This document shows, piece after piece, positions 1 to 64,000 of a DNA stretch of 64,000 nucleotides. Source of the DNA: Ostreococcus lucimarinus (Eukaryota); assembly GCA_000092065.1 (NCBI GenBank), contig CP000593.1; one strand, 5' to 3'. The notes beneath the pieces are model-generated. The model saw only the letters and a list, made by a program, of their open reading frames with translations. It did no database searches and had not been told where the DNA came from. Numbering within the stretch: the first letter of the stretch is position 1; the number at the start of each line of letters is the position of its first letter. A program made the translations under genes and the position numbers.

Positions 1-201
1 TGGATCTGGTGACGTGCCGGGGGGGTAAAACGACCAATCATGACTCAATGATCGTTTGTGATTCAAACGCGACCCCCCCCTATCCACGCGCGCGCCGACG
101 TCACGCCGCGCGACGACGGCGCGCGCGTCACACGCCCGCCCGCGCGCCGCACGCCGCGAGACACGCGCACGGAGACGACCGTCGCGCGCGCACACCGCCC
201 C

Positions 202-546
202 ATGTCGCACCACGCCCTGTCGTTCACCGCGAACGTCGCGCACGCGTCGCCGATCGCGCGATCGGCGGCGCGCGCGCGGACGCCCCGCGCGACGCGCGCG
301 CACAAGCGCGCGCACGTCACGCGCGCCGGGAACGAGTACGAAAACGGATTGTTCGCGCCGATCGTGCGCGTCGCGCGCGATGTGATCGGGGTGAAGCGGT
401 TCAACCAGATTCGCGGCAAGGCGATCGCGCTGCACTCGCAAGTCATCGGCGACTTTTGCGAAGAGTTTGGATGCGACACCAAGGTGAAACAAAACTTGAT
501 TCGCACGGCAAAGAAGAATGGTGGGAAGCTTGGGTTCTTGGCGTAG
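202..546 (+). CDS. PGR5: PGR5 (proton gradient regulation 5, cyclic electron flow), plastid-targeted
   Basis: The C-terminal ~70 aa (GLFAPIVRVARDVIGVKRFNQIRGKAIALHSQVIGDFCEEFG..LIRTAKKNGGKLGFLA) match plant PGR5 almost position for position. The ORF-track start at 58 is GTG. The first in-frame ATG is at 202 and gives an Ala/Arg/Ser-rich transit-peptide-like leader. Confidence 0.85.
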   Translation: MSHHALSFTANVAHASPIARSAARARTPRATRAHKRAHVTRAGNEYENGLFAPIVRVARDVIGVKRFNQIRGKAIALHSQVIGDFCEEFGCDTKVKQNLIRTAKKNGGKLGFLA

Positions 547-777
547 GCGCGAGACGAAGCGAGCGAGATTCTTTAGGAGCGCGACGGAAGACCGACGAGG
601 GAGGGGGCGCGCGAGCATAGCCAACTTAAACACGTAGCGCGGCGCGAAGCAGAAGCAGAGCCATCGGAGATGGGCGTTGTGATGCAAAAAATGCGACATT
701 CTTTAATATTCGCCAAAACGACGAACGAACGATTGAGGCGCGCGCACGGCCGCTCGCGGGTCTAAGTATTAAAAATT

Positions 778-1869
778 TTAAACGCCGAGGAGCGCGGAAT
801 CGAGCGGGGAGTACATCTCTGACAGTAAGACGTTGATGAATCCCGGGCAATGCGCGCCGTGATCGGTGACGAACACCGAGATCAGTTCCGCGGGTACGAA
901 TTCGAACGACGGGTTTATGACGACGGCGTCCGGATCGGCACCGCGCTCGCCGTAACCCAGTGCCGTCGACGGCGACCCGAAGCCGTAGACGCGGTCGAAC
1001 CCGGCTTCTTTTTGCGTCTTCGGTGAGATTGCGTACGAACCGGCGAGCATAAGCACGGGTACGGAGTGCGCTTTCGCGGCAAGAGCTATGTTATACGCCC
1101 CGCTATCGACGAGCGCGCTGCCATCGGCGAGCACGCCCCGCGCGCTCAACACGCACAGCTTGACGCTCGGCATCGTCGCGTACACCGCGCTATCGCAAAT
1201 CAAGCTCACGTCCCGCACCCCACGCTCGGCTAAACTCTTCGCCATCGCGTGTCCGTCGTATCTCGGCGCGCTCTCCGCGACGACGACGCTAAATCCACCC
1301 CCTCCCTCGCTCGCGGACCGTTTCTTATTCGCGTCTCTCAAAAACGCCTCCGCCAACCCGGTCCCCGCGCTCGCGTTCGACCCCATCGTCATCACCACGC
1401 ATCCATTCGTCACAAAATCCGAGCTTTGGCTCGCAATATTCGTCGACACCGTCTCCATTTCCTCGATCACCTCGTGTGCGGTATCGATGACATCCTTTTT
1501 CAATTTCTTCGTCGCCGCGCCGCCGCCGCCGCCGCCGCTCTCGCCGCCGCCGCCGCCGTCGCCCCTCTCGCTCGTCGCCCCCTCGTCCCGTATCACTCGC
1601 AGCACGCGCCGCGCCACGTTCCCGACCAGCAAGTGTTCCCGCTTCAGCACCGCCAGCGATCCACCGATCGCGCGCACGCTCGCGATGATTTCCTCGAGCG
1701 TCGCGCGACCGTCCGCCGTCGCCACGACCTGAATGAGCGTCTCCGCGACGCGTTTCGCGAGCACCGCCGGCGGTTTCGCGTCGTACGTCCCTCGCCGAAC
1801 GTCGTGCGACAAGTCCTCCACCGATCGCTGCGTCGCCGGCGTGAGCGCGGCGTCGCGCGCGGGCGGCAT
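778..1869 (-). CDS. Translation initiation factor eIF-2B subunit (IF-2B family, beta/delta-like)
   Basis: IF-2B family core is present: VVVAESAPRYDGHAMAKSLAERGV, VLSARGVLADGSALVDSGAYNIALAAKAHSVPVLMLAG, INPSFEFVPAELISVFVTD. The codons at 2037 and 1869 are both ATG. I prefer 1869 because the N-terminus then aligns with eIF2B-beta-like starts, and because 2037 lies only 10 bp from the divergent ATG at 2047. Confidence 0.75.
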   Translation of the reverse strand: MPPARDAALTPATQRSVEDLSHDVRRGTYDAKPPAVLAKRVAETLIQVVATADGRATLEEIIASVRAIGGSLAVLKREHLLVGNVARRVLRVIRDEGATSERGDGGGGGESGGGGGGAATKKLKKDVIDTAHEVIEEMETVSTNIASQSSDFVTNGCVVMTMGSNASAGTGLAEAFLRDANKKRSASEGGGGFSVVVAESAPRYDGHAMAKSLAERGVRDVSLICDSAVYATMPSVKLCVLSARGVLADGSALVDSGAYNIALAAKAHSVPVLMLAGSYAISPKTQKEAGFDRVYGFGSPSTALGYGERGADPDAVVINPSFEFVPAELISVFVTDHGAHCPGFINVLLSEMYSPLDSALLGV

Positions 1870-2046
1870 CGTCGTCGACGCGTCCTCGAACGGACGAGGC
1901 GACGCGCGACGAGGCGCGCGAACGCGGACGCGCGCGGGGTTCGCGAGACGAAAACGATCGCGAGGGCTTCGATCTCGCGCGCGCGCTCGAGACGTCGCGA
2001 CGACGCGTTGTGACGACGCGCCGGCTCTGCGCGTCATTGCGAGAAG

Positions 2047-3727
2047 ATGGCGTTCGCGCTCGGCGCGAGCGCGGAGGAATGGGCGATCGACGCGTGGATG
2101 CGGTTACCGTTGATCGCCTGGGCGAGTTCGTTCGTCGGGACGGTGCGTCGGGCGGTCGCGCGCGGCGCGCGCGCGGCGCGAACGCGATGGATGGTCGAGC
2201 GGGCGCGCGCGCGCGCGTTGAGAGCGACGCGAGACGCGTTCGGGCGCGCGAGACGGCGACGCGCGAGGCGCGGCGCGGTGACTGACGGGAGTTTCGAACG
2301 CGCGGTGGACGCAGCTCATGAATAAGCACGCGAAGACGCCGAAGATCACGGGATACTTGCTCGCCGGCGTGGCGTTTGGGCGACACGGTTTAGGCGCGTT
2401 GTCGGCGGCGGGATCTCGACGGTTATGGCTCGTCGATAACGGATGCCTGGCGTGCATCGGCGTCGCGGCTGGATCTGAGGTGGTGCTGAGTGAGGTGCGG
2501 AAGACGCTGCGGGTGACGATGGTGACCATCGCGAGCGTGGCGTGCTGCTGCTGGTGCGCGACGTTTGGCGCGTTCGACGCGATTTTCGCGCAGAGGGTGG
2601 AGTTTTTGCAAGGGCTGACGGAGCGACACGTCGCGGCGGTGGGATCTTTATTGGGGACGCTTTCGTTGGCGCGCTCGCCCGCGAGTGCGATGGCGGTGAT
2701 CAACGAGTGCGAGGCGAGCGGGCCGTATTGCGCGCACATTTTGAGCACGACGGTTTTGAAAGACGTTCTCGTCGTCGCGTTGTTCGCTATAAACGTCGAG
2801 CTCGTGGCGCTTTCGGGATTAGACTTCCACAATATCATATCAGATGCGGCGACGATGGCCTTGGGAGGTGAGATCGCGAGCAACACGACGCGCGATGTCG
2901 GCGCGAGCGCGGCGGCGAGAAGACTCTTGGTGAATTTGAAGCCCGCGACGCAATGGGAAACTTCGCATCCCATCACCAAGCTTTTGCAACCTATAGTGCG
3001 GGTGATCGGGGCCGCCATTGCGGGTATCATCGCAGGCGTCCTACTTGGACGCTTGCTCAAACCCACGTCCTTGGCGGCGCGTTGGAAAAACATTCGTGTC
3101 GGCTGCATCGTGTGCGGCGCCGCCGCCATCTTTGTGTCTAGCGAACATCTCGGATTGGAGCCTTTATTGGTGTGCGTCGCCGCCGGTCTCACCGCGGCAA
3201 ATCGCAAGCATACGAACGGCGCGCACGAGCGCGAGGAGTTACACGCCGCGATCGCGATCGTGACGCCAGCGGTAAATTTGCTCTTCTTCACCCTCGCCGG
3301 CGCGAGCCTGCGCCTGGAAAACGTGTACAACTCCATCGTCATCGCGGTCGGTCTCGTCATCGTTCGTCTTTTGGGGCTGTATTGTGCCACGGCAATATCT
3401 GCGCGCATACTCAAAGCACCGGCGGTGAGCGACATCACGGGCGAACGGCGCAAAAACATTGAATGGATGGGGCACGTCACCCAAGCCGGCGTCGCGCTCG
3501 GTTTGTCGCGCACCGTCGCCGCGAGATTTCCATACTGGGGCCCCGCGTTTTCGACGCTGGCCGTGTCCGTGATCGTCATCAACTTATTCATCGGTCCCGT
3601 GTTATTTCGCGCATCCATAGAACTCATGAACGAGTCGCACTCGACGCTCAACGCGGCGTTGGAGCGCATCGTCGCGACGCCCAAGCGCGCGGTCGAGGCG
3701 CCCGCGACCGGCTCTCCTTCCCTTTAG
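2047..3727 (+). CDS. Cation/H+ antiporter, CPA2 (Kef/KEA-like Na_H exchanger family), 2 exons: 2047..2142 and 2315..3727
   Basis: Polytopic membrane protein with the CPA signature KITGYLLAGVAFGRHGLG near the N-terminus. The ORF beginning at ATG 2318 lacks the first TM helix. Exon 1 (MAFALGASAEEWAIDAWMRLPLIAWASSFVGT) supplies it and joins in phase 0 through a GTGCGT...ACTGAC...CAG intron. Confidence 0.7.
2143..2314 (+). other. Predicted intron (172 nt) of the CPA2 antiporter
   Basis: Donor ACG|GTGCGT at 2143, ACTGAC at 2281-2286, acceptor CAG ending at 2314. Phase 0 on both sides. There is an in-frame stop if it is not spliced. Confidence 0.55.
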
Positions 3728-3838
3728 CACAGCGCGCCGCGCGCCTAGTCCATTTGTATCGAAAGTCTCCTTTCTTAGTGTATTACATTCGCATGATTCA
3801 TTCGCCGCTAAACTAAAATTAAACAGGCTCTCGCGACC

Positions 3839-4341
3839 CTATTCGAGCTCGAGTCGCTTCTCCACATCCTTCCAGAGTTTACCCTTATTCGAGCTGCGCG
3901 CGAACCGTCGACGAAAACCTCGGTCAATCCCCATTCGCATCATCGCGCGCGCGCGCGCGCGCCTCGCGCGCGTCGCGCGCGTCGCGTCGTTTCGCGTCGC
4001 GTCGTTTCGCGTCGCGTCGCTTCGACCCCTCACCTCTCCCACGCGCGATCGAATCCGTAGTTCAACGCCTTCTCCCCCGCGAGCGCCCCCGCGACGATCA
4101 CCCCGACGTACACCGCCGAATTCTGCGCGCGCGCGTTCGCGCCTCGTCAGTCCCCCCGTCCTCGCGCGCGTCGCGCGCCGCCCTCCCCCCTCGTCGTCGA
4201 GATCGCGCGCTCGATCGTCGCCGCCTCGCGCGCGCCGTCGCCCGCGCGCCGCCCGCGCGCCGTCGCCCGCGCGCGCCGTCGCGCCCGCGCGCGCTCGCGC
4301 GCACGCACCGACATGAACGTCTTGTAAAACGCGCCGAACAT
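3839..4341 (-). CDS. QCR9: Cytochrome bc1 complex subunit 9 (QCR9/UQCR10), 3 exons: 4341..4309, 4122..4034, 3893..3839
   Basis: The spliced product is 58 aa: MFGAFYKTFMSNSAVYVGVIVAGALAGEKALNYGFDRAWESSNKGKLWKDVEKRLELE. The FYKTF..N.AV.VG..AG helix and the NKGKLWKDV tail match yeast Qcr9 and human UQCR10. Splice phases are consistent. This gene is not represented in the ORF track. Confidence 0.8.
3894..4033 (-). other. QCR9 intron 2 (140 nt)
   Basis: Donor AG|GTGAGG, ATTGAC branch-like motif, acceptor CAG. Phase 2/1 recreates an AGC (Ser) codon. Confidence 0.7.
4123..4308 (-). other. QCR9 intron 1 (186 nt)
   Basis: Donor TCG|GTGCGT; ACTGAC (plus-strand gtcagt at 4146-4151) 24 nt before the acceptor CAG; phase 0. 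Confidence 0.75.
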
Positions 4342-4351
4342 CGTCGCGCGT

Positions 4352-4592
4352 CCGTCCGTCGATCGCGTCGCGATCTGCGCGCGCGCGCGTCGTCGCCGCC
4401 GATCGCTCGAACCTCGAGCCATCGATCGTTCGCGCAGATTTAACCGCATCGCGAGGTTCGATCGACGACGCCGTCCGTCGATCGCGCGTCGCGATCCGCG
4501 CGCGCGCGCGATCGTCGCCGCCGATCGCTCGAACCTCGAGCCATCGATCGACTCCACCGATTTCACCGCATCGCGAGGTTCGATCGACGACG
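4352..4592. repeat. Tandem duplication, 2 x ~120 bp, CGATCG-rich, in the QCR9/ANTH divergent promoter
   Basis: Copy A is 4352-4470 and copy B is 4471-4592. They share long identical blocks (ccgccgatcgctcgaacctcgagccatcgatcg, caccgcatcgcgaggttcgatcgacgacg) with a few indels. Confidence 0.85.
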
Positions 4593-4662
4593 CGCGCGCG
4601 GGTTCGCCGGCGCGCGGGCGCGCCCGCGCCGGCACAGACGCGCGCGGTCGCGTCGGCGCGCG

Positions 4663-6813
4663 ATGCCGCTCCGGTTGCAGAAAAAGGCGTCGCGCGTCGT
4701 GCGCGCGGTGGCGGAGGAGGTCCAGGTCGCGCGCGGCGTCGGCACGCGCACCGATAAGCGCGGGAACGCGAAGACGGCGCTGTGGGAGCGCGGCAAGGTG
4801 CGATCGAGCGGCGGATTGGCGCGTGTCTCGATCGGCGCGACGAGGATCGCGCGCGAACGCGCGACGCGAGGCGACGCGCGACGCGCGCGCGCGGAGACGC
4901 GAAGGGAAACCCGCGCGGGAGATTCGGGGAGACGCGCGAGAGACTGACGGGACGCGGACGCGACGCAGGCGAAACTCGCGGCGACGGCGGTGGAGAAGGA
5001 GTTCGCCGAGACGCAGTTGGCGTTTAGCAAGGCGACGAATTTCGATGACGTGCCGCCGAAGGAGAAGCACGTGCTGGCGCTGGTGCGCACGTGCGGAGGC
5101 GCGGGCGGAGGGAGCTCGAGGGATCGGGCGTTCGTGTTGGAGACGTTGGCGAGACAGGTGCGGAAGTGCGCGCCGTGGAGGACGATGCTGAAGACGCACG
5201 TGTTGCTGCACAGGTTGATGCGGGAGTGCGAGGGAGGGGGGTTTAAGGATGACTTCTTCAGGTTTTTGGAATTTTTATCTCGGAAAACGTACGGGCCGAA
5301 AGAACAGACGCTGTTTAACATTCGCTACTGGAAGGACGAGACCAACAAGGACGCGTACGAGTTGTCGGGGTGGACGCGCGCGTACGCGGCGTACCTCGAA
5401 GAGCTGTGCGCTTTGAATGAGTTCATCCCGAGCCTCGTAGGAAACGTGAGTGGCGCGGTGACGACGACGACAAACGGCGAGGCGCGAGCGGTGGTGGCGA
5501 ATCCGTTGAAAGATTGTGATTTCGCGACGTTGATCAAGGTTTTGCCCTTGGTGCAGACGCTCGTGCGACGCATCACGGATTGCGCGCCAACATCTACGAC
5601 GCTGCAGAAAAATGCCGTCTCGCGATACGCCGTCGGACTCGTCGCAAAGGATAGTTTCTTGGTGTATCGCGTCATGAACGAGGGCATCATAAACCTGGTG
5701 GACAAGTACTTTGAAACGAGCAAAGTCGAGGCGGAGAAAGGGTTGGTGATTTTCAAAAAGTACTTGACGCAAATCGAAGACTTGCAACGATTTTACGACA
5801 CGTGCGAAGCGTGCGCGGCGGTGGAAAACGCAGTCGTCAAGCTTGAAGCACCCCCTGCGACGTTTTTGAAGAGCATGGAAGAGTACTTCGAATCGGCGCC
5901 TCGCGAAGGCTTGCCTCTTCGCGAGCGGCGGTTGGGCGCGACATCTTCGACGACGGCGAACAATGCACGAGCGAATGCGGTGGGGTCGACAATGTTGGCG
6001 ATCGACGTCCCCGCCAACAACGCGGACTTTATCAGTACCACTGCTGCGCTACCGCCGGTGGAGCCGTTGAATGCGCTCGATGCGCTCAGTCAGCTTGATT
6101 TAGGTACGCCGAGCCCAACGAGCAAAGACGATGTTTTTAGCTCAAACGCGCTGCCCGCGCCGACGCAACCGCCGGCGTTAGCGCCGGTCGCGCCCGCAGC
6201 TTCGAGCAGTACAAGCGCACTTGATTCTTTCTCCGAGTCAATCGCTCCGGCGGTGCCGACGGAACCCTCTGCGGTGGCGTACAACCCATTCGGAGCGAAC
6301 CCATACGGCGGCGCCCCGCAAATGGTGCCGGCGGCTCCGCAAACGGCGCCGGCGCCCCAAGCAAAATCGCCGAGAAGCACGAACCCATTCGGAAATAACC
6401 CGTTCGGTACACCACAGCCTCAAAGTTTGGACAAGAGCGCACTCAATGACTTATACGCGCAAGCTCCAGCGTCACCCAGGAGTGGCCATGGCATGAGTTC
6501 CATGGCACCGCCGCAACACATCAATCCGAGCTTTATGCAAGCGCCGCCCAACAGCGCCTTGCAGCGGCAGCAAGTTGGCGCACCTCAGCTAGCGCTACCG
6601 ATGGCTGGTGTGCAGTATCCACAACAATATCCGCAGATGGCGTTCCCCCAGCACCATCAGCAGATGGGATACCCGCAGCAGCATCCGCAGATGGGATATC
6701 CCCAGCGCCCGGCGGCTGAACCACCGTTGCACCCGGCGTTCGCCAACCCTCACCAAGGCGGCAGTCCAAGTTCTAGCGCTCCATCACCGCAGAACTCCGG
6801 CAGTTTGATTTGA
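4663..6813 (+). CDS. ANTH-domain clathrin assembly protein (AP180/PICALM-like); likely 2 exons: 4663..4797 and 4969..6813
   Basis: ANTH core is present: SKATNFDDVPPKEKHVLALV...WRTMLKTHVLLHRLMREC...LSGWTRAYAAYLEE. The C-terminal half is P/Q/A-rich with NPF motifs (NPFGANPYG, NPFGNNPFG). The ORF-track start at 4990 is GTG, and the first in-frame ATG would delete part of the ANTH domain. An upstream exon starting at ATG 4663 joins in phase 0. Confidence 0.75.
4798..4968 (+). other. Predicted intron (171 nt) of the ANTH gene
   Basis: Donor AAG|GTGCGA at 4798, ACTGAC at 4943-4948, acceptor CAG ending at 4968. There is an in-frame TGA inside. An alternative earlier donor (GAG|GTCCAG) cannot be excluded. 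Confidence 0.45.
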
Positions 6814-6898
6814 TCTAGAGCGACACGACGAGAATAAGCACGCAAATGAACAACCAAACGCGCGCGCTTCCCTTTGTCGCCACAGCGCGCCTCGCGCC

Positions 6899-8368
6899 AT
6901 GTCGCTCGCCGTCCATCTCTCATCCACCCGCACGCGCGGCGCGACGCCGTTCGCGCGCGTCAATCGCGCAAAACAGTCGCGCGTCGCATACCAGCGCGTC
7001 TCCACGCGCGCATCGCGACGCGTCGCGACGCTAGTTCGCGTTGTCCCGCTCAAAAAGTGCTGCGCTTTTTCGCAGTCATCCTCGCGCCGTTCCGCTACGC
7101 GCGCGCGCGCGACGGCCGCCGCGCCGCGCGACGCCGACGATGCGAATAAAATCATCCTCGCCCTCGGCGTGGCCATGCTGCTCGCGAGCGCGGACCGAAC
7201 GATTTTCGCCGCCGCGGCGCTGAGCCTGAAGGCGGAGCTGGGCATGTCCATGAAGGATTTGGCGCTCGCGCAGAGCGCGTTTCTGTGGGGATACGGCGTC
7301 ACGCAGCTCGCGGCGGGCGCGTCGAGCGATCGATTCGGTGGCGCGAAGGTGTTGCTCGGTGGGCTGTGCGTGTGGTCGATCGCGGTGGCGGTGACGCCGC
7401 TGAGCTCGATGACGACGGCGCCGGTGCTCGCAGTCGTGGCGGCGCGATTTTTGTTCGGCGCGGCGAGCGGATGCGCGCTACCGGCGTCCGCAGCGGCGGT
7501 TGCGGCGCACGTGCCGGCGGAGCGACGGTCGGGCGCGTTGTCAACGATATTTGCGCTGTTTAACATTGGTTCGGCGTTCGGGCTCGCGGCGGCTGGAAGT
7601 TTGATCACGCAGTTTGGGTGGCGAGCGATTTTCTACGGCTTCGGCGCGTTTGGCGCGGCGTGGGCCGTCGCCGCCTACGCCGCAATGCCGCAGAGCGTGA
7701 AAACTTTCGTCCCTAGGGTACCGAAGGTGAGCGAGTTGAAGGATGAAAACGGCGAGCAAATGACCGAGTTGTCGTCCGAAGTTGCGACGCAGCTCGTTGC
7801 GCTGTTGTGGTGTCACGTCGTCGTGAACTGGGGGTTCATGATTTTACAGTCATGGCTGCCGGTGTATCTCGCGAACGACTTGGGAATGTCCATCGCGAGC
7901 TCTGGGATCCTCGGCGCTTTACCGTGGGTATTCACCGCGTTCATGTCATTTAGCTCGGGACAGGTGGCGGATAAGTTGATTAGTCGAGGGATGGAGCGAT
8001 GGAAAGTGCGTCGATTGGCGATGAACGTCGCCACCATCGGTCCCGCCCTGGGATTATTCGCGTTGAAGTACACCACCACCGCGAGCGTCGCGTTGGCGTG
8101 CATCGTCGCCACGCTCGGTCTTCAAGCCGTCGCGGTTGCGGGGTATCACAGTTACCTTCAGGACGTCGCTCCGTCTCGCGCGGGCGCTATTCTCGGTTTC
8201 ACAAACACGGTCGGCGTCGTCGGTTCAATCGTCGCCAACATGGTGACTGGCGCGAGCGTCGAGGCGACGGGGTCGTTTCAAGCGACATTTTTGTACACCG
8301 CGGCGATGTACGCGAGCTCTTGCTTTGTTTGGAATGCATTCTTGAAGGGTGAGCAGTTGTTTCCGTAA
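6899..8368 (+). CDS. Major facilitator superfamily transporter, PHT4/ANTR (SLC17-like anion transporter) type, transit-peptide-like N-terminus
   Basis: ATG at 6899 and about 12 predicted TM helices. The motif region ADRTIFAAAALSLKAELGMSMKDLALAQSAFLWGYGVTQLAAGASSDRFGGAKVLLGGLCVWS is typical of SLC17/PHT4-type MFS proteins. Confidence 0.7.
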   Translation: MSLAVHLSSTRTRGATPFARVNRAKQSRVAYQRVSTRASRRVATLVRVVPLKKCCAFSQSSSRRSATRARATAAAPRDADDANKIILALGVAMLLASADRTIFAAAALSLKAELGMSMKDLALAQSAFLWGYGVTQLAAGASSDRFGGAKVLLGGLCVWSIAVAVTPLSSMTTAPVLAVVAARFLFGAASGCALPASAAAVAAHVPAERRSGALSTIFALFNIGSAFGLAAAGSLITQFGWRAIFYGFGAFGAAWAVAAYAAMPQSVKTFVPRVPKVSELKDENGEQMTELSSEVATQLVALLWCHVVVNWGFMILQSWLPVYLANDLGMSIASSGILGALPWVFTAFMSFSSGQVADKLISRGMERWKVRRLAMNVATIGPALGLFALKYTTTASVALACIVATLGLQAVAVAGYHSYLQDVAPSRAGAILGFTNTVGVVGSIVANMVTGASVEATGSFQATFLYTAAMYASSCFVWNAFLKGEQLFP

Positions 8369-8370
8369 AA

Positions 8371-8801
8371 AATAAGATGTAAATATAAAAAATGAATCCG
8401 TCACTCTTAGACTGCGATCGCGTTCCGATGCGTGTCGGAAATGGTAGACTGCCAGCGGAGCCATCAAAGGCTTCCTAATCGTCAACCGCACGATCCGCCC
8501 CAAAGTAAACTTTAATAAGATGTAAATATGAAAAATGAATCCGTCACTCTTAGACTGCGATCGCGTTCCGATGCGTGTCGGAAATGGTAGACTGCCAGCG
8601 GAGCCATCAAAGGCTTCCTAATCGTCAACCGCACGATCCGCCCCAAAGTAAACTTTAATAAGATGTAAATATGAAAAATGAATCCGTCACTCTTAGACTG
8701 CGATCGCGTTCCGATGCGTGTCGGAAATGGTAGACTGCCAGCGGAGCCATCAAAGGCTTCCTAATCGTCAACCGCACGATCCGCCCCAAAGTAAACTTTG
8801 A
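8371..8801. repeat. Near-perfect tandem repeat, 3 x 143 bp
   Basis: Unit starts (taagatgtaaatat...) are at 8373, 8516 and 8659. I see 1 mismatch between copies 1 and 2 and 1 at the end of copy 3. The repeat fills the gap between two convergent genes, from 3 bp after the MFS stop codon to about 40 bp before the 3' end of the next gene. Confidence 0.95.
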
Positions 8802-8841
8802 AAGTTATGCACTGATGCGTGTGCGATGATTATCTCGCGAA

Positions 8842-10359
8842 TTACACGAGAATCATGGTGGCGATGGCGACGAAGGTCACCGTCACAAGATTCGCGCCGA
8901 TGCGCGCCGCGGGAGACGCGCCGAGAAGCGCGGCGACGGCGACACGTTGCGCGGAAAGCTGCGCGAGGCACAGACCGTTGACTCGGGCGTTGTCCCACAG
9001 CGTACACTCATTCGCCGTCGTTTTCACGACGACGTCGTTGCTGTTGATGTCTCGGAAGAATCGAGGGCATCCTTCTTGAAGAGTCGTGACGCCCGCGACG
9101 CCATTCAGCCACGACAGACGCACGAGATCTTGCACGACCACAGCCGGATGCACGTAAGAGTCCTCGAACCACGTCAACGACTCGGTCGGCCAAAAGGTTG
9201 AGTGTGAGTACAAGGGATCACCATCGCTGACGTGCTTGTCCAATCGCAAGATCATACCAGTCGACGGTGAAAGACTGGGAAGACCCGGCGCTTCGTTGAA
9301 GGCAAGATTCGTGATGACGGCGGTCTTCGTCGCATCCGTGCTCGGCGTAGTGAACCACGATTCATCGATGACGACGGCAACATTTGCCATATCGGTGAGA
9401 AACGCCGCTTTGCTTGGATACTTGTAATAGCCCGCGCTCGACGTCGCCGCGCTCGGAATGTGAATGCTCAAGCCCGCGGCGGTACAAATGTCTCGCTTGT
9501 AGTCGTCCCAAGTGATTTCGTACGCAGCAGTAACCCAGGCGCACTTGTAACCGGTTGGAATGCCACCTCGAGCTTGCGCCGCGGCGACTTGCCCCGCCAT
9601 GTAATTCCAACGTTCGTACTGGTCGGCGTAGTAACCGCTCGCTTGGGTCTCCTTGTTGAAAAACAAAGAGATAAATTTGATGAACGAAAGTCGCTCGAGC
9701 ATGCCGAGATTCGTGTGCGACGGCGTGAACACCACATCCTTGTCCGAGTTCGAATACCCGGTGTCCCACTCATCCGTGATGACCATCTCCACATTATTGG
9801 TCGAAATACTGTTGTGCCACAGCGTGTAATTGTACTTCGACGCACCCAAATAAATCACGTGACTCGCCGCGAGCGTTCCGTCCTCCTCCGCCTTTTGCAC
9901 GCACGGCGCGTGCACGTACGCCGGATCGATCAACTTCAACTTATCTCGCAATCCGAGCTGTTCGAGGTATCCGACCGCGACGCTCATTCCCGTGGCCACG
10001 CGTTTCACCGGCACCGAGAAGAATCGCGCACCCGCGGGGAACGCCGACCCGTCGACGTCCTGCGTCGGCTGCGTCGTCCCGCACTGGTACAGCACGTACG
10101 TCAACGCCTCGACGCCCGGCAGCGCCTTCGTGCGCACCACCTTGAACGTCTCGGCGTAGGTGACATTGAACCCTTCGCCACCGTCCACGAACGCGCTCGC
10201 GCTTCCCGAGGTGAGATTCCCCGGGGACAAGCGCGCGGCGGCGGGAAAGAAATCTGTCCCGCTCGGCGTCGACGACGTCGCGCAGGCTTGGTTATCCACC
10301 GCCGAGGCGCGCGCGGTGCCGACGAGGGCGAGGAGGGTGAGCAGACGTACGCACGACAT
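8842..10359 (-). CDS. Secreted or cell-surface protein with a bacterial periplasmic-binding-protein-like region (iron-chelate/siderophore-binding type suspected), hydrophobic C-terminal anchor
   Basis: ATG at 10359 gives a classical signal peptide (MSCVRLLTLLALVGTARA|SA). The ORF-track start at 10419 is TTG. The segment FSVPVKRVATGMSVAVGYLEQLGLRDKLKLIDPAYV resembles the N-lobe of class III (FhuD/BtuF-like) binding proteins. The C-terminus ANLVTVTFVAIATMILV is TM- or GPI-signal-like. The CDS itself is solid; the function is tentative. Confidence 0.5.
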   Translation of the reverse strand: MSCVRLLTLLALVGTARASAVDNQACATSSTPSGTDFFPAAARLSPGNLTSGSASAFVDGGEGFNVTYAETFKVVRTKALPGVEALTYVLYQCGTTQPTQDVDGSAFPAGARFFSVPVKRVATGMSVAVGYLEQLGLRDKLKLIDPAYVHAPCVQKAEEDGTLAASHVIYLGASKYNYTLWHNSISTNNVEMVITDEWDTGYSNSDKDVVFTPSHTNLGMLERLSFIKFISLFFNKETQASGYYADQYERWNYMAGQVAAAQARGGIPTGYKCAWVTAAYEITWDDYKRDICTAAGLSIHIPSAATSSAGYYKYPSKAAFLTDMANVAVVIDESWFTTPSTDATKTAVITNLAFNEAPGLPSLSPSTGMILRLDKHVSDGDPLYSHSTFWPTESLTWFEDSYVHPAVVVQDLVRLSWLNGVAGVTTLQEGCPRFFRDINSNDVVVKTTANECTLWDNARVNGLCLAQLSAQRVAVAALLGASPAARIGANLVTVTFVAIATMILV

Positions 10360-10600
10360 CGCGCGAGCGGGCGTCGGCGAGCCGTGGTGTGGCGGAACGT
10401 TGCGATGGGCGGCAGACAAGTTGACGTCTCGTTCGCGAAAAAAACCCTAAAGGTTGCTAGAATAAACGTTCACAAAGCGGTAAATCTTGGAGATAACGCG
10501 CGGCGAGCTAGTGAAGTGCCGCGCGAGATGATGCAAGATGGGATAAGATGAGAGAACGTCGCGCGAGGCGACATCGCGAGGGCGAAGAGCTCATCGAAAC

Positions 10601-12049
10601 TCACGCCGACTTTGATTTGACGCGCTGAGATCCGTGCACGTAATAGTGCTTCCCGACGTCGTTCAAGTTGCCGAACGTCGCCTTCCAGGCCCCATAATAC
10701 GTCAAGACCTTGTAGTTTAAGTTCCACTTCTTCGCAAACGGGACGAATCGGCGGGAGACTTCGGGTTGGCGGAACTGAGGCATATCCGGGAACAGGTGAT
10801 GGATGACTTGGCAGTTCAAGTAGCCCATCAACCAGTTGACGACGCTGTTGTTCGGATTGATGTCGATCGTGTGATCGACGGCGTATCGCACCCACGAGAG
10901 GTGTTTATCGCTCGGCACGACATCCAAGTGCGTGTGAGACGTGGAAAAGTGCGCGAACAAGTAACATCCGCTCGCCCACATCGTCGCCGCGAACAAGCCG
11001 TACGAGGCGATCCAGGAGTAGCCGGTGACGGCTTTGATAACCGCCGTGCGAATGACGTGCGCGGAAAACATCCAAGCCGCTTCTTCGAAGCTTTTGCGTC
11101 GCAGCGCGTTACGCGGGTGCAAGACGAACATCCAGAAGAACAAAACCATACCGGACGTCACGGGCACGAAGGTCCACGCTTGAAGGCGCAACCACAACTT
11201 ACTGAATCCCCGCGGGCGATTTTCTTCAACCGCGGAGTTGAAGAACGCCACCGTGGGAGTGGTGTCGAGATCCATATCGTGTCGCACCTTTTGGGGCGTC
11301 GCGTGATGCTTGTTGTGCATGTTGTTCCACATGTCGCCACTCGACGCCAAGCCGAACCCCGCGGCGAAGGCTTGGATTCGCTTGTCCCACCAAATGTTTC
11401 CAGTCAACGAATTGTGCCCACCCTCGTGCTGCACCCAACCGCATCGCGCGCCGAAGAAACACGAGTACACGATCACGGAAGCGACGTGCCAACGCGCGTG
11501 CATCAACGCCGTGCCGAGCGCGAACATCGCCGCGAGCTCGGCGAATCGATACGCCACGTGCGCCGGCGAGGGCTTAAAAAATCCCTCACGCTCCAATTCC
11601 TTGCGCCACTGCGCGAAATCCTTCAGCATCGCCTCATCTTCGATCGGTTCCCGCGTCGCCGCGTCCACTGGCTTATGCGGCAACGCCGCCAACGCCTTGC
11701 GCGCCTTTTTCGACCGATAATGAAACTCTTTAAAAGCCTCCGTCGCGTCCGCTCCCGTGTTCGACAGCATGTAATAAATAACCGATCCTCCGGGATGCTT
11801 AAAATCCGTCACATCGTATTCCACGCCTTCGATCGTCACGTACCGCCGTTCGAACGTCTTCGCGATCGCGTGCGGCTCCAACTCTTTCGTCCACGCCGTG
11901 ACGCTCGCGTTTCGAGTCTTCTTCCCCGCGTCTTCGCTTCCCATCCCGACCGTCACCGTCGGCGTTCCGCCTTCGCTCAGCGACGACGACGAGCTCGTGC
12001 GTTCGTTCGCCATCGTTCGCGATGTGCCTTCGGTCGTTTCGACGCACAT
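10601..12049 (-). CDS. Front-end Delta6 fatty-acid desaturase with N-terminal cytochrome b5 domain (acyl-CoA-type, Ostreococcus OtD6 family)
   Basis: ATG at 12049. The heme motif HPGG is present (DVTDFKHPGGSVIYY). The three His boxes are QHEGGH, HNKHH and QVIHH, with the front-end Q substitution. By memory it is collinear and highly similar to the characterised O. tauri Delta6-desaturase (MCVET...YYVHG...). Confidence 0.92.
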   Translation of the reverse strand: MCVETTEGTSRTMANERTSSSSSLSEGGTPTVTVGMGSEDAGKKTRNASVTAWTKELEPHAIAKTFERRYVTIEGVEYDVTDFKHPGGSVIYYMLSNTGADATEAFKEFHYRSKKARKALAALPHKPVDAATREPIEDEAMLKDFAQWRKELEREGFFKPSPAHVAYRFAELAAMFALGTALMHARWHVASVIVYSCFFGARCGWVQHEGGHNSLTGNIWWDKRIQAFAAGFGLASSGDMWNNMHNKHHATPQKVRHDMDLDTTPTVAFFNSAVEENRPRGFSKLWLRLQAWTFVPVTSGMVLFFWMFVLHPRNALRRKSFEEAAWMFSAHVIRTAVIKAVTGYSWIASYGLFAATMWASGCYLFAHFSTSHTHLDVVPSDKHLSWVRYAVDHTIDINPNNSVVNWLMGYLNCQVIHHLFPDMPQFRQPEVSRRFVPFAKKWNLNYKVLTYYGAWKATFGNLNDVGKHYYVHGSQRVKSKSA

Positions 12050-12436
12050 CTCTCGCGTTTTAATCAGGATTTAAAGCGAACGATCAGTTTTGTGGAATTC
12101 GTCGCTTTGAACGCGTCTGACGTCGTCGCCGCGCGTCTTCGAGGCGTGCGGCGCGCGCGAAACTTTGATCGCGCGTGTTTGTTTCGCGGTGCGCGCGGTC
12201 ACGGACGCCGCCGCGCGCGCGCGACGACGCGATGTGACGATAAAGCGAGCCGCCAGTGTCATCATCTTGTGCTCCCTGCGTCGCGCGCGAGCGCCGAGCG
12301 CGCGCGTTTTAATGTCGCCTCGCGCGACCGCGCGCGCGGTCGACGCGGTGGTCGTCGCGATCGAATCATCGTCTCTCGCGTTATTCGCACATGCTAATTC
12401 GTTTCAATTCGCTACGTTGAACGTCGCCGCGCGGCG

Positions 12437-14035
12437 TCACTGGAAGTACGCGGTGAGGGAGCGGCGCGCGCGCGTCGGCGGCGCCGGGGAATCGATCGAT
12501 GTCATCGGTTTCGCTTTTGCTCGCGGGATCGGCTCGTTCTCGGTATTTTCTGCGTCGGGGCGCTCTTCGTCGATGTCTTCGACGTCGGGGTCGGCGTCGG
12601 CGTCGGCGTCGAGGACGACCGGGGACGGCGGAAGACCCGCGGCGAGGGCGAGGGCGTTCCCGGGGGTGTTGGGACGTCTCGCCGTTTGAGGCGCGAATGC
12701 GCTGAGAGGGGTGAGCACGGCGGATGATGTCGCCGCGATGGCCTCGTAACGCTCTCGCCAGTACCGAGCGTCGCTCTGGAAGAGCGCGCGCGCGCGGCGT
12801 TCGTGCTCGAGCGCCTCGATGACGTCGATGGAGGCGGCGGGTTTCGAGGGCGACGCCGAGACGGCGGCGCTGGGTGAGGACGCCACTACCGGCGATATCG
12901 GTCGCAGCTGATGCTGTTGCTGCTTTTGGGCGTCCAGTTCGCGCTGGAGCTCGTCGCGTTCGGCGGCGATGGCGTCCAAGTTTTCCTCGAGCGTCTTCAC
13001 TCGTTCCTCCGCCACGTTGACCTCTAACTCCGCCGTCGCCGCGCGTGCATCCGCCAAACGGAGCGCGGCGGCGTTTTCCGTGAAAATTTGACTCGCCTTG
13101 TCCGCGCGAGCAACGATGAGGTCGACGTTCTTTCGAGATTCCACGAGCTGGGCCTCGGCGTCGCTCAGCGCGACGCTCAGCGCGTTTTCTTTCTCGCGGC
13201 TTCGTCGCAGCTCATCCGCGCGCTCTTCGAGCGCGGCTTCGGACTCCCGCAACGTCGACGCCGTCGCCCGAATTTCTTCGTCTCGTTCGGAAAGTAAACT
13301 TCGTAACTCCTCAATCTCTCGCGCGAGCTCCGGCGACGCCCTCTCGCCTTCCTCCGCGGCTCTAAGCCGCGATTTCAAAACGTCTCGCTCCGCCGCCGCC
13401 GTCTCCGCCTTTTCGTTCGCCTCGTCCGCTTCCGCGCGCGACCTCTCGCGCGCATCCTCCAGCTCGCGCTTCGCCGCGTCAAACGTCTCTCTCGTCGCCT
13501 TCGTCTTCGCCTCCGTCTCGACCGCGTTCGCCTTCGTCTCCGCCTCGCGCGCCGCCCTCTCCCTCTCGAGCGCGTCCTCTAATTCCTTCGCCCTCTCGTT
13601 CGCCCTCTCCAGCGCCTCCGCGTCCGTCGTCGACGTCGTCGTCCTCTTCGACGCCTCCGCCCGCGCCAGCGTCCTTCGCAGCGTCGCCCGCAGTTCGTCC
13701 CGCAGCGCGTCCCTTTCCGCCCTCGTCTTCGCCTCTCCCGCCGCCGCTCGATCCCTCGCTTCCTCCATCTCCCTCGCCGTCGCTCGCGCCTCCTCCAGCG
13801 CGCGCTCGCGCGCCTCCAGCGCGCTCGTCAGTCGCCGCACGTCCTCGTCCACGCTCGCGTACGCCTTGCTCAGCCGTCCCGCCTGCGCCGCCGCCGCGCG
13901 CGCGCGCTCCAGCCTCGCCTCGCTCGTCTCCAGCGCCGCGCGCATCCCCTCCAGCTCCCCGCGCAGGCCGTCCACCGTGTCGTCGAACGCGCGCGCGTCG
14001 CCGGGCGACGACGCGCCGCTCGCCGGCGCATCCAT
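12437..14035 (-). CDS. Long coiled-coil protein, function unknown
   Basis: First ATG at 14035 (MDAPASG...); the ORF-track start is GTG. About 330 aa are E/A/R/L-rich heptad-like sequence (ALEERADELRRSREKENALSVALSDAEAQL...), followed by an acidic, proline-containing tail. Confidence 0.65.
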   Translation of the reverse strand: MDAPASGASSPGDARAFDDTVDGLRGELEGMRAALETSEARLERARAAAAQAGRLSKAYASVDEDVRRLTSALEARERALEEARATAREMEEARDRAAAGEAKTRAERDALRDELRATLRRTLARAEASKRTTTSTTDAEALERANERAKELEDALERERAAREAETKANAVETEAKTKATRETFDAAKRELEDARERSRAEADEANEKAETAAAERDVLKSRLRAAEEGERASPELAREIEELRSLLSERDEEIRATASTLRESEAALEERADELRRSREKENALSVALSDAEAQLVESRKNVDLIVARADKASQIFTENAAALRLADARAATAELEVNVAEERVKTLEENLDAIAAERDELQRELDAQKQQQHQLRPISPVVASSPSAAVSASPSKPAASIDVIEALEHERRARALFQSDARYWRERYEAIAATSSAVLTPLSAFAPQTARRPNTPGNALALAAGLPPSPVVLDADADADPDVEDIDEERPDAENTENEPIPRAKAKPMTSIDSPAPPTRARRSLTAYFQ

Positions 14036-14281
14036 CGCGCCGCGGTGTGCCGTCGATCGATCGCTCGGCGCGCGCGCGCGTCGACCGCGCGAGGTTCGCG
14101 GCGCGCGCGCGATCGACGACGCGAGGGTCGCGCGATCGCGCGTCGATCGATCGCGCGCGCGGCCGCGCGACCGCGTCGATCGATCGCGCGCGCGCCGCGT
14201 CGATCGATGCGTCGTCGATCGACGCGCGCGCGCGATCGACGACGCGGCGGTCGCGCGATGGCGCGCGCGATCGATCGCGCG

Positions 14282-14301
14282 CGGTGGTGACGTCACCACC
14301 G
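14282..14301. promoter_or_regulatory. 20-bp perfect palindrome cggtggtgacgtcaccaccg with a TGACGTCA (CRE/bZIP-type, ACGT) core
   Basis: Exact reverse-complement symmetry, checked base by base. It lies 73 bp upstream of the HCF136 ATG, in a 338-bp divergent intergenic region. Confidence 0.5.
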
Positions 14302-14373
14302 GGCGCGGCGGCGACGCGCCGGCGCGCGGCGCGGCGCGGCGCACACCGACGCGCGCGCGCACGACCGCGCGCG

Positions 14374-15657
14374 ATGACGACGAGCGCGACGGCGACGACG
14401 GCGACGACGGCGACGGCGCGACGCGCGACGGCGCGCGCGCGCGACGCGGGGTCGAGACGGGCGCGAGGGGGGGCGCGATCGCGCGCGCGAGCGACGACGC
14501 GGACGACGACGGCGACGCGGGCGACGACGGAGGGCGCGGGGGAGGACGCGAGCGCGGAGGGGAAGATGCCGCGACGCGCGCTGGCGGTGAAGACGGCGAC
14601 GCTCGTCGCGGCGCTGAGCGCGCTGCCGATGGATAAGCGCGCGCTCGCCGAGGGTTCGATCGAGAGCTCGTACTGGGAGCAAGTGGAGCTGCCGCTGGAG
14701 CCGGGAGTGATTCTGCTGGACATCGCGTTCAGTTCGAACGATCCCAAGCACGGGTTCTTGCTCGGGACGAGGCAGACGGTGCTCGAGACGAAGGACGGAG
14801 GGAAGACGTGGGACGTGCGCGACTTGAGCGGATTGTTGGACGACGACGTGAATTATCGCTTTAATAGCGTGTCGTTTTGCGGCGACGAGGGATGGATCAT
14901 CGGTAAGCCGGCGGTGTTGTTGCACACGACCGATGGTGGCGCGAACTGGGAGCGCGTCGGGTTGAGCCCGCGACTTCCGGGGGCGCCGGTGTTGATCACG
15001 GCGGTGCAAGATAACGGCACGGCTGAGATGGTGACGGACGAGGGGGCGATTTACTTCACCAAGGACGCGGCGCGCAACTGGAAGGCTGCGGTCGAGGAGA
15101 CCGTCTCCGCGACGTTGAACCGCACGGTGAGCTCTGGTATCACCGGCGCTTCGTATTACACGGGCACGTTCTCCACGATCTCGCGCAACGACAACGGCGA
15201 GTACCTCGGTTTAAGCTCTCGCGGGAACTTTTACATGTCTTGGGCGCCGGGTCAGGCGTACTGGCAACCGCACAACAGAACGTCCGCGCGTCGGGTGCAA
15301 AGCATGGGCTGGCGCCCGGATGGCGGGATTTGGGAGCTTACCCGCGGCGGTGGCATCTTCTTCTCCGCCGAAACCGGCCTCCCGGAGGAGGATTCTGAAT
15401 TCAACGAAGGTAGAATCGGCTCTCGCGGCTTTGGTCTGCTCGACTTGGGTTACACCCCGAGCGGCAAGACGTTCTGGACCGTGGGTGGCTCTGGAAGCGT
15501 GTTTTACTCTACCGACGCCGGTAAGTCATGGAAGCGCGACCGCGGCACGGACAACGTCGCGGCGAACCTCTACAACGTCAAGTTCCAAAGCGAAGATCAA
15601 GGATTTATTCTCGGCAACGACGGTATTCTCTTGCGTTTCACCGGCGCCAAGTTGTAA
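14374..15657 (+). CDS. HCF136: Photosystem II stability/assembly factor HCF136 (Ycf48 homologue), plastid/lumen-targeted
   Basis: Near-continuous identity blocks with plant HCF136: HGFLLGTRQT.LETKDGG.TW, NYRFNS.SF.G.EGWIIGKPA.LL.T.DGG, AEMVTDEGAIY, ETVSATLNRTVSSGI.GASYYTGTFS, SSRGNF...W.PGQ.YWQPHNR...RR.Q.MGWR.DGG, AANLY.VKF. First ATG at 14374. The leader has an RR-containing hydrophobic segment (MPRRALAVKTATLVAALSALP), consistent with a bipartite signal. Confidence 0.92.
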   Translation: MTTSATATTATTATARRATARARDAGSRRARGGARSRARATTRTTTATRATTEGAGEDASAEGKMPRRALAVKTATLVAALSALPMDKRALAEGSIESSYWEQVELPLEPGVILLDIAFSSNDPKHGFLLGTRQTVLETKDGGKTWDVRDLSGLLDDDVNYRFNSVSFCGDEGWIIGKPAVLLHTTDGGANWERVGLSPRLPGAPVLITAVQDNGTAEMVTDEGAIYFTKDAARNWKAAVEETVSATLNRTVSSGITGASYYTGTFSTISRNDNGEYLGLSSRGNFYMSWAPGQAYWQPHNRTSARRVQSMGWRPDGGIWELTRGGGIFFSAETGLPEEDSEFNEGRIGSRGFGLLDLGYTPSGKTFWTVGGSGSVFYSTDAGKSWKRDRGTDNVAANLYNVKFQSEDQGFILGNDGILLRFTGAKL

Positions 15658-15838
15658 CGGGCTGCCACAATTGAGCAGCACCCCGCGTCGCGCGTGAAAT
15701 TGCATGTAATAAATCTTCGAATTCGTTCAAATCCTGCGTATGCTTTACACGTCCTACATAAATGCGAGTCGATTCGTCGAGAGAAAGAATGGAGTTGCGC
15801 GCGCGCGTTCGTTTGCGTTCGCGCGATACTGTGTGATA

Positions 15839-17260
15839 CTACTTGAACTGCATGTTTTGCAGTTTTCCTTGCCGAGTCAGGAGATCGCTCAGAAGATCAT
15901 CCGACGACCCCCCGCGATTGAGTCTATGAAACTGTCGACGATGTAACTCGTAAAGCTCTTTCAAAGATTCGGTGTACAGGGCGTGGTACTTGTCGATGAT
16001 TTCGTTTGACGGATCGACGACTTTGGGCACGGCGATGGGATTGCCCACGACGACTTCGATCGGCTCACGCTTCGGAAGCACACCTTTGCGACCAAAGATT
16101 CGACGCCACATGCCTCGACTGAGCGACCGCCCGTAAAAAGCAGGCGGCGTGATGCCAATGAGTTGTTTGATGTACATTTGGAAATTCCTCAATCGTCCGC
16201 CTTCGGGATTTTCCACTTGTTCGAAGATGTCATTCTCGCCGAACGCGAACACGGGCACGAGCGATGCTCCTGTGCGAAGAGCCATCTTTACGAACCCCTT
16301 GCGTCTGGCGAGCGTGAGCGTGGCCCAGCCCGGACGCGCGTCCAACGCTTCGGAGGCGCCGCCGATGACTATGGCGACGGACGCCCCCGGCGCGCGCGTC
16401 AGATTCGTCTCCACGCTCGACTTGGTCACGCTATTGATCCCGAGCCCCATCAACACCTCGCGAGTGAACGGGAACTTGAAGTTCATGGACAGCGTGAGAA
16501 GACGCAAATCGAGTCCCGGAAATGCTTCGTAAAATCCCGTCGCCTCGGTGGCGAACGTCAACAACGCGCCGACGCCGATGACGCCGTGCGGATGATAACC
16601 GAACAAGTAATTACCGCTCGGATCTAACTTCGCGCTCACGTGTAATCGCACCGGAAAATACTCCGCCAAAATCCTCCAAAACGGTAACCGCCGAGACCAT
16701 CGAGCGAAACGCTTCCCCGAGCTCGCCGTCTTCCTGTCGAGCGTCGCGTACCACGCGATGTACCCCAGGAAGAAATTCTTCAACCACATCGACGGCCCGA
16801 ACACGCAATACGCGGGATATACGAATATCGCGCTCAGTATCCACGCGTATATCATCACCACGATCCCCACCTGCTCCGCGTGCGGCCCGTGTTCCGTGCC
16901 GTTCGTCACGAAGACGCTCTTCACCAGCGCCGTAAAGTACAACCCGAGCGGCACGAACGCCGCGCCGATCACCGCGTACCACAGGTAAAAGTTCCCCAGC
17001 CAAAACACCAAGCCTACGTTTTCGCATCCATTCGTCCATCCGTCAGTCGTCGTCCGCGATCCGTGATCCGTTTCGTCGTCGCGCGCTCGTCTAGATTTGG
17101 ATTATCTCTCCACCCGCGCGTCTCCCCATCGCTCGTCCATCGCTCGTCCATCGCGTCGCCCATCGCGCCATCGCGCGCGCGCACCTCCTAATTTATGTCG
17201 CGTCGCCGTCGCCATCGCCGGCGGTTCGACGAACGTCGCGAGCGCCTCGGCGCCGCGCAT
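15839..17260 (-). CDS. DGAT2: Diacylglycerol O-acyltransferase type 2 (DGAT2), 2 exons: 17260..17185 and 17013..15839
   Basis: DGAT2 signatures are present: EYFPVRL, GYHPHGVIGVGA, FPFTREVLMGLG, RKGFVKMALRTGASLVPVFAFGEND. The ORF-track start at 17011 is TTG, and the frame has no ATG until residue 53. The upstream exon MRGAEALATFVEPPAMATATRHKLG joins in phase 1, recreating GGC. An alternative ATG lies at 17215. Confidence 0.8.
17014..17184 (-). other. Predicted DGAT2 intron (171 nt)
   Basis: Donor G|GTGCGC; ACTGAC (plus-strand gtcagt at 17042-17047) 29 nt before the acceptor TAG. Phase 1 matches on both sides. Confidence 0.6.
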
Positions 17261-17635
17261 CCCGCTCGACGCGCGTCGAAGCAGAAATCGTTTCTGCGCG
17301 TCCTCGCGCGCGTCGCTCGACGACGCGCGCGCGAGCGAGATGGCGGCCGCGACGCCGTCTCTTTCGCGCCGTCGCTCGACGGCGTCGCGACGCGCGGGCG
17401 CCATGGCGCGCGCGGCGACGCGCGACGCAGTGCCGTCGGCAGAGCACGACGCGCGCGGACGACGACGACGCGACGACGCGACGGATCCACGACGCGACGA
17501 CGCGACGGATCGACGACGCGCGAGCGACGACGCGGCGCGCGCGAGAGCGAGAGCGCGCGCGCGCGCGACGCGCGACGCGAGCGCGCGACAACCGATTGGT
17601 GTTGAGAAAAGTTTGACGACGAAGACGGCGCGACG

Positions 17636-18496
17636 ATGGCGCGACGACGCGTGCCGGGACTCAAATCGTTCCTTCGGGCGTTGTTGCGGCTGACGAACGG
17701 CGCGCTGCTCGCGGGCGGACTCGCGACGGCGTTGTTTGCGTTTCACTTGTGGTTGGGATTTAACAAGCGGCGCGTCGGGCTGGACGGTTTGGATTGGGAC
17801 GACGGGCCGGACGCGCGGACGCCCGCGACGGTGGACGTGAGCGAGAACGCGACGGCGATTGAACAGACGAAGGCGCGGGTGCATAATTTCTTTGAGACGG
17901 AACCGTGGTTCGTGTACTTTATCGGGGGGAGCGGAGCGTTTTGCGCGGCGACGGCGTGGTTGGGATTGGCGGGCGCGGAGAACGGGAACGCGTGTTGTTT
18001 GGGAATGTACGCGCATCAGGTGATGTGGATGGTGATATTGCAAGCTGGGTTGGCGGCGTACGTGTCGAGTGGTAAGGCGTACGCGTCGGCGCCGACGGAT
18101 GTGACGGGGGCGTACGCCAACGCGTGGTCCTTCATGGAGGAGCACGAGAACGCGGTGACGTCGCTCGTCCTCGTCGTCTTCTTCGTGCAAATTTTGAGCA
18201 TCATATTAGCGATCGCTTTACGGCGAGCGGCGACCGAAAGCGGTGGTGTGGATAGCGATGACGAGGAAGATAGCTACTACGAGGACACGTACGGGGATCG
18301 CGAACGCGCGCCCCTCGTCGGGAGCTCGCGAGTAGAGATGGAACGCGCGGGCGATAGTGCTTGGCGCATTAGGATGCGCGAAAAGTACGGATTAGACACC
18401 GCTAACTTCGAGCACAGCCCATCGCGGCCGCCGCCGTCTCGAGTGTCGCGAGAGAAGCAGCGCGAGCGCGACGCCAACGCGTGCGTCATCATGTGA
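17636..18496 (+). CDS. Four-pass tetraspanin-like membrane protein with a C-terminal CaaX box (TOM2A-like)
   Basis: ATG at 17636, 286 aa, four hydrophobic helices, acidic tail, terminal CVIM (a farnesylation-type CaaX). The size and the 4-TM plus CaaX architecture match plant TOM2A as I remember it. Confidence 0.55.
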   Translation: MARRRVPGLKSFLRALLRLTNGALLAGGLATALFAFHLWLGFNKRRVGLDGLDWDDGPDARTPATVDVSENATAIEQTKARVHNFFETEPWFVYFIGGSGAFCAATAWLGLAGAENGNACCLGMYAHQVMWMVILQAGLAAYVSSGKAYASAPTDVTGAYANAWSFMEEHENAVTSLVLVVFFVQILSIILAIALRRAATESGGVDSDDEEDSYYEDTYGDRERAPLVGSSRVEMERAGDSAWRIRMREKYGLDTANFEHSPSRPPPSRVSREKQRERDANACVIM

Positions 18497-18559
18497 GAAT
18501 TCATTGCAATGTTCCATCATCTTTTATTCCCTTCTTCTATTCGTATCGTGTCTGTCTAA

Positions 18560-20635
18560 TCATTTCGTCAAAAATGTCATGTACGGATCCTTGCTCGCCT
18601 CGAGCACGTCCGGGCGTTGACTTTGCTTATAGGCCAAGCATCGCGAGATGAACGCCTTGCCTTCCAGCGAAATTGAGGGTCTGCTTGGGAATTCCACCTC
18701 CTTGGCGTTTCGAATCGTGCCCGCGTGCAAGATTTGCTCCTGTGACATGTCGTGGCCGAACGGTCGCTTGCCGTAAATCATTTGAAACAAGATGACACCG
18801 CACGACCACGTGTCAACCTTGCTCGAGATCTTCGGCGGCGCCGGACCGGTTTCGAAACACTCCGGGGGCAAGTACCAGTACGTTCCAGCGCCTTGCGACG
18901 TGAGCTCCATGCCACTGTCGGCGCCGAAACCGACGCTACGCTCTTCCATAATTTTACTCAAGCCGAAATCCGTAATCTTCACTCGCCCGGCTTCGTCAAA
19001 CAAAATATTTCCAGGTTTCAAGTCGTAATGGATGATGCGTTTCGGCCCCGTGCTCATGTACGCCAAGCCGTTGAAAACTTGAGCGAGAATGGCGCGCGCC
19101 TCGCGTTCGCTGATCGAGCCTTGCGCCTTCAATCGAGCGTCGAGGTCATCGCCCGTGCACAGCTCCAACACGGTGCAGAAACTATCGGAATCTACTTCGA
19201 AGACGTCGATCAAGCGCACGACGTGCGGGTGATCGAGCGATTTGTGAATGTCGCACTCTCGCGCGGCGTGACGGACATACGTGCGCTTGCGCTCTTCGCT
19301 CCACTGCGGGTTCAACTGATGCAGCTTACACGCGACTTCTCGCATTTCGACGCTGTCCCACGCCTTGTAAACTTCGCTGAAACCACCTCGTCCAAGTAGA
19401 TTCATCAACACGTAACGATCGCCGAGCACCGGGTGCTTGTTAAATCTCGAGCCGTCTTCGTCTCGCACGCGCTTGAGCGCGCGAATGTGCGCAGCTTTTT
19501 CGCGTTCAAGACTCTCACGCTCGGATTTCAGCGCTTCTTCTTCTTTTCGAATGATCGCCATGCGCGCTTTGTGTACTTCCTCGCTCAACACGTACTCGGC
19601 GTGCGCCGTCGTGTCCATCTCCGCGCTTCCCGGCGGCGGCAACTTCTTTTTGACTTGCTTGCGCTTTTCTTCGGCGAGCTTACGAGATTCCGTCAAGCGA
19701 TCCAGTCGATCATCCAGTTCATGGAACGCGCGTCCGTCTTCCCAGACTTCTTGCAACACCGATCCCACGCGCTGAACGCCGATGGTTCCCAAACGCAAGC
19801 CTTCCTCGGCGATTTGCATGCGCATTTGTTTGCGTTCCAACACCGCGAGGTTCACCGCGAGCTGATGCACGCCCCGCCGCCTCGCCTCGCTGGCTCGCTC
19901 GAATTCGCGCTTCAACTCATTATTCGACGCCCTCAACTCTTCGCAACCGCGTTCGTACTCCTCGCGCTCTTTTTCCGTCGCCGCCAACTTTTCCTCGAGC
20001 GCTCGAATCTTCGTCGCCGCCGCCTCGCGTTCGCCACCCGCCGTCCCTTTCCCGGGCGTCGTCATCGCTTCCACGAGCGGCGAGCTCGTCTTAAACCCTG
20101 ATCCAGTATTTTCAAACCGATCGAGCAGAGAGACGTTGGCCTCGGGCGTGCGCGCGCTCGCCGTCTTCCCCCCCGGATGTCGTCTCGACCGCGCCAACCC
20201 TCCGCTCGCCCCTCCCCGCTCCGGATTTTCATTCTCCAGATCGCTCGCCGTCGCCGACTCCCGCCGTCTCCGTTTCGTCGTCTTCTTCCCTCCGTTCCCG
20301 CTCGCCCCCGTGCCGACGCCCTCCGCTCGCACCGTCGACGCCTTCCCCTCCGACGCGTTCGCCCGCGCGTCCACCACGCCGTACGCGCGCGTCCCGCCTC
20401 CCTCGTCCTCGCTCGAATCGCTCGCGCTGTCCTCCATCGCGCACCGCTCCGCGCCCGCGCGCGCCCGCGCGCTTCTCCCCGTCTCCCGCGACGCGCTCGG
20501 CGGCGTCGCTCGCTCCGACGTCGTCAGCCGCCGCTCGAGCAGTTCGATCTTCGCGCGCGCCTCGCGCGACAGCTCGCGCGCGTGAAACATCTCCAGCGCC
20601 GCGCTCGCCTCCGTCGCGCGCGGCGTCGACGACAT
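18560..20635 (-). CDS. TLK: Tousled-like serine/threonine kinase (TLK)
   Basis: The kinase domain carries TLK-specific blocks: RYVLMNLLGRGGFSEVYKAWD, IIHYDLKPGNILF, ITDFGLSKIM, LTSQGAGTYWYLPPECF, KISSKVD.WS.GVI..Q...G..PFGH. Coiled-coil segments lie upstream. First ATG at 20635; the ORF-track start at 20749 is TTG. Confidence 0.88.
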   Translation of the reverse strand: MSSTPRATEASAALEMFHARELSREARAKIELLERRLTTSERATPPSASRETGRSARARAGAERCAMEDSASDSSEDEGGGTRAYGVVDARANASEGKASTVRAEGVGTGASGNGGKKTTKRRRRESATASDLENENPERGGASGGLARSRRHPGGKTASARTPEANVSLLDRFENTGSGFKTSSPLVEAMTTPGKGTAGGEREAAATKIRALEEKLAATEKEREEYERGCEELRASNNELKREFERASEARRRGVHQLAVNLAVLERKQMRMQIAEEGLRLGTIGVQRVGSVLQEVWEDGRAFHELDDRLDRLTESRKLAEEKRKQVKKKLPPPGSAEMDTTAHAEYVLSEEVHKARMAIIRKEEEALKSERESLEREKAAHIRALKRVRDEDGSRFNKHPVLGDRYVLMNLLGRGGFSEVYKAWDSVEMREVACKLHQLNPQWSEERKRTYVRHAARECDIHKSLDHPHVVRLIDVFEVDSDSFCTVLELCTGDDLDARLKAQGSISEREARAILAQVFNGLAYMSTGPKRIIHYDLKPGNILFDEAGRVKITDFGLSKIMEERSVGFGADSGMELTSQGAGTYWYLPPECFETGPAPPKISSKVDTWSCGVILFQMIYGKRPFGHDMSQEQILHAGTIRNAKEVEFPSRPSISLEGKAFISRCLAYKQSQRPDVLEASKDPYMTFLTK

Positions 20636-20760
20636 CGCGTCGAGTTCGACGAACGCGCCCGCGACGTCGCGCGCGTCTTCGTCGATCCGCGCGTCGCGAC
20701 GACGCGCGCGGGCGTCGCGCGATGGCGACGCGACGCGCGGCGATTTCAAATCCCGCGCGC

Positions 20761-20768
20761 GCGCGAAA
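20761..20768. promoter_or_regulatory. E2F-like site (TTTCGCGC on the minus strand)
   Basis: gcgcgaaa is an exact match to the canonical E2F octamer. It lies between the TLK and FKBP start codons. CG-rich octamers are frequent in this genome, so chance is a serious alternative. Confidence 0.2.
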
Positions 20769-21056
20769 ACGATCGATCGATCGATCGAGGTTTAAAACGG
20801 CGCGCGGTCGAAACGCGCGCGAGGGTCGACGCGCGCGAGAACGATCGATCGATCGCGCGGTCGATCGGTCGATCGATCGAGGTTTAAAACGGCGCGCGGT
20901 CGACGCGCGCGCGAGGGTCGACGCGCGCGAGAACGATCGATCGATCGCGCGGTCGATCGGTCGATCGATCGAGGTTTAAAACGGCGCGCGGTCGAACCGC
21001 GCGCGAGGGTCGACGCGCGCGAGAACGATCGATCGCGCGGTCGATCGGTCGCGCGG
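20766..21056. repeat. Tandem repeat, ~3 x 92 bp, CGATCG-rich with one TTTAAA island per unit, in the TLK/FKBP divergent promoter
   Basis: The ggtttaaaacggcgcgcggtcga anchors are at 20789, 20881 and 20973, giving an exact 92-bp period. Units are nearly identical and the third is partly degenerate. A (GCC)8 run follows at 21062-21086. Confidence 0.9.
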
Positions 21057-21130
21057 TCGGTCGCCGCCGCCGCCGCCGCCGCCGCGCGCGCGCGCCGACG
21101 CGCGACCGCGACGCGCGACCGACGCTCGAC

Positions 21131-22252
21131 ATGTTCTGGGGCGCGCGACTCGAGCCGGGGGTGTGGACGCCGTACGTCCCGCCGCCGGACGTCGACGTGC
21201 GGCTGCACGTGTCGCAGGCGACGGCGGCGAGCGACGCCCTCGAGGACGGCGCGCGCGTCGTGATCAAGATGCGATGCGAGACCGACGACGCGGTGCTGCG
21301 AGCGGCGGCGGGCGCGGACGATGACGACGATGACGATGATTCGTCGACGGACGATTCGTTCGAGCGGGAGGAGTACCGCGTGTGCGCGCTGATCGGTGGG
21401 CGAGTGGAGACGTGCGGGTTGGATTTGGTGCTGGACGAGTACGCGGAGTTCACGGTCGAGGGCGCGTGCGGGGCGCACTTGACGGGGTATTACATGCCGG
21501 AGTACGGCGAGGGGGATGAGTTGGACGAGGACGACGTGTACGGCGACGAGGGGGACTCGGATTCGGACGAGGAGGAGGAGATGATGACGACGGGCGACGA
21601 CGACGAGTCCGACTCGGAAGACGACGACTCCGAAGACGACGACTCCGAAGACGACGACTCCGAAGACGACGACTCCGAAGACGACGACTCCGAAGACGAC
21701 GACTCCGAGTCCGAGTCCGAGTCCGAGTCCGAGCCCGAAGGCGTCACTCGTAAGGGTGGTGTGAAGATCGTCGAGATGACCGAAGACGAGTCGGCGCGCT
21801 CGGCGAAGAAGCGCGAGGCGGAAACCAAGCCCGCGAAGACCCCCGAACCGAAGAAGCGAGCAGTGGGGGCGAAACCGGAATCTGCGTCGAAGAAACCGGA
21901 GACACCCAAGCGCGTGCACAAGAATGGCATGGAAATCATCAACACCTTTGCCACGAAGAACACCAGCGCGAAAGTCGCCGCCGGCGGCAAAAAAGTGGCG
22001 ATGAAGTACATCGGAAAGCTCCCGAGCGGTAAGATTTTCGATCAAACCAAAGGCAGCGCTACTTTTAAGTTCCGCTTGGGGGTGGGCGAAGTCATCAAGG
22101 GCTGGGACGTCGGCGTCGAGGGCATGCGCGAGGGCGACAAGCGCACGCTCATCATTCCCAGCGCCATGGGTTACGGTAAAAAAGGCATCAAGGGCGTCAT
22201 CCCCGGCGGATCCGCGCTGCACTTCGACGTCGAGCTCGTCAAGGTTTTCTAA
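21131..22252 (+). CDS. Nuclear FKBP-type peptidyl-prolyl isomerase with a nucleoplasmin-like N-domain and an acidic tract (FKBP53/Fpr3/4-like histone chaperone)
   Basis: ATG at 21131. The C-terminal FKBP domain reads KYIGKLPSGKIFDQT....FKFRLGVGEVIKGWDVGVEGMREGDKRTLIIPSAMGYGKKG....IPGGSALHFDVELVKV. The N-terminal beta-rich domain plus long D/E/S tracts is typical of nucleolar FKBPs. Confidence 0.85.
   Translation: MFWGARLEPGVWTPYVPPPDVDVRLHVSQATAASDALEDGARVVIKMRCETDDAVLRAAAGADDDDDDDDSSTDDSFEREEYRVCALIGGRVETCGLDLVLDEYAEFTVEGACGAHLTGYYMPEYGEGDELDEDDVYGDEGDSDSDEEEEMMTTGDDDESDSEDDDSEDDDSEDDDSEDDDSEDDDSEDDDSESESESESEPEGVTRKGGVKIVEMTEDESARSAKKREAETKPAKTPEPKKRAVGAKPESASKKPETPKRVHKNGMEIINTFATKNTSAKVAAGGKKVAMKYIGKLPSGKIFDQTKGSATFKFRLGVGEVIKGWDVGVEGMREGDKRTLIIPSAMGYGKKGIKGVIPGGSALHFDVELVKVF
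21611..21733 (+). repeat. In-frame coding microsatellites in the FKBP gene: 6 x 15 bp (gactccgaagacgac = DSEDD) followed by (tccgag)n
   Basis: Units start at 21611 (variant), 21626, 21641, 21656, 21671 and 21686. The SE-dipeptide hexamer run follows from about 21704. Confidence 0.9.
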
Positions 22253-22424
22253 ACCGACGCACCGAGCGCCCTCTCGCGCCGTCGTCGACCGTCCACGCGC
22301 GTTCGAAGTAATAATTTGAAGATACGACGCCGCTATTCGCAGTATTTGCTTACGCGCTTTGATTTTGATTTACACGCGCCGCGCGCGACCGCGCGCGCGC
22401 TTCGACGCTATTCTTTCGCCATCT

Positions 22425-22787
22425 CTACCCCTCTCCCATCCCATCGTCGTCCACGACGAACACGCCCCCCCCGCGCTTCCCGCGCCGCTCGCGTCGTTTC
22501 CCGTCGTCGTCGCCCGCCATCCCTCGCGCCTGCGCGCGCGCGATGACCCCGTCCAGCCTCGCGCCGCCGACGCACAGCCCCAGCAGCGCGGCGCCGACGA
22601 CGAATCCCGCGATTTCGTTCGCCGGCGGCAGCGCCGACGCGCGCGCGCGCGCCGCGCGTCGACGATTCGCATCCGTCGCGCGTCCGTCGCGCGCGGCGAC
22701 CGGCGGCGCGACGCCGCGCGACGCCGCGCGCGCGCCGGTCGCGGCGACGCGGACGCGCGGCGCGCGCGACGGACGCGGCGCCCACAT
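22425..22787 (-). CDS. Candidate small single-pass membrane protein (120 aa), unknown
   Basis: The ATG at 22787 is in frame with the tail of a long antisense ORF. The product is MWAPRPSRAPRVRVAATGARAASRGV... (transit-peptide-like), then one hydrophobic helix (EIAGFVVGAALLGLCVGGA), then a charged tail. It would split an otherwise unusually long 697-bp intergenic region into typical ~170-bp gaps. No family was recognised. Confidence 0.3.
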   Translation of the reverse strand: MWAPRPSRAPRVRVAATGARAASRGVAPPVAARDGRATDANRRRAARARASALPPANEIAGFVVGAALLGLCVGGARLDGVIARAQARGMAGDDDGKRRERRGKRGGGVFVVDDDGMGEG

Positions 22788-22949
22788 CGCCGCGGCGCGC
22801 GCGTCGTCGCGCGCGTCGCGATGTCGGGACGACGTCGACGACGGATGAAACGGCGGCGCGCGCGCGACGCGACGCGCCGCACACGCCGACGCGCGCGAAC
22901 GACGGCGACGCGAAGCGAAGGGACGGGAAATTAGGATCGAACGGCGCGC

Positions 22950-24161
22950 ATGCCGGGCTCGGACGCGGCGCGACGCGACGGCGCGGACGACGGCGCGGAC
23001 GTCGATCCTGATTTTGAAAAATCGGTCGACGGCGCGCAGGTCATGGCGGCGCTGCAGCAGCTGCACGGGAACAGCGGCCTGATCGGGGCGCTGCAGCAAA
23101 AGCTCGATGGATTGGTCGGGCTGCGATCGGGATTCCTCGAGGAGCTGCACCCGAGGGTGCGAGCGCGGGTGAAGGCGCTGGAGAAGCTGCAGGAGGCGCA
23201 CGACGGCGTCCACGAGGCGTATCTCGAAGAGAAAAAGGCGCTGGAGGCGAAATACGCGGCGCTGTACGCGCCGATGTATAAGGCGAGAAGTGAAATCGTG
23301 ACGGGGGCGAAGGAAGCGGCGGTGCCGGACGATGATGAAGAGCTGAAGGCGGAGATCGAAGCGGCGGCGAAGGACGCCGTCGAGGCGCCGAAGGGGGTGC
23401 CAGAGTTTTGGATGATTGCGCTCAAGAATAACGAGGAGCTGGCGCAGATGATCACCGAACGCGATGAGGGGGCGTTGAAGCACTTGATCGATATCACCAC
23501 GTCCGCGCTCGAGGGCGAAGACGAAGACGGCGACGAGCTGTGCGGCTTCAAGATCGACTTTCACTTTGAAGAAAATGAGTACTTTGAAGATTCCGTGTTG
23601 ACGAAGACGTATCACATGGACGACGAGGAAGACAATCTCTTGCGATACATTGAGTCGAGTGAAATCAACTGGAAATCGGGTAAGAACTTGACGGTGAAGG
23701 TTTTGCGAAAGAAGCCGAAACCAGGGGCGAAGAACAAAAAGCCCATCACGAAGACGGAACCGGCGGAAAGCTTTTTCCAATTCTTCTACCCGCCCGAAGT
23801 CCCGGACGAAGAAGAGCAACAAAACATGTCCGAAGATGACGCCGAACAGTTGCAAGACGCGATGGAGCAAGATTACGAGCTCGGCATGATGATCGCGAAC
23901 AACTTGATTCCAGACGCCGTCAACTGGTTCACCGGCGACGCATTCGCCGACGACGAAGAAGATGAATTCGACGAAGACGACGATGAAGACGAATTCGACG
24001 ACGAGGACGATGAGGACGACGAGGACGACGAGGACGACGAAGATGAAGACGAGGACGAGGAAGAAGAGTTCGTCGGCGGTAAGAAGTCTTTCGCGGCGCC
24101 GCCGGCGATGGGCGGCGCGGCGAAGGAGGGCGAACAACCGCCCGAGTGCAAGCAGCAATGA
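22950..24161 (+). CDS. NAP1: Nucleosome assembly protein 1 (NAP1) with C-terminal CaaX
   Basis: ATG at 22950. NAP family blocks are present: RVRARVKALEKLQEAHD....Y.EEKKALEAKY..LY.P.Y..R..IV.G, GVPEFW..ALKNN, FKIDFHF..NEYFE...LTKTY, WFTG.A. An acidic tail follows, ending in CKQQ, the same farnesylation box found in plant NAP1 proteins. Confidence 0.9.
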   Translation: MPGSDAARRDGADDGADVDPDFEKSVDGAQVMAALQQLHGNSGLIGALQQKLDGLVGLRSGFLEELHPRVRARVKALEKLQEAHDGVHEAYLEEKKALEAKYAALYAPMYKARSEIVTGAKEAAVPDDDEELKAEIEAAAKDAVEAPKGVPEFWMIALKNNEELAQMITERDEGALKHLIDITTSALEGEDEDGDELCGFKIDFHFEENEYFEDSVLTKTYHMDDEEDNLLRYIESSEINWKSGKNLTVKVLRKKPKPGAKNKKPITKTEPAESFFQFFYPPEVPDEEEQQNMSEDDAEQLQDAMEQDYELGMMIANNLIPDAVNWFTGDAFADDEEDEFDEDDDEDEFDDEDDEDDEDDEDDEDEDEDEEEEFVGGKKSFAAPPAMGGAAKEGEQPPECKQQ

Positions 24162-24228
24162 ACGCGAAATCCGTACTTTTCTAACGCTCGGATTATCATC
24201 TAGTTGTTGCTAAGACACATTACCCATT

Positions 24229-26430
24229 TTAAAATCCACGAAACTCATCTCCTTGCGAACGATGCGCGGGCGCGCCGCACTCGGCTCTTTCGCGTTCGCC
24301 TCGGCGCTCGAGCGCCTTGATGATCTCGCGCGATTTGTGCCTAGACACAGAATTTTCAGTAAAATCGAGCTCGCGGCGCGCAGGCACGTGCGGTGGTGCG
24401 AGGCGACGCATGGTGACGTCGGCCCAATCGACCGTGAAGAAATTGTGACTCTTCAAATCCCAAACGCCGCGCGCGCTCGATCCCAGTCTTCGCGACACGT
24501 CCACGACGCATAGACGAGAAATGAGGGATTTTGCGGTGAGAGGAAAGTATGCGGTACTAAATTTTAGATCGGAAGTGACGATGCGACGGTGACGAGCGCC
24601 GTCGTTCGCGCTCGCGAATGGGGCGTAACCGACAAGCATTTCGTACAAGAGCACGCCAAATGACCAATAATCGGCGAGCTGATCGTATCCTTGCGCGAGC
24701 ATGACCTCTGGAGCCATGTAATCCGCGGTGCCACATGTCGTGTACGCGCGTTCGCCTCGTAATAATCGGCGACAAAAGCCAAAGTCAGTGAGCTTGATGT
24801 GCCCGTCGGCGTCGATGAGGACGTTTTCGGGCTTCAAATCGCGGTACACGTACTCGTTCGCATGAATGTACTCGAGCGCCACGAGGACTTCGGCAGCATA
24901 AAATTGAGCGATATCGACGGGGAATTGTCCACCTCTGAATGGTCCGCTCACCAAGAGCTGGAACAAATCGCCGCCGGGAAGATAATCCATGAGCAAGTAC
25001 AACGCGCGAGCGTCTTGAAACGCGCCCAAGGCGCGCGTCAGGAACGGCGAATCGAATCGTTTCATGAGCTCGAGCTCACGTGAGACGTTTTTTTCTTGAT
25101 CTAAATGCGCGACTTTCCATTTGTGCATGACTTTGACGCAGCACGTTGTGAGTGTGCTCAACGTCTTTGCGACGAAGACGGCGCCGAGCATGCCTCCACC
25201 AATTTCCTTGACGAAAACAACGTCTTTGCTCGAGCGCACGCAAATTTCGGGCGCGACGTCGATCGATGCCATCGCATGAATATTGTGCGGTGAATCAATT
25301 GCTTCTGTTCGGCGTGCGATATTTCGCCGATCGAAAGAAAGCCATCGAAATCGTGACGTTACCGCCCCTCGCAACGCAGCGAACGATCCCGCTCGACGCG
25401 TCAATCTTCGCTTCGATTTCTTTTCCACCTTATTCGACGCGTACGAGTAGGAGTCTATCTTTTTTGCCATCATGTCGATTATTTCCTCTCCAATCATTCG
25501 ATGGAATGACTCAGCATCGAGCGTCAACGCGCTAACTTGACCGACGGCGACCACCGTCGCCGTAGGCGATGTCTTATGAATTAGGCTCACCTCGCCAAAG
25601 TAATCCCCTCGCTTCAACCTATTCACCTCGAACGATTCGCCATCTTCCACGTGAACGACCGATTCGCCTTTGACGATGACGTAAAACTTTGAGGAGGTTT
25701 CATCGTAAGAATCATCTGGGCTGACGATGACGGCGCCACTCTCAAATGTCGTCATGCGAAGCGCGTCGACCAACATTGACGTCGTTCGCGCGTCGAGCGA
25801 GTCGCGAAACACGGCGACAGATTCTAGATAACCCATGTACTCGCAACGTCGCTCGAAAGTCGTACGTTTGAGCGTCTCGTGAAACGTCGCCCGATCGAGC
25901 ACCCAGAGTTTGATGACTGGCGACGCCGCGACGACGGTCGCGGTGCGCGGGCACTTTCGCACCAACGCCACCTCCCCGAAAGTTTCGCCCGGATACAACA
26001 ACTTAGAACTATCTTTGAGTGGCGTTACTCTCGCCTCGCCGTCGCACGACGACGGACTTTCCGGCGCGATTTGTTCTCGCCGCGACGCCACGACTCGACG
26101 ACTGCCATCCTTCGCCGAGACGTCTTCGTCCTCCATCGATCCCACGTCGACGGTATCCGCGACGTCACCCTCGTCGTCGCGCGCGTCCACTCGCACGCAT
26201 CCCTGCGCGATTACGTAAAAATTCGCCCCAACCTCGCCCTTACGCACGATCACCTCGCCTCGTTCGAACTCGCACTCGACCATGCGCGCGCACAGCGCCG
26301 CGCGATCGTCCCTTCGAAGCTCTCTGAACAGCGCCACACCGTTCAGCGCCTCGCCCGCGCGCGCCGGTTCGCTCACCCTCCTCGCGCGCGCGCGCGTGCG
26401 CGCCTCCTCGTCCGCCTCTCGCGCCGTCAT
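24229..26430 (-). CDS. Cyclic-nucleotide-dependent protein kinase (PKG/PKA-fusion type): tandem cNMP-binding domains plus an AGC kinase domain
   Basis: ATG at 26430. cNMP-binding signatures: GEVIVRKGEVGANFYVIAQG, YPGETFGEVALVRKCPRTATVVA, GDYFGEVSLIHKTSPTATVVA. Kinase blocks: YVYRDLKPENVLID, IKLTDFGF, GTADYMAPEV, DYWSFGVLLYEMLVGYAPF. Confidence 0.85.
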   Translation of the reverse strand: MTAREADEEARTRARARRVSEPARAGEALNGVALFRELRRDDRAALCARMVECEFERGEVIVRKGEVGANFYVIAQGCVRVDARDDEGDVADTVDVGSMEDEDVSAKDGSRRVVASRREQIAPESPSSCDGEARVTPLKDSSKLLYPGETFGEVALVRKCPRTATVVAASPVIKLWVLDRATFHETLKRTTFERRCEYMGYLESVAVFRDSLDARTTSMLVDALRMTTFESGAVIVSPDDSYDETSSKFYVIVKGESVVHVEDGESFEVNRLKRGDYFGEVSLIHKTSPTATVVAVGQVSALTLDAESFHRMIGEEIIDMMAKKIDSYSYASNKVEKKSKRRLTRRAGSFAALRGAVTSRFRWLSFDRRNIARRTEAIDSPHNIHAMASIDVAPEICVRSSKDVVFVKEIGGGMLGAVFVAKTLSTLTTCCVKVMHKWKVAHLDQEKNVSRELELMKRFDSPFLTRALGAFQDARALYLLMDYLPGGDLFQLLVSGPFRGGQFPVDIAQFYAAEVLVALEYIHANEYVYRDLKPENVLIDADGHIKLTDFGFCRRLLRGERAYTTCGTADYMAPEVMLAQGYDQLADYWSFGVLLYEMLVGYAPFASANDGARHRRIVTSDLKFSTAYFPLTAKSLISRLCVVDVSRRLGSSARGVWDLKSHNFFTVDWADVTMRRLAPPHVPARRELDFTENSVSRHKSREIIKALERRGERERAECGAPAHRSQGDEFRGF

Positions 26431-26773
26431 CGCCCGTCCCGCGTCTCCCGCGCGTCGCGTCCCGCGCCGCGACGCGAACCGTCGTCCCGCGCCGTCCCGC
26501 GTCTCCCGCGCGTCGCGTCGTCCGCGCCGTCGACGCGACCGCGCGCCGGCCGCCGCCGCGCGACGCGACGCGACGCGACGCGTCTCGCTCGCGCGTCGCG
26601 CACTGCGCGCGCGCTTTATTTAGCCCGACGACGACGACCGCGCGCGCGCGCGCTAACATCGCCGCCCGACGACGCGAATCGACGCTTCAAATCCCGTCCT
26701 CGATTGCGCACGATGCGCGGCCGACGCGCGACGACGCGCCGCGCGCGCGGCACTCGACGACGACGCGCGCGCG

Positions 26774-27807
26774 ATGAGCGATTTCGCCGGCGCGACGCAG
26801 TACGCGGGGAGCCACGGGTACATGCCGCAGTGCGTCGCGACGCGACGCGACGGCGCGACGACGACGCGACGCGACCGAACGCGCGCGCGATCGAGGACGA
26901 GCTGTTGATTTTGAAATTTTGAAATTCTCGGCACTCGAACGATGATCTCGACGCGCGCGCGCGAGCGGACGCGGGAGAGGACGAGGAGGGACGGGAGAGG
27001 GAAGCGCGCGCGGACGATCGTGGACGGGTGACTGACGATGGGACGCGAACGGCGTCGATGACGCGACGTAGACCGCAGGATGGATCGAGCGAAGGGAAGA
27101 CGTACGCGAACGTGAGCGCGCCGCCGACGATGAAACCGTTGACGGTTAAGATGCTGAAGCGAGCGATCGACGCGCGACAGACGCCGGATGAAACGCTCGT
27201 GGTGAATGGGGTGCCGGTTCATAACCTGACCGTCGTCGGTAAGATTGTGGGCGTCGAGAGTAAGAGCTCGTACGTTTTGTACAAGGTGGACGATTCCACC
27301 GGGGTGTGCGACGTCAAGGTGTGGAGTGACCAAGACGGCGATCAGACGGCCGAGCCGATCGAGGTTGGCGCGTACGTTCGTGTGTATGGCTCGGTGAAGA
27401 CTTTGGCCAACGAACACATGATTGCCGCGCACACTCAGCAGGCGGTGCGTAAGATTACCGACCACAACGAGGTGACGTTTCACATGTTGGAAGTCGTGTA
27501 CGCGAGCGGCCACGCCGAAAAGACCAAGGTCTCGGGCGGTGCCGCGCCGGCGAACGCTTACACCGTGCCGCAACAAGCGCCGAACGTCGCCGCGAATGGT
27601 GATTTGGGCTCCGAGGAAATCGACGTTTCAATTATGGGCGTGCTGAAGCAGTTCGCCGAGGGCGAGCAAGGGATGACCGTTGATGAAATCGCGTCGAAGC
27701 AAAACGGCAAGTTTACTCGCGATGCCATCAAAGCTGCGCTCGAAGAAATGTCGAACGGTGGTGAGGTGTTCACGACTATCGACGAAGACCACTACGCCGC
27801 TGTGTAA
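26774..27807 (+). CDS. RPA2: Replication protein A 32-kDa subunit (RPA2), 2 exons: 26774..26829 and 27072..27807
   Basis: An OB-fold (LVVNGVPVHNLTVVGKIVGVESKSSYVLYKVDDSTGVCDVKVW) and a C-terminal winged helix (GMTVDEIASK...EMSNGGEVFTTIDEDHY) are present. The ORF-track start at 27028 is GTG. Exon 1 encodes MSDFAGATQYAGSHGYMPQ, a typical RPA2 N-terminus (compare GGFMPSQ in plants), and joins in phase 2. Confidence 0.85.
26830..27071 (+). other. Predicted RPA2 intron (242 nt)
   Basis: Donor CA|GTGCGT at 26830, ACTGAC at 27031-27036, acceptor TAG ending at 27071. Only this acceptor keeps the frame; the nearby CAG at 27078 does not. Confidence 0.7.
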
Positions 27808-27891
27808 GACGCGACGAGAGACGCATCGGAAACGTTTTTTTGAGACAATGTGATGAACAAATGTTGATTTTACTAACAATCCCCACACTTC

Positions 27892-29913
27892 CTAATTCTC
27901 CCACGCCACGTGACGCGACGAATTTACCCTCGATGACGGATCGGCTTCGGACGAGAGTATGCTCCCGTCGTCGACCGCCGAAGATGACGCCCACGTGTCG
28001 TACTGCAATCCTGGGATGTTTTGCGTGTGATCGCTCGAGCGATGCGCGTCCAAGACGAAGGGCTCGTCCAAGAGCGCCACAGCCTCGGGGCGCATCTCCG
28101 CGTCTCTTTGTAAACATAGTCGCAAGAAATCTTGTCCTTCGGGGGACAAATCCTCGGGGATGTCTGGGATCTCGTTCGAGGATGCGATTTTGAATATTAT
28201 TTGCACCTGCGTGCTGCACTCGCTCCACGGCGGCGAGCCCGTAGACATCTCATACACCGTGCACCCAACGCTCCAGATATCGGCTTCAAAACCGATATTT
28301 TGTTGGCGTATTACCTCGGGTGCCATCCAACACGCGCTTCCTTTGAACGATTTCCCGATCGACACGCGCTCGAGCACCTTGGCCATACCAAAATCGGCGA
28401 GCTTGATGCGCCCGCTCTTTTCTACTAAAATGTTCGCCCCCTTGATGTCTCGATGTACCACGCGCTGCGAGTGCAAATACGCCAAACCGATTAAAATTTG
28501 ACGCGTATACACGCGAATTACGTTTTCTTCAAACTTACCGAATCTCTGCACGAGAGACGCGATGGATCCTCCCGGGACGTATTCTAAAAAGATGTACAGC
28601 GCCGTCTCTTGACGCGTGATCCCAATGTAACGTACGATATTGGGATGCACTAAGCGCGAAAGCACGTCCACTTCTTGCTCGAGTTGCTCAATGGACTCGT
28701 CGCGGTGCTTATCCGAACTCCCCACGCGAACTTCCTTGAGCGCGAAAAGCTCACCCGTGTCGCCATTGAGCGCTAGCCAGACGCTGCCGTACGAACCTTC
28801 CCCTAAATTATCCCCTTTTGTCCATCGACGAGGTTTCGTCGGTGCGAGCGACGTGTGACACATTCGTAACATACCATCATCCGAGGTGGTGTAACTCACC
28901 TCGCTCCAAGCGCCGCCGCTCGTCGATCGACGATGACCCAAACGCGGCGAAGGAATGCCGTTGTCTGAGTAGTCGTGATCCGTCGACGCCCTCACGGACG
29001 GCGCGCCGTCATCCATGAACGGGTTCGATCGATCGCGCTTGTGCATCGTCTCGCGATGACTATCGTCCATCGCGTCTCTCGCGCTCAAGTCGCTTGCCGT
29101 CGTGCTAACCTCGGACAACCTCGAATCTCTATGCGCTCGGCGCTCGGGGCCCGAGCTCGGCGGCGACTCGGACAATTCCACCGCCGTCATGGACGCCGCA
29201 CCTTTCGCGTGCCGAGGGATCGTCACTTTTGTTGACGCCACTTTCGCCACCTTCCCAGCCGCCGCCATCGCGCCCTTCGCCGCCCCAGCCGTGGTGGACA
29301 CGAAGGAATTCGTCCGCCGAGTCACTCTATCTCGCGATTGAATCAATCGCGTCTTCTCCCCCGAGTCCACCGCCATGTCCAGCGTCACCTCATCCAAACT
29401 CACGTATCCATCGTGCGATCCGGGCAAGAGCACTTTCAGCTTCTCCGCGACGCGCGTCGACCCACGCCCGTGCGCTGACGCCAAATTCCCCAACGGAGGC
29501 GGCAACGGCAACGGCGTCGCCTCGCTCGTCGTCGCCGCCTCGCGTCGCTCCGCCGCCGCCAACACCTCCGCCGCGGGCGTCATCCGGAGCGATCTCGTGG
29601 ACTTCGTCATCGCACGGCTACCCATCACCGCTCCATCGCTCGCGCTCTCGCGCGCCACCGCGTCCGCTCGCCGATCGTCTTCGTTCGCGTTCGCGTTCGC
29701 GTTCGCGTTCGCGTTCGCGTTCGCGTTCGCGTTCGCGTTCGCCCCGTCTCGCCGCATCCTCTCCTTCGCCTTCACCGCCGCCCCCTTCATCGCGATCGCG
29801 ATCGCCCGCGCGCGCGCCTTGAAAGATCCAGACCCCGTCGACGTCCGCGCGTCGCCGACGCCGTCGTCGTCGACGTACGGCGTCGTCGACGCGCTCGAAA
29901 AGCAAATTCCCAT
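27892..29913 (-). CDS. MAP kinase kinase kinase (MEKK/STE11-type) with N-terminal acylation motif
   Basis: ATG at 29913. The C-terminal kinase domain reads W.KG..LG.GSYGSVWLA....GELFALKEV, VHRDIKGANILV, IKLADFGMAK, GSACWMAPEV. The N-terminus MGICFS has a myristoylation/palmitoylation-type motif (glycine at position 2, cysteine at position 4). Confidence 0.85.
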   Translation of the reverse strand: MGICFSSASTTPYVDDDGVGDARTSTGSGSFKARARAIAIAMKGAAVKAKERMRRDGANANANANANANANANANANEDDRRADAVARESASDGAVMGSRAMTKSTRSLRMTPAAEVLAAAERREAATTSEATPLPLPPPLGNLASAHGRGSTRVAEKLKVLLPGSHDGYVSLDEVTLDMAVDSGEKTRLIQSRDRVTRRTNSFVSTTAGAAKGAMAAAGKVAKVASTKVTIPRHAKGAASMTAVELSESPPSSGPERRAHRDSRLSEVSTTASDLSARDAMDDSHRETMHKRDRSNPFMDDGAPSVRASTDHDYSDNGIPSPRLGHRRSTSGGAWSEVSYTTSDDGMLRMCHTSLAPTKPRRWTKGDNLGEGSYGSVWLALNGDTGELFALKEVRVGSSDKHRDESIEQLEQEVDVLSRLVHPNIVRYIGITRQETALYIFLEYVPGGSIASLVQRFGKFEENVIRVYTRQILIGLAYLHSQRVVHRDIKGANILVEKSGRIKLADFGMAKVLERVSIGKSFKGSACWMAPEVIRQQNIGFEADIWSVGCTVYEMSTGSPPWSECSTQVQIIFKIASSNEIPDIPEDLSPEGQDFLRLCLQRDAEMRPEAVALLDEPFVLDAHRSSDHTQNIPGLQYDTWASSSAVDDGSILSSEADPSSRVNSSRHVAWEN
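29683..29742. repeat. Hexanucleotide microsatellite (gttcgc)x10, encoding (Ala-Asn)n in the MAPKKK
   Basis: Ten perfect units on the plus strand. In frame on the minus strand they give ANANAN... Confidence 0.9.
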
Positions 29914-30125
29914 GCCTCGAATCCTCCAACGACTTTCGACTTTCGTTCGTTTTCACCGCGCGCGGCGCGCGCGGCGCGTCGTCGTCGCTCGAGCGTCGCT
30001 CGAATCGCGCGCGATCGCCGGCGTCGCGATCACGTCCGCGCGCGCGCGCGTCGGACGCCCGCGCGCGCGGGCATCGACGACGGTCGTCCCGAGCTGCGTC
30101 GCACTCTGCGGCGCGCGCGCGCGCG

Positions 30126-31916
30126 ATGCCGCCCGGCGCCGCGCCCGGCGCGCCGGACGACGCGGGCGGTGGCTACGACTACGCCGCGCAGCTCGAGCGC
30201 GAGCCCGCGCGCGCGCGCGACGCGCGGGCGGCGTTTAAACACGCGCTGCCGCTGCTCGCGCTGACGCTCGTCGCGCTCGCCGCGCTCGCGCTCGACGCCG
30301 CGAGCGTCGCGCGAGACCGCGCGCGAGGATTCTCAAAGTTCTTTTCGTCGATCGACGACGATCGCGACGGCGAGCTGACGCTGGGCGAACTGGCGGAGTA
30401 CTTGGGGACGGCGCGACTCGGCGTGGCGGGCTCGGACGCGGCGACGACGGCGCGACGATTGGATTCTCCGGACGACGACGACACGACGGTGAGCCTACGG
30501 GAACTGCGGCGAGGCGCGGGGTTGATGAAGAGCGTGCGCGAGACGGCGGAGTGGGTGCGATGGGGGGTTGGGGCGCCGGAATGCGCGAACGCGTTCGCGG
30601 AGAACGGCGTGTCGTCGATGGATTTTCCATCGTTGTTGGCGAAGGACGGCGAACGGTTGCGACGGATGGGGGTGGTGCGCGATCACGAAAAATTGACGAG
30701 AGCGATGACGAGGCAGTTGTTGCACGTCGGGCGCGCACCTTCGTCGCCGAGAGCGGTCAAGGCGAGCGTGGAGCGCGGCGACGGGGAGCCGCGAGTGCGC
30801 GTGACGTGGAGAGCGCCGAAAGATCTCGGTTCGCCGCGCGCGCACGAATACGTCGTGCAAAGCGGAGTCGGGGTGGGTGGTAGAGTTTTAAAGTGGACTC
30901 ACGTTGCGAACGTCGACAGTGAGACGTTTACGGTGGATGTTGATGAGTTGAGTCGCGCGCCTGGGGTGCGGCACAAATTTCGCGTCATTGCTTGGGGCGA
31001 GTACGGGAGGAGTAAATCAACCAAAGCGATGTCGAACTGGGTGACGATAGCCGATGAAAGCGACGCCAAGTGGGTGGGTACGATTGTTTCGCTCGCTTTG
31101 ACGCTTCGATTCGTCATCGCCGCGCGTGGCCTCATCATCCGCGGCTTGGTGCTGATGGCGGCCTTGGTCAAGTTTACCGTCGCTCTAGCGAAGGGAGAGA
31201 AGAAGAGCGTGAAGGAATTCCTCGAACCGGCGCTCCGCATGAAGGAACCGTCGACACCGCCGTCCGTCGGTATAAGCATCAACAGAAAGCTCTTCACGCC
31301 TACGAAGGTTCTCGAGAGTCAATCGAGCATGAGCGAGAGCGACCCTTACTTTGTCGCTGTGGGAGATGCGTGCATGTCCATGGAAAGCCGCAAGCAGCTA
31401 GCAAGGAAACACTTGGACGAGCGTGAGTTCGCCGCCGGTGCGGGAGGCTCGGACGGCTTTTCACCCGTGCATCAAAGCATAGTATCAAGGCACGCGAGAG
31501 AAGCGATGACGCTCGCGCCAAACGACTCGTTAAATGGACGACGGCGCGAGCCAGGCGTTAAAGTTCTCGCGTGTAGCGACCCGGGGTGTCAAGTAAACTT
31601 GAAAAAAGCTCGCACCGTGCGGCATTTCTGCGGTTTATGTCAGGCGTGGTTTTGCGCGGAGCACACGCGAGTGTCACCTCACGGAAATCGCGGGCGATGC
31701 AAGCCCGAGTCGCGGTGCATCTGCACCGACTGCTACGAGATTCTCTCGAAAGAGGAGCAGCGAGAATTGGACGAAGATAACGCGTATTCGATCGCGTCTC
31801 GGACGACAAAAAAGAAGACGTTGTCGCGCGCTGTTACAATGATGATGACACGTCGACGCGGCGCGAAGGCGTCGGAGATTAGTAATAATCTTTTCAAAGA
31901 CGCCATGAGCGCGTGA
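30126..31916 (+). CDS. Multidomain membrane protein: signal-anchor, EF-hand, SAM, fibronectin type III, TM region, C-terminal FYVE-like zinc finger
   Basis: ATG at 30126. The domains are:
- A canonical EF loop DDDRDGELTLGE (30354-30389), followed by a degenerate acidic loop.
- A SAM-like block TAEWVRWGVGAPECANAFAENGVSSMDFPSLLAKDGERLRRMGVVRDHEKLTRAMTRQLL (about 30537-30725).
- An FN3-like block (PSSPRAV...RVTWRAP...HEYVVQ...YGRSKSTKAMSNWVTI).
- A hydrophobic region at 31071-31190.
- A Cys/His cluster RHFCGLCQAWFCAEH...CICTDC. Confidence 0.75.
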   Translation: MPPGAAPGAPDDAGGGYDYAAQLEREPARARDARAAFKHALPLLALTLVALAALALDAASVARDRARGFSKFFSSIDDDRDGELTLGELAEYLGTARLGVAGSDAATTARRLDSPDDDDTTVSLRELRRGAGLMKSVRETAEWVRWGVGAPECANAFAENGVSSMDFPSLLAKDGERLRRMGVVRDHEKLTRAMTRQLLHVGRAPSSPRAVKASVERGDGEPRVRVTWRAPKDLGSPRAHEYVVQSGVGVGGRVLKWTHVANVDSETFTVDVDELSRAPGVRHKFRVIAWGEYGRSKSTKAMSNWVTIADESDAKWVGTIVSLALTLRFVIAARGLIIRGLVLMAALVKFTVALAKGEKKSVKEFLEPALRMKEPSTPPSVGISINRKLFTPTKVLESQSSMSESDPYFVAVGDACMSMESRKQLARKHLDEREFAAGAGGSDGFSPVHQSIVSRHAREAMTLAPNDSLNGRRREPGVKVLACSDPGCQVNLKKARTVRHFCGLCQAWFCAEHTRVSPHGNRGRCKPESRCICTDCYEILSKEEQRELDEDNAYSIASRTTKKKTLSRAVTMMMTRRRGAKASEISNNLFKDAMSA

Positions 31917-32131
31917 GCGGCGCACGCGCACCGCGTAGCTGAGTTGCGATAGTACACTAATTATACGTTAGAACGACGACGACGACGACGACGACGCGCG
32001 TCCGAGAGTTTAATAATTTCGTTCGTTCGTCTTAAAACGCTATCGGTATCGACATGCCCGATTTCTACAGACGTAAAATTTGTGTTGTTGTGTCGAAGGG
32101 AGTTCAACTTGTTTTTGCTAGTGAGACTCAA

Positions 32132-32991
32132 TTACGCGTCGAGCAACTCGTCATCCTCATCCGGCAACGGCTGCGCCGCCGCATCGGCGAGCTCCTTTTC
32201 GTACGCGGCAACCTCGGCCAAGTCCACTTGGACGGTCGGCGGCGCCAACGCCGGGGATTCGGTGAACTGCAACGCCGCGTTCCCGCTCAACTTGCGAGCG
32301 AGGTACAAGAACGGCTTTTCAAAGTTGTAGTTGGACTTCGCCGACAACTCGTAGTACTGCAAGTTCTTCTTACGGTGGAACGTGATCGATTTCGCGCGCA
32401 CCTGACGGTTGCGCACGTCAACCTTGTTACCGCACAACACGATGGGAATGTCCTCGCACACGCGCGTGATGTCGCGGTGCCACGTCGGCACGTTTTTATA
32501 CGTCGTCCTCGACGTCACGTCGAACATGATGATCGCGCACTGCCCGTGGATGTAATACCCATCGCGCAGGCCGCCAAACTTTTCCTGCCCCGCGGTGTCC
32601 CAGCAATCGAATCGAATCGGCCCGCAGTTCGTGTGGAAATCCAGCGGGTGCACGCTCACGCCCACCGTCGGCAAATACTTCTTCTCAAACTCCCCCGTCA
32701 AGTGTCGCTTCACGAACGTCGTCTTCCCTGTCCTCGCGCGTCCCGCGCGTCGCGTCGCGTCGTCAGTCACCCACGTCCGCGTCTCCCGTCGCCCTCGTCT
32801 TCTCCCCGCCGCGTCCCGCGCGTCCCGTCGCCCTCGTTTTCCGTTTCCGATGCGCAGATTCGGATTCGCGTCGTTCGATCGCGTTCGGCCCTCATCCGCG
32901 CTCGCGTCGCGTCGCGTCGCGCACCCGTCCCGCCGTCGCCGACGAGGATCAGCTTGAACGTCGGCACTTGCCCCTGCGGCGGCGCGGACAT
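32132..32991 (-). CDS. RAN: Ran GTPase, 2 exons: 32991..32925 and 32727..32132
   Basis: The spliced product is 220 aa: [23 protein letters not shown]|[23 protein letters not shown]...[17 protein letters not shown]...NKVD...[13 protein letters not shown]...DDELLDA. The P-loop codon is split by the intron in phase 1. Confidence 0.95.
32728..32924 (-). other. Ran intron (197 nt)
   Basis: Donor G|GTGCGC; ACTGAC (plus-strand gtcagt at 32762-32767) 35 nt before the acceptor CAG. The splice restores the invariant GDGGTGKTT P-loop. Confidence 0.92.
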
Positions 32992-33234
32992 CGCGTCGAT
33001 CTCGGCGCGTCGCGCTCTCGCGCATGCCGTCGGCGCGCGCCCTAGGGCGCCCGCTGTTTTTGAATAGAGCACACACACGGTGCTTTATCCACTCTTTATA
33101 CGTACTTCAAACACGTATACTACATCAACCAAGCTCTATATGAAAAGGATCTCAAACCCGGATCGGAACGAGTGGCCCAGCGCGCGCGCGACCGCGGCGC
33201 GCACACCCCGACGCCGCGGCGACGCGACGACGCG

Positions 33235-35346
33235 ATGGCGAGCGCGCGAGGCGCGACGACGGCGACGCGCTCGCGCGGCGTCGCGACCGCGACGCGCGTC
33301 GCGACGCGACGACGACGCGCGACGCGGGCGAACGCGACGAACGACGCGCGCGATGGGTCGAGCAAAGCGGCGCTCGCGGCGAAGATCGCGGCGCTCAGGG
33401 CGGAGAACGAGGCGATCAAGGCGCGGATGACGACGCGAGGCGCGGAGGGAAGCGGCGCGGCGCGCGAGGGGCGCGGGGGGGGGGTAGCGACGATGCGGGG
33501 GGAGACGAAGGCGGAGGCGAGGACGACGGCGAAGGCGGAGGCGGAGGCGTTCGCGGGCGATCTTCCGAGCGCGTACGAGGGGGAATCGGAATACGGCGCG
33601 AAGGCGAAGGCGGCGGCGGCGAAGAAGGCGATGGGGGGGGAGGAGACGGAGGCGACGACGGCGACGACGGCGACGACGGATACCGCCATGTTCGCGGAGG
33701 CGTTACCGCCGCCGACGACGACGGCGCCGACGACGGCGCGACCGCCGGTGGAGAAGACGGATAATCCGATGCAAATCGTGTTCGTGTCGAGCGAGGTGGC
33801 GCCGTGGTCGAAGACTGGGGGGCTAGCGGACGTGTGCGGTTCTTTGCCGCAGGCGCTCGTCGCGCGCGGGCACCGCGTCATGGTCATCGCGCCCAAGTAT
33901 CAAAACGGCTCAAAGTCGGACGTTTTGTACGAAGGCGCGTTCGATACGTGCGTCAAGGCGAAGCTCGGATGCTTCGGTGGCGAACAAGAGGTGGGTTACT
34001 TTCATCAAATGAAGAACGGCGTCGATTACGTCTTCGTCGATCATCCGTCGTTCCACCGCAAGGGTGGACTGTACGGAGATTCGTACGGCGTGTACGGCGA
34101 CAACCAGTTCAGATTCACTTTGTTGTCCCACGCCGCGTGCGAAGCGCCGCTTCAGTTGCCATTCGCGGAGTGCGGTGGTTATTACGGACAAGACGTCGTC
34201 TTCGTCGCCAACGACTGGCACGCCGGTTTGGTACCGACTTTGGTGGCGTCCAAATACCGTCCTCACGGCGTCTACAAGGATGCGCGCACGATTTGCGCCA
34301 TTCACAACATTTTGCACCAAGGCGCGGAACCGTCGACGACGTTCCCGAACCTCGGCGTGCCGAACGAGTGGTACGGCGCGCTCGAGTACCAGTACCCCGA
34401 GCACATGCGCGCGCACGAACTCGATGAGGGTAGAGTGGTGAACATTTTGAAGGGTGCGATCGCGACGTCCGACCGCGTGTTGACCGTCTCTCAAGGGTAT
34501 GCGTACGAAATCACCACCCCAGAAGGTGGTCAGGGCATGGAAGGTTTGCTCTTGAGTCGCCAAAACCGCTTGGACGGCATCGCGAACGGCATAGACATGG
34601 ATGAGTGGAATCCGGAGGCGGATGCGGATTGTGCGGCGGCCTTTACGGTGACGGACATGTCCGGAAAGCTCGAGTGCAAACGCGCGCTGCAGAAGGAACT
34701 GGGCTTGCCGCAACGTGACGACGTGCCATTGATGGGCTTCATCGGACGTTTGGATTGGCAAAAGGGTCCGGATTTGCTCCAGAACGCGCTCCACGACATG
34801 ATGCGCGAGGACGTCCAGGTGGTGATGCTCGGCAGCGGTTTGCCCGAGCTCGAAGACTTCATGCGTTGGGCCGAGAGCACGTACCCGGACAAGTTCCGCG
34901 GTTGGGTCGGTTTCTCCGTTCCCATGGCGCACCGCATTACCGCTGGTTGCGACATTTTGCTCATGCCTTCGCGCTTCGAGCCGTGTGGCTTGAATCAACT
35001 CTACGCCATGCGTTACGGTACGTTGCCCATCGCGCACGCCACGGGCGGTTTGAAGGACACCATCACCGCGTACAACGCGTTCGGCGACGCCGACAAGGTG
35101 TTGGCGGGCACGGCCGATTACAATCAGGGCGAAGGCGTCGGCACGGGTTGGTTGTTCAAAGACATGAACGCCGATGCTCTGATGTGGGCCGTTCGTTCGG
35201 CGTGCGACGTGTATCGCTCCGAACCGAAGATGTGGCGAGCGATGCAAACGCAAGCGATGACGCAAGATTTGTCCTGGGACAACGCCGCGACAAAGTGGGA
35301 AAAGGTTTTCGAGTGGTCTAAGATCGACCCGCCGCACTGCGGTTAG
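33235..35346 (+). CDS. Starch synthase, GT5, KTGGL type (SSI/SSII/GBSS clade), plastid-targeted
   Basis: First ATG at 33235 (the ORF-track start is GTG), with an Ala/Arg/Thr-rich transit-like leader. Catalytic blocks: VFVSSEVAPWSKTGGLADVCGSLPQALVARGHRVMVIAPKY, YGDNQFRFTLL, ANDWHAGLVP, DGIANGID...WNP, GFIGRLD.QKG.DL, MPSRFEPCGLNQLYAMRYGT.P....TGGL.DT. Confidence 0.88.
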   Translation: MASARGATTATRSRGVATATRVATRRRRATRANATNDARDGSSKAALAAKIAALRAENEAIKARMTTRGAEGSGAAREGRGGGVATMRGETKAEARTTAKAEAEAFAGDLPSAYEGESEYGAKAKAAAAKKAMGGEETEATTATTATTDTAMFAEALPPPTTTAPTTARPPVEKTDNPMQIVFVSSEVAPWSKTGGLADVCGSLPQALVARGHRVMVIAPKYQNGSKSDVLYEGAFDTCVKAKLGCFGGEQEVGYFHQMKNGVDYVFVDHPSFHRKGGLYGDSYGVYGDNQFRFTLLSHAACEAPLQLPFAECGGYYGQDVVFVANDWHAGLVPTLVASKYRPHGVYKDARTICAIHNILHQGAEPSTTFPNLGVPNEWYGALEYQYPEHMRAHELDEGRVVNILKGAIATSDRVLTVSQGYAYEITTPEGGQGMEGLLLSRQNRLDGIANGIDMDEWNPEADADCAAAFTVTDMSGKLECKRALQKELGLPQRDDVPLMGFIGRLDWQKGPDLLQNALHDMMREDVQVVMLGSGLPELEDFMRWAESTYPDKFRGWVGFSVPMAHRITAGCDILLMPSRFEPCGLNQLYAMRYGTLPIAHATGGLKDTITAYNAFGDADKVLAGTADYNQGEGVGTGWLFKDMNADALMWAVRSACDVYRSEPKMWRAMQTQAMTQDLSWDNAATKWEKVFEWSKIDPPHCG

Positions 35347-35403
35347 ATATCCAATTCAGTTTTACAATATTCATGCCGCTATAAATCAACCTACAGTGTT
35401 CCA

Positions 35404-36150
35404 TCACAGCGCGCTCTTTATGACGGCCGCCTCCCCGTCGCGACATCGCGCGTCCCACACCGCGACGCCATCGTCCGCGGCCACCGCGAACTCGGGCTCT
35501 CGACCGTACACTCGTCGCGCGACCTCGATCAAAATCATCGCCGTGAGCCCCCATATCGTGCGCCCCTCGTACTCAAAGTAATGGACGCGCACGGCTGGGC
35601 GCGCCCCGTTCGGCCGCGCCCAGTCGTCGTACCGGTGACGATCCGCGCTCAGAAACATCTCCAGCGGCGCCGTGAACACCTCCGCCACCTCCTCGCGCGA
35701 GATCTCCTCCTCGCGCACGCGAAATCCCTCCCGAACCACCCCCACCACCGGTCGCACGCTCACGCGATGCCTCGACATCACCACCGGCAACCGTCCCACC
35801 ACCTCCACGTCCCTCGGCGTCCGCATCCCGATCTCCTCCCGCGCCTCCCGCGCCGCCGTGCCCGCGTCGCACGCGTCCCGCGCGTCTCGCTTCCCTCCCG
35901 GCAGCGCGATCTCTCCCGCGTGCGATCGCATCGACGTCGCGCGCGTCGTCAGCGTCACGTCCCAACCGTCGTCCCCGCGCGCCGCGAGCGGGACGAGCAC
36001 CGCCGCGCGATCGCTCCCGCGCATTCGCGCGTGCGCCGCCGCGTCGCCGTCGCCGTCGCCGTCGTCGAACAGTCCGCGCAGCGCGTCCGCGCGGCGCGTC
36101 GGCATCGTCGACGCGCCGACGCGTCGCGACGTCGCGACGCATCGTTCCAT
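35404..36150 (-). CDS. Nudix hydrolase, CoA pyrophosphatase subfamily (NUDT7/8, plant NUDX11/15-like)
   Basis: Nudix box GEIALPGGKRDARDACDAGTAAREAREEIG. The upstream SHAGE.ALPGG context is typical of CoA-diphosphatases. ATGs lie at 36150 and 36105; the ORF-track start is GTG. Confidence 0.75.
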   Translation of the reverse strand: MERCVATSRRVGASTMPTRRADALRGLFDDGDGDGDAAAHARMRGSDRAAVLVPLAARGDDGWDVTLTTRATSMRSHAGEIALPGGKRDARDACDAGTAAREAREEIGMRTPRDVEVVGRLPVVMSRHRVSVRPVVGVVREGFRVREEEISREEVAEVFTAPLEMFLSADRHRYDDWARPNGARPAVRVHYFEYEGRTIWGLTAMILIEVARRVYGREPEFAVAADDGVAVWDARCRDGEAAVIKSAL

Positions 36151-36228
36151 CCGTCGCGCGCGCCGTCGATCGCGCGCGCGGCGCTTTTGTATCACCTTTT
36201 TCGTCGTACACAGTCACCGTTTCGCGCC

Positions 36229-39200
36229 ATGAGTGAAGTCGCGTCGCCGCCGGGTGATGCAAACACCCGGAAGCGCGGATTCGAACGGACGACCACAGCC
36301 ACTCGATCGCGACGCGCGCCATCGCGCGACGCGACGCGACGCGCGTCCAGCGCGCGAGCACGACGCGCGGTGAAACCGCGCGGTGATCCGAACAACCCGC
36401 GGTGCGCGACGCGCGACCGAGCGATCGGTGCGCGGCGTCGACGGCGATCGGCGAAGACGATCGCGGCGGACGGATCGAATCGGTTTTTCGAGACGCGCGC
36501 GCCGCGGGCGATCGAGGCGCGGAAGACGGACGGGATGGCGCGGACGGCGACGCGCGCGGTGAGGACGACGACGACGGGGGGGGGGCGGAGGCGCGGAAGC
36601 GCGGTGAGACGACGCGGGGGGACGCGGGGACGCGCGAGCGCGAACGCGGCGGATGAGACGACGGCGCGCGCGGACGCGGCGGCGGCGGTGCGAGATCTGG
36701 CGAAGACGCAGTTGAACGGCGCGGATGGGCCGAGGGTGTTTACGGTGCCGGCGGTGCCGGTGGCGGGGGCGCCGGTGAGGGTGTTCGCGGACGTGGAGCG
36801 GGCGGACGCGTTGCGGTCGGCGAGCGAGCGCACGCTCGTCGGCGGGTACAACCAGTGGAAGATTGGGTCGTTCGAGAAGGCGATGGAGCGGGTGGAGGGG
36901 ACGAGCTGGGTGTACGTCGACGTTGACGTCGATGAGCGGGCGTACGAAATGTCTTTCGTGTTCAGGGGTGACGGACAGGCGTATGAAAAAGACGAAGGCC
37001 AAGATTTCGTCGCGGCGGTCGACTTCGGGCCGACGCCGGAGGAGTTTGTGGAAATCCTAAAGGTGGTCGCCATGGAAGACGCGGCGCGCGCGGATGCGAA
37101 CGCCATAGTCGACGCTGAAATGGCGTTCGCCCGCGATGGCGTCGCGGGCGTCGGGGCGACGTTTGAAAAGTACGGGCGCCTCATTTGCAAAACCTCCACG
37201 GGGGACGCGGGCGTCGCCGGTAGCACGGAGCGCGTCTTCTGGAACAAGGCACTGAACCCTATTGGCGGTGACGACGCGGAGAAGCTCATCATGCACGTAG
37301 GATTTAACGGTTGGATGCGTGGCGTTGAGGAGAAGTTGACGCTCGTTCGCGCGACGGGCGAAACGAGAGATGAAAATAACGACTGGTGGGTCGCCGACGT
37401 CCCGATTCGTCCTTCGGCGAGCGTGCTCGACTTTGTCATCTCGGACGAGGACGAAATGGCTTGGGACAACAACGAGAACGCGGACTACCGACTCGCCATG
37501 GACGTCACGTCCGACGAGTCCACGTGGGAGGTCTTGCGAGAGCTCACATTCGAAGAAAAACGCGCGGAGGCGCTGCGAGCTTTGGTTGAGGAAAAGCAGC
37601 GCGTCGCCCGCCGCGCGGAGGAGGCCGCGGCGGCCAAGGCGAAGGCTATTGAAGTGGGCTTGAAGCAGCAGGCGTTCATCATTCACACCGAACCGAAAGT
37701 TCCCGAGGTGGGCAAGCCGCTCAAGGTCTTCTACAACAAGAACAACACCCACCTCAACTGGAGCGAAGAAATTTACTTGACTGGCGGCTTCAACCGTTGG
37801 GCGCACGAAACCGCGGTGGCGCCGATGAAAATGACGCCTCCGACTGAGGGCGAAGAATTTTTCTCCGCCACCGTGCCGAGCGTACCGTCTGACGCGTGGA
37901 TGGTCGACTTCGTCTTCAGCAGTGGCGTTGGCGAAGGTGCGCAGTATGATAACAAGGGCGGACGTGACTATCACATCCCGACGCGCGGAAGCGCGGCGAA
38001 AAAGCCGCCTCTGCACGTCGTGCACGTCGCGGTGGAGATGGCACCCATCGCCAAGGTTGGCGGTTTAGCCGACGTCGTCACCGCCATCGGTCGCGCCATT
38101 CAAGATAATGGACACTTAGTGGAAGTCATTCTTCCGAAGTATCAGTTTTTCAACAACTCAGTCTTGCTCGGCGCCAGAGAATACGAAACGCACTTCGATT
38201 GGGCGGGCACGACGATTCGCGTCGAAAAGTGCAAGGTGGAAGGCTTGCAGTGCTTCTTCATCGAGCCGCAAAACGGCATGTTCCAGACCGACTCGGTGTA
38301 CGGTAGAAACGATGATGCTGAGCGTTTCAACTTCTTCTGCAACGCTGCGCTCGAGTTCCTCCTTCGCACGGCTCGTCAGCCGGATATTCTTCACTGCCAC
38401 GACTGGAGTTCGGCAGAAGTCGCGCGAGCTTACTGGGACCACTACCATCACAATGGTTTGACCAAGCCAAAAGTGGCGTTCACGATTCATAACATGAACT
38501 ACGGGCAAGCCAAGCTCGGTGAGGCCGTGCACCACTCACAGATGACGACCACGGTTTCGCCGTCCTATGCGGGTGAAGTCTCGGGCAGCCCGGTGATCGG
38601 AGGCAACGGCGGCAAGTTTACCGGTATTCGTAACGGCATTGATCCCGACATTTGGGACCCCGAAACGGATGCATTCGTGCCGGTCAAGTATAACGCCGAG
38701 AACGCTGAAAAGGGCAAGGCAGCGGCCAGGGCTGAGCTTCGCAGTCGCCTCGGCATGACTGGTTGGGACGACAAGCCCATCGTCGGCGTCGTCTCTCGTC
38801 TCACCGCTCAAAAAGGTGTACACCTGATCAAGCACGCCGCACATCACACCATCAGTCGTGGTGGGCAATTTGTGTTGCTTGGTAGCGCGCCTGATCCCAA
38901 AATTCAAGGAGATTTCAACGGTCTCGCCAATCAACTCGCCGGCGACAACTCTGGTTTCTTCTTCGCGTTTGACGAGCCGTTGTCGCACCTCATGTACGCT
39001 GGTTGCGACATCATCTTGGTCCCGTCTATGTTCGAGCCGTGTGGTTTGACACAGATGATTTCCATGCGCTACGGTGCTGTACCTGTCGTTCGTGCCACTG
39101 GTGGCCTGCGTGACACCGTCTTCGACGTCGATAATGAAAAAGAGCGCGCGGCTTGGGAAATCGCCGGTTCCACCGACTGGGAAAAAGATGGCGACATGAC

Positions 39201-39390
39201 GAACGGCTTTAGCTTCGAAGGGACCGATGAAGGTTCGCTCAACTACGCGCTCGATAGATGCCTCGATGCCTTCTACAACGATCGCGTGTGGTTCCGTTCG
39301 CTTCAAAAGCGTTGCATGCTCCAAGACTGGTCCTGGAACAAGCCCGCGCTCGAGTACGAAGAGTTGTACTTCAAGATGCTCGGGCAATAA
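36229..39390 (+). CDS. Starch synthase III-type (three CBM53 starch-binding modules plus a KVGGL GT5 catalytic domain)
   Basis: Three CBM53-like repeats are present (..GGYNQWK..WVYVDVDV.ERAYEMSFVF..; ..HVGFNGW....WWVADVPI...VLDFVISD..; ..LTGGFNRWAH....FFSATVPSVPSDAWMVDFVFS..). The catalytic core reads HVAVEMAPIAKVGGLADVVTA, HCHDW, NGID...W.P, VSRLT.QKG..LI, VPS.FEPCGLTQM..MRYG..P.VR.TGGL.DT. The 1269-aa ORF extends upstream over the Nudix gene and is not coding there. Candidate ATGs are at 36229 and 36535; the latter starts a transit-like MARTATRAVRTTTT. Confidence 0.85.
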   Translation: MSEVASPPGDANTRKRGFERTTTATRSRRAPSRDATRRASSARARRAVKPRGDPNNPRCATRDRAIGARRRRRSAKTIAADGSNRFFETRAPRAIEARKTDGMARTATRAVRTTTTGGGRRRGSAVRRRGGTRGRASANAADETTARADAAAAVRDLAKTQLNGADGPRVFTVPAVPVAGAPVRVFADVERADALRSASERTLVGGYNQWKIGSFEKAMERVEGTSWVYVDVDVDERAYEMSFVFRGDGQAYEKDEGQDFVAAVDFGPTPEEFVEILKVVAMEDAARADANAIVDAEMAFARDGVAGVGATFEKYGRLICKTSTGDAGVAGSTERVFWNKALNPIGGDDAEKLIMHVGFNGWMRGVEEKLTLVRATGETRDENNDWWVADVPIRPSASVLDFVISDEDEMAWDNNENADYRLAMDVTSDESTWEVLRELTFEEKRAEALRALVEEKQRVARRAEEAAAAKAKAIEVGLKQQAFIIHTEPKVPEVGKPLKVFYNKNNTHLNWSEEIYLTGGFNRWAHETAVAPMKMTPPTEGEEFFSATVPSVPSDAWMVDFVFSSGVGEGAQYDNKGGRDYHIPTRGSAAKKPPLHVVHVAVEMAPIAKVGGLADVVTAIGRAIQDNGHLVEVILPKYQFFNNSVLLGAREYETHFDWAGTTIRVEKCKVEGLQCFFIEPQNGMFQTDSVYGRNDDAERFNFFCNAALEFLLRTARQPDILHCHDWSSAEVARAYWDHYHHNGLTKPKVAFTIHNMNYGQAKLGEAVHHSQMTTTVSPSYAGEVSGSPVIGGNGGKFTGIRNGIDPDIWDPETDAFVPVKYNAENAEKGKAAARAELRSRLGMTGWDDKPIVGVVSRLTAQKGVHLIKHAAHHTISRGGQFVLLGSAPDPKIQGDFNGLANQLAGDNSGFFFAFDEPLSHLMYAGCDIILVPSMFEPCGLTQMISMRYGAVPVVRATGGLRDTVFDVDNEKERAAWEIAGSTDWEKDGDMTNGFSFEGTDEGSLNYALDRCLDAFYNDRVWFRSLQKRCMLQDWSWNKPALEYEELYFKMLGQ

Positions 39391-39583
39391 ATAGTCGCGC
39401 GTCCGAGGGATTGCGCGAGTGCGCGAAAACTTCATCACACACAACCGCTAGCAACGCAAGATTAATTCAAATTCAATCACTGTACGCTATCGACCGATCC
39501 TTCAAGTCGCGCGTTTCGCCTTTCCGTCCCGAGGCGCTATCCTTGGGACAAGATGATGCGTTGACGTCAGACACCCGCCCGCG

Positions 39584-40291
39584 ATGCCCACCGCGCTCGC
39601 CTCGCGCGCTTCCACGTTCATCGGGCGCACGAACGCATCTTTGCGCGCGTCCTCGCACGCGTCAACGTCCACGGCGCGTCGTCCCGCGCCGATTCGAGCC
39701 GATGTTCGTCGTTCGTGGCAAAGCCAAAAATCGCTTCGCATGACTTTACAAGACGAACACGAGCGCCACACGTTCGAGTCGTACCTCTCCGACGGTGAGC
39801 GCGTCATCGGAGTCACGTTTCCCGACGGTCGAAGGCGAGAGAAGCTGGACGAGACGACGTGGCGCGTGCGATTGCTGCCGTTTGAGTTTTTGGGCCAACG
39901 CGTGACGGTGTACGCCACGCTCACGCTCACGCCGCTCGAGGAGGGATTGACGATCGGAGCGAAGGAACTGGAGTTCGTGGGATTACCGAAAGAGATGGAT
40001 TTACAAGGCAAGGTGAAACTCACGATGGAAGGCGCGCTTCGACCGCCGAGGGGTGATAAGACGGTGAACGGAGACGTGACGCTCACGCTCGACGCGGCGG
40101 TGAACGACTTCGTCGCGATGACTCCGGGGTTGGATTTCGTGGTCAACGGCATCAACGATACGGTACTGGCTAATTTACAAGGTTCTATCGAAGACAATCT
40201 GCTCGCTGATTACGCTCGATGGTGGAAGCAATGCCAGAGGTTGGCGGCGGTTCGCGCTTCTCGCGCCGCCGCCGCCGCCGCGACCGAGTGA
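39584..40291 (+). CDS. Plastid-targeted conserved protein, DUF1997-like (tentative)
   Basis: ATG at 39584 with a Ser/Ala/Arg-rich leader. The body (FESYLSDGERVIGVTFPDGRRREKLDETTWRVRLLPFEFLGQRVTVYATLTL...) resembles the cyanobacterial/plant DUF1997 family as I remember it. Not verified. Confidence 0.45.
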   Translation: MPTALASRASTFIGRTNASLRASSHASTSTARRPAPIRADVRRSWQSQKSLRMTLQDEHERHTFESYLSDGERVIGVTFPDGRRREKLDETTWRVRLLPFEFLGQRVTVYATLTLTPLEEGLTIGAKELEFVGLPKEMDLQGKVKLTMEGALRPPRGDKTVNGDVTLTLDAAVNDFVAMTPGLDFVVNGINDTVLANLQGSIEDNLLADYARWWKQCQRLAAVRASRAAAAAATE

Positions 40292-40506
40292 TCCAACATT
40301 CCACGCTTTGCCCTTCGATTCGCGCCGCGTTCCCTCATTCGCCTCGTCGCGTTGATTTTCACGGTCAAGTTGTTTGTAATTTATGATGCCCTAGCCCACA
40401 TCCACGTCGTTCGCCGTCATCCGAATCTTCGCTCGTCTCGCGCCGCGCTTCGCGCTTCGCGTCCCGCTCCGACGTCGTCGCGCCGCACACTCCGTCGTTC
40501 GTCGCC

Positions 40507-41853
40507 ATGGCCACCTCCGCCCTGGACGACGTCGTCCTCATCGCCAGCGCGGCGAAGGACTCGCACATCGTCGCCTTCGACGCGCGCACGGGCGCCGTCG
40601 TCAAGCAATACGTCGCCAAGGACGGCGCCGCCGCCCTGTGCGTGAGCAACTGCGAAAGAATCATCGCCATCGCGCCCGATAAGCGCGCGATGACGACGCA
40701 CGGCGTCGATAAAGAATCTCTCGAACGCGCCTCCGTGCTGCCCGAGCGGCCGAGCGCGGTGTGCGCGTCGAGAGACGGGGCGTACGTCGCGAGCGGGTCG
40801 GCGAGCGGGACGTGCGCGGTGTGGGAAGCGCGGAGCGGGCGGTTGCTCGCGAGGTTTAAAGCGCACTTTAAGGGCGTGACGACGATGACGTTCACGCCTT
40901 GCGGAAGCGCGCTGGTGACGGGAGGAGAGGATGGGGCGGTGCACGCGTGGAGGGTGAGCGCGCTGTGCGACGACGGCGGCGCGGGGACGCGAGCAAACGC
41001 GTGGAGAAGTTGGACCGAACACGCGCTGGGCGTGAGCGGGGTGACGTGTGGGAGCGTCGCGGGCGCGGGTGGAGACGTGAGCGTGGTTTCGTGCAGCGCC
41101 GATCGGACGTGTAAGATTTATAGCTTGGGGAATGGGACGACGCTTCGGCAGGTGCGATGTCCCACGGCGTTGACGTGCTGCGCGTTGGACGCGTGCGAAG
41201 CCACGCTCTACGCCGGTGGGGTCGATGGACGCGTGTTTGAGATCCCACTTAACGGTGCACCGTCGGTGGCGGCGAGTTTGGACGGCGGCATCGACGCGAG
41301 AGACGGCATGGTGGCGCTCGTCGGGCACTCGAAGAAGCTCGTGAGCGTGCGGTGCTCGAGCGACGGCAACTCCATCATCTCCGCGAGCGAAGACGGTACC
41401 GCGCGCGTGTGGGACGTCGCGTCTCGCCAGACGTTACACATTTTGCGTCATCCCAAGGCGCCCATCAGCGACATTGCTCTCATTCCTCGTTCGCGATACA
41501 GCGGTCAAGGCAGAGGCGATTACGGCGCCGATAGAAAGCGCGCCAAGACTTTGCCCGCGCCGACGTTCAGCAAGTTTCTCATCGGTCCGGGGGATCGAAG
41601 TGGATTGAAACCTTGGCAAGGAACGTCGGTTTCTATCTCCGGCATTTCCAAGAAGCGCGCCGTCGATGCATCTCAAACCGTCGGCCACGACGACGCGCCG
41701 ACGACATCCGGCGCCGTAGACGACGACGCTCGCGCCGCGCTCGCCAAGAAATCCACCGAGCTCGATCGCGCGCGCGCCGAGGTGGAAGAGTGGAAAAAGC
41801 TCTACGGCGACCTTAAGTCCTTAGTCGATCGCCAGCTCGTGGACGCGCCGTGA
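40507..41853 (+). CDS. WD40-repeat protein, WDR18/Ipi3-like (tentative), C-terminal coiled coil
   Basis: ATG at 40507. Several WD units are present (ASGSASGTCAVWEARSG, VTGGEDGAVHAWRV, CSADRTCKIYSL, SASEDGTARVWDV), and the tail ELDRARAEVEEWKKLYGDLKSLV is helical. Confidence 0.55.
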   Translation: MATSALDDVVLIASAAKDSHIVAFDARTGAVVKQYVAKDGAAALCVSNCERIIAIAPDKRAMTTHGVDKESLERASVLPERPSAVCASRDGAYVASGSASGTCAVWEARSGRLLARFKAHFKGVTTMTFTPCGSALVTGGEDGAVHAWRVSALCDDGGAGTRANAWRSWTEHALGVSGVTCGSVAGAGGDVSVVSCSADRTCKIYSLGNGTTLRQVRCPTALTCCALDACEATLYAGGVDGRVFEIPLNGAPSVAASLDGGIDARDGMVALVGHSKKLVSVRCSSDGNSIISASEDGTARVWDVASRQTLHILRHPKAPISDIALIPRSRYSGQGRGDYGADRKRAKTLPAPTFSKFLIGPGDRSGLKPWQGTSVSISGISKKRAVDASQTVGHDDAPTTSGAVDDDARAALAKKSTELDRARAEVEEWKKLYGDLKSLVDRQLVDAP

Positions 41854-42055
41854 CACTGTACTAATATAATCGTAGCCAACGCACAACTTTGTCCCGAAGC
41901 GCGTCAACCAACTCCGCACACGCGCGCGCGTTCGCCCCGCACCCGTCATCGCGCGCGCCTGGCGCAGAAAACACGCGTTTTTGACCGTGACTCGCGCGCG
42001 TCGCGCGAACGGACGCTCAACGCGCGCGTGAGACGGATCGAAAGGCGCCGCCGCC

Positions 42056-44821
42056 ATGGGCAAGAAACGAAACGAATCGCGCGACGAACGCGTCGATGAC
42101 GACGCCGACCACGACGCGTGGCTGCGCGACGACGAGTCGTGGCGGTCGTTAAGCGTGAACACCAACGCGCTCATGCTCGGGGCGCAAGAAGAAGGATTCA
42201 TGAGTTTGGAAGTTTTGGACCCGTCGGCGGCGAGCGACTACGCGAAGACAAACGCGTCAAACGGCGACGCAAAGGGAACGACGAAGAAAGGTGAAACGAA
42301 AGCGAAAGCGTCAATGAAGAGCGATGGTGATCGAGCGAAGGCCAAAGCGGGGAAGAAGAAGGCTTCGAAGAAGTCGAATGAGAATTCGACGACGACGGCG
42401 GTGCCGAGCGCGTTAGCGGCGCTGGACGAAGCCGCTCTGGAGGGCTTGTCGGGGAAGGAGGCGCGAATTATGAAGAGAAAACTGCGCTGGAAGGCAAAGA
42501 TCGAGGCGAAGAAAATAGCGAAGAAGAGTGGTGCGGTGGCGGTACCGGCGGCGAAGAAGAACAGTGGTGACGGCGTTGCCATCGTGGACGACGCGCCGAC
42601 AACGTCTGGCGCGACTCAAGCTAAGAAGAAGAAGGACACGAAAGTCACAGAGAAGAAAGAAAACAGAAAGACTTTAGTGAAACCGGATGAAGAGCTCGTT
42701 GCGGATGCAGCATTGGACGTGGAAGAGGATTGGGAAAAGATTACACACAAAAAGGTGGCGGCGAAAGATGCGCCGATGAATAAGGCGTCGACGGCGAGTG
42801 GTTTCGATTACAACAAGCACCCGACATCAGGAATGAGTGCTGTCGTCGATGGCGTGGATTTAGATCGTGGTTGCGACGTGAGTGCATGGTTTGAGTTTGA
42901 TTTACACCCGCTCATCATGCGCGCGATTCAAGATTGCGGTTTTACCACGCCAACGCCTATTCAGCGCGAGTGCTTGCTACCGGCGACAAAGGGTCGATGC
43001 GATATCATCGGTGCGGCGCAAACGGGGAGTGGGAAAACTTTAGCGTTTGCGTTGCCTATTTTGCAACGCTTACTTTCCCAAGGTATCGGTTTACCCGAAG
43101 GATACGCGACGAAAGAGGAAGAAGATTCAGAGCAATTGCCAGACGTGCTTCGAGCACTCATCGTCGCGCCCACGCGCGAATTAGCGCTCCAAGTCTGCGC
43201 CATGATGCGCGCAGTCGCGGTGTACACGAAAATTGACGTATGTCCTGTCGTTGGTGGGATGTCGAAGGAAAAGCAAGAACGACTTTTGAATAGGAAACCG
43301 GCAGTCATCGTCGCCACGCCTGGGCGGATGTGGGACACAATGCAAAGCGGCCACGAGCACTTGACCGAACTCAGCGCGCTTTCGTTTTTCGTCCTCGACG
43401 AAGCCGATCGTATGGTGGAGCGAGGTCATTTTAGCGAGCTCACGAGCATCATTCAGAACATCCCGCAGCCGCCGCGCATCAAGCGTCCGGGCGGCGCCGC
43501 AAAGCTCACTAGCGTAGAACGCGAGGCTGCGGGGGCGACGGATGCGTTCGCTGAGGACACGGAAGAGGATGATAAACAGAAAGTGTTAGCCCTGCGCCCA
43601 AAGCAGATGCTTGATCGACAAACATTCGTCTTCAGCGCTACGCTCACGGTTCCGGATTCTGTGCGCAGAAAGTTGAAAAAAGGTAAGGCGTGGACGTCGA
43701 AACGTCCGGCATCCATGAGCGGAAAGCCGCAGAGCGGTTCTTTAGAATCACTCATGGAGGCTGTTCCGTTTTACGGGCGTGTGAAAATGGTCGATCTGAC
43801 CACAAAAGAGCGTAAAGGGGGTGCCGTGGCGAAATCAATCGCGGAAAGTGCGCTGGAGTGCACCGAGGACGATCGCGACTCGCTGTTGTACTATCTCCTC
43901 TCGGCGCATCCCGGGATGACCATCGTCTTCGTCAACGCTATTTCATGCTTGCGTCGGGTCGTGGCGCTTTTGAAGATTCTTCGCGTGCCCGTGGAAGGGC
44001 TTCACGCGGGTATGCAACAGCGTGCTCGTTTGAAGGCGCTCGATCGATTCAAAGCCGCTGCGGCGGCGGCGGACAAGGGCGATCGCCACGCGCACTCGGT
44101 GCTCGTAGCCACCGACGTCGCCGCACGAGGTCTCGACGTCAAGGGCGTGGAACTGGTCATTCATTACCAAATCCCACTCAGTGCGGACACGTATATTCAT
44201 CGAAGCGGCCGCACTGGGCGCGCGGATAAGTTGGGCGCGGCGGTTTCCTTGGTGACGCCGAAGGATCGCGCGCGATATTACTCGCTGTTGAAGTCTCTCA
44301 ACCGCGACGGACCATTAGACCCGTTCCCGATCGCGGAAGAGACTTTGACCGCCGCGAGCAGACGTTTAGCCGTGACGCGTAAGATCGACAAGCTGTCGCA
44401 CGCGAAGAAGAAGGCCAAGGCGGACAAGGAGTGGCGCAAGACGAACGCCGAGGAGCTCGGCATCATTCTCAGCGAATCCGAGTCCGACGAAGATTTACAA
44501 GAGTACCAAGAAGACCAAAGCGCCAAGAGCACGGCTGCGGCAAACGAGCGCAAGCTTCGCGCTGAACTCGATGCCATGATCGCCATCCCGCTCGGCTCTC
44601 ATCGTCACTCCTTGATCGGAAGCGCGAAATTCCCCAGTCGCGGCGGCGGCGACGCGTTGCTCAAAGCCAAGCGCGCGCGCGCTCGAGACGAATCCAACGT
44701 CTCCGCCGTCGCCATGCTCAACGGCGACAAATCCTCAAAATCTCAGCCTTTACCCGCCGCAATCACCGGCGCCATCGCCGGCGGCGCTCGCGGCAAGCGT
44801 CGCAAGACCAAGAAAATGTAG
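42056..44821 (+). CDS. DEAD-box ATP-dependent RNA helicase, DDX24/Mak5-like, with a lysine-rich N-terminal extension
   Basis: ATG at 42056 in a gccgccATGG context. Helicase motifs: Q (GFTTPTPIQ), I (AQTGSGKT), Ia (PTRELA), II (DEAD), III (SAT), VI (HRSGRTGR). Confidence 0.88.
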   Translation: MGKKRNESRDERVDDDADHDAWLRDDESWRSLSVNTNALMLGAQEEGFMSLEVLDPSAASDYAKTNASNGDAKGTTKKGETKAKASMKSDGDRAKAKAGKKKASKKSNENSTTTAVPSALAALDEAALEGLSGKEARIMKRKLRWKAKIEAKKIAKKSGAVAVPAAKKNSGDGVAIVDDAPTTSGATQAKKKKDTKVTEKKENRKTLVKPDEELVADAALDVEEDWEKITHKKVAAKDAPMNKASTASGFDYNKHPTSGMSAVVDGVDLDRGCDVSAWFEFDLHPLIMRAIQDCGFTTPTPIQRECLLPATKGRCDIIGAAQTGSGKTLAFALPILQRLLSQGIGLPEGYATKEEEDSEQLPDVLRALIVAPTRELALQVCAMMRAVAVYTKIDVCPVVGGMSKEKQERLLNRKPAVIVATPGRMWDTMQSGHEHLTELSALSFFVLDEADRMVERGHFSELTSIIQNIPQPPRIKRPGGAAKLTSVEREAAGATDAFAEDTEEDDKQKVLALRPKQMLDRQTFVFSATLTVPDSVRRKLKKGKAWTSKRPASMSGKPQSGSLESLMEAVPFYGRVKMVDLTTKERKGGAVAKSIAESALECTEDDRDSLLYYLLSAHPGMTIVFVNAISCLRRVVALLKILRVPVEGLHAGMQQRARLKALDRFKAAAAAADKGDRHAHSVLVATDVAARGLDVKGVELVIHYQIPLSADTYIHRSGRTGRADKLGAAVSLVTPKDRARYYSLLKSLNRDGPLDPFPIAEETLTAASRRLAVTRKIDKLSHAKKKAKADKEWRKTNAEELGIILSESESDEDLQEYQEDQSAKSTAAANERKLRAELDAMIAIPLGSHRHSLIGSAKFPSRGGGDALLKAKRARARDESNVSAVAMLNGDKSSKSQPLPAAITGAIAGGARGKRRKTKKM

Positions 44822-44916
44822 ACTTCGCCGCGATTCGCGCTCTCATCAATGCACGCGTCGCCGTCATCTCATCGCCTCGCGCGCGTCACACCTCGCCGCG
44901 TCTCGCGCCCGACCGC

Positions 44917-45565
44917 ATGCCGTCGCGATCGATCGACGATTTCTGCCACCTCCCGCGCGACCTCGCGCCCGGGTCGATCGGCGCCGACGTGCACTGCCTG
45001 CAAAGACTCCTCGTCCGGGAAAAGTTTTTGAAACGCGGCGCCCGAGCCGATGGACGATACGATGCGAACACGCGCGACGCCGTCAAGGCGTGGGCGACGG
45101 CGAACAAGTGGGCGAACGTCAGTGGCGGCGTAGACTCCGCGATGCGGCGCGCGTACGGCGAGGTGCGTGATGGACGCGGACCGATGACGAACGACCGACC
45201 GACCGACCAGTTGGACCGAAGACTGACGAGACGACGGACGCGCGCGCGCGAGATAGGCGAACGATTACGCGACGACGTCGAGCGGACGGTTGGTGAACGA
45301 TTGCGCGAATGGGAAAAATGTCGATGGGTTGGCGTGCGTGGACGTGTGCGTGGAACACGGGGAGACGACGCAGTATTGTCAGACGAAGTGCGCGACGCGA
45401 GACGACGATAAAAAGTTTGCGTGCAGAGCGGCGTGTCAGGACGCGTTCGCGGGTGCGTGCGATCGTGCGTTTCCACCGACGAGCGAAGAAAATCGGGTGA
45501 AGTTTGAGGGGTGCTTAGAAAACATGGCGGCGGAGTGCGCGCGCTCGTGCAAGCGATGGAAGTGA
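44917..45565 (+). CDS. Small protein with a peptidoglycan-binding-like domain (PG_binding_1 type) and a Cys-rich C-terminal domain, 2 exons: 44917..45162 and 45257..45565
   Basis: Exon 1 encodes LAPGSIGADVHCLQRLLVREKFL....DGRYDANTRDAVKAW, which fits the G..G..V..LQ..L........DG.F...T..AV pattern. Exon 2 has 10 Cys (CANGKNVDGLACVDVCVEHGETTQYCQTKCATRDDDKKFACRAACQDAFAGAC...C...C...C). The two ORF-track fragments join in phase 0. Confidence 0.65.
45163..45256 (+). other. Predicted intron (94 nt) of the PG-binding-domain gene
   Basis: Donor GAG|GTGCGT at 45163, ACTGAC at 45222-45227, acceptor TAG ending at 45256. Exon 2 is open exactly from 45257. Confidence 0.65.
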
Positions 45566-45672
45566 TGAAATCGTCGAGTCAAACGTGTAAATCGCGCGGC
45601 GTAGCCGGCTCTGGATTAACATTTTCACAACAAACTCGGTCGGCGTCGTCTCCCTAACGGCATCCTAACGGC

Positions 45673-46090
45673 TCATTCCTCGAGATTAATCGAGTTTCCT
45701 AGTCGCTCGTACAATTTCTAAATCTCGTCAGTCGTCGAACGCGCGCGCGGTCCGACGCGCGAGGCGCACCTTTTTCAACTCCTCCATGCCTTCTCGCAAC
45801 ACCTTCCTCTCCCCCTTCAGCGCCTCCAACGCCGCGCGCTCGCGCGTCAGCATCGCCTCAACCTTCGCCTCCGCCTGTTCGTTGTCCATCTTCACGAAGC
45901 ACTCCCCCATGAGCACGCACGCGTCGTCCTCGTCGTTGACCGCGAGCTCGGTCGAGGCTTCGTCCAAGTCATCGATCTGCTTCTCTTTGTGTTTAATCTC
46001 CGAGTTTATCTCGTGCGCGCGCGCGTTCATGCGCGAGAAGGCGCATATGCGCTGTTGGTCCTCCCACGTCACCTCCTTCGCGGCGCTCAT
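45673..46090 (-). CDS. PFD4: Prefoldin subunit 4 (PFD4), 2 exons: 46090..45770 and 45717..45673
   Basis: The product starts MSAAKEVTWEDQQRICAFSRMNARAHEINSEIK...; compare human EDQQKINKFARNTSRITELKEEI. After splicing the C-terminus reads ...MEELKK|KLYERLGNSINLEE, matching human ..LKVQLYAKFGSNINLEAD. The unspliced read-through (VRLARRTARAFDD) does not match. Confidence 0.88.
45718..45769 (-). other. PFD4 intron (52 nt) preceding a 45-nt terminal exon
   Basis: Donor AAG|GTGCGC; ACTGAC (plus-strand gtcagt at 45727-45732); acceptor TAG; phase 0. Confidence 0.8.
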
Positions 46091-46522
46091 GGGCGCGGCG
46101 AGGCGTCGTCTGGCGCCCGCGCGATGGTTGGCGCGAATGACCCGGGCGCGCGCGCAGCGCAAATCCAAGAGCGATCGGCGTAAAAAAAGTAACGCATCTT
46201 CAAGTCCACCTGGAGCGACGCACGCGTGAGTCACGGAGTTCACGACGCGGACGCGCGGCACGCACCTCCTTAACCACTCGGACACAGTGACCGCGTCGCG
46301 CGAACGTCACCGACGAGATTTGAACTCGCGCACGCATAGCGTAGTGGATATCTTTAATACGAAAGAATACTGCATAAATGCACATGTCGGCTTCAGTGCG
46401 TTCGCGCGATGCGATTTCGTTGATGTTACAGGTTGAATACGAAACCACGCGCGGGGCGTCGGACGATGCTCGACGAGAGCGCGGGGAGGCGTCGCGAGGG
46501 CGAACGCGAAAAGGGAGAAGCG

Positions 46523-48853
46523 TTACAATTTCGCGCCGCACTCGTAACAAAACTTGAGCGCGACGGCGCCTACGGGATGGTTGAGCGCGCACGCGCACGC
46601 GGGACACGAAATAGACGATGATTTTGCGACGTGGTTTTCCTTGAGCGGATCTCGCGCGTCGGCGGCGACGGCGTCGAACGCGAGCGCCTGGTGACGTTGC
46701 GACTGTTGCGCCGCCGCCGCCGCGCGCGGACGCGCGATGGCGTCGCGCTCGATGATCGAGGACGATGTCGTCGTCGCCGTCGAAGGTTTGCGTATACCGA
46801 GCGCCAAGAAAGTCTTCTCCCTGCGTTCTTCGATCTGTCGCTTGCGTTCGGCGCGACGCTGCGCTCTCGCGTCCTCATCCGTTTCGCTGATGAGCTGACG
46901 GAACGACTTCTCACGCGCCTCGGCGTCTTCGACGACGTTCGATCGACCTATTCTCGGTAGAATGGTCGCCGCCGCGGCGTTTTGATCGAATTGCGACATC
47001 GCGACGTCGATTGATTTCGAAAACGTCTCGATGAGGAACCCTTCGACGAGGGCGTCTTGTTCGCCAACACGACGAGACGTCGGATTTGACACGCTGGATT
47101 CGTTCACGTCCATCAATCTATCCGCGATATCGTCGAATCGTAGCGCGTACGCGTGCGAGGCGGCGGTATTCGTAGCCTTCGTCGCGCCGGGATCGACGCG
47201 AATGCCGACGCGCGTCGCTTCGCCGCCGCGATCCCATCGCCGCGCATACGCGGCGTACGCATCGCCTTCGCTCGATCTGGTCCCACGCGACGCCGCAGCG
47301 ACGGCGGAAAAGATTTGCGAGCTCTTCACGGCACCGATCTCGGGCGAGATCGCTTCGTCGAGCGGTACCAAATTCGGTTCGGCGTCTTTGTACACGTCTT
47401 CGTTCACGTCTTCGACGACGTCTGCGTCTTCCACGATATCCTTGAGCTTGACGCTCTGTCGAGCGCTGAGTAAACCGAGCGCGTGATCCGCTTCGTCTAA
47501 TGCGTTTTGACGTGCGAGTGTGCTCATGTTGTCCATCGCGACGTTGACTTTGTTCAACCCACTCGCGCCCGCGCTCGCGGAGAGACGCCGCAACAATTCG
47601 GGCACCGTCGCGAACGCACGAAGATGAAACTCTAACCCATCGGCACCGCGGCGCACGGGATAGAGCAGCATCGGCGTAGCGTCGAGTTGTCCGTCGCTCG
47701 ACACGTCGCGGTACTGACGCCGCGCCGCCGTGCCGCTCATCCATTGAGTCTTCACTACCATCGCCGGGACGTCGCCTGGCGTCGGCGCGTCCGCGAACGC
47801 CGCGCTCCACGACGAAAACAACGCCTCGCGCACGTCTCGCGACTCCGGGACGTCGTCCATGCGCACGCACAGAGATAACGTCGAGCTCAAGTACACGCTC
47901 GGGATGTCGCGCGCGCGCACAATTTCCACCACGCGCAACGCGCTCGCTCTAGGCGGCGCGGGCGCGGGCGGTCTCGGCGCCGAGCTCGTCGTCGCCGTCG
48001 CATCCATCGTCTCCTCCTCCCCATCATCCGCGCTCGCTCGCGGCTGCAAACGCGTCGCGCGTAACCCGTGAATTTCTACCCTATCTTTCCCGCTCGACGA
48101 CGCGAACGCCAACGTTCCTCGCCACCGCTCGCCCAAATCCACCGTCTCGTCGTCGCCGACGTTTGAAATCGACGCCCCCGCGGCGTCCGCCACCGCTCGC
48201 GCCATCTCCGACCCCCCCCCCTCGCCGCACAGCACCACGCGACACCGCGCGAACGTCCCGAAGCACGCCTTCGCGCGTCGAAACACGCCGTACGCCGCGA
48301 CCATTCCCGTCGTCCACGCCGCGCCGCGTTTAAAATCGCCGACAGCCGCCGCGTTCGGCGCGAACCAAATCACATCCACCCACACCCCTCGCTCGCGATT
48401 CGCTCGCTCCATCGCCCCGCACGCGCTCGCCGCCGCCTCCTCCGCGCTCGCGCCGCGTCCGCCTTCGCCGTTTTCCCGCGACAATTCAATCCTCGCGTCT
48501 CGCAGCGTCTCCCGCAGCGTCTCCGCGTCGACCCCCGTCGTCGTCTCGCTTTCCCGCCCATCGCTCGCGAGCGCGCGCGCGATCCCGGTCCCCCACGCGC
48601 GCGCGACGTATCGCGCTCCCCTCGACGCCGCGCCGAGGCCGTTCGCGCGCAGCGCGTCGTCGTCGTCGTCGTTCGCGCGCGTCGTCCGCGTCGCGCACCC
48701 ATCGTCGTCGTCATCTTCCCCGTCCCGCATCGCGCGTTCGCACGCCGCGACGCCGTCGAGCGCGTCGATCGCGTCCGCGCACCACCGCGCGCTCGCGGCG
48801 CGCGCGTCGAGGTCGCTCGCGGCGTCGCCGACGAGCGCGACGACCAAACGCAT
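46523..48853 (-). CDS. Large conserved-looking protein of unknown function with a C-terminal zinc-ribbon
   Basis: ATG at 48853, 776 aa of non-repetitive sequence with ordinary composition. It ends [27 protein letters not shown] (CxxC...CxxC). No family was recognised by eye. Confidence 0.6.
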
Positions 48854-48922
48854 CGCGGCGCGGCGACGAATGAAGTCGAAAATTCGTCACAACGCCGCGT
48901 CGCGCGGTGCGGCGCGCGCGCG

Positions 48923-49390
48923 ATGTCGCCGCGCTCGAGCGCGATGACGCCGACGCCCGGTAAGCACCGACGGTCGCTGAGCACGCCCGTGGACGTGCTG
49001 GCGTCGAGCGCGCTGCAACGGGCGCTCGATCGCGCGCGGGACCGACACGGCGGCGACGACGCGCCGAGCCGAAGCGATTCGCTGTTCGGGGACGAGGACG
49101 CGATGGCGCACGCGATGGCGATCGATTTGGACGACGCGCCGCTGGACGTGCGAGAGCTGGCGATGCAGGATCCGAAGCGAGCGAAGAGGATTTTGGCCAA
49201 CCGCCTGAGCGCGGCGCGGAGCAAGGAGCGAAAGACGCGATACGTCAAGGGGTTGGAAAAGAAACTGAACGAGCTGGAGGAGTGCGAGAGGACGTTGATT
49301 TTGGAGAGAGAAAGAATGGCGACGGCGGTGGCGACGCTGGCGGCGGAGAATAGCGCGTTGCAGATGATGATGGGGACGCCGGCGCGGTGA
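48923..49390 (+). CDS. bZIP transcription factor
   Basis: ATG at 48923. The basic region [32 protein letters not shown] is followed by a leucine-heptad zipper ([33 protein letters not shown]). Confidence 0.85.
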
Positions 49391-49526
49391 GACAATCGGA
49401 GGGGAACGTCGAGACGAGGGGAATTTCGATGAAGAAATGTAATTTTACTGCAAGTGTACCGTACTGGACGACGCGCGTAAGAGCTAAGATGCGTTCTAAG
49501 CGCTCGCGGCGAGAGCGTGCGCGCGA

Positions 49527-50459
49527 TCATCCAAAGTGGCTAAAAAATTCGTAATCTGGGTGCACCGTCTTGCGCATGCGAAGCCAGGTGTAGGCGCCGT
49601 CCATGAGCTTGTTCATCCAGTCAGTGACGTCGTCGTTCGCGGCCCAGACGTCGCCTTGCATTTTGTACATCGATAATCCGAACGGGCGAAGGATGTGTGC
49701 GTGCGGTGCGGCGGTCGATCCGCCGCCCGCGCCCGCGTCGTCCGACGCAGACGCCCGCTCCTTCGCTCGCGCGGCGCGCAGCGCGAGCAAATCTTCCGAT
49801 AACATCGTCATCTCCGGCGGCAACGGACACGCGATGTCACCATCGCACAATTCTCCCGCGTACAACGCGTGATAGGTCAAGAAACACCCCTGCACGTCGT
49901 GTAACATCGTCCCTTGCGGTATGCGATAAATCGGATACCACGCCACGCTCATCCAACTACTCGGCGCCAAGTCCGCGCTCGTCATCGTCCTCAACTCCGC
50001 CCGCTCATCTAGTATCAAATCAATTATCTCTCGAAACGGCGCTCTCGAGTACGGCGACGCCTTTTCAAAGAATTCATAAATCAATCTCGTCCCCGTTCCG
50101 ACTCGTCTTCGTCTCGCGCCGTCCTCGCCGTCCTCGCCGTCCTCGCCGTCCCCGCGCACGAACAACTGCATTCCGGACAAAAACGGCACGTAATACTGCG
50201 ACACGCACGGTTGGCCGTCTTGCAAGCGCAGCGGGACCTCGGCGCCGAACGCGCTCGGCTCGGTAAACGCGTCCCAAAGCTCGGATAAGGCGAAATCTCG
50301 ACTCGACTCGGCGCGCGACGAGAAAACGGGCGCGGACGACGCGACGAAGGCTTCGATGTTCGCCATCTCGTGCGTCGACGCGAGGTCGAGCGCGGGAGGC
50401 GCGCCGGCGTCGACGCGCGCGGCGGGCGTGCGCGGGACGTCCGCGTCGGGGGCGGACAT
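49527..50459 (-). CDS. DUF789-family protein (plant-lineage protein of unknown function)
   Basis: ATG at 50459. The hallmark block SWMSVAWYPIYRIPQGTMLHDVQGCFLTYHAL, and the upstream YYVPFLSGMQLF, match my memory of DUF789. Confidence 0.55.
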   Translation of the reverse strand: MSAPDADVPRTPAARVDAGAPPALDLASTHEMANIEAFVASSAPVFSSRAESSRDFALSELWDAFTEPSAFGAEVPLRLQDGQPCVSQYYVPFLSGMQLFVRGDGEDGEDGEDGARRRRVGTGTRLIYEFFEKASPYSRAPFREIIDLILDERAELRTMTSADLAPSSWMSVAWYPIYRIPQGTMLHDVQGCFLTYHALYAGELCDGDIACPLPPEMTMLSEDLLALRAARAKERASASDDAGAGGGSTAAPHAHILRPFGLSMYKMQGDVWAANDDVTDWMNKLMDGAYTWLRMRKTVHPDYEFFSHFG

Positions 50460-50580
50460 CGCGACGCGAGGCGCGCACTGCGGCGCGGCGCGAGGCGACG
50501 ACGAGAGAAGACCGAGCGGAGCGTCGAGATCAAGTCGCGGTTCGCCGCGCGAGTGATAATTACACTGATGATAACATTCT

Positions 50581-51522
50581 TCACGAAGACGCGGCGGCGG
50601 TCGCGACGGCGGCGTTCGGGGCGAGGAGAAGCCTGACTTTGGCGTACGAGCTCGCCGCGCGCACGAGAAACGAGGCGACGCGCAAGAGTTTCGGTAATCC
50701 GCTCGTCACGCCTTCCCTGCGCTCTTCGCGCCCGGCCCAGATGCGAACCTCGCTGTGGGCGACGAGCAAGGCGAGATTTCCCGCGCTGCTCGCGCTCCGC
50801 GGCAGGGATACGCCCTTTCGTCGTAACAACGCGTTCGCCGCGCTCTGAATCCACGCGCGCGAGTACTCGTTCAACCGATCCCTCGCTCGGAACGAAAACC
50901 AAAACCTCGGCCCGCGTCGCGCCTCCTTGCTCCAAATTTTCGATTCGTACGTGTAATTCGCGTGACACACCCTGCACTGCGTCTCGCGCGCGCCGCGCGT
51001 TTGATAACTCACGCGCTGCCATCGTCGTAGGCACCTCTTGTGCACGTACGCCTGCGACCCCGCGCACGCGCACGGCTCGATCAGCGTCCCACACTCGGAC
51101 CCCGTGAAACAAAACCTGCACGTCCCCTCCGACGCCTTCTTCGCCGACGCGACGCTCGGCGACGTCTCCACCGCCGCCGTCGCCGTCGTCCCGCTCGTCG
51201 TCCCGCTCGTCGTCCCGCTCGCCGTCCCGCTCGCCGCGCTCGCCAGCTCCCTCGCGCTCGCGCTCCTCGACAGCCGTCCCATCGCCGCGCGTCCGCTCGG
51301 CGACATCCGACGCGCGTTTACCTCTTCCGCACCGCGCGCCGGCGTCGCGCTCGCATCGCTCGCGTCGCTCTCGTCGTCGTCGTCGTCCTCGCGCGCCTCC
51401 TCGTCGTCGCTCGAGCTCGTCTCCGCCTCGCTCGCGCTCGCGCGCGCGCGCGCCTCGGCCTCGTTCGCGCGTCGGTGCGCCTCGAGCAGGGCGAGCCCGG
51501 TGAGAATCACGGGCGAGCTCAT
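50581..51522 (-). CDS. RING-CH (RINGv/MARCH-type, C4HC3) zinc-finger protein
   Basis: First ATG at 51522 (MSSPVILTG...). The C4HC3 pattern is CRFCFTGSECGTLIEPCACAGSQAYVHKRCLRRWQ....CRVCHANY. The upstream 355 codons of the 668-aa ORF are Arg-rich junk overlapping the neighbouring gene. Confidence 0.75.
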   Translation of the reverse strand: MSSPVILTGLALLEAHRRANEAEARARASASEAETSSSDDEEAREDDDDDESDASDASATPARGAEEVNARRMSPSGRAAMGRLSRSASARELASAASGTASGTTSGTTSGTTATAAVETSPSVASAKKASEGTCRFCFTGSECGTLIEPCACAGSQAYVHKRCLRRWQRVSYQTRGARETQCRVCHANYTYESKIWSKEARRGPRFWFSFRARDRLNEYSRAWIQSAANALLRRKGVSLPRSASSAGNLALLVAHSEVRIWAGREERREGVTSGLPKLLRVASFLVRAASSYAKVRLLLAPNAAVATAAASS

Positions 51523-51816
51523 CGCCGACGCGCGCGGCGTCGCGCTCTGCCGCGCGCGTCCGCGTCGCCGCGAAACCGAAAGGTCGAGGCGAAGGGTCGT
51601 TGGCGTCGACCGCGCGCTTCGGCGCGTCGCGCGCGCGCGCGAGCGGCGCCGACCGCCGCGACGCGCGATCGATCGTCGGTTCGCGCGCGCGGGCGCGCGG
51701 CGGCGCGCGGCGCGCGGGCGCGGCGTCGACGATCGATCGCGACGGCTCGGGACACGGCGACGCGACGACGCGCGAGGACGACCGCGCGAGCGACGGCGCG
51801 CGCGAGGACGACGGCG

Positions 51817-52623
51817 ATGGACGGCGGTGAAGTCGAGGCGGCGGCGCGCGCGCGCGAGGGCGACGCCGCGGGCGAGGCGGGACGCGACGGCGACGACGAG
51901 GGCGCGAAGGCGATGAACGCGACGACGACGACGACGGCGACGACGGGCGGCGACGACGACGACGGCGCGACGGCGAACGCGACGGCGGAGGACGCGCGCG
52001 CGATGCCGCACAACGCGGCGACGGTGACGCGGCCGGGAGAGGGGAAGGCGCCCCCGCGCGGGGCGGCGGTGCACATGACGGAGCGACAGTTGTACGCGTT
52101 TCGGCAGCAGATCGCGGCGTACGCGCACATATGTCAACAGTTGTTGCAGATAACGACGGTGAGCGCGACGCAACAGACGCCGAGACAGCGTGAGGCGAGG
52201 TACGAGGTGCCGGGATCGGCGGGCGCGCACGCGGGGGCGAACGCGAGCGCGCAGGCGTTCGCGGCGATGGCGGCGAGCGGGACGGCGAACGCGCAGCAGA
52301 GAAAGACGTACGAGGAGGGACAGCGCGTCGGACGCGGGGAAGATAAGGGCGTGCGAGGACCGAGATGGAGTGGAACGCCGGATCAGTACAAGATTTTGGA
52401 GGATTTGTTCTTGGCGGGCGAGCAACCGCCCGTGCGAGCGAGATTGACGGAGATTACGAAGCGGCTGCAAGAACACGGGCCCATTCAAGAACACAACGTG
52501 TACAATTGGTTTCAAAACCGACGGAGCAGGGAAAAGAAAAGGTTGGCGGAAGAACGCGCGTCGAACGATGCGGCGCTCGACAATCAACCGCTCGCGTCGC
52601 GGTACGGCGTGGGCGAACGATGA
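51817..52623 (+). CDS. WOX-type homeobox transcription factor with an N-terminal QLQ-like motif
   Basis: First ATG at 51817. The homeodomain is RWSGTPDQYKILEDLFLAGEQPPVRARLTEITKRLQEHGPIQEHNVYNWFQNRRSREKKR, with WUSCHEL-related spacing and NVYNWFQNR. Upstream, TERQLYAFRQQIAAYAHICQQL resembles a QLQ motif. Confidence 0.85.
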   Translation: MDGGEVEAAARAREGDAAGEAGRDGDDEGAKAMNATTTTTATTGGDDDDGATANATAEDARAMPHNAATVTRPGEGKAPPRGAAVHMTERQLYAFRQQIAAYAHICQQLLQITTVSATQQTPRQREARYEVPGSAGAHAGANASAQAFAAMAASGTANAQQRKTYEEGQRVGRGEDKGVRGPRWSGTPDQYKILEDLFLAGEQPPVRARLTEITKRLQEHGPIQEHNVYNWFQNRRSREKKRLAEERASNDAALDNQPLASRYGVGER

Positions 52624-52693
52624 ACGACAAAGCGCGCGAGGTGTAATACGTAGCTACATACTTTTGCGAATAATATTAAATCGAATCGTCTGC

Positions 52694-53476
52694 TCAGTCG
52701 AGTTGCCCGCGGCGGCGCAATCGAAGCGTGATCTCTTCCAACCTTTCGCTCGCCGTGGGGTTGTTCGGCGACAACACTAAGCTCTCCTCGTAGCACTTGA
52801 TCGCTTCCTTGAGCTCCTTCTTCTTCTCGTACGCCTCGCCGAGATTGTTCCACGCCGTGACGTAGCCAGGCTGTAACGCCACCGACTTCTTAAACTCCAC
52901 GATCGCGTCATCAATCTTATCGGTATTGGAGTATCCAAACCCCAAAGCGTTGTGCACCAACGCCAAGTCCTGTTCGTCTCCGTCCCAGTTCTCCTCCGCC
53001 GCCTGCAAATTTCTCACCGCCTGCGTGAACACCTTCTTCCTCAACAAAATGCTCCCCATCTCGAAGTAATCCTCCGCGCTCGCGTTCCCCGCCCGTATTC
53101 TCTCACCCATTTTCTTCGCTTGGTCGTCCAACTCTCGACGAATCAGCACTTGTCGCACGACGATGAACCCGGCGCCGCCGAGGATCGCGAGCAGCGTCCC
53201 CAGGTAAAACGCCTGGATCCCTCCCTCGAGTTCCGCCGTCTGCGCGATCGCCCGCGCGTGCGCGACGTGCGTCGACGCCGAGGCGTAATCTATGTCACTC
53301 AGCGACACGCCGCGCGTCGCGTGCGTCGCGCCGCGTCGCGCCGCGACGACGACGCGCGCCGATCGTCGATTGGATAAAGTCGACGCCGGCGCGCTTCTCG
53401 CCGCGCCGGCGCGACGCGGCGGCGCGCGCGGCGGCGACGTCGAGCGCATCGCGAGCGTCGCTTCCGCGGCGAGCAT
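52694..53476 (-). CDS. Thylakoid TPR protein, Ycf37/PYG7-like (PSI assembly) - tentative
   Basis: The protein has a transit-like leader, one TM helix (FYLGTLLAILGGAGFIVV), then three TPR units (AEDYFEMGSILLRKKVFTQAVRNL; ALVHNALGFGYSNTDKIDDAIVEFKKSVALQP; VTAWNNLGEAYEKKKELKEAIKCYEESLVLSP). ATGs lie at 53476 and 53539; the latter would be only 24 bp from the divergent ATG. Confidence 0.55.
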   Translation of the reverse strand: MLAAEATLAMRSTSPPRAPPRRAGAARSAPASTLSNRRSARVVVAARRGATHATRGVSLSDIDYASASTHVAHARAIAQTAELEGGIQAFYLGTLLAILGGAGFIVVRQVLIRRELDDQAKKMGERIRAGNASAEDYFEMGSILLRKKVFTQAVRNLQAAEENWDGDEQDLALVHNALGFGYSNTDKIDDAIVEFKKSVALQPGYVTAWNNLGEAYEKKKELKEAIKCYEESLVLSPNNPTASERLEEITLRLRRRGQLD

Positions 53477-53563
53477 CGTGGCGCGGGCGATCGAGCGCGC
53501 GCGAGGGTGTGGCGCTTCGCCGATCGCATCGCAGCGCATCGCGACCGCACTCGAACGCGCGCG

Positions 53564-54067
53564 ATGTCGCTCGCGATGACGACGCGCGCGCGAAGCGCGC
53601 CGGTGGTGGGCGTCGATGCGCGCAGACGACGAGGCGCGAACGCCGACGTCAAGGCGCGCGCGCGATGCGTCGCGCGAGCGTCGGAAGCGAACGATGACGA
53701 CGATGGCATCCAGCTCGGAACGGCGAAACTGCCGCCGACGTGCGATGAAACCGCGCTATGCGATGCGCTGTACCAGTGGGCGAGCACACTGACGAGCTCG
53801 GGGCAAAATTTGCCGTTCGCGCTGTCGCAGCGCGTGGATCGGACGAACGATGGGTTTGAGTTGGCGTTTTTGACGGCGGCGAAGAACGGCGCGCCGGGGG
53901 AGTTGGCGGCGGTAGGGGCGATCGCGGCGAGCGTTGAGGTCGCTGGACAAGAGAAGGTGTTGATGATACGTGGATATGGGAATGTAATGAATTTGGTGGA
54001 CACGCCTGTGGTGATGGGGGCGATGCCGGCGGCGATTCGACGCGCCGTCGCGATGTCTTCGGCGTGA
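53564..54067 (+). CDS. Small plastid-targeted-looking protein, family not recognised
   Basis: First ATG at 53564 (the ORF-track start is GTG). The leader is MSLAMTTRARSAPVVGVDARRRRG. The body YQWASTLTSSGQNLPFALSQRVDRTNDGFELAFL...VLMIRGYGNVMNLVD has ordinary, non-repetitive composition. Confidence 0.5.
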   Translation: MSLAMTTRARSAPVVGVDARRRRGANADVKARARCVARASEANDDDDGIQLGTAKLPPTCDETALCDALYQWASTLTSSGQNLPFALSQRVDRTNDGFELAFLTAAKNGAPGELAAVGAIAASVEVAGQEKVLMIRGYGNVMNLVDTPVVMGAMPAAIRRAVAMSSA

Positions 54068-54189
54068 GTAAAGAGTTGGCGTCTTACGCGTTTGATTTGC
54101 GTCTTTTCGGCCGATATTCGCGGTCGTCGCTCTTGTACAGCGTTGCATAAATTAATTTTACATATTTAGATCGCGCGACGTCGCCGCGC

Positions 54190-54966
54190 CTACGCGCGCG
54201 GCCCAGGAACGATGCTATTATAGTGCACTTCTGCAAAGAAGGACAGCCATAAACTTCTCGGCGAATTCACATCGGCGCCCTCTTTTGGTGTAATCTCGAT
54301 GAAACCGTGCTCGGAGTACGAAGTTATGATGTTTATATCGACTCCGTACGCATCTGCCGCGGCTTGCAACGTAATGTGATCGCCCCACTCGCCCGCGTTT
54401 GACATTTTCTGGACGTATTCGTCGAAATCGAGAGGAGCGGCGTAAGGCGCGTAGTCGTCCGGATTTCGCACCAATCGATCGCAAACTGCCGCGCGGACGG
54501 CGTCGTGATTTTCTCCCCCATCCCGAAATAATTGATCACTGAGCGCTCGAAACTGACAGTTCCCATCGCCAGTGATGATTTTTTCCCGAACGCCGTAGAA
54601 GTCCAGACGCAACAGCAAGCGTGAGTGGTCAGCATCGACTACCGCCGATGCCGGTGGGCCTGTCGTAGATGCATCGACGACGAAATCGTTCAATTTCGGC
54701 ACGAACGCATTCTTTAACGCAGACCGCTCGCCGATGACGTCCACGAGACCGGCCTCGGCCTCCGCCACGGCGCGCGCGATGGCTCGGTCAAGTTCGCCGT
54801 CAACGTCCAAGACCAACTCCTGTGCATCACTCAAGCTCCTGGCGAGCGCCGCGTCGCGCTCAATTTGTGCGTCGATACTTGCGACGTCGCGTTCGTCGAT
54901 CGATAACGCCGCGGCGATGGCAGCGTCGTCGATGGTCGAGTCTTCACCGCGCTCATTCGTCCCCAT
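54190..54966 (-). CDS. OTU-domain cysteine protease (deubiquitinase)
   Basis: ATG at 54966. OTU catalytic blocks: ITGDGNCQFRALSDQL (Cys box), EWGDHITLQAAADAYGV, EVHYNSI (His box). Confidence 0.85.
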   Translation of the reverse strand: MGTNERGEDSTIDDAAIAAALSIDERDVASIDAQIERDAALARSLSDAQELVLDVDGELDRAIARAVAEAEAGLVDVIGERSALKNAFVPKLNDFVVDASTTGPPASAVVDADHSRLLLRLDFYGVREKIITGDGNCQFRALSDQLFRDGGENHDAVRAAVCDRLVRNPDDYAPYAAPLDFDEYVQKMSNAGEWGDHITLQAAADAYGVDINIITSYSEHGFIEITPKEGADVNSPRSLWLSFFAEVHYNSIVPGPRA

Positions 54967-55203
54967 GGCGAGACAGTTACTCCGCGGTGGCGGCGAAGAA
55001 ATAGACGTCGCGCAGCGCTTCTAATACGTGACGATGCGAAACATTTCTTTCACCTCCACGTCGATGATTCGCGTCGCGGAGCGCGCGCGGACGGGGACGC
55101 GCGCGATGCAAAGTGAGGAGACGCGAGCAAGCGCGGGCACGGTGTTCGTATCAAAGCTTCGTATCAAAGGTCAGAGTCTTGATGCGCTCGGCGAACCGTC
55201 GTT

Positions 55204-58200
55204 TCACGACGTTGCACAGAACGCGGCGTCTTCGGTGAAGATGTTAGCGATGGTGACGTTCTGCTCAGGGAGCTGTAACGCCAAACCGTCGATGTGACGA
55301 ACGGTGAAGAGGGCGCTCGATGGACCGCCGACAATCCAGCACTCGGCACAGAGAGAGATATCGCGGAACGTGAGCTCGACGCCGGCCTCGACAACTTTAG
55401 CTTCGACGTAGACGCCACAGCCATTGTCATCGCTTGATGGTGGTCCATCGCGAGATCGCACGCCGACGAAGATGCAATCGACGATGAAGTCTTCTGGAGG
55501 CGCGACAATCGGAGCTTCGTTCGCAGCAACGACGATTCTCTCAAATGGAAGCATCACGGCGACACCATTCAGGCAGATTTGATCGCTCACGCGTCCAAAA
55601 TTGATCGCTGTTCCTGTAACGACAGCTTGAGAACCACCTTCGCCGCGTAAGAGCTGGAGACTCAAGCGTGCGTCCGTCTCGCGTAAACGCTCTGGCGCGG
55701 ACTCCGTCGGACAAATCGTTGCGTCGTCGGGTGAGCACGTTCTCGAAAGTCCATCGACCGGAATCGGCGCCGGAGTCGGTGTGGATGGCGGTGCACCAGG
55801 AGGCAACTGTGCGCCCGGTATTACCGTAATCGTCGACGCTGGGATCTGCACAGGGACACCAGGCTGAAGAGTGAAGTAAGTCGCGGAATCCGGAGCTGGA
55901 GGCGTGGGCGATGATTCTGTCGGAGGCGTAGGCGTAGGCGTTGGCGTAGGCGTTGGCGAAGGCGTTGGCGTAGGCGTTGGCGAAGGCGTTGGCGAAGGCG
56001 TTGGTGAAGGCGTTGGCGAAGGCGTTGGTGAAGGCGTTGGTGAAGGCGTTGGTGGTGGTGATGGCGATGGTGGAGACCTTTGCGTAGGAAACCATCCGCT
56101 CGTCCAAGGAACGTCCGGACCTCGATCCCATGCGGCAATTTCCGTAGGTCCACGCTCCGCGGTGTATCCACCGCCAATCGCCCGTTTCAACCAACACGAG
56201 TGATATGCAAAGTCTTTGCAATCGCCGGTACAGTAAACCCACGTATCACAGTCGCGCGTTCGAAAGCATGCTTGGCAACACGCCTCTTCGGTATCGACGA
56301 TGAATTTTGAGCCATCGCGAAGAAGTATGCCTTTGAGGTTCAATCCTTTTTCGCCGTTGCACACGAGACCGTTTACCGGTGTTGGCGTCATCGGAGGTGA
56401 AGTCGGAAGCATCGCAATTGGCTCAACGAGTTGTCCTTGTATGTCTCTTCGACAAGTGGGGTTTCCAACCGATGGCCCAACGTAATCAAAACGCGCGCCC
56501 GAAAGCGATACAACGCGAAACAAGGTCTCATTGTCGCCCTGGAGTTTGCATCCAGCACACAGCGTGACGTTCGACAGGGAGACTTCGAGCAAAGTAACTT
56601 TCGGCAGTGGTCGTCCACTCGCCTCGTTGAAGACGCCGTCGGGTGCGTACGATGCCATGCGGAATTGAAGCCCTGCACAAGGTTCGAGGCTCGGAGTGCG
56701 AGATTCGCCGTTCACGACGGTTATCATCAAACACTCAATGGCGTACTCGTCGAAAGGATTTTGAACTTCTCTCCACGTACCGTTGATGTCATTTACCCAC
56801 GAACTCAGCACGATTGGGATGTTGACATCAATCAACCGAATCGCACCACCGTCGTTGTTTACTCCAATCGAGCCGCGGAAATCATAGCGGTTGAATGGCG
56901 CGACTCGGAAGTCGCCACCGACGTCGACGCGTTCACCAAACCACGACAGCGAGGCTTGAACGCGTGGAAGGACATCGAGACAATCCACGGGGCGTCCTCC
57001 ATCTGAGGTTTCGCCGTCGAAACCGTCGCGAAAAGATGGACGTGCGTATTGCGTCAAATTGAAGCCAGCGAGCGGTCGTAACGGCGCGATCGATGGTGTG
57101 ATGTCTGTGCGATTTGCGTCGCCAAACTGGTCTTGATCTGGAAAGAAGGGAATGCCACCAAAGAACTGTAGCAATTTGCGTCGTGAATCGTTAGGAGGAC
57201 TCTCGAATACGTCTGTCCAACTACCTCCGACATCGCATTGAAGCGCTCGAATCGTTGGCGCGAGTGCGTCGAGTGTCGCCTCTGATTCATGCTTTGCGGT
57301 GAACAGTTTACCATCTTGAACACGTCCCGTGATGGCGGCATCCGGAGGAATCGTCAAGTTTGCAAGTGTTATTTTGATACCGGCGATACTTTCTTCAATC
57401 GTCGCGCGATCGCACAGCGTATCATCTAGGACTTCTCCGCGAGCGGATATGAGCGAGAGTCCAGCGCATTCCACAGATGGAACGCTCAAAGCATCAACGA
57501 ATTCATTCATGTTACCTTCCCGACGTCGATAGCCAATCACGACCGTGACTTCAGGAACACGAATTGTGCTATTCGCGCAACAACCGATTGCGCCGAGAAC
57601 GTCGTAATCGGTCGAGTTTGGCCGCGAGGCGACGACGAGAAAGTTCTTCAGTTCTCGGACCGGATCGCACTCGCTGCGTCCAGGCGTGTCGCTTGGAATC
57701 ACTTGACCGTTTTCAACGACAACACCGTATCCTTCAAGCGGGCGTGTAATGGGTGGAGTGTCCGTTCCGATCGGAATCGTCGGATCGGTGTCATTTCCGG
57801 GCCGTTCAACGACGATGGTTTGAACCCCTAATTCCTCGGAGAGCGCCGGGCAGGCTTCCGTCAAATTGAACCCGCATCCTAGCGGCGTGAACCCAACAAT
57901 CTCTCGCAAGAACATGACGTTATCGTCGGTGATGAGTGTGAAATCATCGCACAGACAGCTTTCGTTGTGCAATCGAGCTGCAGCGCCGCAGCACGGTGCA
58001 AAATCAGAGATGCGTGGTATCACTCCGACATCGTTTTGCTGAATCGCGCTGCAGTATTTCCGCGTCACGTCAATCGTATCGGCGCAGGAGATGTCATCTC
58101 GCAACGCGCCACCATCGTCAACAATGCGCTCCCACTTTTCGTCGGGGATGACGAACTCGGGTACCGCAGTCGGAGTGCTCAAGAATTGCGTCAAAAGCTG

Positions 58201-61200
58201 CTGATCCTCGCACACGTCACCGACTTTGATTCTAAAACCGCACGCAAGAGGCGTAAATGCTGAAAGTTCACCTACGGACGGGCGGATGCCTTCGAAACTT
58301 TGAATGAACTCTGGAACGCAGAAACATCCAGCTTCATCCAAGTCGCTCAGCGCAACGCAACAACTCGGGAACGAAGCAGGGTTCGGACCACTGATGGTCG
58401 CAGTTTCAAATCCCACGCACAGTTCTTCGACACGTGGGATATTCGACACGCACAACGATGTGAGCTGCGAGTATTCCGAAGTCGGTACGAGAGCTATGAC
58501 ACGAACAAGGCGTTCTGCGGAGACATCGCATCCACCTGAGTCACGCACTCGGTAATACACGCGATAAGTGCCGACACGACTGGTGTCCACTTCGCTTGTG
58601 TCTGCCTCGATTGCGTCTGAAATGTCACCGTCGAGTTCATCCGTCGCAACAGCCCCGGGGTCAACGTACAGCGAGTTGAGCAAGACTTCATTTTGCACTG
58701 CATTTGGTCCGCCGACGAGACGTAGCGTTGGGCATTCATCGACTGGAGGTGGTGGACTCGGCGGTGGCGGTGGAGGCGGCAACGGTGGCGGCGATGGTGG
58801 AGGGGGGCTTGGTGGCGGGGGGCTCGGCACTGGAGGCGGCGGTGGTGGACTCGGCGGCGACGGCGATGGGGGCGATGGGGGTGGTGGTGATGGGCTCGGT
58901 GGTAGAGGACTCGGCGGCGGCGGCGATGGAGAAGGCGGGCTCGGCGGCGGCGGCGATGGAAGCGGACTCGGCGGCGGTGGCGATGGCGGAGGTGGACTTG
59001 GAGGCGGACTCGGAAAGCAAGACAGGCCGGAAACGAGCTCAAGTCCAGAGTCACAGAGAGTCGGTGCAGTGATTTGAACGGTGCGAATCGCATCACCGAG
59101 TTCGTCGATGATGGCTGTATCGCAAAAGCAACGCTCGACGTTCATTCCCCTAACAATGTCGCAGCATGACGGATCGAAAGCTTCGTCATTTTCGATGCCA
59201 AAAATTGATCCACATCGACCTTGTAAATCCTGAAGAAGTCGGAGACAAGTAGGAAGAATCGGAGGGGATGGAGATGGCACCGCCACCGGCGGTGGAGGTG
59301 GCGGCGATGGAACTTCCACCGGCGGTTGCGGCGGAGGTGATGGCGATGGAACTTCCACCGGCGGTTGCGGCGGAGGTGATGGCGATGGAACTTCCACCGG
59401 CGGTTGCGGCGGAGGTGATGGCGATGGAACTTCCACCGGCGGTTGCGGCGGAGGTGATGGCGATGGAACTTCCACCGGCGGTTGCGGCGGAGGTGATGGC
59501 GATGGAACTTCCACCGGCGGTGACGGCGAGGGAGGTGATGGTGATGGAACTTCCACCGGTGGAGGAGGAGACGGTGAAGGTTGCACGATCGGAGGCGATG
59601 GTGGTGGTGATGGCATCATGACTTCAGCGCCGACTACGCCGCTTGTCCATGTCACGTTTTCCCCGCGTTCCCAAGCCGGCACCGGAATCGTTTCCACATC
59701 TTCTTTCGAAAGCTTCTTCAGCCAGCATTCGCCGAACTTGTAGTCGTAGTACTCGTTGCCACAGCCATCGATAGACGCGCAGAATACCCAAGCATTGCAC
59801 TTTTTCATTTTTTTGCACTCGGCGCAGCATTCGGTTTCGCTATCGACAACCAAGTCCGAGCCGCTATTCAACGGATGTCCCTTGTAATTGGCGTTTTCTT
59901 CTACTCGACACCCCTCAATCGACGGGACGGGTTCAGGAATTCGATCGACGAGCGAGCCACTGACCCAAGGAACGCCGTCGCCTCGCGCGATGGCTGGTGG
60001 TTTTTGAGGGTCGCCGCCGACGAGAAAAAGTTTCAACACACACGTCTGGTAAGCGAATTCGCCATCGCATCCGCTGACGTCATCGCAAAAGTTCCACACA
60101 GCACACGCTGGATCAGCGAGGCAAGCGTCGCAGCACGCGCTCCAAGAGACTGCGTTAACAATTGAAATCTGGATTCCGTCGTAGTTTGCGTTTGTCTCTG
60201 CTCGACATTCTTTGCGCTCGTTTGATGTATCAAACGGCACTGGCTCCACTTCTTTATCACGCAGCGCACCGGAGATATAAGTCGCGTTTGGTCCACGTTT
60301 GCCAGGAATGGTGTCTTGAGAAATGATTTCCGGTGCGGCGTACTTGAGTTCGCAGGATGAGTACGAATAAGCGAACTCCGATCGCCCGCATCCGTCGTTG
60401 GCGGTACAGAACGTCCACACGTTGCAGTTTGGATTTTCTCTACAGGCTAAGCAGCAAGCTTCGGGAGATGGAACCAAGAACAAACCAGTAGTGAGTGTAG
60501 ATCCTTCGTACTCTGCGTTTGCCTCCTCGTCGCACGGGCGGACGAGCTCCGCGTCAGTCGGCCCGTCGCCCCGCGGAAATCCAGCGCAAATCGGTTCGCG
60601 TAAACCATTCGGCGAAATTTCTGTGCTCGAGAAACCACGACCATCCGCGTACGAGAGATCGAGAACGACGTTGTTTGGACCACCGACGATGAAGCAGCCC
60701 GGGCACAGCACTAAATCATCACCAAAACTGAGTTCTACGCCTCGTTCGGTAACGACGGCTTTGCATGTTGCCGCGGCGTCGCTCATGGGTACCGATGAGA
60801 TCGGATAGACGATTTGCAACCCCTCGCACGCGGCTTGCAACTGAGACTGCTCGTAGTCTCCGCCGAGATCGATCGCGAACGTCACCTTTGACGCGTCAAG
60901 AGTGCTGCACGAGCGATGTCCGACGATGCCGCGAATTCGAGCGACGCCGTCTTCAATCTGAGACTCGAGAGTGCTGAAGACGACGTCGAGAAGACTCGGA
61001 CACGCACTCAGCATGATTTGAGCGTTTGGATTCCAGCCAAACGTTGACGTTGGTGCGACACTTACGATTGAGGATGCGGTGGTAAACGCGCTGGGATCGC
61101 ACGTGGGATCGAGCGCGCGCACCGATTCGGCGTCAAGCACGCGCGATTCGCGATCTCGAAAAGAAAACAAAAAGTTCGAGTATCCTCCGGCGAGGAACTC

Positions 61201-61644
61201 GCCAGCGTTTAAAGCGATGGCGCCAAACGTCACACGTGGGCCGACATCATTCATCTGGATGCTTAAATCGCCGCAGTCGACGATTCGCCGCGCACCGCTC
61301 GGAGCGACGATCTGCGACCCCCAACACGTAAACTCAAACTCGCCGAGCGTCGTAAACTCGCTCGCGGCGTCATCCAATCGTATCAATTTCGAAAATTCAA
61401 ACTGAACCGTAACTCCATTCAAATTCACCTCGCGATCGGCATCATTCACGATCAACACGCTCGCGTACGTCTCGCGCGCGCCGCGATCCGCGTCGTCGGC
61501 GCGCGGCGCGTCGACGCCGACGCGAAGCATCGAATCCGTCGGCGTCGAGTGACTCCACGCGTACGCATCGATGGACAACGCCCCACCACCGAATCCTTCG
61601 CAATTCACACCCGCAAAATCCACGTTCGTCGCTTCATCGTCCAC
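55204..61644 (-). CDS. Giant (at least 2146 aa) extracellular-matrix/cell-surface glycoprotein: 4 PAN/apple-like modules, extensin-like Pro-rich blocks, an Ig-like (DUF5011/HYR-like) module and three 8-Cys-motif modules; 5' end unresolved
   Basis: A single 6.4-kb open frame.
- PAN/apple-like modules: CCLACRENPNCNVWTFC, CCDACLADPACAVWNFC, CCAECKKMKKCNAWVFC (59690-60530) and CCQACFRTRDCDTWVYC (56170-56350).
- Pro-rich blocks: PVEVPSPSPPPQP repeats, an SPPPP block (58740-59010) and a (PTPS)n block (55905-56065).
- 8CM modules at 59017-59247, 58210-58452 and 57850-58086.
The ORF-track start is GTG, and no ATG or signal peptide is present at the N-terminus. Confidence 0.8.
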   Translation of the reverse strand: MDDEATNVDFAGVNCEGFGGGALSIDAYAWSHSTPTDSMLRVGVDAPRADDADRGARETYASVLIVNDADREVNLNGVTVQFEFSKLIRLDDAASEFTTLGEFEFTCWGSQIVAPSGARRIVDCGDLSIQMNDVGPRVTFGAIALNAGEFLAGGYSNFLFSFRDRESRVLDAESVRALDPTCDPSAFTTASSIVSVAPTSTFGWNPNAQIMLSACPSLLDVVFSTLESQIEDGVARIRGIVGHRSCSTLDASKVTFAIDLGGDYEQSQLQAACEGLQIVYPISSVPMSDAAATCKAVVTERGVELSFGDDLVLCPGCFIVGGPNNVVLDLSYADGRGFSSTEISPNGLREPICAGFPRGDGPTDAELVRPCDEEANAEYEGSTLTTGLFLVPSPEACCLACRENPNCNVWTFCTANDGCGRSEFAYSYSSCELKYAAPEIISQDTIPGKRGPNATYISGALRDKEVEPVPFDTSNERKECRAETNANYDGIQISIVNAVSWSACCDACLADPACAVWNFCDDVSGCDGEFAYQTCVLKLFLVGGDPQKPPAIARGDGVPWVSGSLVDRIPEPVPSIEGCRVEENANYKGHPLNSGSDLVVDSETECCAECKKMKKCNAWVFCASIDGCGNEYYDYKFGECWLKKLSKEDVETIPVPAWERGENVTWTSGVVGAEVMMPSPPPSPPIVQPSPSPPPPVEVPSPSPPSPSPPVEVPSPSPPPQPPVEVPSPSPPPQPPVEVPSPSPPPQPPVEVPSPSPPPQPPVEVPSPSPPPQPPVEVPSPPPPPPVAVPSPSPPILPTCLRLLQDLQGRCGSIFGIENDEAFDPSCCDIVRGMNVERCFCDTAIIDELGDAIRTVQITAPTLCDSGLELVSGLSCFPSPPPSPPPPSPPPPSPLPSPPPPSPPSPSPPPPSPLPPSPSPPPPSPPSPSPPSPPPPPPVPSPPPPSPPPPSPPPLPPPPPPPSPPPPVDECPTLRLVGGPNAVQNEVLLNSLYVDPGAVATDELDGDISDAIEADTSEVDTSRVGTYRVYYRVRDSGGCDVSAERLVRVIALVPTSEYSQLTSLCVSNIPRVEELCVGFETATISGPNPASFPSCCVALSDLDEAGCFCVPEFIQSFEGIRPSVGELSAFTPLACGFRIKVGDVCEDQQLLTQFLSTPTAVPEFVIPDEKWERIVDDGGALRDDISCADTIDVTRKYCSAIQQNDVGVIPRISDFAPCCGAAARLHNESCLCDDFTLITDDNVMFLREIVGFTPLGCGFNLTEACPALSEELGVQTIVVERPGNDTDPTIPIGTDTPPITRPLEGYGVVVENGQVIPSDTPGRSECDPVRELKNFLVVASRPNSTDYDVLGAIGCCANSTIRVPEVTVVIGYRRREGNMNEFVDALSVPSVECAGLSLISARGEVLDDTLCDRATIEESIAGIKITLANLTIPPDAAITGRVQDGKLFTAKHESEATLDALAPTIRALQCDVGGSWTDVFESPPNDSRRKLLQFFGGIPFFPDQDQFGDANRTDITPSIAPLRPLAGFNLTQYARPSFRDGFDGETSDGGRPVDCLDVLPRVQASLSWFGERVDVGGDFRVAPFNRYDFRGSIGVNNDGGAIRLIDVNIPIVLSSWVNDINGTWREVQNPFDEYAIECLMITVVNGESRTPSLEPCAGLQFRMASYAPDGVFNEASGRPLPKVTLLEVSLSNVTLCAGCKLQGDNETLFRVVSLSGARFDYVGPSVGNPTCRRDIQGQLVEPIAMLPTSPPMTPTPVNGLVCNGEKGLNLKGILLRDGSKFIVDTEEACCQACFRTRDCDTWVYCTGDCKDFAYHSCWLKRAIGGGYTAERGPTEIAAWDRGPDVPWTSGWFPTQRSPPSPSPPPTPSPTPSPTPSPTPSPTPSPTPSPTPTPTPSPTPTPTPTPTPPTESSPTPPAPDSATYFTLQPGVPVQIPASTITVIPGAQLPPGAPPSTPTPAPIPVDGLSRTCSPDDATICPTESAPERLRETDARLSLQLLRGEGGSQAVVTGTAINFGRVSDQICLNGVAVMLPFERIVVAANEAPIVAPPEDFIVDCIFVGVRSRDGPPSSDDNGCGVYVEAKVVEAGVELTFRDISLCAECWIVGGPSSALFTVRHIDGLALQLPEQNVTIANIFTEDAAFCATS
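59303..59570. repeat. Coding minisatellite, ~7 x 39 bp (PVEVPSPSPPPQP units) inside the giant gene
   Basis: ggcgatggaacttccaccggcgg anchors lie at 59303, 59342, 59381, 59420, 59459 and 59498, with a variant at 59540. The period is exactly 39 bp and the five central copies are identical. Confidence 0.9.
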
Positions 61645-62093
61645 CTACACCGCCGCGCGCGCGTCAGTCGCGTCCTTCATCCTCGTCTCGCGATTCCATC
61701 GCGGCGTCTCGACGCCGACGCCGCGTCCCGCGCGAATCCTCGCCTCGCACCTGCAGCATCGTCCGCGACGTCCCGAGCCCTTCCCGCGCGCGCGCCACTC
61801 GCGTCTTCGTCCCACCGCCGCGCTTTCGTCAGTCTTTCCCTTCGTCGTCGCGCGCCGTCCCGTTCGAATCGTCCTTCGTCGCGTCGCGTCGCTTTCGAGA
61901 TACGAAGCGTCGTTCGGTCCCATCGTTCGCGTCGTTCGCACCATCGCGCACGCCGCGACGACCGCGTCGCGCACGCGCGCCGCGCCGCGCGTCGTTCGTC
62001 GTCGCGTCGCTCTCGCGTCGCGTCGCATCGTTTCGTCGTTCCCCGTCGTCGCGATGTGTCGTCCATCGTCCGTCCGTCATCCATTCACTCATC

Positions 62094-63311
62094 ATGCATT
62101 CGACCCGGTCGCGCGTCGTCGATGTCGACCGACCGACCGACCGACCGATCGATGCGATGCGATGCGATGCGATGGATGACGCGCGGCACACGTCCGCGAC
62201 GCGCGGCATGGCGAGCGACGCGCGAACGAATCGCGCCAAGGCGTACGCGTACGCGTGCGGACTCGCGATCGGCGCGTTCGCCGTCGTCGCGGGCGCGATG
62301 CGCGACGGACGCGCGGGGACGATGACGGCGGTCGCGCGACGCGCGATGACGGGCGACGGCGGGACGCGCGAGGGCGCGACGGCGATGACGGAGGACGAGA
62401 AAGGGACGACGACGACGACGAGGACGGACGAGGACGAGGACGCGAACGAGGACGAGGACGTCGGGGAGATGGAACGAAGATTCACGCGGTGCGCGGGACA
62501 GTTTAAAAAGTTGCTCGCGGACGCCGACGCGTACTTTGAGCCCGGGCTCAAGGCGAAGATGTACGGGTTGTATAAGCGATGCACGAAGGATTTCGATCGA
62601 GAATTTGAGGGTGGTAAAACGTTCGGCGCGTTGGATGTCGTGGCGAGGGCGAAATACGAGGCGTGGAAGGAGGTGAAGGATTTGACGCGGGAGGAGGCGA
62701 TGGAGCGATACGTGCGGACGTTTGAGATGTGGGGGGCGAGGCGGGACTCGATGCGACCGTCGACGGCGACGCGGAACGCCGATGGGTTCACCGAGGAGGA
62801 CAGACTCGCCGCAGAGGAGTTTCACGCGAGAGATGAGGAGGAGAAGGAGGTGTACGCGAATATGTGGTCGATAAACCGGTCGCAGAGTCGACCGGCGCCG
62901 CTCGAGGACGACGACGAAGCGTCGCAGAGCGCGTCGAACAGCGGCGAGTTGGGGGCGCTGAGCGCGGCGTGTAAGGCAGGTGATGAGGACGCGGCGATGA
63001 AAGCGATCGAGGGCGGTGCGGATGTTAACGAACGCGATGCACTCGGGCGAACGCCGTTGCATTGGTGCGCAGACGGCGGACACTCGAAAATCGCCATGCA
63101 CCTGGCGCTTTTGAAGGCTGACGTCAACGCTCGCGATAGATACGGGCAAACGCCTTTGCACTTTTCGGTCAACTTAGATGACACGGAGACGGTAAATTTA
63201 TTCCTTGACTGGGGCGCAGATCCTTCGATCGCGGACGAGGAAGGGGAGACGCCTGAATCGCTCGGGATTTGGCAGCTCGCCGCGGCGCGCGAAGAAAACG
63301 CGACGGCGTGA
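62094..63311 (+). CDS. Acyl-CoA-binding protein with N-terminal TM anchor and C-terminal ankyrin repeats (ACBP1/2, ACBD6-like)
   Basis: ACB domain: FTRCAGQFKKL......KMYGLYKRCT......ARAKYEAWKEVKDLTREEAMERYV. TM helix: AYAYACGLAIGAFAVVAGA. Two ankyrin repeats: GRTPLHWCADGGHSKIAMHLALLKADVNARDRYGQTPLHFSV. ATGs lie at 62094 and 62208, and the latter is the more plausible start. Confidence 0.85.
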   Translation: MHSTRSRVVDVDRPTDRPIDAMRCDAMDDARHTSATRGMASDARTNRAKAYAYACGLAIGAFAVVAGAMRDGRAGTMTAVARRAMTGDGGTREGATAMTEDEKGTTTTTRTDEDEDANEDEDVGEMERRFTRCAGQFKKLLADADAYFEPGLKAKMYGLYKRCTKDFDREFEGGKTFGALDVVARAKYEAWKEVKDLTREEAMERYVRTFEMWGARRDSMRPSTATRNADGFTEEDRLAAEEFHARDEEEKEVYANMWSINRSQSRPAPLEDDDEASQSASNSGELGALSAACKAGDEDAAMKAIEGGADVNERDALGRTPLHWCADGGHSKIAMHLALLKADVNARDRYGQTPLHFSVNLDDTETVNLFLDWGADPSIADEEGETPESLGIWQLAAAREENATA

Positions 63312-63377
63312 GGTATCTACTTTATTGTGTAAAAGAATCTTCTATCGTACAATGGAAATTTCGCTAGCGTCCTAAAT

Positions 63378-64000
63378 CTATTTTTTCTTCACGTTAGTCG
63401 CGGCGGAAGTCTTCGCCGCTGTCATCGCAGCCGTCGCCGCGTGCGTCTTCGACACTTTCCAAAACGCGATGGCGAGCTGGCTCTTCAGCAGCATGAGCTG
63501 AAGTGGAAGCAGTGAAATCGCCACGGCGTCTCCAAGCTTCGCGCGCGCACGGGCGAAAGCCCCTCGCTTGATGGTCGATACATCGTCGTGTGGCGAGGGC
63601 GTCGAGGATTTCGCCAACCCCTCGCTCGCGCTCTTCCAAATGATCTTGTAACGATTGACGGGCGAGCCCAACTGCTCGTTGACGTATCGCAACAAATTAT
63701 TCGCCTTGAGCACGAGCAAAAGATCGCGAGGCAAGGTCTCAAAAAGCTTTGTTTGATCCTCTAATTTTACCCCCATGATTTGCTTCATGACCGAGCGCTT
63801 TTCCGCCACGGTGAAAGAGTCAGAGGAAGAATCGTCGTTTCGCTTGATCGACCCCGCGAGAGGCTCCTCAACGACGCGCGTCGGAACGACGGCGAGAATG
63901 AGCTTGAAGAACTGCGACATGTCGGGATCTATCCCAAGTGATCCAGTCGCTTCGCGCAAAGCGTTATCGTCCGATCTAATGATAGAGAGCCATACATTTG
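63378..64000 (-). CDS. ABC1/ADCK-family atypical kinase, C-terminal part only (gene continues beyond the window edge)
   Basis: The frame is open to position 64000; the ORF-track start at 63959 is TTG inside it. The block FETLPRDLLLVLKANNLLRYVNEQLG is typical of the C-terminal region of ABC1/aarF-domain kinases. Confidence 0.6.
   Translation of the reverse strand, partial: NVWLSIIRSDDNALREATGSLGIDPDMSQFFKLILAVVPTRVVEEPLAGSIKRNDDSSSDSFTVAEKRSVMKQIMGVKLEDQTKLFETLPRDLLLVLKANNLLRYVNEQLGSPVNRYKIIWKSASEGLAKSSTPSPHDDVSTIKRGAFARARAKLGDAVAISLLPLQLMLLKSQLAIAFWKVSKTHAATAAMTAAKTSAATNVKKK

Follow-up and report, generated by a model that had tools for sequence, protein, structure and literature searches.

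We have found that the divergent intergenic region between a Tousled-like kinase (TLK) gene and a nucleoplasmin-like FKBP gene of Ostreococcus lucimarinus contains a 92-bp tandem array, and that this array is a single-locus, copy-number-polymorphic minisatellite (VNTR) within the bidirectional promoter region. It is probably young and unstable, arising by slippage or unequal exchange at (CGAT)n tracts, with the function of the region lying in the flanks of the array and the effect of the array itself on expression being small or absent.

The DNA analysed, referred to here as the window, is a 64-kb stretch, and several of the proteins that it encodes are identical to RefSeq proteins of O. lucimarinus CCE9901 (XP_001420928.1, XP_001420929.1 and XP_001421072.1). 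The locus within it is organized as follows.

18560..20635, minus strand: Tousled-like kinase (TLK) coding sequence, ATG at 20635-20633; from the open reading frame list, homologues and the Pkinase domain
20636..21130, no strand: divergent (head-to-head) intergenic region, 495 bp, 72% GC, CpG-rich
21131..22252, plus strand: nucleoplasmin-like FKBP (histone-chaperone type) coding sequence; from Pfam NPL and FKBP_C

TLK is a protein of 691 aa with a C-terminal kinase domain (Pkinase). It has 751 homologues, several of them titled tousled-like kinase, and O. tauri XP_003082583.2 matches it at 75% identity. The FKBP protein (373 aa) carries the Pfam domains NPL (9.3e-15, residues 2-122) and, at its C-terminus, FKBP_C (3.7e-27); an exact protein look-up of its sequence matched no record. 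The gene next downstream of FKBP encodes a NAP histone chaperone. Domains, homologues and genus-wide synteny all agree with the original prediction of a TLK and a nuclear-type FKBP in head-to-head arrangement. The intergenic region contains no CAT and a single ATG (20722). The TLK frame is open 5' of the ATG at 20635 up to a TTG at 20749 (window 20636-20749) and the ATG of the sister-species TLK aligns to ~20707, and both the O. lucimarinus start codon and the exact intergenic length are uncertain.

Three genes related to histone chaperones, those for TLK, the nucleoplasmin-type FKBP and NAP1, are thus adjacent (18560-24161) in an order conserved across the genus, and replication protein A2 (RPA2; 27058-27807) lies two genes beyond this group. 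The TLK/FKBP/NAP1/RPA2 stretch may represent a co-regulated chromatin or S-phase neighbourhood. The acidic tract of FKBP (21610-21738) is itself repetitive, with a 15-bp unit that codes for repeats of SEDDD present 6.6 times at 98% identity and, after it, a 6-bp unit present 6.5 times. Length differences of a few bases in alignments to conspecific contigs suggest that this tract is possibly polymorphic too.

Tandem Repeats Finder (TRF) placed the array at 20770-21051 with a period of 92, 3.1 copies, 95% matches and a score of 508, and a gap-free repeat search returned three copies at spacings of 92 and 92 with identities of 100, 97 and 89%. The array is a head-to-tail tandem of a unit within the size range of minisatellites (10-100 bp). 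The array and its neighbouring elements are listed below.

20743..20752, no strand: AT island GATTTCAAAT with TTCAAA (fits the CHR consensus TTYRAA); conserved TLK-proximal element
20761..20768, minus strand: E2F-consensus octamer TTTCGCGC (TTTSSCGC); motif match
20770..20788, no strand: left (CGAT)4.8 microsatellite tract; from TRF, kept in every allele
20789..20880, no strand: 92-bp unit 1, variant GTCGAAACGCG; from repeat searches and allele comparison
20881..20972, no strand: 92-bp unit 2, variant GTCGACGCGCG; from repeat searches and allele comparison
20973..21061, no strand: unit 3, variant GTCGAACCGCG; from repeat search and allele comparison
21062..21085, plus strand: (CGC)8 / (GCC)7 trinucleotide run; from TRF, same length in 11/11 alleles
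21089..21103, plus strand: FKBP-proximal GC block CGCGCGCCGACGCGC; conserved in the two closest lineages (MAFFT)

The three predicted anchors were exact and the tandem repeat is real: GGTTTAAAACGG occurs in the 64-kb window at 20789, 20881 and 20973 only (0.29 occurrences expected), and GCGAGGGTCGACGCG is found without mismatch at 20819, 20911 and 21003. The units had been described as most of the 495-bp region, and the array covers 282 of these base pairs (57%). TTTAAAA is present in each unit as stated, but it is not the sole AT island of the region, since GATTTCAAAT at 20743-20752 is a second. The E2F-consensus octamer was borne out on the minus strand at 20761-20768, just upstream of unit 1. 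The run predicted after the last unit is also there, although what had been read as (GCC)8 scored as (CGC)8.0, which is (GCC)7 in the other register. Unit 3 is identical in sequence to the copy in one-copy alleles and passes at its 3' end into unique GGTCGCGCGGTCGGTC. An RNA gene at the array was considered and rejected: Rfam at gathering score and a tRNA scan both returned nothing in the whole window, and the best sub-threshold Rfam match over 20500-21300, obtained with an E-value threshold, was mir-341 at 35.9 bits (gathering score 90), on a hairpin of CGATCG type.

An exact 23-mer of the unit, GGTTTAAAACGGCGCGCGGTCGA, was scanned against the JGI metagenome collection. It matched nine contigs, all nine of which proved to be the TLK-FKBP locus, with no second locus, and placement between the TLK and FKBP start codons was seen in every contig long enough. 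The flanks of these contigs are 98.5-99.95% identical to the window, so the contigs were assigned to the same species. With one ENA contig, reached via a 99%-identical TLK protein, and the reference, the set comprised 11 alleles. Ten were counted as spanning the whole intergenic region; the eleventh, L015, starts inside a preceding copy. Copy numbers were as follows, the metagenome contigs being consensus assemblies whose counts are not allele frequencies.

One copy (n=5): L001, L011, L012, L013 and L014
Two copies (n=3): L007, L008 and L009, the last on a contig that ends after the GCC run
Three copies (n=2): L010 and the window (reference)

The copies also differ internally. Their cores carry GTCGAAACGCG, GTCGACGCGCG, GTCGAACCGCG, GTCGATCGGTCG or GGGCGAACCGCG, and comparison of alleles gives a register of 92 or 93 bp at the junctions between copies. 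In copy 3 of L010, TTTCAAA replaces TTTAAAA, the sole natural variant of this island seen. Copy number, core variants and junction register together define at least five allele structures. Through TLK, the alleles L011-L013 match the reference at 99.9% identity, yet they have one copy where the reference has three, and copy number must therefore shift fast.

The head-to-head TLK-FKBP arrangement is kept in seven other Ostreococcus-like lineages, with TLK identities of 71-79%, and the NAP, tetraspanin-like, DAGAT and HCF136 neighbours are likewise kept in those seven. The 92-bp unit is absent from the TLK-FKBP intergenic regions of all of them. In each of them the middle of the region holds something different. 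Contigs resembling O. tauri have an unrelated 30-bp unit present 3.2 times (L016 2693-2789 and L017 1661-1756), and L020 has an unrelated 41-bp unit present 3.5 times at 1208-1349; both minisatellites lie on the FKBP-proximal side. L018 and L019, two contigs of another Ostreococcus lineage, have (CGAT)n arrays of unequal length, an (ATCG)n-type tract having 8 units in L018 (2649-2680) and 11 in L019 (2637-2680), from which we conclude that CGAT microsatellites are unstable in that species also. In the two lineages closest to O. lucimarinus, L004 and L002, telomere-like blocks, AAACCCTAA / TTAGGGTTT, form an inverted pair in the middle of the region. The pair lies at ~2885-2950 in L004, where it is doubled, and at ~5728-5945 in L002, where its arms are ~190 bp of AT-richer DNA apart; it looks like either two telo-boxes forming a pair or a small element with inverted repeats that carries an insert in one lineage and lacks it in the other.

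A base rate for such repeats is given by the window itself, in which 4-5 of the 11 divergent intergenic regions have duplications of at least 80 bp, as follows.

4352-4593: divergent-region duplication
14051-14283: divergent-region duplication
20770-21051: divergent-region duplication, the present array
33193-33351: divergent-region duplication

The occurrence of minisatellites at the TLK-FKBP intergenic region in three of the eight lineages is about this base rate. Promoter centres in the genus turn over via independent tandem duplications.

All of the blocks conserved between species sit outside the array. When a one-copy allele of O. lucimarinus was compared with L004 and L002 by MAFFT, two zones alone aligned, a TLK-proximal zone around GGCGTCGCGAT and an FKBP-proximal zone consisting of the GCC run and CGCGCGCCGACGCGC. 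On the TLK side, each of the six intergenic regions compared has TTCAAA/TTTGAA, which in five lies at a distance of 38-128 bp from the TLK ATG, and the motif was also found in L005 and L021. TTTSSCGC occurs exactly once per intergenic region in the window, in L006 (as GCGCGAAA) and in L016 (as the canonical GCGGGAAA), on the same strand in all three and 11-16 bp from TTCAAA/TTTGAA. The octamer is absent in L002, L004, L018 and L020 and is reduced to TTCGCGC in L021. TTTSSCGC is not enriched in the window (20 occurrences; 28.1 +/- 4.6 in shuffles), and it is positional conservation, in three of the eight lineages, that makes the octamer plausibly a candidate E2F site. The cyclin B promoter of O. 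tauri is reported to contain an E2F motif (PMC2873908), and on that ground E2F is plausibly in use in the genus. On the FKBP side, no other intergenic GCC/GGC run in the window reaches 4 units besides the one at 21062-21085, and shorter GCC/GGC runs stand at the equivalent site in L002, L004, L016 and L020. Because they are conserved between species, the flanking blocks (TTCAAA with the E2F-like GCGCGAAA, and the GCC run with CGCGCGCCGACGCGC) would be the likeliest core promoter or 5'UTR elements.

The sequence of the array suggests how it may have originated. The unit is bordered by (CGAT)n tracts on both sides in every allele, with a left bracket of (CGAT)4CG and a right bracket of (CGAT)2-3CG followed by GGTCGATCGG, and comparison of alleles places the inter-unit junctions inside these tracts, in slightly different registers. 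CGATCG is self-complementary. Modelled as single-stranded DNA, the unit with its tracts forms a hairpin of -45.7 kcal/mol, as against -35.5 +/- 2.4 for shuffles (z -4.3). The ancestral state would have been one ~92-bp segment containing the TTTAAAA island, GC palindromes and the GCGAGGGTCGACGCG block, and, in the simplest scenario, slipped-strand mispairing or unequal exchange between the (CGAT)n tracts would then have duplicated the segment, leaving alleles with one, two and three copies side by side in nature. If the promoters are positioned as we infer, the array would chiefly alter how far apart the promoter halves lie (from ~310 to 495 bp) and in what dose a few low-information sites are present, and its effect on expression would probably be small or absent, making copy number nearly neutral.

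A regulatory role of the units is the strongest of the other explanations. The array could be a functional homotypic cluster whose copy number tunes TLK and FKBP expression or cell-cycle timing, as in yeast promoter repeats. Within the TLK-FKBP promoter, TTTAAA occurs in the units only, and it can be read as a weak TATA-like sequence as well as a match to the LIN54 CHR consensus TTYRAA, while TTTAAAA is not a canonical TATA. The CHR consensus is TTYRAA and in the animal composite the CDE lies four bp upstream (PMC4974476); on the TLK-sense (minus) strand each unit reads CGCGCG-CCGT-TTTAAA, in the layout of the animal CDE-N4-CHR. The natural variant TTTCAAA in copy 3 of L010 still fits TTYRAA, the neighbouring genes TLK, FKBP-NPL, NAP1 and RPA2 are chromatin or S-phase genes, and repeat number in yeast promoters changes expression in the work of Vinces (2009), as cited in PMC3887541. 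Set against this, however, the CDE consensus SGCGCS fills 6.2% of positions in the divergent promoters of the window and shows no excess at a 4-nt spacing over other spacings, so the CDE/CHR layout of the unit is at chance level. Several divergent promoters of the window are without any AT island, and such an island is therefore no general requirement. The copy number runs from one to three between haplotypes with 99.9% identical flanks, and the unit is missing from all other Ostreococcus species examined. We therefore regard a tuning cluster as unlikely. Its more specific form, in which the units are dose-dependent modules of a CHR-like TTYRAA beside a CDE-like CGCGCG, with one to three copies setting the level or the cell-cycle or diel phase of TLK, FKBP-nucleoplasmin and NAP1, is less likely again; if true, it would provide a yeast-type evolvable promoter in a marine picoeukaryote, readable straight from metagenomes. 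A modest dose or spacing effect on expression is possible by analogy with yeast promoter repeats, for which such effects are documented (Vinces 2009, as cited in PMC3887541).

The original prediction saw in the array a hint of a family of related promoter repeats, and the unit might accordingly be a dispersed promoter-repeat family or mobile element common to the HCF136 (14051-14283) and 4352-4593 duplications. The shared blocks on which this was based are present, with GCGAGGGTCG and GCGAGGTTCG at 14121 and 14089 in the HCF136 promoter duplication and at 4451 and 4573 in the 4352-4592 duplication (a 122-bp duplication). GCGAGGKTCG occurs eight times in the window against 1.29 expected, with seven of the eight in the three duplicated promoters and all on the plus strand, a concentration that favours a family; it reduces to ~5 independent occurrences once copies made by duplication are discounted, and the motif was picked after seeing the data. 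CGATCG is likewise denser in divergent intergenic regions (10.1 per kb) than in coding sequence (1.56 per kb), a 6.5-fold difference, but it is dense in only four of the 11 divergent regions and absent from five, and a sister species lacks the 10-mer in its orthologous HCF136 promoter. When the 92-bp unit was aligned locally with the 122-, 123-, 143- and 81-bp units and compared with dinucleotide shuffles, no homology was found to the 122-, 143- and 81-bp units (z=1.5 for the 122-bp unit). The 123-bp unit gave z ~3.7, equal in both orientations, which points to palindromic CGATCG/CGCGCG low complexity and not to descent. Aligning the promoter repeat units, as had been proposed, thus revealed no homology beyond low complexity, and the family did not hold up: common to all three repeats are only CGATCG/CGCGCG low complexity and one 10-mer. 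The 23-mer of the unit was found nowhere else in the window, was confined to the TLK-FKBP locus in 9/9 metagenome contigs and had no matches in viral contigs. The unit showed neither terminal inverted repeats nor target-site duplications, the inverted repeats reported there being the palindromic (CGAT)n tracts. Absence of the units from other promoters and variable copy number, both of which had been named as counting against the idea, are what we observed. A dispersed family or mobile element is thus very improbable, and the three promoter repeats are, to judge from their sequences, local duplications that arose independently in CpG-rich promoters of similar composition. The HCF136 promoter duplication, which is older, did not vary in length in two conspecific contigs.

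That the polymorphism is an assembly artefact, the reference triplication being false or the one-copy forms collapsed, is scarcely credible even though tandem repeats often cause breaks or collapse in short-read assemblers and the L015 and L005 contigs end at or near the intergenic region, because separate assemblies give three copies (L010) and two copies (L007-L009) with copy-specific variants and five independent contigs run across the locus with a single copy between flanks that are unique on either side. The multi-copy forms are genuine, since their copies carry distinct internal variants and junction registers. The one-copy alleles are very probably genuine as well, as collapse would require switching between copies within ~36 shared nt, which we infer to correspond to a k-mer of ~36 or less. 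The final k-mer sizes of current assemblers far exceed 36.

Several further features were noted in the window. A 143-bp unit is present 3.0 times at 99% identity at 8371-8799, between two convergent genes; it begins immediately past the stop codon that ends the gene at 6899-8368, in an AT-richer intergenic region of 46% GC, and is younger and cleaner than the 92-bp promoter repeat. Base composition in the window differs sharply with gene orientation: the GC content is 61-81% in divergent intergenic regions (67% or more in all except one), which often have no AT island, and 33-58% in convergent (3'-end) ones, most of them below 55%. In the divergent region upstream of RPA2, TTCAAATCCCG at 26686-26696 equals the 11-mer at 20745-20755 in the TLK promoter; with up to one mismatch, it occurs seven times in the window against 1.2 expected, spread over coding, 3' and promoter regions. 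Two tandem copies of TTTTGAAAT lie upstream of RPA2 at 26905-26925. At 14283-14300, ~75 bp upstream of the HCF136/YCF48 start codon, there is a perfect palindrome, GGTGGTGACGTCACCACC, with the core TGACGTCA (bZIP/CRE-type), and a sister species likewise has TGACGTC in its HCF136 promoter (L002, ~12480-12490).

Literature searches on Ostreococcus tousled, on Ostreococcus minisatellites and on CGATCG in Micromonas/Ostreococcus found nothing specific to this locus. Promoter minisatellites are a familiar class and the present one changes no concept; its uses are modest. As a VNTR marker visible in metagenomes, with at least five allele structures, it can serve population studies of O. lucimarinus, and its one-, two- and three-unit alleles form a natural series for testing spacing and site dose in the very short bidirectional promoters of Mamiellales. 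Ostreococcus is transformable. The comparison across species indicates which parts are likelier to function: towards TLK the pair formed by TTCAAA and the E2F-like site, and towards FKBP the GCC run together with the GC block.

Tandem repeats are common in yeast and plant promoters and 5'UTRs (PMC3887541); they occur in ~25% of S. cerevisiae promoters according to Vinces et al. (2009), as cited in PMC3887541, and plants have an excess of them in 5'UTRs and the first 200 nt upstream (PMC3887541). The array resembles these promoter and 5'UTR VNTRs in its head-to-tail, non-coding unit of 10-100 bp within a promoter region, in a copy number that is polymorphic between near-identical haplotypes, and in its rapid turnover between species. 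Unlike the AT-rich promoter repeats of yeast, the 92-bp unit is GC- and CpG-rich and is bracketed by self-complementary (CGAT)n, and it differs from known promoter VNTRs in lying in a head-to-head promoter that two genes share, within an algal genome that is very compact. The conserved TLK-proximal pair resembles, as a sequence match, a lone E2F site or the composite of E2F/CDE and CHR bound by DREAM/MuvB (PMC4974476), with TTTCGCGC fitting TTTSSCGC near TTTGAA on the TLK-sense strand and the pairing recurring in two other Ostreococcus species; it departs from the canonical 4-bp CDE-CHR in that TTTGAA lies at a distance of 3 bp from CGCGCG and of 10 bp from the octamer, and the pair lies outside the repeat. 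A likeness to the telo-box (AAACCCTAA) exists where L002, L004 and L006 carry TAGGGTTT/AAACCCTA and O. lucimarinus has GAGGTTTAAAACGG. Derivation of the O. lucimarinus AT island from a telo-box is speculative and, in contrast to plant telo-box promoters, the TLK-FKBP intergenic region of O. lucimarinus is itself without a telo-box.

What the first reader, a model, noticed from the sequence alone, without database searches (positions are those of the whole stretch)
55204..61644. Giant surface protein carries three complete 8-cysteine (nsLTP/HyPRP-type) motifs next to extensin-like proline blocks in a prasinophyte
Three segments (59017-59247, 58210-58452, 57850-58086, minus strand) each show the full pattern C...C...CC...CxC...C...C. 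For example: TCLRLLQDLQGRCGS..PSCCDIVRGMNVERCFCDT..TLCDSG..GLSC; then SLCVSN..ELCVG..PSCCVALSDLDEAGCFCVP..LACGF..DVCED; then SCADT..KYCSA..APCCGAAARLHNESCLCDD..LGCGF..EACPA. This is the defining 8CM signature of plant lipid-transfer and hybrid proline-rich proteins. Here it sits directly beside SPPPP and PVEVPSPSPPPQP blocks, which is exactly the HyPRP logic (proline-rich domain plus 8CM). As far as I remember, surveys placed nsLTP/8CM proteins only in land plants, so an algal occurrence fused to PAN/apple and Ig-like modules would bear on the origin of that fold. The triple internal repetition argues against a chance cysteine pattern.
Basis: partly seen in the sequence, partly recalled or inferred. 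Interest (0 to 1): 0.7.

Follow-up and report, generated by a model that had tools for sequence, protein, structure and literature searches.

The report
Three LTP-type cysteine modules, giant algal protein
A 2146-residue mosaic protein of the tiny marine green alga Ostreococcus lucimarinus really does contain three conserved eight-cysteine domains distantly related to plant lipid-transfer/seed-storage proteins, but such domains were already known in green algae, so only the giant multi-domain arrangement is new.

Summary
The ORF 55204-61644 (-) encodes 2146 aa. It carries three C..C..CC..CxC..C..C modules at exactly the stated coordinates, flanked by proline-rich tracts, four PAN domains and one Ig-like domain. 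A shuffle test expects 0.0005 such motifs; 3 are observed. All 24 cysteines are kept in a 78%-identical orthologue. The genome is Ostreococcus lucimarinus CCE9901.

The window's modules do not reach any Pfam LTP-clan threshold on their own. Their best hit (E=0.033) equals a cysteine-only shuffle control. Fold searches are non-specific. The modules do belong to a small algal family: 41 hits among 1.84 billion proteins, and hhalign probability 97.8% between subfamilies. Other members of that family pass Pfam's curated cut-offs for PF00234 and LTP_2, far above the control. Homology to the prolamin/LTP superfamily is therefore well supported, but only transitively.

The claim of a first algal occurrence is outdated. 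Huang et al. 2023 reported algal nsLTPs, including two in O. tauri, and a Micromonas family member is already named as having this domain. HyPRP homology, lipid binding and a surface location are unproven, and no signal peptide was found. What is new is the mosaic, multi-8CM architecture.

The parts
55204..61644 (-). Main exon / ORF of the giant mosaic protein (2146 codons plus stop)
   Evidence: The orthologue L020 is 71% identical overall with whole-gene dN/dS about 0.11. The ORF was called as 2078- and 2051-aa genes on metagenome contigs.
61751..61759 (-). Putative 9-nt first coding exon ATG CTG CAG (Met-Leu-Gln), followed by a GTGCGA donor (inferred)
   Evidence: This is the only conserved block in the diverged upstream region when compared with L020. 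The Leu codon is CTG in the window and TTA in L020, a synonymous difference.
61645..61750 (-). Putative 106-nt intron (GT...CTGAC...TAG). Its AG forms the in-frame 'stop' directly upstream of the ORF (inferred)
   Evidence: CTGAC lies at 61663-61667, 19 nt upstream of the AG. The TAG|GT acceptor is conserved in L020.
60550..61644 (-). N-terminal region (aa 1-365) of unknown fold; contains a C-x2-C-F-I-V-G-G-P motif segment that recurs at the C-terminus
   Evidence: No Pfam, NCBIfam or PDB match. Internal repeat aa 295-342 versus 2081-2127, blastp 1e-5.
60268..60534 (-). PAN/apple domain 1 (aa ~371-459)
   Evidence: Pfam PAN_4, 4 stretches, E=5.1e-46; internal repeat.
59965..60207 (-). PAN/apple domain 2 (aa ~480-560; boundaries approximate)
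   Evidence: Pfam PAN_4; the cysteine pattern matches PAN1 and PAN3.
59638..59910 (-). PAN/apple domain 3 (aa ~579-669)
   Evidence: Pfam PAN_4 and PAN_1; internal repeat.
59254..59619 (-). Proline-rich spacer A: PVEVPSPSPPPQP repeats (39-bp tandem repeat, 6.9 copies)
   Evidence: Four repeat units (52 aa) are missing in the near-identical metagenome copy L001.
59017..59247 (-). 8CM module 1 (aa 800-876), C-x10-C-x15-CC-x10-CFC-x22-C-x11-C
   Evidence: All 8 Cys are kept in L020. Sub-threshold Pfam hits PF00234 E=0.033 and PF14547 E=0.084. Local family HMM E=3e-13. dN/dS 0.13.
58741..59010 (-). Proline-rich spacer B: extensin-like SP3-5 tract (aa 879-968)
   Evidence: 20 SP3+ motifs in the protein.
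58498..58677 (-). Ig-like domain (Pfam Bact_surface_Ig-like), directly N-terminal to module 2
   Evidence: E=2.3e-12. The same Ig-like-then-8CM order is seen in P0106-P0109 and P0112.
58210..58452 (-). 8CM module 2 (aa 1065-1145), C-x10-C-x18-CC-x10-CFC-x25-C-x9-C
   Evidence: E=6e-24. AlphaFold2 pLDDT 86.4, 4-5 helices. dN/dS 0.10.
57850..58086 (-). 8CM module 3 (aa 1187-1265), C-x10-C-x19-CC-x10-CLC-x24-C-x7-C
   Evidence: E=1e-19.
56365..57840 (-). Middle region of unknown fold (aa 1269-1760)
   Evidence: No Pfam or PDB match; conserved in orthologues P0106-P0109.
56095..56361 (-). PAN/apple domain 4 (aa ~1762-1850)
   Evidence: Pfam PAN_4; blastp to PAN1 and PAN3; dN/dS 0.03.
55750..56079 (-). 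Pro/Thr/Ser-rich spacer C, (SPTP)n, 12-bp tandem repeat
   Evidence: 16-aa copy-number difference from L001.
55207..55749 (-). C-terminal region of unknown fold (aa 1966-2146), related to part of the N-terminal region

Best explanation
The three segments are three copies of one ~80-residue domain. It is a compact, acidic, all-helical module locked by four disulfides, and it is a divergent Mamiellophyceae branch of the prolamin superfamily (nsLTP / 2S albumin / 'bifunctional inhibitor-LTP-seed storage' helical domain).

The domain family occurs in two architectures in prasinophyte-type algae. One is signal-peptide-bearing proteins of about 280-650 aa, with up to three modules separated by proline-rich linkers. 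The other is giant mosaic proteins like this one. Here the modules are strung between hydroxyproline-rich-glycoprotein-type spacers and combined with four PAN/apple domains, one Ig-like domain and three regions of unknown fold.

Shown: the motif, its non-random nature, conservation under purifying selection, homology among modules and to the algal family, and that family's membership of the Pfam LTP clan.

Inferred: each module folds like an nsLTP (C1 in helix 1 and C2 just after its end, CC in helix 2, CxC just before helix 3, C7 just after helix 4, C8 in the C-terminal arm), with nsLTP2/DIR1-like pairing, because X in CxC is hydrophobic. The modules would serve as protease-resistant binding knobs, most likely for a hydrophobic or lipid ligand, displayed on rigid glycosylated spacers of a secretory-pathway adhesion or matrix-type glycoprotein. 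Ligand, location and biological role are not established.
For: - Motif and chance.
- Conservation: all 24 Cys are kept in the 78%-identical orthologue and dN/dS is about 0.1.
- Family: a profile of the three window modules finds 41 proteins at E<=1e-3 among 1.84e9, down to 3.8e-54, including P0114 at 6.5e-13. About 100 modules were extracted, and the 8 Cys are the only invariant columns.
- Subfamily link: giant-type versus secreted-type modules give hhalign probability 97.8%, P=1.2e-12 over 75 columns.
- Link to the clan: 33 of 49 modules hit PF00234 (best 3.7e-6), 14 hit LTP_2 and 6 hit Hydrophob_seed, with no other recurrent family. Nine of 10 full-length secreted-type relatives pass the PF00234 gathering score, and three pass LTP_2 (P0114 at 37.5 bits against a cut-off of 22).
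- Control: with Cys fixed and other residues shuffled, only 2 of 49 hit PF00234, best E=0.054.
- The only PDB sequences matched by the family profile are 2S albumins: SFA-8 at E=0.015 and conglutin at 0.17.
- UniRef names the family member M. commoda C1EDE8 as having this domain.
- Cys spacing is close to the verified DIR1 (9/15/9/24/7) and wheat nsLTP2 (7/13/8/23/6) sequences.
Against: - The window protein and its giant orthologues do not themselves reach any LTP-clan gathering score. Module 1's hits are at the cysteine-only baseline.
- Direct hhalign to DIR1, the DIR1 family and wheat nsLTP2 is weak: P=0.002-0.016, probability 3-14%.
- Foldseek finds nothing below E=3.
- The modules are acidic (pI about 4.1-4.3), unlike classical basic nsLTPs.
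- No signal peptide, TM segment or GPI signal was found, so secretion is inferred only from the domain content.
Confidence: 0.78

Rival explanations
1. Convergence: the modules form an independent algal cysteine-rich helical domain that happens to share the CC/CxC framework with plant 8CM proteins, without common ancestry.
For: There is no direct significant match of the window modules or giant orthologues to any LTP-clan HMM. hhalign to bona fide plant members is weak. Fold searches are non-specific. No land-plant protein is among the 41 significant hits of the module profile. A cysteine framework alone can produce E~0.02-0.07 hits to these HMMs.
Against: Real family modules score orders of magnitude better than cysteine-fixed shuffles: 33 of 49 against 2 of 49, and 3.7e-6 against 0.054. 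Nine of 10 relatives pass curated cut-offs of two different clan families. The only PDB sequence hits are prolamin-superfamily proteins. The predicted helix and cysteine topology matches.
Confidence: 0.15
2. The protein is a true homologue or ancestor of plant hybrid proline-rich proteins (HyPRPs): the proline-rich block plus 8CM arrangement is inherited rather than analogous.
For: Module 1 is flanked by proline-rich repeats. Its second-best Pfam hit is Hydrophob_seed, covering 15-84 of 85 profile positions. Secreted relatives also alternate Pro-rich linkers with 8CM modules.
Against: The Hydrophob_seed hit (E=0.084, 13.7 bits against a cut-off of 23.4) is at the shuffle baseline (0.067). Only 6 of 49 family modules hit it, and none of the 10 full-length relatives passes its cut-off. 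HyPRPs are small, with a signal peptide and one C-terminal 8CM, whereas here three modules lie inside a 2146-aa mosaic. The Pro-rich tracts are fast-evolving tandem repeats whose copy number varies between strains, so their juxtaposition is easily convergent.
Confidence: 0.05
3. A chance cysteine pattern, or non-coding or mis-framed sequence in a GC-rich genome.
For: GC-rich genomes give many long spurious ORFs (one search lists several overlapping ones).
Against: 0.0005 motifs are expected and 3 are observed. Pfam finds PAN and Ig-like domains in the same frame. The orthologue keeps the frame and all the Cys, with dN/dS about 0.1. There are 41 homologues.
Confidence: 0.01

Closest known systems
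Green-algal nsLTP lineage of Huang et al. 2023 (BMC Plant Biol 23:21, PMC9832785), including OtLTP1 (OUS48719.1) and OtLTP2 (XP_022839860.1) of Ostreococcus tauri
   Same: 8CM motif in a chlorophyte or prasinophyte, acidic pI, hydrophobic X in CxC (their AII group has Leu), and intronless Ostreococcus genes. The sizes of OtLTP1 and OtLTP2 (413 and 482 aa with signal peptide) resemble the three-module secreted relatives found here (431-484 aa). Half of their candidates were recognised as LTP_2 by Pfam, like P0114, P0120 and P0127 here.
   Different: They kept only proteins with a signal peptide and below 60 kDa, and treated each as one 8CM. This protein is 227 kDa, has three modules plus PAN and Ig-like domains, and shows no signal peptide. 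Whether OtLTP1 and OtLTP2 belong to the same module family could not be tested, because no sequences were available. O. lucimarinus was not in their survey.
Micromonas commoda XP_002505095.1 / UniRef100_C1EDE8 and similar secreted proteins with up to three modules (P0114, P0119, P0120, P0124, P0125, P0127, P0128, P0133)
   Same: They carry the same domain family: the window-module profile scores E up to 6.5e-13, and hhalign gives 97.8%. Proline-rich linkers lie between the modules. They come from the same algal class.
   Different: They are short (276-652 aa), have N-terminal signal peptides and no PAN or Ig-like domains, and pass the Pfam PF00234 and LTP_2 cut-offs. The window's modules do not.
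Plant nsLTP2 / DIR1-type lipid-transfer proteins (PDB 1TUK/1N89, 2RKN; Pfam PF00234, PF14368)
   Same: 8CM order, similar Cys spacing, hydrophobic residue in CxC, a CC-x2-L-x2-L type helix-2 motif, and a predicted 4-5-helix bundle of about 8 kDa. DIR1 is also acidic (pI 4.5).
   Different: The plant proteins are stand-alone secreted proteins of 7-10 kDa with proven lipid cavities. Direct sequence-profile similarity to the algal family is weak (P=0.002-0.016), and no lipid-binding or disulfide data exist for the algal modules.
Plant hybrid proline-rich proteins (HyPRP; Pfam PF14547)
   Same: A proline-rich repetitive block lies next to an 8CM domain.
   Different: A HyPRP has a signal peptide, one proline-rich domain and one C-terminal 8CM. 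Here there are three internal modules in a mosaic giant protein, the PF14547 cut-off is not met, and the resemblance is most simply analogous.
Chimeric hydroxyproline-rich glycoproteins of green algae (e.g. Chlamydomonas/Volvox HRGPs with globular Cys-rich heads on Pro-rich shafts; from general knowledge)
   Same: The overall design is the same: rod-like SP(n)/TP(n) spacers alternating with globular disulfide-rich modules, and repeat copy number is variable.
   Different: Ostreococcus has no cell wall or scales. The globular modules here are PAN, Ig-like and 8CM types. No homology was tested.

Membership tests
Prolamin superfamily / nsLTP (Pfam PF00234, PF14368, PF14547; 'bifunctional inhibitor/LTP/seed storage helical domain') | Eight-cysteine motif C-Xn-C-Xn-CC-Xn-CXC-Xn-C-Xn-C | tested here: met
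   Three exact instances with exactly 8 Cys each; 0.0005 expected by chance; conserved in the orthologue.
Prolamin superfamily / nsLTP (Pfam PF00234, PF14368, PF14547; 'bifunctional inhibitor/LTP/seed storage helical domain') | Cys spacing in the range of known members | tested here: met
   10/15-19/10/22-25/7-11, compared with the PDB-verified DIR1 (9/15/9/24/7) and wheat nsLTP2 (7/13/8/23/6).
Prolamin superfamily / nsLTP (Pfam PF00234, PF14368, PF14547; 'bifunctional inhibitor/LTP/seed storage helical domain') | The protein itself scores above the curated gathering threshold of a clan HMM | tested here: not met
   The whole protein gives no LTP-clan hit at E<=1. Module 1 scores 14.9 bits (cut-off 21.7) and 13.7 bits (cut-off 23.4). 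Modules 2 and 3 give nothing. This level equals the Cys-only shuffles. Giant orthologues also fall below the cut-off.
Prolamin superfamily / nsLTP (Pfam PF00234, PF14368, PF14547; 'bifunctional inhibitor/LTP/seed storage helical domain') | Transitive homology: significant profile links to proteins that do pass the curated thresholds | tested here: met
   Window profile to P0114 at E=6.5e-13 among 1.84e9 proteins. hhalign 97.8%, P=1.2e-12. P0114 scores 37.5 bits on LTP_2 and 29.4 bits on PF00234, and 9 of 10 relatives pass PF00234. The shuffle control is negative.
Prolamin superfamily / nsLTP (Pfam PF00234, PF14368, PF14547; 'bifunctional inhibitor/LTP/seed storage helical domain') | Four-helix right-handed superhelix fold | tested here: inconclusive
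Prolamin superfamily / nsLTP (Pfam PF00234, PF14368, PF14547; 'bifunctional inhibitor/LTP/seed storage helical domain') | Disulfide map C2-C3, C4-C7 and C1-C6/C5-C8 (type 1) or C1-C5/C6-C8 (type 2) | not testable with these tools
The only hint is two P0122 modules that lack C5 together with one N-terminal Cys, which fits C1-C5.
Prolamin superfamily / nsLTP (Pfam PF00234, PF14368, PF14547; 'bifunctional inhibitor/LTP/seed storage helical domain') | Hydrophobic cavity and lipid binding (nsLTP sensu stricto) | not testable with these tools
   No coordinates or experiments were available. The only data are by analogy: Chlamydomonas CrLTP2 binds fatty acids (PMC9832785).
Prolamin superfamily / nsLTP (Pfam PF00234, PF14368, PF14547; 'bifunctional inhibitor/LTP/seed storage helical domain') | Small (7-10 kDa), secreted via an N-terminal signal peptide, usually basic | tested here: not met
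   The modules are internal to a 227-kDa protein and have pI 4.05-4.26. No signal peptide is present in the ORF, in the putative exon 1 or in any upstream frame.
Hybrid proline-rich proteins (HyPRP) | Signal peptide, then an N-terminal proline-rich domain, then a single C-terminal 8CM of Hydrophob_seed (PF14547) type | tested here: not met
   Pro-rich tracts do flank module 1. However, there is no signal peptide, the three modules are internal, and PF14547 scores 13.7 bits against a cut-off of 23.4. Only 6 of 49 family modules hit it, all sub-threshold in full-length scans.
Algal nsLTP lineage as defined by Huang et al. 2023 | 8CM (spacing allowed up to 50), signal peptide present, mass below 60 kDa | tested here: not met
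   The 8CM is met, but the mass is 227 kDa and no signal peptide is detected. Their filter would have discarded this protein.
Algal nsLTP lineage as defined by Huang et al. 2023 | Sequence relatedness to OtLTP1 and OtLTP2 | not tested
   Only accession numbers are given in the supplement, and the sequences could not be retrieved.
Mamiellophyceae-type 8CM module family (defined here; includes M. commoda XP_002505095.1) | Significant match to the family profile, with 8 invariant Cys and the CC-x2-L-x2-[LM]-[ND]-x3-C-[FL]-C / AP-x2-CGF motifs | tested here: met

The most novel reading that the evidence does not exclude
The 8CM (prolamin/LTP) fold was already a shuffled building block of large mosaic, HRGP-type cell-surface proteins in early-diverging, wall-less green algae. 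It was combined there with PAN/apple and Ig-like modules. On this reading the small stand-alone lipid-transfer, HyPRP and seed-storage proteins of land plants descend from such modular ancestors, which would move the origin of the fold to the base of Viridiplantae and tie it to cell-surface recognition rather than cuticle or seed biology.
Probability: 0.15. Interest if true: 0.6.

Novelty: new variant of a known kind. Interest (0 to 1): 0.35.

Why it matters
This analysis corrects the premise that 8CM domains are restricted to land plants. They are already published and annotated in green algae, including Mamiellophyceae.

It also adds something. The size and signal-peptide filters used in the algal survey hide a second architecture, in which several 8CM modules are embedded in proteins of over 2000 aa, together with PAN and Ig-like domains and variable proline-rich spacers. 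That architecture is conserved across Ostreococcus and Micromonas-like lineages.

This widens the known structural contexts of the prolamin/LTP fold. It provides about 100 divergent algal modules for rooting the superfamily. It also points to an uncharacterised, strongly constrained giant glycoprotein in an alga that has no cell wall. The practical impact is modest until ligand binding, disulfide topology and localisation are measured.

Tried and rejected
1. Word-indexed homologue searches with modules 2+3 and with the 49-module profile found nothing or almost nothing, although the exhaustive HMM search found 41 relatives. The word index simply misses this family.
2. The exact-sequence look-up of the ORF failed. 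The gene is on record only as slightly different alleles.
5. hhalign against single plant sequences and a shallow DIR1 alignment gave only P=0.002-0.016. The DIR1 search returned just 12 close Brassicaceae homologues, so no deep plant profile could be built.
6. Inferring disulfide pairs from natural Cys-loss variants failed. Nearly all 'losses' were alignment truncations.
7. A search for a signal-peptide exon upstream found none in any frame. A hydrophobic stretch in L020's upstream frame is preceded by a stop and is not conserved in the window, so it was rejected.
8. NCBIfam and PDB sequence searches for the three unassigned regions found nothing.
9. Hits P0135, P0138 and P0144 are repeat proteins that match only the 'FFACCDVV' stretch. 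They were excluded as non-members.
10. A literature search for the mosaic architecture found no description.

Full report
**1. What is in the sequence**

The ORF 55204..61644 on the minus strand is real and encodes 2146 residues (227 kDa, pI 4.3). They correspond to aa 800-876, 1065-1145 and 1187-1265. Each begins at the first and ends at the eighth cysteine and contains exactly eight.

- Spacings are C-x10-C-x15-CC-x10-CFC-x22-C-x11-C, C-x10-C-x18-CC-x10-CFC-x25-C-x9-C and C-x10-C-x19-CC-x10-CLC-x24-C-x7-C.
- A strict regular expression for this pattern is expected 0.0005 times per residue-shuffle of the protein, and 0.002 times in the cysteine-rich sub-region. It is observed three times, and nowhere else in the six-frame translation of the window.
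- Pfam confirms the surroundings: four PAN_4 stretches (E=5e-46) and one Bact_surface_Ig-like domain at aa 990-1049 (E=2e-12).
- The PVEVPSPSPPPQP block is a 39-bp tandem repeat of 6.9 copies. An SP3-5 tract follows module 1, and an (SPTP)n tract follows PAN4.

**2. Organism and gene status**

Neighbouring ORFs are exact matches to Ostreococcus lucimarinus CCE9901 proteins XP_001420929.1 and DAA34893.1, so 'prasinophyte' is correct. The exact 2146-aa product is not on record. Near-identical and 78%-identical alleles were called on marine metagenome contigs as 2078-aa and 2051-aa genes, with no Pfam family on record for either.

**3. Conservation**

The orthologue on L020 (71% identical overall, 78% over modules 2-3) is collinear over the whole protein and keeps all 24 module cysteines. 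Nei-Gojobori estimates give dN/dS about 0.10-0.13 for modules 1 and 2, where dS could be estimated, and 0.11 for the whole gene. dS is saturated, so the ratios are rough. These are constrained protein domains and not accidents of composition.

**4. The module family**

An exhaustive hmmsearch with a profile of only the three window modules, against 1.84 billion representative proteins, returned 41 hits at E<=1e-3. They fall into two groups:

- Fragments of orthologous giant proteins (P0106-P0112, P0115, P0117, P0123). These include a GC-rich, presumably Micromonas-type 2288-aa ORF, and they carry 2-5 modules.
- Proteins of 276-652 aa with N-terminal signal peptides and up to three modules (most have three) separated by proline-rich linkers: P0114 at E=6.5e-13, P0119, P0120, P0124, P0125, P0127, P0128, P0133 and others.

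Iterated local HMM searches extracted about 100 modules, of which 54 are complete. Median spacing is 11/18/10/25/9, and X in CxC is F in 43, L in 8 and Y in 2. In a 49-module alignment the eight cysteines are the only invariant columns. Giant-type and secreted-type modules are clearly homologous: hhalign probability 97.8%, P=1.2e-12, over 75 columns from C2 to C8.

**5. Relation to the plant 8CM / LTP superfamily**

Direct evidence for the window protein is weak.
- The whole protein gives no LTP-clan hit.
- Module 1 alone gives PF00234 at E=0.033 (14.9 bits, cut-off 21.7) and PF14547 at E=0.084 (13.7 bits, cut-off 23.4). Modules 2 and 3 give nothing.
- The giant orthologues also stay below the cut-off, with best scores of 20.1 and 16.4 bits.
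- I ran a control that keeps every cysteine in place and shuffles all other residues of the 49 modules. It gives hits of the same weak size: 2 of 49 to PF00234 (best 0.054), 2 of 49 to LTP_2 (0.024) and 1 of 49 to Hydrophob_seed (0.067). The window's own hits therefore say no more than 'it has the cysteine pattern'.

Family-level evidence is strong.
- Of the real modules, 33 of 49 hit PF00234 (best 3.7e-6), 14 hit LTP_2 (2e-4) and 6 hit Hydrophob_seed (1.5e-4). No other family recurs.
- Nine of 10 full-length secreted-type relatives pass Pfam's curated cut-off for PF00234. Three pass LTP_2 (P0114 at 37.5 bits, P0127 at 27.4, P0120 at 22.3; cut-off 22).
- The family profile matches only two PDB sequences below E=10, and both are 2S albumins: SFA-8 at 0.015 and conglutin at 0.17. 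The 3-module profile likewise hit only Ara h 2 and conglutins.
- The 90% cluster of P0120 contains Micromonas commoda XP_002505095.1 (UniRef100_C1EDE8), which UniRef names 'Bifunctional inhibitor/plant lipid transfer protein/seed storage helical...'.

Direct profile comparisons with PDB-verified plant members are weak: P=0.0027 for DIR1 (2RKN), 0.0019 for wheat nsLTP2 (1N89) and 0.016 for a shallow DIR1 family alignment. The aligned columns are nevertheless the expected CC...CxC...C7 ones.

In conclusion, membership of the prolamin/LTP superfamily is well supported, but only transitively, and the giant-protein modules are a divergent branch.

**6. Structure**

With only three sequences, AlphaFold2 gave a low-confidence helical model of module 1 (pLDDT 65). 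With the 49-module alignment, module 2 was modelled confidently (pLDDT 86.4, pTM 0.76), with helices at 2-14, 28-43, 50-56 and 63-73 and a short C-terminal hairpin. The cysteines fall as follows:

- C1 lies in helix 1, and C2 follows immediately after its end.
- CC lies in helix 2.
- CxC sits in a short helical turn just before helix 3.
- C7 follows immediately after helix 4.
- C8 lies in the C-terminal arm.

From my knowledge of nsLTP2 and DIR1 structures, this is the 8CM topology.

**7. What is already known**

Huang et al. 2023 (PMC9832785) searched 35 algal genomes by 8CM pattern. They reported 29 'nsLTPs' in 13 green algae, including two in O. tauri (OtLTP1 and OtLTP2, 394 and 459 mature residues, intronless, acidic), and showed fatty-acid binding for a Chlamydomonas member. 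They explicitly discarded candidates lacking a signal peptide or above 60 kDa.

The same filters explain why a protein like this one has not been described. I found no paper describing 8CM modules combined with PAN and Ig-like domains.

**8. Gene model and targeting (unresolved)**

An in-frame TAG lies directly upstream of the ORF. Comparison with L020 shows one conserved island in the otherwise diverged 450-bp divergent promoter region. It reads ATG CTG CAG|GTGCGA in the window and ATG TTA CAG|GTGCGA in L020, with a synonymous Leu change. There is also a conserved TAG|GT acceptor, and the window has CTGAC 19 nt upstream of the AG.

The simplest model is a 9-nt first exon (61751-61759), a 106-nt intron (61645-61750) and then the long exon. 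This gives an N-terminus MLQVDDEATNVDF... with no hydrophobic signal peptide. No TM segment or GPI-type tail exists either. For a protein made of disulfide-rich PAN and 8CM modules and HRGP-type spacers this is unexpected, and 'surface protein' remains an inference.

**9. Most likely mechanism**

The protein has the design of a chimeric hydroxyproline-rich glycoprotein. Stiff, probably O-glycosylated SP(n)/TP(n)/PVEVPSPSPPPQP spacers vary in copy number between strains: 52-aa and 16-aa differences against otherwise 99.7%-identical alleles. These spacers hold globular binding modules apart.

Within that design, the three 8CM modules are most plausibly compact, disulfide-locked, protease-resistant knobs. 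By homology they may enclose a hydrophobic pocket for a lipid-like ligand. The conserved Ig-like-then-8CM pairing in all orthologues suggests these two act as a unit.

The steps shown are the domain identity, conservation and family relationships. The steps inferred are the fold details, disulfide pairing, ligand, glycosylation, secretion and biological role.

**10. Verdict**

This is not a first algal occurrence of the fold. It is a previously undescribed mosaic, multi-copy context for an already reported algal 8CM domain, so I rate it a new variant of a known kind, of moderate interest.

Noticed in passing
window 61645-61759 (-): Probable gene structure: a 9-nt first exon ATG CTG CAG (61751-61759), then a 106-nt intron (GTGCGA...CTGAC...TAG, 61645-61750) whose AG is part of the apparent in-frame stop before the ORF. 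The exon, donor and acceptor are the only conserved islands when compared with the 78% orthologue, and the Leu codon differs synonymously (CTG vs TTA).
   Followed up: partly
window 55204-62250 (-): No signal peptide, transmembrane segment or GPI-type tail could be found for a protein built of PAN, 8CM and HRGP-type segments. The best hydrophobic 19-mer (aa 2023) contains charged residues. How the protein reaches an oxidising compartment is unexplained.
   Followed up: partly
window 59289-59559 and 55924-56052; L001: Proline-rich spacers are tandem DNA repeats (39-bp x6.9 and 12-bp x10.8) whose copy number differs between the window and near-identical metagenome alleles. L001 lacks 52 aa and 16 aa there, against only 6 substitutions in the other 2078 residues.
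   Followed up: partly
window 60619-60762 and 55264-55404 (-); also aa ~1690-1720: An unassigned repeated segment with the motif C-x2-C-[FWK]-[IL]-[VQ]-GG(P) occurs near the N-terminus, in the middle region and at the C-terminus (blastp 1e-5 between the outer two). The surrounding ~350-, ~490- and ~180-aa regions have no Pfam, NCBIfam or PDB match.
   Followed up: partly
window 58498-58677 (-); P0106-P0109, P0112, P0115, P0117, P0145, P0146: The Ig-like domain matches a Pfam family described for bacterial surface proteins (PF16403). In the window and in every orthologue fragment that covers this region it sits immediately N-terminal to the module equivalent to 8CM-2, which suggests a conserved two-domain unit.
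   Followed up: no
L024/L025: The word-indexed protein search missed the whole family, even 79%-identical orthologues, while the exhaustive HMM search found it. The metagenome gene calls for this ORF carry no Pfam family on record, although PAN_4 scores E=5e-46.
   Followed up: no
window 54190-54966 (-) and 62094-63311 (+): The flanking genes are an OTU-domain protein and an acyl-CoA-binding/ankyrin-repeat protein. The latter is transcribed divergently from the giant gene across a ~450-bp intergenic region. The same neighbours flank the orthologue on metagenome contigs.
   Followed up: no
P0113, P0116, P0122, P0132, P0140, P0141: More distant family members from unidentified, apparently non-Mamiellophyceae marine or metagenomic eukaryotes carry 2-6 modules in Ala/Pro-rich proteins. 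P0132 also has a weak Ig-like hit. Two P0122 modules have lost C5 and one N-terminal Cys.
   Followed up: no
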